NCBI GenBank assembly: GCA_038127595.1
Contig: JAYPIC010000053.1
Location: 1 to 11,475 of the forward strand
Origin: a bacterium
Lineage (GTDB): Bacteria > Fidelibacterota > Marinisomatia > Marinisomatales > UBA1611
Direction of reading: 5' to 3'
Length of the DNA stretch: 11,475 nt
Shown: piece by piece, positions 1-11,475 of the stretch
Layout: every line of letters begins with the position of its first letter
Numbering within the stretch: position 1 is the first letter of the stretch
Made by a program: the position numbers and the translations under genes
The notes under the pieces: generated by a model
What the model was told of the DNA's origin: nothing
Seen by the model: only the letters and a program-made list of their open reading frames with translations
Database searches by the model: none

Positions 1-48
1 ACTATCTACTTTTATTTTTTTAATTGTTATGTTTATTGCATTTAGCAT
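1..48 (-). CDS. Possible 5' end of a gene running off the left edge (MLNAINITIKKIKVDS...)
   Basis: ATG at 48-46 on the minus strand, open for 16 codons to the edge, same orientation as the upstream operon. Too short to identify and no clear SD. Confidence 0.25.
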   Translation of the reverse strand, partial: MLNAINITIKKIKVDS

Positions 49-70
49 AGTTTAATATTACTACAAAATT

Positions 71-138
71 AATTACGGACAATATTTAGCTTTGTGTGAC
101 TCGGGGTGAGCGCTATGGGAGAAATATTGCCCGTAATT
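71..138 (-). other. Long stem-loop immediately 3' of the ABC permease operon (17-bp arms, 34-nt GC-rich interior)
   Basis: AATTACGGACAATATTT (71-87) and AAATATTGCCCGTAATT (122-138) are inverted repeats. Their single mismatch is a G-U pair on the minus-strand RNA. The structure starts directly after the stop codon at 139-141. Confidence 0.7.
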
Positions 139-1458
139 TTAATTTTTAAACTCTTGAAGATATTCAATGTATCTTTTTTTATCAATTATCTCCTTATTCC
201 ACGTATCTCTAAGTATGAATTCTATTTTTTTATCAATTGTATTTTGTATGTTTTCCCTATATCGTCTATATGCATAATAATCAGTCATGGAGATCTCATT
301 GATCTTATTTTGAAAATACATTATAGGATTTAAATTGAATGTACTTCTTACATAATCATTTTTTAATTCGTTTTCTTTTTCAATTTTTACAGCAGCTTTT
401 TTATTTAAAATATTTACCAGACCTGAAATACTTCTATTAACGATACCTTTATCAACTATGGTGTCTTGCGCGTAAATAGAATTTTTTAAACTAGGGAAAG
501 ACTTTAATAGTTCTTTTTGCAACGTATCGGTCGACATATCAAAAATTTCATATCTTTGATCTCTAGCTACATCAAGATAGTCAACCATATAATTTGTAGA
601 AAATTTTATTGATGCTATTTGGTGAAATAAACCAGGCATAATAATTGATAAGACTGCCCATATCGAAATCATTTTTATTGCCTGGTCGACACTACCTTTA
701 CCCCAATAATTAATTAAATAAAAAACAGAAGTCCATAAAAAAACGTATAAAAGGATTAAAGCTAACAGCTTAAAAAAACTCGTCAATTCATTTGTGAGCG
801 CACCTGATAAAATCGCATATGGTATCAGTAAGAAACATATTAGTAAGAACACAAACAAGAAATAATATGAAAACCTGATCGTCAGCCAAGCCTTTTTGGA
901 AATATTATTTAAATAAATTAGCTTATCAAAACCATTATCTTTTTCTAGCCCACCTATGTTAAATAATAAAATGATAAGTAAAATAGGTGTCAAAAATAAT
1001 AAGACAAAACTAAAATCCAGGGTTCCCAAAGCCAATCGTTCAGGATTTGCAATTTCCTCAGCAAGATCATTATCAAATATAGTGCTCCAATTAGTGGCCT
1101 TTTTATAATAGCCATATTGCTCTGCCTGTCCTGTACTAAAAACAATCATTGGCGATGGATTTTTTAGAACATAAGATGGTGTATTCCATATCGCCCAATA
1201 AGGAATAGTGGGATCTCTTCGAGGTTTTTCAATTAAGCCTTGCTCAAGTTCATCATACTGAACTAACATTTCATTCTCAAAGTCTAAATTTTTACTTTTA
1301 ATACTTTTTATTTCTACGTTGTGTTTTTTAAAAACAGCATAGCTTGTTTGACAACCATAAAAAATTGAAAAAGCATACAATAATATTGAAATAATTTTAT
1401 ATGGAGCATTGACCAAGTGAAAATATTCAAATTTTAAAATATTTAAATATTTATTCAT
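139..1458 (-). CDS. ABC transporter permease, DUF3526/ABC-2-like family (second subunit)
   Basis: 439 aa with an N-terminal TM, a large extracytoplasmic loop, NPERLALGTLDFSFVLLFLTPILLI followed by EKDNG, further TMs and a C-terminal soluble domain. Its start overlaps the upstream permease stop (ATGA, 1455-1458). It lies downstream of an ABC ATPase. Confidence 0.85.
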   Translation of the reverse strand: MNKYLNILKFEYFHLVNAPYKIISILLYAFSIFYGCQTSYAVFKKHNVEIKSIKSKNLDFENEMLVQYDELEQGLIEKPRRDPTIPYWAIWNTPSYVLKNPSPMIVFSTGQAEQYGYYKKATNWSTIFDNDLAEEIANPERLALGTLDFSFVLLFLTPILLIILLFNIGGLEKDNGFDKLIYLNNISKKAWLTIRFSYYFLFVFLLICFLLIPYAILSGALTNELTSFFKLLALILLYVFLWTSVFYLINYWGKGSVDQAIKMISIWAVLSIIMPGLFHQIASIKFSTNYMVDYLDVARDQRYEIFDMSTDTLQKELLKSFPSLKNSIYAQDTIVDKGIVNRSISGLVNILNKKAAVKIEKENELKNDYVRSTFNLNPIMYFQNKINEISMTDYYAYRRYRENIQNTIDKKIEFILRDTWNKEIIDKKRYIEYLQEFKN

Positions 1459-2858
1459 ACCAAGATATCTCTTTTAATTTTATATCTAATTAAATATCCA
1501 GCCAAGATTCCCCATGCAATTAACGCAAGGATATCAGTAAGATAATTTCCAATTTGATTTTTAATCAGCATAGTCTGATAGTCAAAATTTTTTACAGATC
1601 TAAAGAACGTATTATCGACAGTCCACCTCCACTCACCAGTTTTTGAGCCACCATGTGCATGTTTATCATTCAACGTTTTAATAAGATATCTTCTGTAATA
1701 CTCAGCTTTTTTTAAAAAGTCTAAATGATGGATCATATCACTTCCACAAAATCCCATACTAAGATTTTGTAGGGATGAAAAAGGATTTAATAGTCCAGAT
1801 AATTGGTATAGCTTTTTTTGTTTTTGATAAATTAAATAATTATTTCCAAAATGTTTATCCCATACCTGATTACCATACTCTTCATCAGCCTGCATAACAA
1901 TTCCATCAAAATTAATAGGTAGTTGACTAAGGCTATCTACTTTATACTTAATTAAATATTCTTTTTCTAGTTTAGACCGTCTCTCATCTCTTGGATTATG
2001 ACCGTCGATACCTTTAGAACGATCTTCTTTCATTTGAGCAATGAAATTTTGTCGGCTTGGTAAGGGATGAACCTTTTCAATAGTATTACCCCAAATTTTA
2101 GGTAAGAATATTGTCCAAACTATCCAAGTCGCTAAAAGTAATGATATTGCTGAAGTATTATTTTTAAGCCTGGCAGAGATAAAAGTGGATAAACAAACCA
2201 CAATTAAGTAATACAGACCATATGATATAAAAGTAAGCCCTAATCTTAATGCAGTATCCAAAGCTAAAGGGCCAAGTAATAATTGTAAAAAAACTGAGAG
2301 CATGATAAGCATTAATCCATAAAACCAAATACTAATAGATTTAGATAAAATTAATTTCTCCGGAGAAATCCCTTGCAGAGCTATAAGCTTCATTCTTCCA
2401 GTTTCTTTATCATTAGTTATAGAGCCAAAAGATAAAAAAATAAGAAATAAAGGCACTACATACTGTAGGATTATGGAAGGTTTAAGTTTACCAAATTTTG
2501 AAATTGTCATTGACTGTGATGCTTCTGAATGCACAATCTCATTTTGGACATGACCCTCAAGTTTTAAAACATTACCTGTTATAGAACCAACCCCATCATC
2601 TAAGCTGTTTAAAATACTTATTGGTTTAAAAACATAAACACCATAGTGAGCTGCCCTATGTGGGTTCATTGGCTCCAAATTATCCCACTGCGACCTAATA
2701 TGTTTTTCAGCTGCGGCTTGAGCTTTGCTTTGGTTTTCACTTTGTAAGTTGCTCATCCAGGCTAAAGATATAATACTCAGAATGAATATTAATGAGACAT
2801 AAACAATAGAACGATTACGAAATAATATTTTCCACTCATTAAGAATTATTACAATCAT
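1455..2858 (-). CDS. ABC transporter permease, DUF3526/ABC-2-like family
   Basis: 467 aa with motifs NPHRAAHYGVYVFKP, LEGHVQN, DKETGRMKL, GIDGHNP and LPINFDG, which I recognise from DUF3526 permeases. Multiple TM segments. Confidence 0.88.
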   Translation of the reverse strand: MIVIILNEWKILFRNRSIVYVSLIFILSIISLAWMSNLQSENQSKAQAAAEKHIRSQWDNLEPMNPHRAAHYGVYVFKPISILNSLDDGVGSITGNVLKLEGHVQNEIVHSEASQSMTISKFGKLKPSIILQYVVPLFLIFLSFGSITNDKETGRMKLIALQGISPEKLILSKSISIWFYGLMLIMLSVFLQLLLGPLALDTALRLGLTFISYGLYYLIVVCLSTFISARLKNNTSAISLLLATWIVWTIFLPKIWGNTIEKVHPLPSRQNFIAQMKEDRSKGIDGHNPRDERRSKLEKEYLIKYKVDSLSQLPINFDGIVMQADEEYGNQVWDKHFGNNYLIYQKQKKLYQLSGLLNPFSSLQNLSMGFCGSDMIHHLDFLKKAEYYRRYLIKTLNDKHAHGGSKTGEWRWTVDNTFFRSVKNFDYQTMLIKNQIGNYLTDILALIAWGILAGYLIRYKIKRDILV

Positions 2859-2867
2859 TGATATAAA

Positions 2868-3569
2868 TTAGCCTCTCATATAATCAATATATATATTCTC
2901 AAGCTCATTTGTTGTGACTTTGGATGTGTCCATTTGATCAATTAAACTTCCATTTTTGAGTATTCCTATTCTGTCACAAGTTTCGCGCACTCTAAAGATA
3001 TCATGAGATGCCATCAATACAGCAGTGCCTTTTTCAGCGAGGGACTTTAAAGTGGTAGAGAGTTCTGTGCTTGCTAGTGGATCTAATCCGCTAGCAGGTT
3101 CATCTAAAAGTAAAACCTTAGCTTTTTTTGCAAATGCAATAGCAATACCAACTTTTTGCCTCATCCCTTTTGAATAAGATCCTACCTTTTTATAAATGGC
3201 ATCTGAATCTAGTCCACAATCATTTAATATTTTGGATAAGGCTTCATCATCATAGTCATCCCCTGCTATTTTACAAAAATAATTTAAATTTTCAAGTCCA
3301 GTTAAATAAGGGTATAAGTTTACATTTTCAGATATATACCCTATTTTTTTTCGAGCATTATCAGCATGTTTAGTAACATTTATACCATCTATAAACGCCT
3401 CTCCATTATCTGGCTCTAAAAAGCCAAGTAAGATATTTATCGTTGTAGATTTCCCTGCTCCATTTGACCCTAGGAGGCCATAAATTTCACCCTCAGTTAT
3501 TTCAATTGATAAATTTTTTACAGCTACAAAACCACCAAAACTTTTCGTTATATTTTTCAAACTAATCAT
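2868..3569 (-). CDS. ABC transporter ATP-binding protein
   Basis: Walker A GSNGAGKST, signature YSKGMRQ, Walker B LLLDEP and H-loop SHD. GGAG SD at 3581-3584. Confidence 0.97.
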   Translation of the reverse strand: MISLKNITKSFGGFVAVKNLSIEITEGEIYGLLGSNGAGKSTTINILLGFLEPDNGEAFIDGINVTKHADNARKKIGYISENVNLYPYLTGLENLNYFCKIAGDDYDDEALSKILNDCGLDSDAIYKKVGSYSKGMRQKVGIAIAFAKKAKVLLLDEPASGLDPLASTELSTTLKSLAEKGTAVLMASHDIFRVRETCDRIGILKNGSLIDQMDTSKVTTNELENIYIDYMRG

Positions 3570-3584
3570 TATTTAATTATCTCC

Positions 3585-5795
3585 CTAAAAATTAACTTTA
3601 TACCTTAAGTTTATGCCTCTACCTGGCTCAGGCATGATCATTTTTATTTTTGATAAATGATTATAATAAGTCTCATCTAAGATATTTGTAACCTGAAAAA
3701 TTATTTGATGGATATTTTCATTTTTACTAAAAGTATATGAGCAGTTATAGTTCAGTAGTTTGTAACCATCAGTAGGATATTCAAATTCCCCAAGTTTATT
3801 TTGATCAGATACGAAAATACCCTCTATTGTGTTATTTAGAAAAGAAACCCTCTTTTCTAACTGAATTCTGAGTAGATCAGGCGGAATGTATGCTAGTGGC
3901 TCGTCATCTTCTAAATTAAGCCCTCTGCAAATTGATGCATTCGCTAATAAATTAAAATATTTTAGATTTAATTTAGTACTTGGTTCAAATCCTTGGATCA
4001 AGGTTTCTTTCCCATAGAGTTTGTATTTATAAAGCCACCCAGCAGATCCGCTACCCCATTCGATCCAGGTTGCCCCCGGTATATAACCATCTCCCTCTTT
4101 TTGGAGTATATGAAAATTAGTACTATAATTAATGTAACTAGTGAGTTTTAGTTCATGACCCTTGCCGAAGAAGGAAGTCGTATTTTCAAAGCCTATTGTA
4201 TTTTCCTGTTCAAGGTTTGGTTCACCGATTTCATAAGAATAGGTGCCTAGATGGGGGCCATCAGAAAATAGGTCTTCGATTCTTGGAGCACGGCTTGTAA
4301 AAAGGAGATGATTGTATATGGAAATATTATCCCAATTTTTTTGAGCAGAAGCTCCCAATGAGGCTAGTAAATAATCTCGTTTTCTTACATCATCTGCATC
4401 AATATTTGAGAAGAAGGTATCATCAGCACTAGGGTTTATTGAACGATACTCTACTCTTCCAGAAAATTGATACTTTTTATTTGTAAGGTTTTTAGTATGT
4501 ACTCCGAACAAGGAGAATTTCATTTCATTCGTGTTGGGAGTCCATATAAAACCTTTGGTGAAATAATTTCTATTTTGAAAATTTGCTCCAATTTTAAGAT
4601 TTTTTCCTGTAAGCATTGCATTGAAATAAATAATGTCTTGACGCAGGTCTACAGATGCATAGTTTGAGCCTTTTACAAATTCTTTATGGCCGTATTTAAC
4701 ATATCCTTGTTCCAGGTCTAGGATATTAAATGAAAGGTGATTTATATCGCTATGATATTTTAGTTTCTGTGTATGGTTCTTTAGAGCAAGATCAACGCCA
4801 TTAATATGTCCTTCAGGACTTCCTGGGATTCCATAATTCATTGAAAAATCTTTTAATTCAATGGTGATCAGATCTTTTTCTCCAAATTTAGTCAAACCAA
4901 GTGTCAGGTCATTTTTTTCTAATGCAGTATTTTTCAAAGTGCCAATTGGTGAAGACTGATCATGTGCTGATCTGTTGTTTAGGGATAATGAAAATTGATA
5001 GTCATTTAAAGGAATGTTGACTTCAGAACCAATCAAATTCGACTGATTAGAGCTTTCATGGCCAAATAATAGTTTGTAATTAGTTGATGATAATTTTTTT
5101 GGGTTTTTAAAAGGCGTTATAATGTTAATTATCCCCGCAATAGTATTTGAACCGTATGCGAGAGTTTCTGGGCCTCTCATAATTTCGACACCGTCTGCTG
5201 CAGAAATTTCCATACTCACAGCGTGGTCGGCAGTTGTATTAGACATATCGCCGAGTTCAAAACCATCACTAGTAATTAAGAATCTATCGCCTGAGTAACC
5301 TCTTAATATAGGTCTCTGTGTTGCTTGGCCTGAAGATCTAATTGCTATACCTGATTCGCCAGATAATGTTGTCGCGAGATCACTAATTATATTTTTTTCT
5401 AATTTATTACCGACCATTGTTATTGAGGATGGTGCTTTACTTTGATTGCTTTCTTTGTGTGAATGAACCGTTATAGCGTTCATTTTAATTGCTTTCGGGT
5501 TTAGAAATACTTTTATGGTTTGATCATTATTGCTTTGATTAATTACTATGCTAGTATCTTTAAAGCCTATCATTGTAAAAATAAGTTTATTTTCAATTGG
5601 GGCTTTTAACTCAAGGCTGAATCTTCCTTCATTGTCAGAAGATGTACCGTTATCATCATTTTCAATAATTATATTTACACCAGCAATAGGTTCTTGATTT
5701 GTTTTATCAAGGATGATTCCTTTTACACTAAATACGTCATTTGAGTATAGACTTGAAGAAAATAAAAGAATGATGAATGAATATATGCAGCGCAC
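3585..5795 (-). CDS. TonB-dependent receptor, ZnuD-like, with N-terminal carboxypeptidase-regulatory-like domain
   Basis: 736 aa, GTG start, signal peptide. N-terminal domain VKGIILDKTNQEPIAGVNI...GTSSDNEGRF. Plug RPILRGYSGDR...DMSNTTADHAV and EIMRGPETLAYGSNTIAGIIN. Barrel motifs LFSDGPHLGTYSYEIG and NILDETYYNHLS, C-terminal Phe. The DHAV, GPH and NHLS motifs resemble ZnuD-type zinc receptors; the substrate is inferred. Confidence 0.92.
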   Translation of the reverse strand: MRCIYSFIILLFSSSLYSNDVFSVKGIILDKTNQEPIAGVNIIIENDDNGTSSDNEGRFSLELKAPIENKLIFTMIGFKDTSIVINQSNNDQTIKVFLNPKAIKMNAITVHSHKESNQSKAPSSITMVGNKLEKNIISDLATTLSGESGIAIRSSGQATQRPILRGYSGDRFLITSDGFELGDMSNTTADHAVSMEISAADGVEIMRGPETLAYGSNTIAGIINIITPFKNPKKLSSTNYKLLFGHESSNQSNLIGSEVNIPLNDYQFSLSLNNRSAHDQSSPIGTLKNTALEKNDLTLGLTKFGEKDLITIELKDFSMNYGIPGSPEGHINGVDLALKNHTQKLKYHSDINHLSFNILDLEQGYVKYGHKEFVKGSNYASVDLRQDIIYFNAMLTGKNLKIGANFQNRNYFTKGFIWTPNTNEMKFSLFGVHTKNLTNKKYQFSGRVEYRSINPSADDTFFSNIDADDVRKRDYLLASLGASAQKNWDNISIYNHLLFTSRAPRIEDLFSDGPHLGTYSYEIGEPNLEQENTIGFENTTSFFGKGHELKLTSYINYSTNFHILQKEGDGYIPGATWIEWGSGSAGWLYKYKLYGKETLIQGFEPSTKLNLKYFNLLANASICRGLNLEDDEPLAYIPPDLLRIQLEKRVSFLNNTIEGIFVSDQNKLGEFEYPTDGYKLLNYNCSYTFSKNENIHQIIFQVTNILDETYYNHLSKIKMIMPEPGRGINLRYKVNF

Positions 5796-5816
5796 AGCTA
5801 TGACAGTTGTTTATTG

Positions 5817-5858
5817 AAACCAGAAGCTGTCTAAATATTTTTAAACAGCTTCCAGTTC
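5817..5858 (-). other. Intercistronic RNA hairpin between the lipoprotein and TBDR genes (stabiliser or partial terminator)
   Basis: Core GAAGCTGT (5823-5830) / ACAGCTTC (5845-5852). It extends to about 19 bp with a 4-nt loop, and all imperfect pairs are G-U on the minus strand. Confidence 0.7.
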
Positions 5859-5870
5859 GATTTGTTTTAG

Positions 5871-6392
5871 TTAATTAACAGTTACAACAACATCATTCGT
5901 AGATGTATAGTCTGCATGACCATCATGCATTAATTGAAGAGTAAAGGATGTACTACCTGAATTTACTCCAATGATGTGTAAAGCAGCTCCATGCTCTTCA
6001 TCATGGTCATGATCGTGGTCATCACCTTCTTCCTCATGTTCCACTTCAACGATAGCAATGCTAGCATTAGCACCAGACACTTCTAATTCACCTTCTTCAT
6101 GTTCTTCACCTTCTTCTTCCTCATGCTCGATTTCCTCACCTTCATGATTTAAAAAATGAACTGCGAGCTCTAAAGTGTCTCCGACATTTAATGATACAGA
6201 ACCAGTAACAGAACCTTCAAATTCTCTATAAATTTCAGTTCCATTGCTTTCTAAAATGAATCCATCGGCATCTGTGTGTTCACGGTCATGATTATCGTGG
6301 TCGTCATCCTCACAACCTGTTGTGAACAATAGTACGAAAGAAAGTAAAAATATAGCATGCGCTTTAACGGCGCGTAAAAAAGATAATTGCAT
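5871..6392 (-). CDS. Acidic His-rich lipoprotein, putative metal-binding partner of the TBDR
   Basis: 173 aa. Signal peptide ending in a lipobox-like FTTG-C27. 16 His, including tracts DDDHDNHDREH, HEEEEGEEHEE and HEEEGDDHDHDHDEEH. SD AGGAG at 6401-6405. Confidence 0.85.
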   Translation of the reverse strand: MQLSFLRAVKAHAIFLLSFVLLFTTGCEDDDHDNHDREHTDADGFILESNGTEIYREFEGSVTGSVSLNVGDTLELAVHFLNHEGEEIEHEEEEGEEHEEGELEVSGANASIAIVEVEHEEEGDDHDHDHDEEHGAALHIIGVNSGSTSFTLQLMHDGHADYTSTNDVVVTVN

Positions 6393-6400
6393 TTTATATG

Positions 6401-6473
6401 CTCCTATAAAAATAGATTAACTGCTAATCACAACCGTTGTAATTAGCTAAAATAAAAGTTGATTTATAGGTAG
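6401..6473 (-). promoter_or_regulatory. SD-sequestering mRNA structure linking the leader ORF 3' end to the lipoprotein RBS
   Basis: On the minus strand, CCUAUAAA (6470-6463, end of the Tyr-Leu-stop codons) pairs with UUUAUAGG (6410-6403, overlapping the AGGAG SD). This encloses an inner hairpin GCUAAUUACAACGGUUGUGAUUAGC (6447-6423). Confidence 0.7.
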
Positions 6474-6811
6474 GTAGGTGGGGCCCTTGAACTATTAGAA
6501 TGGTGGCCAACACTTTTAATAAATGAGCTAGCATCATTCTTGAAAGTTAAAACTGAGTTATTATGAATAGAATTAATATGAACATTTATGAAAAACTTAT
6601 GCTTCCCTGAATTATTAATACAATCTTCGCACTCGTTGTGCATTGAATGGTGTTCAGCAGTATCACAACCTTGATTACAGATACCGTATCCCTCTTCAAA
6701 ATGGTGGGCATGTTCATCTAGATTTAAGCCAGTAAAAACTAATAAGAAAGATAATAAGTACTGGTTAAATACTTTGATGTAGCTCATTATGTTACTTTTA
6801 TTTCTGTTCAT
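6464..6811 (-). CDS. His/Cys-rich leader peptide with C-terminal RAPP arrest motif (DUF2946/CruR/CutF-like)
   Basis: 115 aa (alternative start Met9 at 6787). Hydrophobic YLLSFLLVFTGL, then HAHH, CNQGC, HHSMH and CEDC; ends SRAPPTYL. It is the first ORF of the TBDR operon. Confidence 0.8.
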   Translation of the reverse strand: MNRNKSNIMSYIKVFNQYLLSFLLVFTGLNLDEHAHHFEEGYGICNQGCDTAEHHSMHNECEDCINNSGKHKFFINVHINSIHNNSVLTFKNDASSFIKSVGHHSNSSRAPPTYL

Positions 6812-6922
6812 AATTAGGTTGAAAGCTAAGCAATTTCTATTTAAAAAATAAAAAAACTATCTCATTGGAAATTACTTTAATTGTTTATAAAAAATTTAAT
6901 AACCTTTATAACTCCACATTGA

Positions 6923-6953
6923 TTGTGGCTTTTAGAGTTTTGAATTATATTCG
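6923..6953 (+). promoter_or_regulatory. Candidate promoter for the DASS gene
   Basis: TTGTGG (6923-6928), 17 bp, TATATT (6946-6951). TATATTCG is also one mismatch from the Bacteroidota TAnnTTTG element. The AT-rich background makes this weak. Confidence 0.3.
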
Positions 6954-6956
6954 CAT

Positions 6957-8360
6957 GTGAGCGAAAAAAATATAAGAAAATTTTATCCTTTACTTTTTAT
7001 ATCATTATTATGGTTCCTTAGTCCGCCAGAAGGACTAAGTGTTCAAGGATATAGGATATTCATAGTTTTCTTATCAGTCATTTTTTCTCTTTTATTGCAA
7101 CAGATCTCGATGGCATTAAGTGTACTTGGTGGTCTAATTTTCTCTACAGTATCTGGGTTGATTCCGATTAAGGTTGCTTTAAAAGGGTATGGAGATTCAA
7201 CTACTTGGCTAGTAGTTAATGCCTTTTTAATAGCAGGCGTAATTATTCAAACAGGCTTAGGTAAAAGGATATCTCTTCTATGCATATTTTATCTAGGTAA
7301 AACAATGAGTGGCCTTGGATATGCTTTATGCTGCGCAGAACTTATTTTAGGGCCAGTAGTGCCTTCAAATACTGCCAGAGGTGGTGGTATATTAGCTCCA
7401 ATTGTTGATTCTATATCTAGAGCATTGGGTTCTACACCTTTAGACAAACCTGAAAAAGCAGGAGCATACTTGCATTTAATAGGTGCGCATGCTAATCTAA
7501 TAACTGCTGCAATGTTTTTAACCGGTATGGCGGCAAACCCTATTGTTTCAAAGGCAGCTTATGATATTTTTGAAATTGAGTATAATTGGCTGGACTGGGC
7601 ACTTGGAGCTATGGTTCCAGGATTAGTGGGATTAGCTCTTTTGCCATTATTCATGATGTATTTAGCTCCTCCTAAAATATCTTCAATAGAACCAGTAAGA
7701 GAAAAAATAAAGCAAGATCTAAAAAAAATAGGGCCATGGACTTTTCATGAGAAAAGCACTGCTGCAGTAATGGTTATGATGGTCCTATTATGGTTAACCA
7801 AAAACTTGCATGGAATAGGAACGACCACTGTCACATTCTTGGGAATTATTTTTATCTTATTTTCAGGCGCCGCATCTTGGGAAAGTATGATAAAAAATCA
7901 TAAGGCCTGGGATGCTTTGATTTGGCTTGGAGGACTTTTGACCCTTGCTACTAGTCTAAAAGATTTAGGATTTATATTGTGGTTTACAAGTTTCCTTCAA
8001 AACATGCTAACAGATTTTACGCCGTTGGTGATTTTTACTTTGGTTGTAATAATCTATTTCTACTCAATGTATTTATTTTCAATGTTAACGGCACACATTG
8101 TTGCCCTAGCAAGTGCGATGATGCTTCTAGCCTCTGAAATAAATTTAGCTCCACTGGTGATCATTTCTTGCATCGCGTATTTTTCAAATTTAAGCGGATG
8201 CTTGACTAACTATTCCACAGGGCCAATAATCATTTATTTTGGCAATGGATATTTGTCAACGTTAAAATGGTTTAAAATTGGTTTTCTAGTTTCCTTATAT
8301 CACATAACTATTTGGCTAGGAATTGGATCGGTATGGTGGAGGATATTAGGTTGGTGGTAG
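6957..8360 (+). CDS. DASS family anion/dicarboxylate transporter (CitT / 2-oxoglutarate-malate translocator-like)
   Basis: 467 aa, GTG start, highly hydrophobic. Motifs TGLGKRI, PSNTARGGGI, AMFLTGMAANP, AWDALIW, FSMLTAH, LTNYSTGP and a WW..LGW C-terminus. Confidence 0.93.
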   Translation: MSEKNIRKFYPLLFISLLWFLSPPEGLSVQGYRIFIVFLSVIFSLLLQQISMALSVLGGLIFSTVSGLIPIKVALKGYGDSTTWLVVNAFLIAGVIIQTGLGKRISLLCIFYLGKTMSGLGYALCCAELILGPVVPSNTARGGGILAPIVDSISRALGSTPLDKPEKAGAYLHLIGAHANLITAAMFLTGMAANPIVSKAAYDIFEIEYNWLDWALGAMVPGLVGLALLPLFMMYLAPPKISSIEPVREKIKQDLKKIGPWTFHEKSTAAVMVMMVLLWLTKNLHGIGTTTVTFLGIIFILFSGAASWESMIKNHKAWDALIWLGGLLTLATSLKDLGFILWFTSFLQNMLTDFTPLVIFTLVVIIYFYSMYLFSMLTAHIVALASAMMLLASEINLAPLVIISCIAYFSNLSGCLTNYSTGPIIIYFGNGYLSTLKWFKIGFLVSLYHITIWLGIGSVWWRILGWW

Positions 8361-8370
8361 AATGGAGTAT

Positions 8371-8562
8371 TTAATCGCCAGCAATAGGGGAGTTAAAAAT
8401 ACCAACGGCCATTTCAGCCCAAAGCATTATGAAAAAAATAAAAATCATCCATAATATAAGTTTTTTATATTGATTGACTCTATTGTATGCTATGCGCATT
8501 GAGAATAGACAAGCAAAAATCAAAAAACTCATGATGAAAAAATCAAGAAATGACCAATCCAT
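8371..8562 (-). CDS. Small two-TM hypothetical membrane protein
   Basis: 63 aa with two hydrophobic segments. DWSFLDF and WAEMAVGIFNSP resemble a conserved hypothetical family (W..DF ... WAELAVG.FG.P) that I recall from aquatic bacteria. Confidence 0.65.
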   Translation of the reverse strand: MDWSFLDFFIMSFLIFACLFSMRIAYNRVNQYKKLILWMIFIFFIMLWAEMAVGIFNSPIAGD

Positions 8563-8642
8563 ATTTTTAATTTAAATAAAGTAAATTTATAATCATCCTC
8601 AATTCAGTATTTAGTTATTAAAGACAATGGATGTGAAGACTT

Positions 8643-9317
8643 ATGATTGATGTTTTTGAATTTATAAAAGAAAAAAAAGCTGACTTTAAAGATAACACTG
8701 AACGCTACCGCGTAATGTTAGAACCTAAGTTTAAAGCTTTATCTGAAAAATTAAATAGTAAAATAACTAACACGCTTAATAACCCGTGGATGTTCAATCT
8801 GCCATCGATTGATCGATCAAAAATATTTAAGAAAAAAACAAACATTAATAATGAAAAAATTAAAAATGCATATGAAAAAATAGTAGAAAGTCTCGGAAAA
8901 GAAATTTTAGTTGGACCCTGGGAGACAGTTGACCAAGATAGGATTAATCGTTTTGCTGATGTAACTGGAGATCGGCAATGGATACATACAGATTTAACAA
9001 AAGCAAAGCTTGAATCTCCATTTAAAACAACTATTGCTCATGGTTTTTTGACATTGTCACTAATACCTAAGCTTACGGAGGATTTTGACTTTAATACGAT
9101 ACATCCTGGTTTAAAAATGATTGTTAATTGTGGATTAAATCAGGTCAGATTTCCTTTTCCTGTTAAATCAGGGTCAAAAATACGGGGGAGGGTGAAAATA
9201 ATTGATGCAGTCCCAAACAAGAACAATGTTGAGCTTGTCAATGAGGTGAGTATTGAAGTTGAAGGAAGAAAAAGATATGGATGTGTTGCTGAGACTGTCT
9301 TGAGACTGTATTATTAA
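8643..9317 (+). CDS. MaoC-family (hot-dog fold) dehydratase with N-terminal extension
   Basis: VDQDRINRFADVTGDRQWIH (hydratase D-x4-H), TIAHGFLTLSL, GLNQVRFPFPVKSGSKIRG. About 75 extra residues precede the domain. Confidence 0.92.
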   Translation: MIDVFEFIKEKKADFKDNTERYRVMLEPKFKALSEKLNSKITNTLNNPWMFNLPSIDRSKIFKKKTNINNEKIKNAYEKIVESLGKEILVGPWETVDQDRINRFADVTGDRQWIHTDLTKAKLESPFKTTIAHGFLTLSLIPKLTEDFDFNTIHPGLKMIVNCGLNQVRFPFPVKSGSKIRGRVKIIDAVPNKNNVELVNEVSIEVEGRKRYGCVAETVLRLYY

Positions 9318-9363
9318 TTAAAGCACATTATCATCCCACACCCATAAATAAAAAAAGAGAAAA

Positions 9364-10677
9364 ATTATAAAAGCTTCTTTTCAAAAAATTTTTAACAGTT
9401 ATAGAGAGTTACCAAGTAACGTTCATCTTTTATTTTTACTTGAGTTTAGTTTAAGTCTGATTCATGTTGCCTTCATTTTAATATTAAATATTTATCTTCG
9501 AAAAAAAGGGTTTTCAGATCCTGAAATTGCGTCATTTAATTCACTAAGGTTTGTAGGCGCATTAGCTTTTGCTTTACCTCTCGGAATTTTCATTAGAGGA
9601 AAAAAATTAAAACCATTTTTTGTTCTTTCTTCTTTAGCAGTTCCTTTAACTAGTATTATGATAATCGAATCAATTAAGCACTCAATCATTCCATTAATTC
9701 AATTAGCATTTCTTTTATGGGGAATTGGAATGATGATTATGAGAGTATGTTCATTACCATTTATCATTAGAAATACGACAAGTCAAAATAGTACCGAATC
9801 GCTATCCTTAAGTGCCTCTACATGGAGTTTAGCAACGATTTTTTCTGGTCTAATAATATCTGGTTTAGATTGGATCGCAAATATTGAGATTTTTGAAAGA
9901 AGTTTTTCCTTTGACGAATATAGCATTTTGTGGATTATTACCGTCATTGGTTTAGTCTCATTTTCATTTGCAATCAAGATAAATGAAAACGACGATGAGC
10001 TAAGTCAAAAGCAAAGTGGCATATTTTCATTGCGTCAAAATTATGATTGGAACTTAATATTTAGAGCTATCTCTCCATTGATTCTTATTTCAATTGGAGC
10101 GGGACTAACGATCCCTTTTGTAAATCTATTTTTTAATTCAATATTTAATTTGAGCTCTAGCGATTTTAGTTTGCTTGGAAGTTTTACAGCACTATTGGTT
10201 TTTATTTTTTCACTTCTAGTTCCAACGCTTAGAAAAAAATATGGATACTGGGCTACAATTGTGCTTAATCAAAGTCTAGCAATAGTCTTTTTAATAATAA
10301 TGGCGACAACGGAATTGTATGCAGCATCTAGTTATGCAATTATCATTGCTATTAGCGCGTATGTACTCAGGCAACCTCTAATGCATATGGCACATCCTGC
10401 TTCCAATGAATTGATGATGAATTATGTTGGTAAAAAAAACCAGGAACTAATTAGTGCATTAAGTTCTAGTTTATGGAGTGCATCCTGGTTTATTAGCGCA
10501 AAAATATTTGAATGGCTAAGAATATTAGAATTTCAATATTTTGAAATATTCCTAATTACAGCTGCTCTTTACATCATGGGAGTTGTTTTATTTGGATTTC
10601 TGATTGGCCAGTATGAAAAAAATAGTAGAAAAAGTAATCAGATATTGCCAATAGCTGACGAGTTATCTATTGATTGA
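9364..10677 (+). CDS. MFS transporter (start extended about 98 codons upstream of the ORF-track call; exact start uncertain)
   Basis: The frame is open from 9352 (after TAA 9349-9351) and encodes YRELPSNVHLLFLLEF...ILNIYLRKKGFSDPEIASFNSLRFVGALAFALPLG, a typical MFS TM1-TM2. The second half has LISIGAGLTIPFVNLFF and LRKKYG. About 437 aa fits a 12-TM MFS protein. Confidence 0.8.
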   Translation: MIKASFQKIFNSYRELPSNVHLLFLLEFSLSLIHVAFILILNIYLRKKGFSDPEIASFNSLRFVGALAFALPLGIFIRGKKLKPFFVLSSLAVPLTSIMIIESIKHSIIPLIQLAFLLWGIGMMIMRVCSLPFIIRNTTSQNSTESLSLSASTWSLATIFSGLIISGLDWIANIEIFERSFSFDEYSILWIITVIGLVSFSFAIKINENDDELSQKQSGIFSLRQNYDWNLIFRAISPLILISIGAGLTIPFVNLFFNSIFNLSSSDFSLLGSFTALLVFIFSLLVPTLRKKYGYWATIVLNQSLAIVFLIIMATTELYAASSYAIIIAISAYVLRQPLMHMAHPASNELMMNYVGKKNQELISALSSSLWSASWFISAKIFEWLRILEFQYFEIFLITAALYIMGVVLFGFLIGQYEKNSRKSNQILPIADELSID

Positions 10678-10738
10678 AAAATACATTAGTAATGTTATGC
10701 AGGAAATACATATATTTGTTCAACTAATGGAGTATTTT

Positions 10739-11047
10739 ATGAAAAAATTATTTATAGCTTCTTTCCTATTCTCTTTTTTGTTGGCCGAGGATAGCAAAAT
10801 TAATCTTAAAATCGATGGCATGCAGTGTGCGTATAGCTGTGCAGGTAAAGTTTCTCAGGTAGTTCAGAGTATCAAAGGCGTAGAGGAATGTGAAGTTGAC
10901 TTTGCTACTGGTACGGCAGTCGTTAAGTATGATGAGAAAAAAGTGAATTCCGATAACATAATAAAGCTAATAAACAAAAAGACATATTATAAAGCTGCGG
11001 TTGATAAAAAAGAATGTGCTAGTAAAGAAAAAAGTACTTCTATTTAA
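10739..11047 (+). CDS. Exported heavy-metal-associated (HMA) domain protein, MerP/CopZ-like
   Basis: GGAG SD at 10729-10732 precedes ATG 10739. Signal peptide MKKLFIASFLFSFLLA, then LKIDGMQCAYSCAGKV...GVEECEVDFATGTAVVKYD. 102 aa. Confidence 0.88.
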   Translation: MKKLFIASFLFSFLLAEDSKINLKIDGMQCAYSCAGKVSQVVQSIKGVEECEVDFATGTAVVKYDEKKVNSDNIIKLINKKTYYKAAVDKKECASKEKSTSI

Positions 11048-11068
11048 ATCGTATTATCTAAATAATAG

Positions 11069-11096
11069 AAAAACCCCGCGTTAGTGGGGTTTTTTT
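11069..11096 (+). terminator. Rho-independent terminator after the HMA gene
   Basis: AAAAA-CCCCGC-GTTA-GTGGGG-TTTTTTT: a GC-rich stem (one G-U), a 4-nt loop and a U tract. Confidence 0.9.
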
Positions 11097-11126
11097 ATTT
11101 CCTAAAAAACAAAGAATAAAATTATT

Positions 11127-11475
11127 ATGTGTGGTAGGTACGTAAATAAAAACACAATTGATGATCTTACAGATTTTTTTGGTCCTGAATTTTCTTTTGA
11201 TATTTCTGCTCAGCTCAATCAGAGCTATAATATTTGTCCTACTCAAAATTCTTCAGTTCTTTTTAAATCAATGGGTAGAATGAGACTAGAAGATATGAGT
11301 TGGGGATTGATCCCCTCTAGGTCTAAAGATAAAAATTTCGCATCCAAATTAATTAATGCTAGAGTAGAGACTATTGAAGAAAAACCTAGTTTTAAAAACC
11401 TGGTAGAGAAAAATAGGTGTATAGTAATTGCAAATGGATATTATGAATGGATTACAACATCTGAAGGAAAACAGC
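11127..11475 (+). CDS. SOS response-associated peptidase (SRAP, YedK/HMCES family), truncated by the window edge
   Basis: Manual translation: MCGRY...YNICPTQ...MSWGLIP...LINARVETIEEKPSFK...RCIVIANGYYEW. Catalytic Cys2 and the YEW glutamate are present. Not in the ORF track. Confidence 0.95.
   Translation, partial: MCGRYVNKNTIDDLTDFFGPEFSFDISAQLNQSYNICPTQNSSVLFKSMGRMRLEDMSWGLIPSRSKDKNFASKLINARVETIEEKPSFKNLVEKNRCIVIANGYYEWITTSEGKQ

Follow-up and report, generated by a model that had tools for sequence, protein, structure and literature searches.

The locus analysed here raises the question of what a short open reading frame (ORF), rich in cysteine and histidine, does at the start of an operon for metal uptake and, if it is a leader on which ribosomes stall, which signal it reads and how the stall is passed on to the genes behind it. 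The window, by which we mean the whole stretch of 11,475 nucleotides that was analysed, comes from a bacterium of the class Marinisomatia. The original prediction had placed the ORF ahead of a lipoprotein, a zinc-type receptor and a DUF3526 ABC module, and domain and family searches agree with this operon content, which is as follows:

5871 to 6392, minus strand: His/Glu-rich lipoprotein of 173 aa, the first gene predicted to be regulated; no match in Pfam, NCBIfam or the PDB
3585 to 5795, minus strand: ZnuD-like TonB-dependent receptor of 736 aa; best PDB match ZnuD (E 3.5e-23)
2868 to 3569, minus strand: ABC transporter ATPase, from a domain match
1455 to 2858, minus strand: ABC-2 permease with DUF3526, from a domain match
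139 to 1458, minus strand: second ABC-2/DUF3526-like permease, from weak Pfam matches (E about 0.02)

By its sequence, the receptor is ZnuD-like and not ZnuD: its best NCBIfam match is ZnuD (NF038289), at 125 bits against a cut-off of 950. Residues D190, H191 and H515 are invariant in 12 orthologues, and D190/H191 and H515 align with the high-affinity site of ZnuD (plug Asp-His, barrel His; the site contains H100 and H499), the equivalent of ZnuD E340 lying beyond the aligned stretches. The closest named relative is a Marinimicrobia protein that is 85% identical. Two further elements of the window may be mentioned here. A 13-bp inverted repeat without a U tract (5823-5852, minus strand) is located in the gap between the lipoprotein and receptor genes and might serve in the stability or processing of the RNA, and a protein with a heavy-metal-associated (HMA) domain is encoded about 4 kb from the operon (10670-11047, plus strand).

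The ORF itself, hereafter the leader, contains the following elements:

6464 to 6811, minus strand: leader ORF of 115 aa, with two Cys pairs
6719 to 6760, minus strand: hydrophobic N-terminal segment (residues 18-31), from hydropathy
6620 to 6712, minus strand: predicted metal site (residues 34-64: H34, H36, C45xxxC49, H54, H55, C61xxC64), from conservation
6488 to 6619, minus strand: spacer of 44 residues, which in the family is fixed in length and variable in sequence
6476 to 6487, minus strand: RAPP, the predicted arrest motif, which by analogy with CruR would place Pro111 in the P site and Pro112 in the A site

When recomputed, the hydrophobic segment, the His and Cys counts, the spacer of 44 residues, the position of RAPP and its distance from the stop all came out as described before. 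The leader has 11 histidines (34, 36, 37, 54, 55, 58, 71, 78, 83, 103 and 104) and four cysteines (45, 49, 61 and 64); 44 residues lie between C64 and R109, and RAPP (residues 109-112, nucleotides 6487-6476) is followed by three sense codons, encoding TYL, and the stop. Neither possible start is preceded by a clear Shine-Dalgarno (SD) sequence, and the alternative one, M9 (nucleotide 6787), would give a product of 107 aa. For residues 18-31 the best 11-residue Kyte-Doolittle mean is 2.45 and the best 19-residue mean only 1.31, so that the segment resembles a signal peptide and does not amount to a full membrane helix; it probably is a Sec signal or a signal anchor, with no evident cleavage site. 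The AlphaFold model (mean pLDDT 65, pTM 0.32) has a confident helix at residues 10-29 and is otherwise of low confidence and mostly unstructured, as would be expected of a peptide that folds only around metal. RNA-library contigs overlap parts of the leader, and one of 448 nt joins the leader, the intergenic region and the lipoprotein gene; as the libraries may contain DNA and contigs do not demonstrate a transcript, we do not count them as evidence of expression. Among the 3377 six-frame ORFs of at least 60 aa in its own genome, the leader alone has R[AGSPD]PP or RAGP within 15 residues of the stop, which indicates that the C-terminal motif is not due to chance.

A leader that matters to its operon should be found at related loci. 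We gathered receptor orthologues irrespective of the presence of a leader (the best 80 of 111), and 63 loci remained after removal of 17 having less than 1.1 kb of upstream sequence. Conservation of the CxxC, of RAPP and of their spacing upstream of homologous genes, the check that had been proposed together with the original prediction, was borne out: a same-strand upstream ORF ending in [RK]xPP is present in 58 of the 63 loci, against none on the opposite strand and 2 of 400 random windows of the window's own genome, and the spacer is 42-45 residues long, most members carrying RPPP. Of the five leaderless loci, two are cut off within a long gene where the contig ends; the leader's place is taken by a Fur-family gene in one, and the other two have an operator instead. 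Poribacteria-related genomes have a leader of the same design ahead of the receptor in 24 of 30 loci, and one Flavobacteriaceae genome has one with a spacer of 44 residues. Four Poribacteria-related receptor loci (L241, L247, L251 and L253) have neither a leader nor a Zur-type box; two of them have the same flanking genes as loci with a leader, which suggests leader loss.

A profile built from 26 leaders gave matches in 89 of 401 genomes when run against the host phylum, and 134 matching representatives when run against 1.84 billion proteins. Of these representatives, 109 are shorter than 200 aa and have the C-terminal motif; the others are for the most part calls that look truncated or chimeric, or matches due to chance. 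The C-termini of the 109 proteins read RPPP (77), RAPP (21), RSPP (6), KSPP (3) or RGPP (2), and in the 93 proteins having both motifs the CxxC-to-Arg spacer is 42 residues in 65, 43 in 16, 44 in 11 and 45 in one. Close homologues (n = 66) carry RAPP in 61 cases and RGPP in one, the other four having no motif near the C-terminus. Across 101 loci, every one of the six Arg and four Pro codons is used in the motif, meaning that selection acts on the protein. In a 102-row alignment, whose rows were pre-selected for a C-terminal PP, Arg is conserved in 98 rows and PP in all 102, the consensus being S-R-x-P-P. The residues of the predicted metal site are found in 61 (H34), 48 (H36), 80 (C45), 79 (C49), 84 (H54), 68 (H55), 94 (C61) and 89 (C64) of the rows, and 74 have a His at position 30, immediately after the hydrophobic segment, where the window's leader has Asn. 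Hence, of the richer His/Cys ligand set that had been claimed for this leader, the two Cys pairs stand, being widely kept (some members lack one of them), but only four of the 11 histidines are conserved and seven are not. The leaders, when aligned, have no conserved stretch of 7-10 columns.

Pfam and NCBIfam scans of the 26 leaders gave only scattered weak matches, in at most two members each. One of these, in a single member (L004:736-1077), is to the NCBIfam LIC10965 family (E 0.045), which might be a related leader family. DUF2946 (PF11162), against which a profile search had been proposed, gave no match with the leader at E 0.1 or with the 26 members at E 1, nor any in the leader's own genome at E 10 or in the 401 phylum genomes at E 0.01, and we therefore rejected membership of that family by HMM. 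In the ESM Atlas, the nearest Pfam-labelled cluster is DUF2946 (score 0.95, 161/256 features, family on 36% of members) and the ten best named matches all agree on it, which we take as a lead only; the clusters nearest the leader are mostly from Fidelibacterota where a phylum is recorded. Judged by sequence, the leaders thus constitute a conserved CruR/CutF-like family, outside the DUF2946 HMM and without existing annotation. In one locus, L022, two leader copies are present in the same operon, one before the lipoprotein gene (75-392) and another after it, ahead of the receptor gene (about 1044-1404, plus strand); the second copy has a degenerate CxxC.

Do these features call for regulation? 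A small secreted metal-binding protein without a regulatory role, in which the Pro-rich tail is structural, might be encoded just as well ahead of uptake genes. Its tail would, however, have to account for a spacer that is fixed in length while free in sequence, for a leader that comes first ahead of nine different kinds of gene, and for a motif, RAPP, that is avoided in proteomes according to PMC12992588; the mostly unstructured, low-confidence AlphaFold model does not favour such a protein either, and we consider this the least probable of the explanations weighed here. We are confident, in turn, that the leader is a regulatory arrest leader of some kind. That arrest would occur at RAPP is suggested by the CruR toeprint and by natural variants that match arrest-permissive substitutions: the leader has the arrest-permissive core R[AGSPD]PP near its C-terminus, in the form RAPP, and mutagenesis of ApdA/ApdP as reported in PMC12992588 places G, P and S among the substitutions that keep full or partial arrest. 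The same work describes the Arg as irreplaceable, a rule to which the K found in 3 of the 109 leader proteins runs counter, and the motif alone is reported not to be sufficient for arrest.

What such a leader monitors need not be a metal. RAPP peptides were first described as monitors of Sec/YidC, paired cysteines could form disulfides in the periplasm, as has been proposed for CutF, and many of the downstream genes encode envelope proteins; the leader could thus report on export or disulfide formation, in a SecM-like or redox manner. Such a function would leave the conserved His residues beside the cysteines and the metal-uptake targets unaccounted for, and sec or dsb genes are never the first downstream gene in the 101 loci. 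We find it very unlikely.

The original prediction did not say how a stall would be turned into expression of the next gene. Folding of the region 6520-6375 suggests an answer, in which three elements take part:

6463 to 6470, minus strand: anti-SD arm, in the final codons and stop of the leader; one side of a predicted 8-bp helix
6423 to 6447, minus strand: inner 11-bp hairpin, conserved in place and not in sequence, without a U tract
6401 to 6410, minus strand: 3' arm of the outer helix (6410-6403) from the fold, overlapping the lipoprotein SD (6405-6401)

In this fold (z -2.0), nucleotides 6470-6463 pair with 6410-6403 around the inner hairpin. If the first base of the Pro codon predicted to be in the P site is taken as the origin, the anti-SD arm occupies +12 to +19, and a ribosome stalled at that codon would, given the length of the ribosome footprint, cover or unwind it. 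The intergenic region between leader and lipoprotein gene is 71 nt long, close to the family median of 74, and no intrinsic terminator was found in 5700-7100. The SD is paired with the leader 3' end (probability >0.5) in 41 of 74 non-redundant loci and in 15-26 after shuffling of that end, although C-rich Pro codons pair with GG-rich SDs by composition, the shuffled control still reaching about 21 of 74. When a stalled ribosome is imposed as a constraint, modelled SD accessibility in the 74 loci rises from 0.26 to 0.44 (up in 54, down in 5); for the window itself it goes from 0.16 to 0.38 only. Duplexes between cognate arm and SD average -7.4 kcal/mol, compared with -6.0 +/- 0.2 kcal/mol for permuted pairs (p 0.005 in the 26-locus comparison), and for the inner region 54 of 73 non-redundant loci have a more stable fold than their shuffles (z below -1.5); it should be noted that these helix statistics are inflated by kinship, the loci coming from related genomes. 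RNAalifold found no consensus structure in the 26-row alignment, and support for the helix consequently comes from single-sequence folds and from the named helix, in which 79% of the cells of that alignment are paired (2 of 500 shuffles were equally high). Two-sided changes occur in 6 of its 9 pairs, including an A-U for U-A swap in the window, at counts that are marginal (25 and 44 of 500 shuffles were as high). The helix is absent in about a third of the loci. Based on this modelling, we predict that the last codons of the leader base-pair with the SD of the gene behind it and that a stalled ribosome would open this SD. The anti-SD helix is thus predicted to supply the output of the switch, an element that the original prediction lacked.

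The helix could also be incidental. In CruR the output is transcriptional, and a ribosome stalled on the leader might likewise act by blocking Rho, a factor that is present here. The last 90 nt of the leader contain more C than G (18:7 and 14:6 in 60-nt windows), a modest excess, and the inner hairpin could serve as a pause site for the polymerase. On the other hand, the intergenic regions are short when compared with the 162 nt in cruR, only 30 of 101 loci have at least twice as much C as G in the 75 nt that precede the Arg codon, and the strength of the cognate arm/SD duplexes relative to permuted ones would be left without a role. An output mainly through Rho is, in our view, distinctly unlikely, it being understood that translational and Rho outputs could coexist.

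The identity of the metal has to be read from the genes that the leaders precede. We recovered 106 distinct leader loci, 101 with downstream sequence and about 27 selected through the receptor. With labels given by BLAST against the reference proteins of this analysis, four classes being without an informative Pfam label, the first downstream gene encodes a lipoprotein in 58 loci, an outer-membrane protein in 19, an ABC-2 ATPase in 8 and MerC in 2; a ZnuD-like receptor follows directly or after one gene in 6, and other receptors, of unknown substrate, in 8. Behind the 19 outer-membrane-protein genes come ZnuA-family and then ABC-3 genes wherever the sequence reaches that far, and a DUF3526 permease gene is next in all 7 of the 8 ABC-2 ATPase loci that have enough sequence. 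The one ZnuA-family binding protein that was compared has His at the third ligand site, as in ZnuA; its best NCBIfam match is AztC and its best PDB match MntA, a manganese protein. All ZnuD and AztC scores fall below the curated cut-offs. Taken together, the gene context indicates that the metal is probably zinc.

Several of these loci have further peculiarities. The outer-membrane proteins encoded between leader and ZnuA-family gene in the 19 loci (e.g. L093:846-1928, L100:839-1882 and L103:2542-3741) are signal-peptide proteins of 340-400 aa without a Pfam or NCBIfam match, and are possibly zinc porins. Leader paralogues stand directly before ABC-2/DUF3526 genes in L068, L071 and L075, where the intergenic region keeps the inner hairpin and an apparent relic of a lipoprotein start. 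In L003 (6502-7426, minus strand) and L004 (4328-5252, minus strand), a MerC gene convergent with the receptor gene has a second leader paralogue in front of it. Finally, a long protein, perhaps a secreted metal scavenger, is encoded between the leader position and the receptor in L099 (782-2749), L121, L127, L193 and L195; it has a T9SS sorting domain in L099 and His/Asp-rich repeats in L193.

If zinc is the signal, the presence of the leader might be related to that of the zinc repressor Zur. The window's own genome (96% complete) encodes Fur-like and PerR-like regulators only. No Zur match passing E 1e-12 was found in the 43 genomes of its family, and only one of the 401 phylum genomes has a clear Zur-like match (96 bits); 104 weaker matches in the phylum (49-71 bits) could be Fur or divergent Zur. 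Using a Zur-type box defined as the 16-nt palindrome read from zur loci, we found that two leaderless receptor operons are preceded by a box with 13 of 16 matching positions, in genomes that both encode Zur-like proteins; these two loci are from related genomes and may reflect a single event. Boxes of this quality occur in 3 of 1000 random windows; among the leaders, they stand at 2 of 95 from Marinisomatota and at none of 18 from Poribacteria-related genomes. Upstream of the leaders, no Zur box was found at 11 of 12 matches (0/96), a de novo search of 97 upstream regions gave no operator-like motif, and Zur- and Fur-type patterns occur at or below the shuffle level; one exploratory pattern lies slightly above it (19 of 96 regions versus 9-15). 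In L192, a short Fur-family gene (2300-2725, plus strand) occupies the leader's place, preceded by an imperfect palindrome, with a divergent MerC gene. A strict exclusion of leader and Zur at the level of the genome is ruled out, as both are present in 14 of 24 leader-bearing Poribacteria-related genomes and in one Marinisomatota genome, and the exchange of leader and Zur thus holds per locus and not per genome.

This coexistence may indicate a leader that responds to another metal. The same stall-and-helix switch might respond to Ni, Co, Mn, Cu or several metals: CruR, with a CxxC, a spacer of 45 residues and RAPP, senses copper (PMC9426467), His-only CutF-like clusters have been linked to Ni/Co genes (PMC9973294), and the binding protein matches MntA best in the PDB. 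Against this, the receptor retains the ZnuD site residues, two leaderless orthologues have Zur-type boxes, and no recognised Cu efflux, oxidase or chaperone family appears as the first downstream gene in the 101 loci, with the proviso that for four of the classes Pfam gives no informative label. We regard a metal other than zinc as fairly unlikely.

The complete switch that we propose would then operate as follows. When metal, probably zinc, is scarce, a ribosome would stall at the RAPP of its own leader and hold the SD-hiding helix open, which would free the lipoprotein ribosome-binding site and allow translation of the zinc-type uptake operon. When metal is present, it would be bound by the Cys/His cluster, which precedes the stall by 47-77 residues and would by then have reached the tunnel exit or passed it, probably while the peptide is being exported; folding driven by the metal would pull on the nascent chain and release the stall, after which the ribosome would finish the three remaining codons and depart, and the helix would close. 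The distances to the predicted P-site Pro, 47 residues for C64 and 77 for H34, mean that the cluster would extend over both tunnel exit and translocon. Release by metal is suggested by what is established for CruR, and the polarity, on at metal scarcity, by the same analogy, because opening of the SD would turn importers on. We put this model forward tentatively, as a whole whose chances seem close to balanced.

The opposite polarity is that of CutF, in which metal causes the stall, at an EF-P-sensitive PPP, and turns the operon on; the genes behind the leader would then deal with an excess of metal. The RPPP of most members contains the PPP that CutF needs, and a CxxxC together with an SD-hiding stem-loop are CutF features. 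The targets, however, are importers, and importers of this kind are repressed by zinc through Zur in Caulobacter (PMC4176598); moreover, the RAPP type found in the window arrests in vitro even with EF-P in the case of CruR (PMC12992588). We consider the CutF polarity highly improbable here, and retain the model in which the stall occurs at low metal.

These results may be taken one step further. Across much of Marinisomatota, a family of nascent-chain zinc sensors might have replaced Zur, in the form of a transposable cassette of leader plus helix placed before receptor, ZnuA/B, ABC-2/DUF3526 and MerC operons; it would constitute a translational zinc regulon that reads envelope and not cytoplasmic zinc, and would be evolutionarily interchangeable with a Zur box. 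We hold this wider view to be possible but doubtful. Metal-sensing arrest leaders have so far been demonstrated for copper only (CruR, CutF), and a zinc-linked family that combines the polarity of CruR with output through an anti-SD helix would broaden the principle from copper to a second metal. It would also explain how zinc uptake could be controlled in marine bacteria without a recognisable Zur, and would provide a marker for the prediction of zinc regulons in uncultured phyla.

How does the leader compare with known systems? Like CruR (Bp2923) of Bordetella pertussis, it heads a TonB-receptor operon, has an N-terminal export signal (probable in our case) and a CxxC that is separated from RAPP by 44 residues, versus 45, and in both RAPP ends three residues before the stop; uptake genes lie downstream in both, and hence the same polarity is expected. 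According to PMC9426467, copper control by CruR depends on the CxxC and on how far it lies from RAPP, was impaired when five residues were added to the spacer, and does not require the signal peptide; arrest was shown by toeprint (PMC12992588). Unlike CruR, our leader has an additional CxxxC and a His cluster, its intergenic region is less than half as long, and it has a predicted anti-SD helix where CruR has demonstrated Rho-dependent termination. Its targets are zinc-type and not copper, the first downstream genes of the 101 loci being zinc-type or unlabelled uptake genes.

With CutF of Rhodobacter capsulatus the leader shares a length below 150 aa, a Cys/His site with CxxxC, a PP in the last 15 residues, a short intergenic region and a stem-loop, predicted here, that hides the SD of the next gene; the PPP is found in most members of the leader's family. 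The rules used to collect CutF-like proteins in PMC9973294 are matched by its 115 aa, its PP at 111-112 and a same-strand gene 71 nt away (limit 1000); as regards the signal peptide, a hydrophobic helix is present, without an evident cleavage site. CutF differs in that its stall is triggered by Cu and switches on an oxidase for detoxification, whereas importers are found here, and CutF requires export (PMC9973294; bioRxiv 10.1101/2025.02.05.636593), which CruR does not (PMC9426467).

That this leader type may be undescribed, as the original prediction had it, holds in part. PMC9973294 catalogues 5334 CutF-like proteins, some proposed to be non-copper leaders, with Ni/Co suggested for His-only clusters; the words zinc, Znu, Zur and Marini- are absent from its main text. 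The catalogue of RAPP/RGPP uORFs by Fujiwara et al. 2025 (PMC12992588) places RAPP uORFs before TonB receptors across Gram-negative phyla, and its source data hold at least nine RAPP leader rows before 'zinc-regulated' receptors that the text does not discuss, its main text making no mention of zinc, Zur, Shine-Dalgarno or stem-loop. A zinc-sensing arrest leader was, on the other side, in no paper among the matches listed for the open-access literature, and the present family was not among the matches listed by motif searches of the PMC12992588 source-data rows. Since that screen covered RAPP and RGPP only, the RPPP majority of the family lies outside it, and screens restricted in this way miss that majority.

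The operon itself resembles znuK/znuGHI of Caulobacter crescentus (PMC4176598), with its TonB receptor, ABC-2 ATPase and two ABC-2 permeases; among 14 control genomes DUF3526 is found in Caulobacter alone, where the identity of the match with znuH/I is our reading. Control in Caulobacter is by a DNA-binding repressor, Zur, which represses znuK and znuGHI when zinc is present, unlike the leader, upstream of which none was found at 11 of 12 matches (0 of 96). The receptor keeps the site residues of ZnuD from Neisseria (PMC4557270). The leader is most likely CruR-like in its input and CutF-like in its output, and placed on zinc-type uptake operons.

Follow-up and report, generated by a model that had tools for sequence, protein, structure and literature searches.

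Leader gene and operon organization

The question raised by this locus is whether a small gene with an arrest-type C-terminus controls, through its own last codons, the transport genes that follow it, and which signal it would answer. The window, meaning the whole stretch of 11,475 nucleotides that was analysed, contains on its minus strand a leader ORF followed by genes for a lipoprotein, a TonB-dependent receptor and an ABC system. The features are listed below in the order of transcription.

6464..6811, minus strand: leader ORF of 115 aa (107 aa with the second Met, at 6787, as start), C-terminus SRAPPTYL-stop
6725..6760, minus strand: hydrophobic segment, leader residues 18-29, mean Kyte-Doolittle value 2.13, likely a signal or anchor as judged from composition
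6620..6679, minus strand: leader Cys/His cluster C45xxxC49, H54-H55, H58, C61xxC64, a predicted metal site
6476..6487, minus strand: RAPP arrest-type motif, with its second Pro codon at 6478-6476
6481-6479, minus strand: expected P-site codon, Pro111, placed by analogy with the peptides in PMC10987492 and PMC12992588
6463..6470, minus strand: anti-SD arm CCUAUAAA, made of the third base of the Tyr codon, the Leu and stop codons and the base that follows
6423..6447, minus strand: inner 11-bp hairpin, from the fold; its shape is kept, its sequence is not
6401..6410, minus strand: 3' arm UUUAUAGG and Shine-Dalgarno (SD) sequence AGGAG (6405-6401) of the lipoprotein gene, from sequence and fold
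6389..6401, minus strand: small GCAU/AUGC hairpin over the start codon, predicted, p 0.91-0.96
5871..6392, minus strand: His/Glu-rich predicted lipoprotein of 173 aa with a TGC lipobox-like site, no Pfam family; predicted first regulated gene
3585..5795, minus strand: TonB-dependent receptor, nearest named relative ZnuD, far below the model cut-off
2868..3569, minus strand: ABC ATPase (PF00005)
1455..2858, minus strand: ABC-2-type permease with DUF3526 (PF12040, PF12679)
139..1458, minus strand: second ABC-2-type permease-like gene, weak PF12040 and PF12679 matches below cut-off

The leader is separated from the lipoprotein gene by 71 nt and is the only small RxPP-ending ORF located upstream of a gene in a scan of the window's genome. 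The search of Pfam and NCBIfam gave nothing for the leader or the lipoprotein, and the Rfam scan of the window at the gathering score returned 0 matches to known riboswitch or leader families. The terminator scan of the window found no terminator-like site and, by that scan, the inner hairpin is therefore not an intrinsic terminator. Promoter-like sites are rarer in the window than in shuffled sequence. Two RNA contigs from two studies span the leader and the lipoprotein gene; they give no strand, level or ends and, since DNA may be present in RNA libraries, they are not counted as proof of co-transcription.

Two neighbours lie outside the operon. A divergent DASS anion symporter gene (6957-8360, plus strand) has a 145-nt upstream region in common with the leader, and a different gene takes this place in most relatives. 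A heavy-metal-associated (HMA) domain protein is encoded after an MFS gene (10670-11047, plus strand), about 4 kb from the operon.

The leader peptide family

Relatives of the leader are numerous: 289 were found at E<=0.001 among 50%-identity representatives. In an alignment of 41 leaders only C61 and the Pro-Pro pair are invariant, while C64 and R109 are present in at least 90%. The spacer between the CxxC and the arrest motif is 44 residues in the window and 41-45 residues in 71 of the 81 leaders analysed below; no CxxC was found in 10 of the 81. A hydrophobic 12-residue N-terminal window (at least 1.6, by hydropathy only) occurs in 66 of 67 full-length leaders. The arrest motif itself is RAPP in 39 of the 81 leaders, RPPP in 34, RGPP in 5 and another sequence in 3; the RPPP ending (34/81) has no mention in the EMBO J paper, which speaks against the arrest model for these leaders. 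Three leaders (L018, L021 and L025) end in SLPPP, KSPP and RSPP, respectively, with the CxxC and its spacing kept, which represents a natural drift of the arrest motif.

As read from the sequence, the leader has the anatomy of CruR and DUF2946 proteins: an export segment, a CxxC, a spacer of 44 residues and RAPP. The nearest Pfam-bearing Atlas cluster is also DUF2946, with a language-model score of 0.95 and 159/256 features, the family being present on 36% of that cluster. PF11162 (DUF2946) matched neither the leader nor anything else in the window's genome, and it is absent among the best 25 of the 28 weak families for 41 leader members. Since there is no PF11162 match, the leader is not filed as DUF2946.

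Predicted fold of the leader-lipoprotein junction

The minus strand of the region 6380-6500 was folded, and the minimum free energy (MFE) structure, the centroid and the pair probabilities were compared. The MFE is -23.3 kcal/mol (z -2.37), and 4 of 200 shuffled sequences are as good. According to the original prediction, CUACCUAUAAA at 6473-6463 pairs with UUUAUAGGAG at 6410-6401 by 8 contiguous pairs plus two more across a bulged A, and covers the whole AGGAG; the arms were thought to be joined by the inner hairpin (6447-6423) and by an AACU/AGUU pairing. A sequence check shows that both arms and the hairpin are correctly positioned. The 8 contiguous pairs CCUAUAAA/UUUAUAGG (6470-6463 with 6403-6410) are found in both the MFE and centroid structures, with p of 0.90-0.99. 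The two extra pairs are not reproduced (U6472-A6402, p 0.05; C6473-G6401, p <0.02), and the 8-bp helix hides AGG only rather than the whole AGGAG. G6401 is paired instead (p 0.96) in the 4-bp GCAU/AUGC hairpin, which holds the AUG of the lipoprotein gene.

The AACU/AGUU pairing has to be abandoned, with p of 0.02-0.03; its G6421 is replaced by A in the other 8 near relatives aligned and in four of four RNA runs. The outer pair of the inner hairpin is formed with p 1.0. Its supposed role as a bridge does not hold: when the hairpin is shuffled, the outer helix keeps a median p of 0.96, and 33 of 40 shuffles leave it above 0.5. Thus, in the model, the hairpin is not needed to join the arms.

Geometry of the stalled ribosome

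The RAPP-type peptides described in PMC10987492 and PMC12992588, CruR included, arrest with the third residue of the motif in the P site. In the extent originally proposed (from 6473), the anti-SD arm begins 3 nt beyond the second Pro codon (6478-6476), as the sequence check confirms. Counted from the start of the expected P-site codon, the arm of the 8-bp helix occupies positions +12 to +19. Opening the SD in the window costs 6.7 kcal/mol when nothing is masked; once 13 nt or more, counted from the RAPP P-site codon, are blocked, the cost is 3.0 kcal/mol. Masks of up to 11 nt make no change (6.9 kcal/mol), and a mask of 12 nt gives 4.1 kcal/mol. In this model the window's switch would need a ribosome footprint of 13 nt or more. 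About 15 nt are covered by a ribosome on its downstream side, which is enough for the predicted switch to work; the arm is reached, however, only by the leading edge of the footprint and is not deep inside it.

Folding with and without the arm blocked gave the expected result: the SD is hidden when the arm is free and is cheaper to open when the arm is masked. The proposed secM-like geometry has support from computation and conservation, with the arm within reach of the P site and the SD freed by masking in the window and in most homologues. Because the masking geometry opens the SD, a stall would correspond to the on state. The stop codon is inside the helix, so a terminating ribosome would briefly open it too. 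About 3 kcal/mol of the opening cost is left in the window after masking. The start-codon hairpin at 6389-6401 is predicted to persist under the stalled-ribosome mask, and some local hairpin over the start codon occurs in 39 of 81 homologous loci; in the model this hairpin may damp the on state.

Homologous loci

Of 301 genomes from the class to which this bacterium belongs, 83 gave a match to the lipoprotein. Loci from these genomes, from metagenomes and from genome collections were gathered to a total of 109, of which one without a usable start was set aside. A leader ending in Pro-Pro occurs within 250 nt in 93 of the remaining 108 loci; after 9 duplicates and 3 loci containing N had been taken out, 81 remained for analysis. 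The arrangement of leader and operon is conserved across several families of the class: a TonB receptor follows the lipoprotein in 72 of the 74 loci with enough DNA, and the median leader-lipoprotein spacer among homologues is 74 nt.

Across the 81 loci, the median cost of SD opening is 5.7 kcal/mol unmasked and 1.9 kcal/mol when 15 nt are masked. The decrease is at least 1.5 kcal/mol in 64/81 loci, against 12/135 same-strand control junctions of the window's genome, and at least 3 kcal/mol in 50/81 against 3/135 such junctions; related loci are not independent in either comparison. Only 10 control junctions have a perfect SD, of which 2 show a decrease of at least 1.5 kcal/mol and none a decrease of at least 3.7 kcal/mol. 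No clear switch is seen in 17 of the 81 loci.

The longest helix over the GG of the SD maps to P-3..P+15 in 60 of 81 loci with a peak at +11 (0-based), and the register of the window's anti-SD arm is the commonest one among homologues. The longest SD helix has at least 6 bp in 52/81 loci and at least 8 bp in 37/81. In 29/81 loci the footprint zone contains no helix that reaches 6 bp.

It is important to separate codon choice from Pro/Leu composition: Pro and Leu codons are C/U-rich, and the RNA evidence is for this reason only partly independent of the peptide. Synonymous recoding of the last leader codons weakens the duplex in 71 of 81 loci (p<=0.05 in 30). In the full fold it lowers SD protection in 69 of 81, by at least 1 kcal/mol in 56, and the reverse is seen in 1. 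CUC, the rarest Leu codon of the window's genome (1647 of 40695 Leu codons, 4%), is found at P+9 in 20 of 81 loci, with codon usage taken from the window's genome only. In an arm-swap comparison the native 5' arm is better than the mean foreign arm in 58 of 81 loci, a result that is only moderate because many loci have an identical arm. For the window alone, the duplex is no better than its synonymous recodings (p 0.46), although in the full fold SD protection is 5.8 kcal/mol for the native sequence and 3.9 kcal/mol for the recoded ones (10 recodings). The case for more than chance therefore rests on the homologues. The pairing had been offered as support independent of the peptide; the synonymous control clears most of the doubt about this for the family, but not for the window taken alone. 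Codon choice in the family is tuned for SD pairing.

Covariation

Of the 84 unique loci, 47 were aligned plainly with MAFFT, and covariation of the outer stem was counted for nine pairs chosen by the analyst from these same sequences. The nine outer pairs are formed in 84% of cells, with the peak at slide 0. Cells with a double change number 18 against 8.7 in shuffles (0/500), but covarying pairs are not above the shuffle level (5 against 4.5, 268/500). In a quick tree of 80 rows, an A-U pair in the clade of the window corresponds to U-A in its sister loci L011/L053, and the A-U pair of L036 to G-C in L037/L060. In other registers (0-3, 6, 8, 10, 13-14), the pairing has been rebuilt by several clades.

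RNAalifold gave no pair at all, either in the 47-locus alignment or in frame-anchored blocks of 47 and 81 loci. With 17 loci it gave the inner hairpin only and missed the outer stem; with 9 near relatives it found the outer stem without a double change, a pair being broken in two or three of them. Register shifts may explain the failure on broad sets. The covariation that was anticipated across homologues is thus seen in a few compensatory changes and the excess of double changes, but not in the count of covarying pairs or in RNAalifold on broad sets. Overall these alignments suggest moderate, not formal, support for the outer stem. The inner hairpin, by contrast, shows clear covariation, with double changes in 6 of 7 pairs (17 loci), and the inner segment has z<=-2 in 59 of 81 loci.

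Comparison with known systems

CruR of Bordetella pertussis (Bp2923, DUF2946/PF11162, PMC9426467; arrest in PMC12992588) is likewise the first gene of a TonB-receptor operon, with an export segment, a CxxC and a RAPP three residues from the end. Its CxxC-RAPP spacer is 45 residues, against 44 here, and the length matters (PMC9426467). Its polarity, in which the stall turns uptake on and metal releases it, is also expected here. However, CruR senses Cu and acts by Rho-dependent termination over a 162-nt spacer, while the present locus has a 71-nt spacer and an anti-SD arm in the last codons. The window's leader also differs in its additional CxxxC/His cluster, its zinc-type-looking cargo and the lack of a PF11162 match.

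CutF of Rhodobacter capsulatus (PMC9973294, bioRxiv 10.1101/2025.02.05.636593) is also an exported Cys-containing leader with a C-terminal proline motif, and its stall melts a stem-loop that hides the SD of the next gene. In CutF, Cu prolongs the stall and induces a detoxifying oxidase. Since the cargo here is an importer, the opposite polarity is expected. In SecM-secA and the RQH family (ApdA, ApdP, uDF_RQH; PMC10987492) a RAPP-like arrest also places the third residue in the P site, and the stalled ribosome exposes a downstream SD, as shown there by stem mutants, whereas the stem here is predicted. These peptides monitor Sec/YidC activity, precede sec genes and have no metal-binding cluster.

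Caulobacter znuK-znuGHI (PMC4176598) has, by description, a similar gene set, with an ABC-2 ATPase and two permeases next to a TonB receptor. As in the window's genome, DUF3526 was found in Caulobacter and ZnuA was not. The Caulobacter genes are under Zur control of transcription, and no leader was found in the part of PMC4176598 that is accessible.

SD-hiding stems under stalled ribosomes are already known from CutF and the RQH peptides, and RAPP leaders before TonB receptors have been described as widespread. More uORF variants are expected according to PMC9426467, which also notes that no Cu or Zn riboswitch is known; how RAPP leaders control downstream genes is left open in PMC12992588. 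A literature search, which covered sources other than subscription journals, found among the papers listed none on this leader family or on a zinc-sensing arrest peptide. The list of CutF-like proteins (5,334 proteins; PMC9973294) or of GTDB RAPP ORFs (PMC12992588) may already include these leaders. What is new is the unnamed leader family, its probable zinc cargo, the combination of CruR polarity with an SD switch, and the frequent RPPP.

Nature of the metal

The receptor scores 124.8 bits against the ZnuD model NF038289 (cut-off 950), the best of 19 models, and matches 4rdr with an E of 3.5e-23. It is much nearer to ZnuD than to the copper receptor OprC. DUF3526 was found only in Caulobacter among 14 control genomes, where Zur represses a TonB receptor that adjoins an ABC-2 system (PMC4176598). 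Caulobacter znuH/I may correspond to the DUF3526 match. No ZnuA was found in the window's genome, which is 95.8% complete, and its two Fur-family genes resemble Fur and PerR. A search for operators upstream of 64 leaders found no shared palindrome beyond A/T runs, and six Zur/Fur-like patterns occur in 0 or 1 of these upstream regions each. The ZnuD-like receptor, the link of DUF3526 to Caulobacter, the absence of a ZnuA match, the resemblance of the Fur-family genes to Fur and PerR and the lack of a shared operator together make zinc the best guess for the metal, and the genes probably form a zinc-uptake operon.

Proposed mechanism and alternatives

The locus consists of a leader with an export segment, a CxxC, a fixed spacer and an RxPP end, 71 nt upstream of a lipoprotein-TonB receptor-ABC operon. 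The predicted 8-bp helix, backed by conservation, would hide the AGG of the lipoprotein SD. Arrest with Pro111 in the P site, as in the tested RAPP peptides, would mask the C-G pairs of the arm at +12/+13 and open the SD. At arrest the Cys/His cluster would be outside the exit tunnel, as suggested by the 44-residue spacer and by CruR, where it could bind metal, fold and pull the chain free. After release, the ribosome would terminate three codons further on and the helix would refold. The downstream genes may follow through coupling, mRNA decay or Rho polarity when the lipoprotein is untranslated. The metal, to judge from the cargo genes, would be zinc. A stall caused by low metal and released by metal is suggested by the importer-like cargo and by analogy with CruR. 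On balance we lean to the reading in which scarcity of a metal, most likely zinc, leads to a stall, an open SD and uptake, and metal binding frees the chain and lets the helix refold. The more specific proposal, that in an abundant marine lineage a zinc-sensing arrest peptide replaces Zur, with zinc releasing the RAPP/RPPP stall and the anti-SD arm then shutting the lipoprotein-ZnuD-like-ABC operon, is put forward tentatively, as it may well not hold in full.

The same RNA switch could serve another signal or polarity: the metal could be Cu, Ni or Co, or a stall prolonged by metal as in CutF could give induction by excess. ABC-2 systems are classically exporters. A CxxC with a matching spacer senses Cu in CruR, CutF joins an SD-hiding stem to metal-enhanced stalling, and His-rich CutF-like proteins have been linked to Ni/Co genes. 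We regard this as rather unlikely, since the receptor is much closer to ZnuD than to OprC, a TonB receptor is an importer, which makes induction by excess unlikely, and the Caulobacter set of receptor and ABC-2 genes is zinc-repressed (PMC4176598). Control might also be mainly transcriptional, in the manner of CruR, with release of the stall leading to Rho termination in the spacer, pausing at the inner hairpin, and the SD helix being secondary. Rho is present in the window's genome, the last 120 nt of the leader contain 26 C and 14 G, the inner hairpin is conserved yet dispensable for the outer helix, and CruR acts in this way upstream of a TonB receptor; Poribacteria relatives, moreover, have spacers of 389-541 nt. 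Against this, spacers here are short (median 74 nt), the codons are tuned for SD pairing, and the excess of C is due in part to Pro/Ser/His codons, so Rho as the main control is considered unlikely; Rho termination and the SD helix can nevertheless coexist.

It is improbable that no metal is sensed at all, the helix merely coupling the lipoprotein to translation of the leader, or the leader monitoring export like SecM. A terminating ribosome would indeed open the helix, as the stop codon is within it, the leader has an export-like segment, and RAPP peptides that monitor Sec are known; but the invariant Cys, the conserved His and the fixed spacer would have no role in mere coupling, the cargo is not Sec machinery, and locus L070 has a Fur-family gene in the place of the leader. 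Finally, the pairing could simply result from base composition, since Pro/Leu codons are C/U-rich, the SD is purine-rich and the genome is AU-rich, as might be read from the non-significant result for the window alone against synonymous recoding and from the failure of RNAalifold on broad alignments. The synonymous control (69/81), the enrichment of a rare codon, the control junctions and the double changes make this very hard to accept.

For a specialist, the principle behind the metal-responsive switch favoured here would hold no surprise. In the papers found, copper is the only metal for which metal-sensing arrest peptides have been tested (CruR, CutF). The present family offers a compact testable case: 81 variants occur naturally, the helix is defined and has compensatory pairs in nature, and RAPP is represented as well as RPPP. 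If the reading is correct, the polarity of CruR is joined here to the RNA mechanism of CutF, for a metal without a tested uORF in the literature found, and RPPP would be an arrest motif that is regulated in nature. Should the signal be zinc, translation would be the level at which a streamlined marine bacterium, in which neither Zur nor ZnuA is evident, could adjust its zinc uptake.

Loci with a different organization

Nine of the 15 loci outside the set of 93 were inspected. Three Poribacteria loci (L105, L107, L108) have His/Cys RAPP leaders located 389-541 nt upstream of the lipoprotein. Extensive folding is predicted for the long spacer of L105, and there the sequence close to RAPP pairs near the SD. 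L077 is cut short, and no leader was seen on inspection of L082, L085 and L086. Among the six others, L101 and L106 are positional repeats of L082 and L087; L065, L089 and L091 are near the locus end, and L109 is a weak archaeal match.

In L070 (1383-1772; G119:C34), a locus without a RAPP leader, a Fur-family gene lies directly upstream of the lipoprotein. It has a divergent MerC-like gene, and an inverted motif of the TGC-N9-GCA type lies between the MerC-like and Fur-family genes. From the sequence it looks like transcriptional control replaces the leader in this locus. L087 (1-1240; G139:C24), whose leader was missed by the filter and which is not in the counts, has a Fur-family gene, a MerC-domain gene and then a RAPP leader. 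Pairing is predicted between the Pro codons of this leader and AGGGGA, the SD of a secreted lipoprotein fusion form of 577 aa, which has a C-terminal sorting-like domain.

Some genomes contain two or three copies of the leader-lipoprotein unit: G280 (L013, L040, L041), G246 (L014, L042) and G155 (L029, L052). The copies differ in anti-SD register, and possibly they represent units for different metals or binning mixtures.
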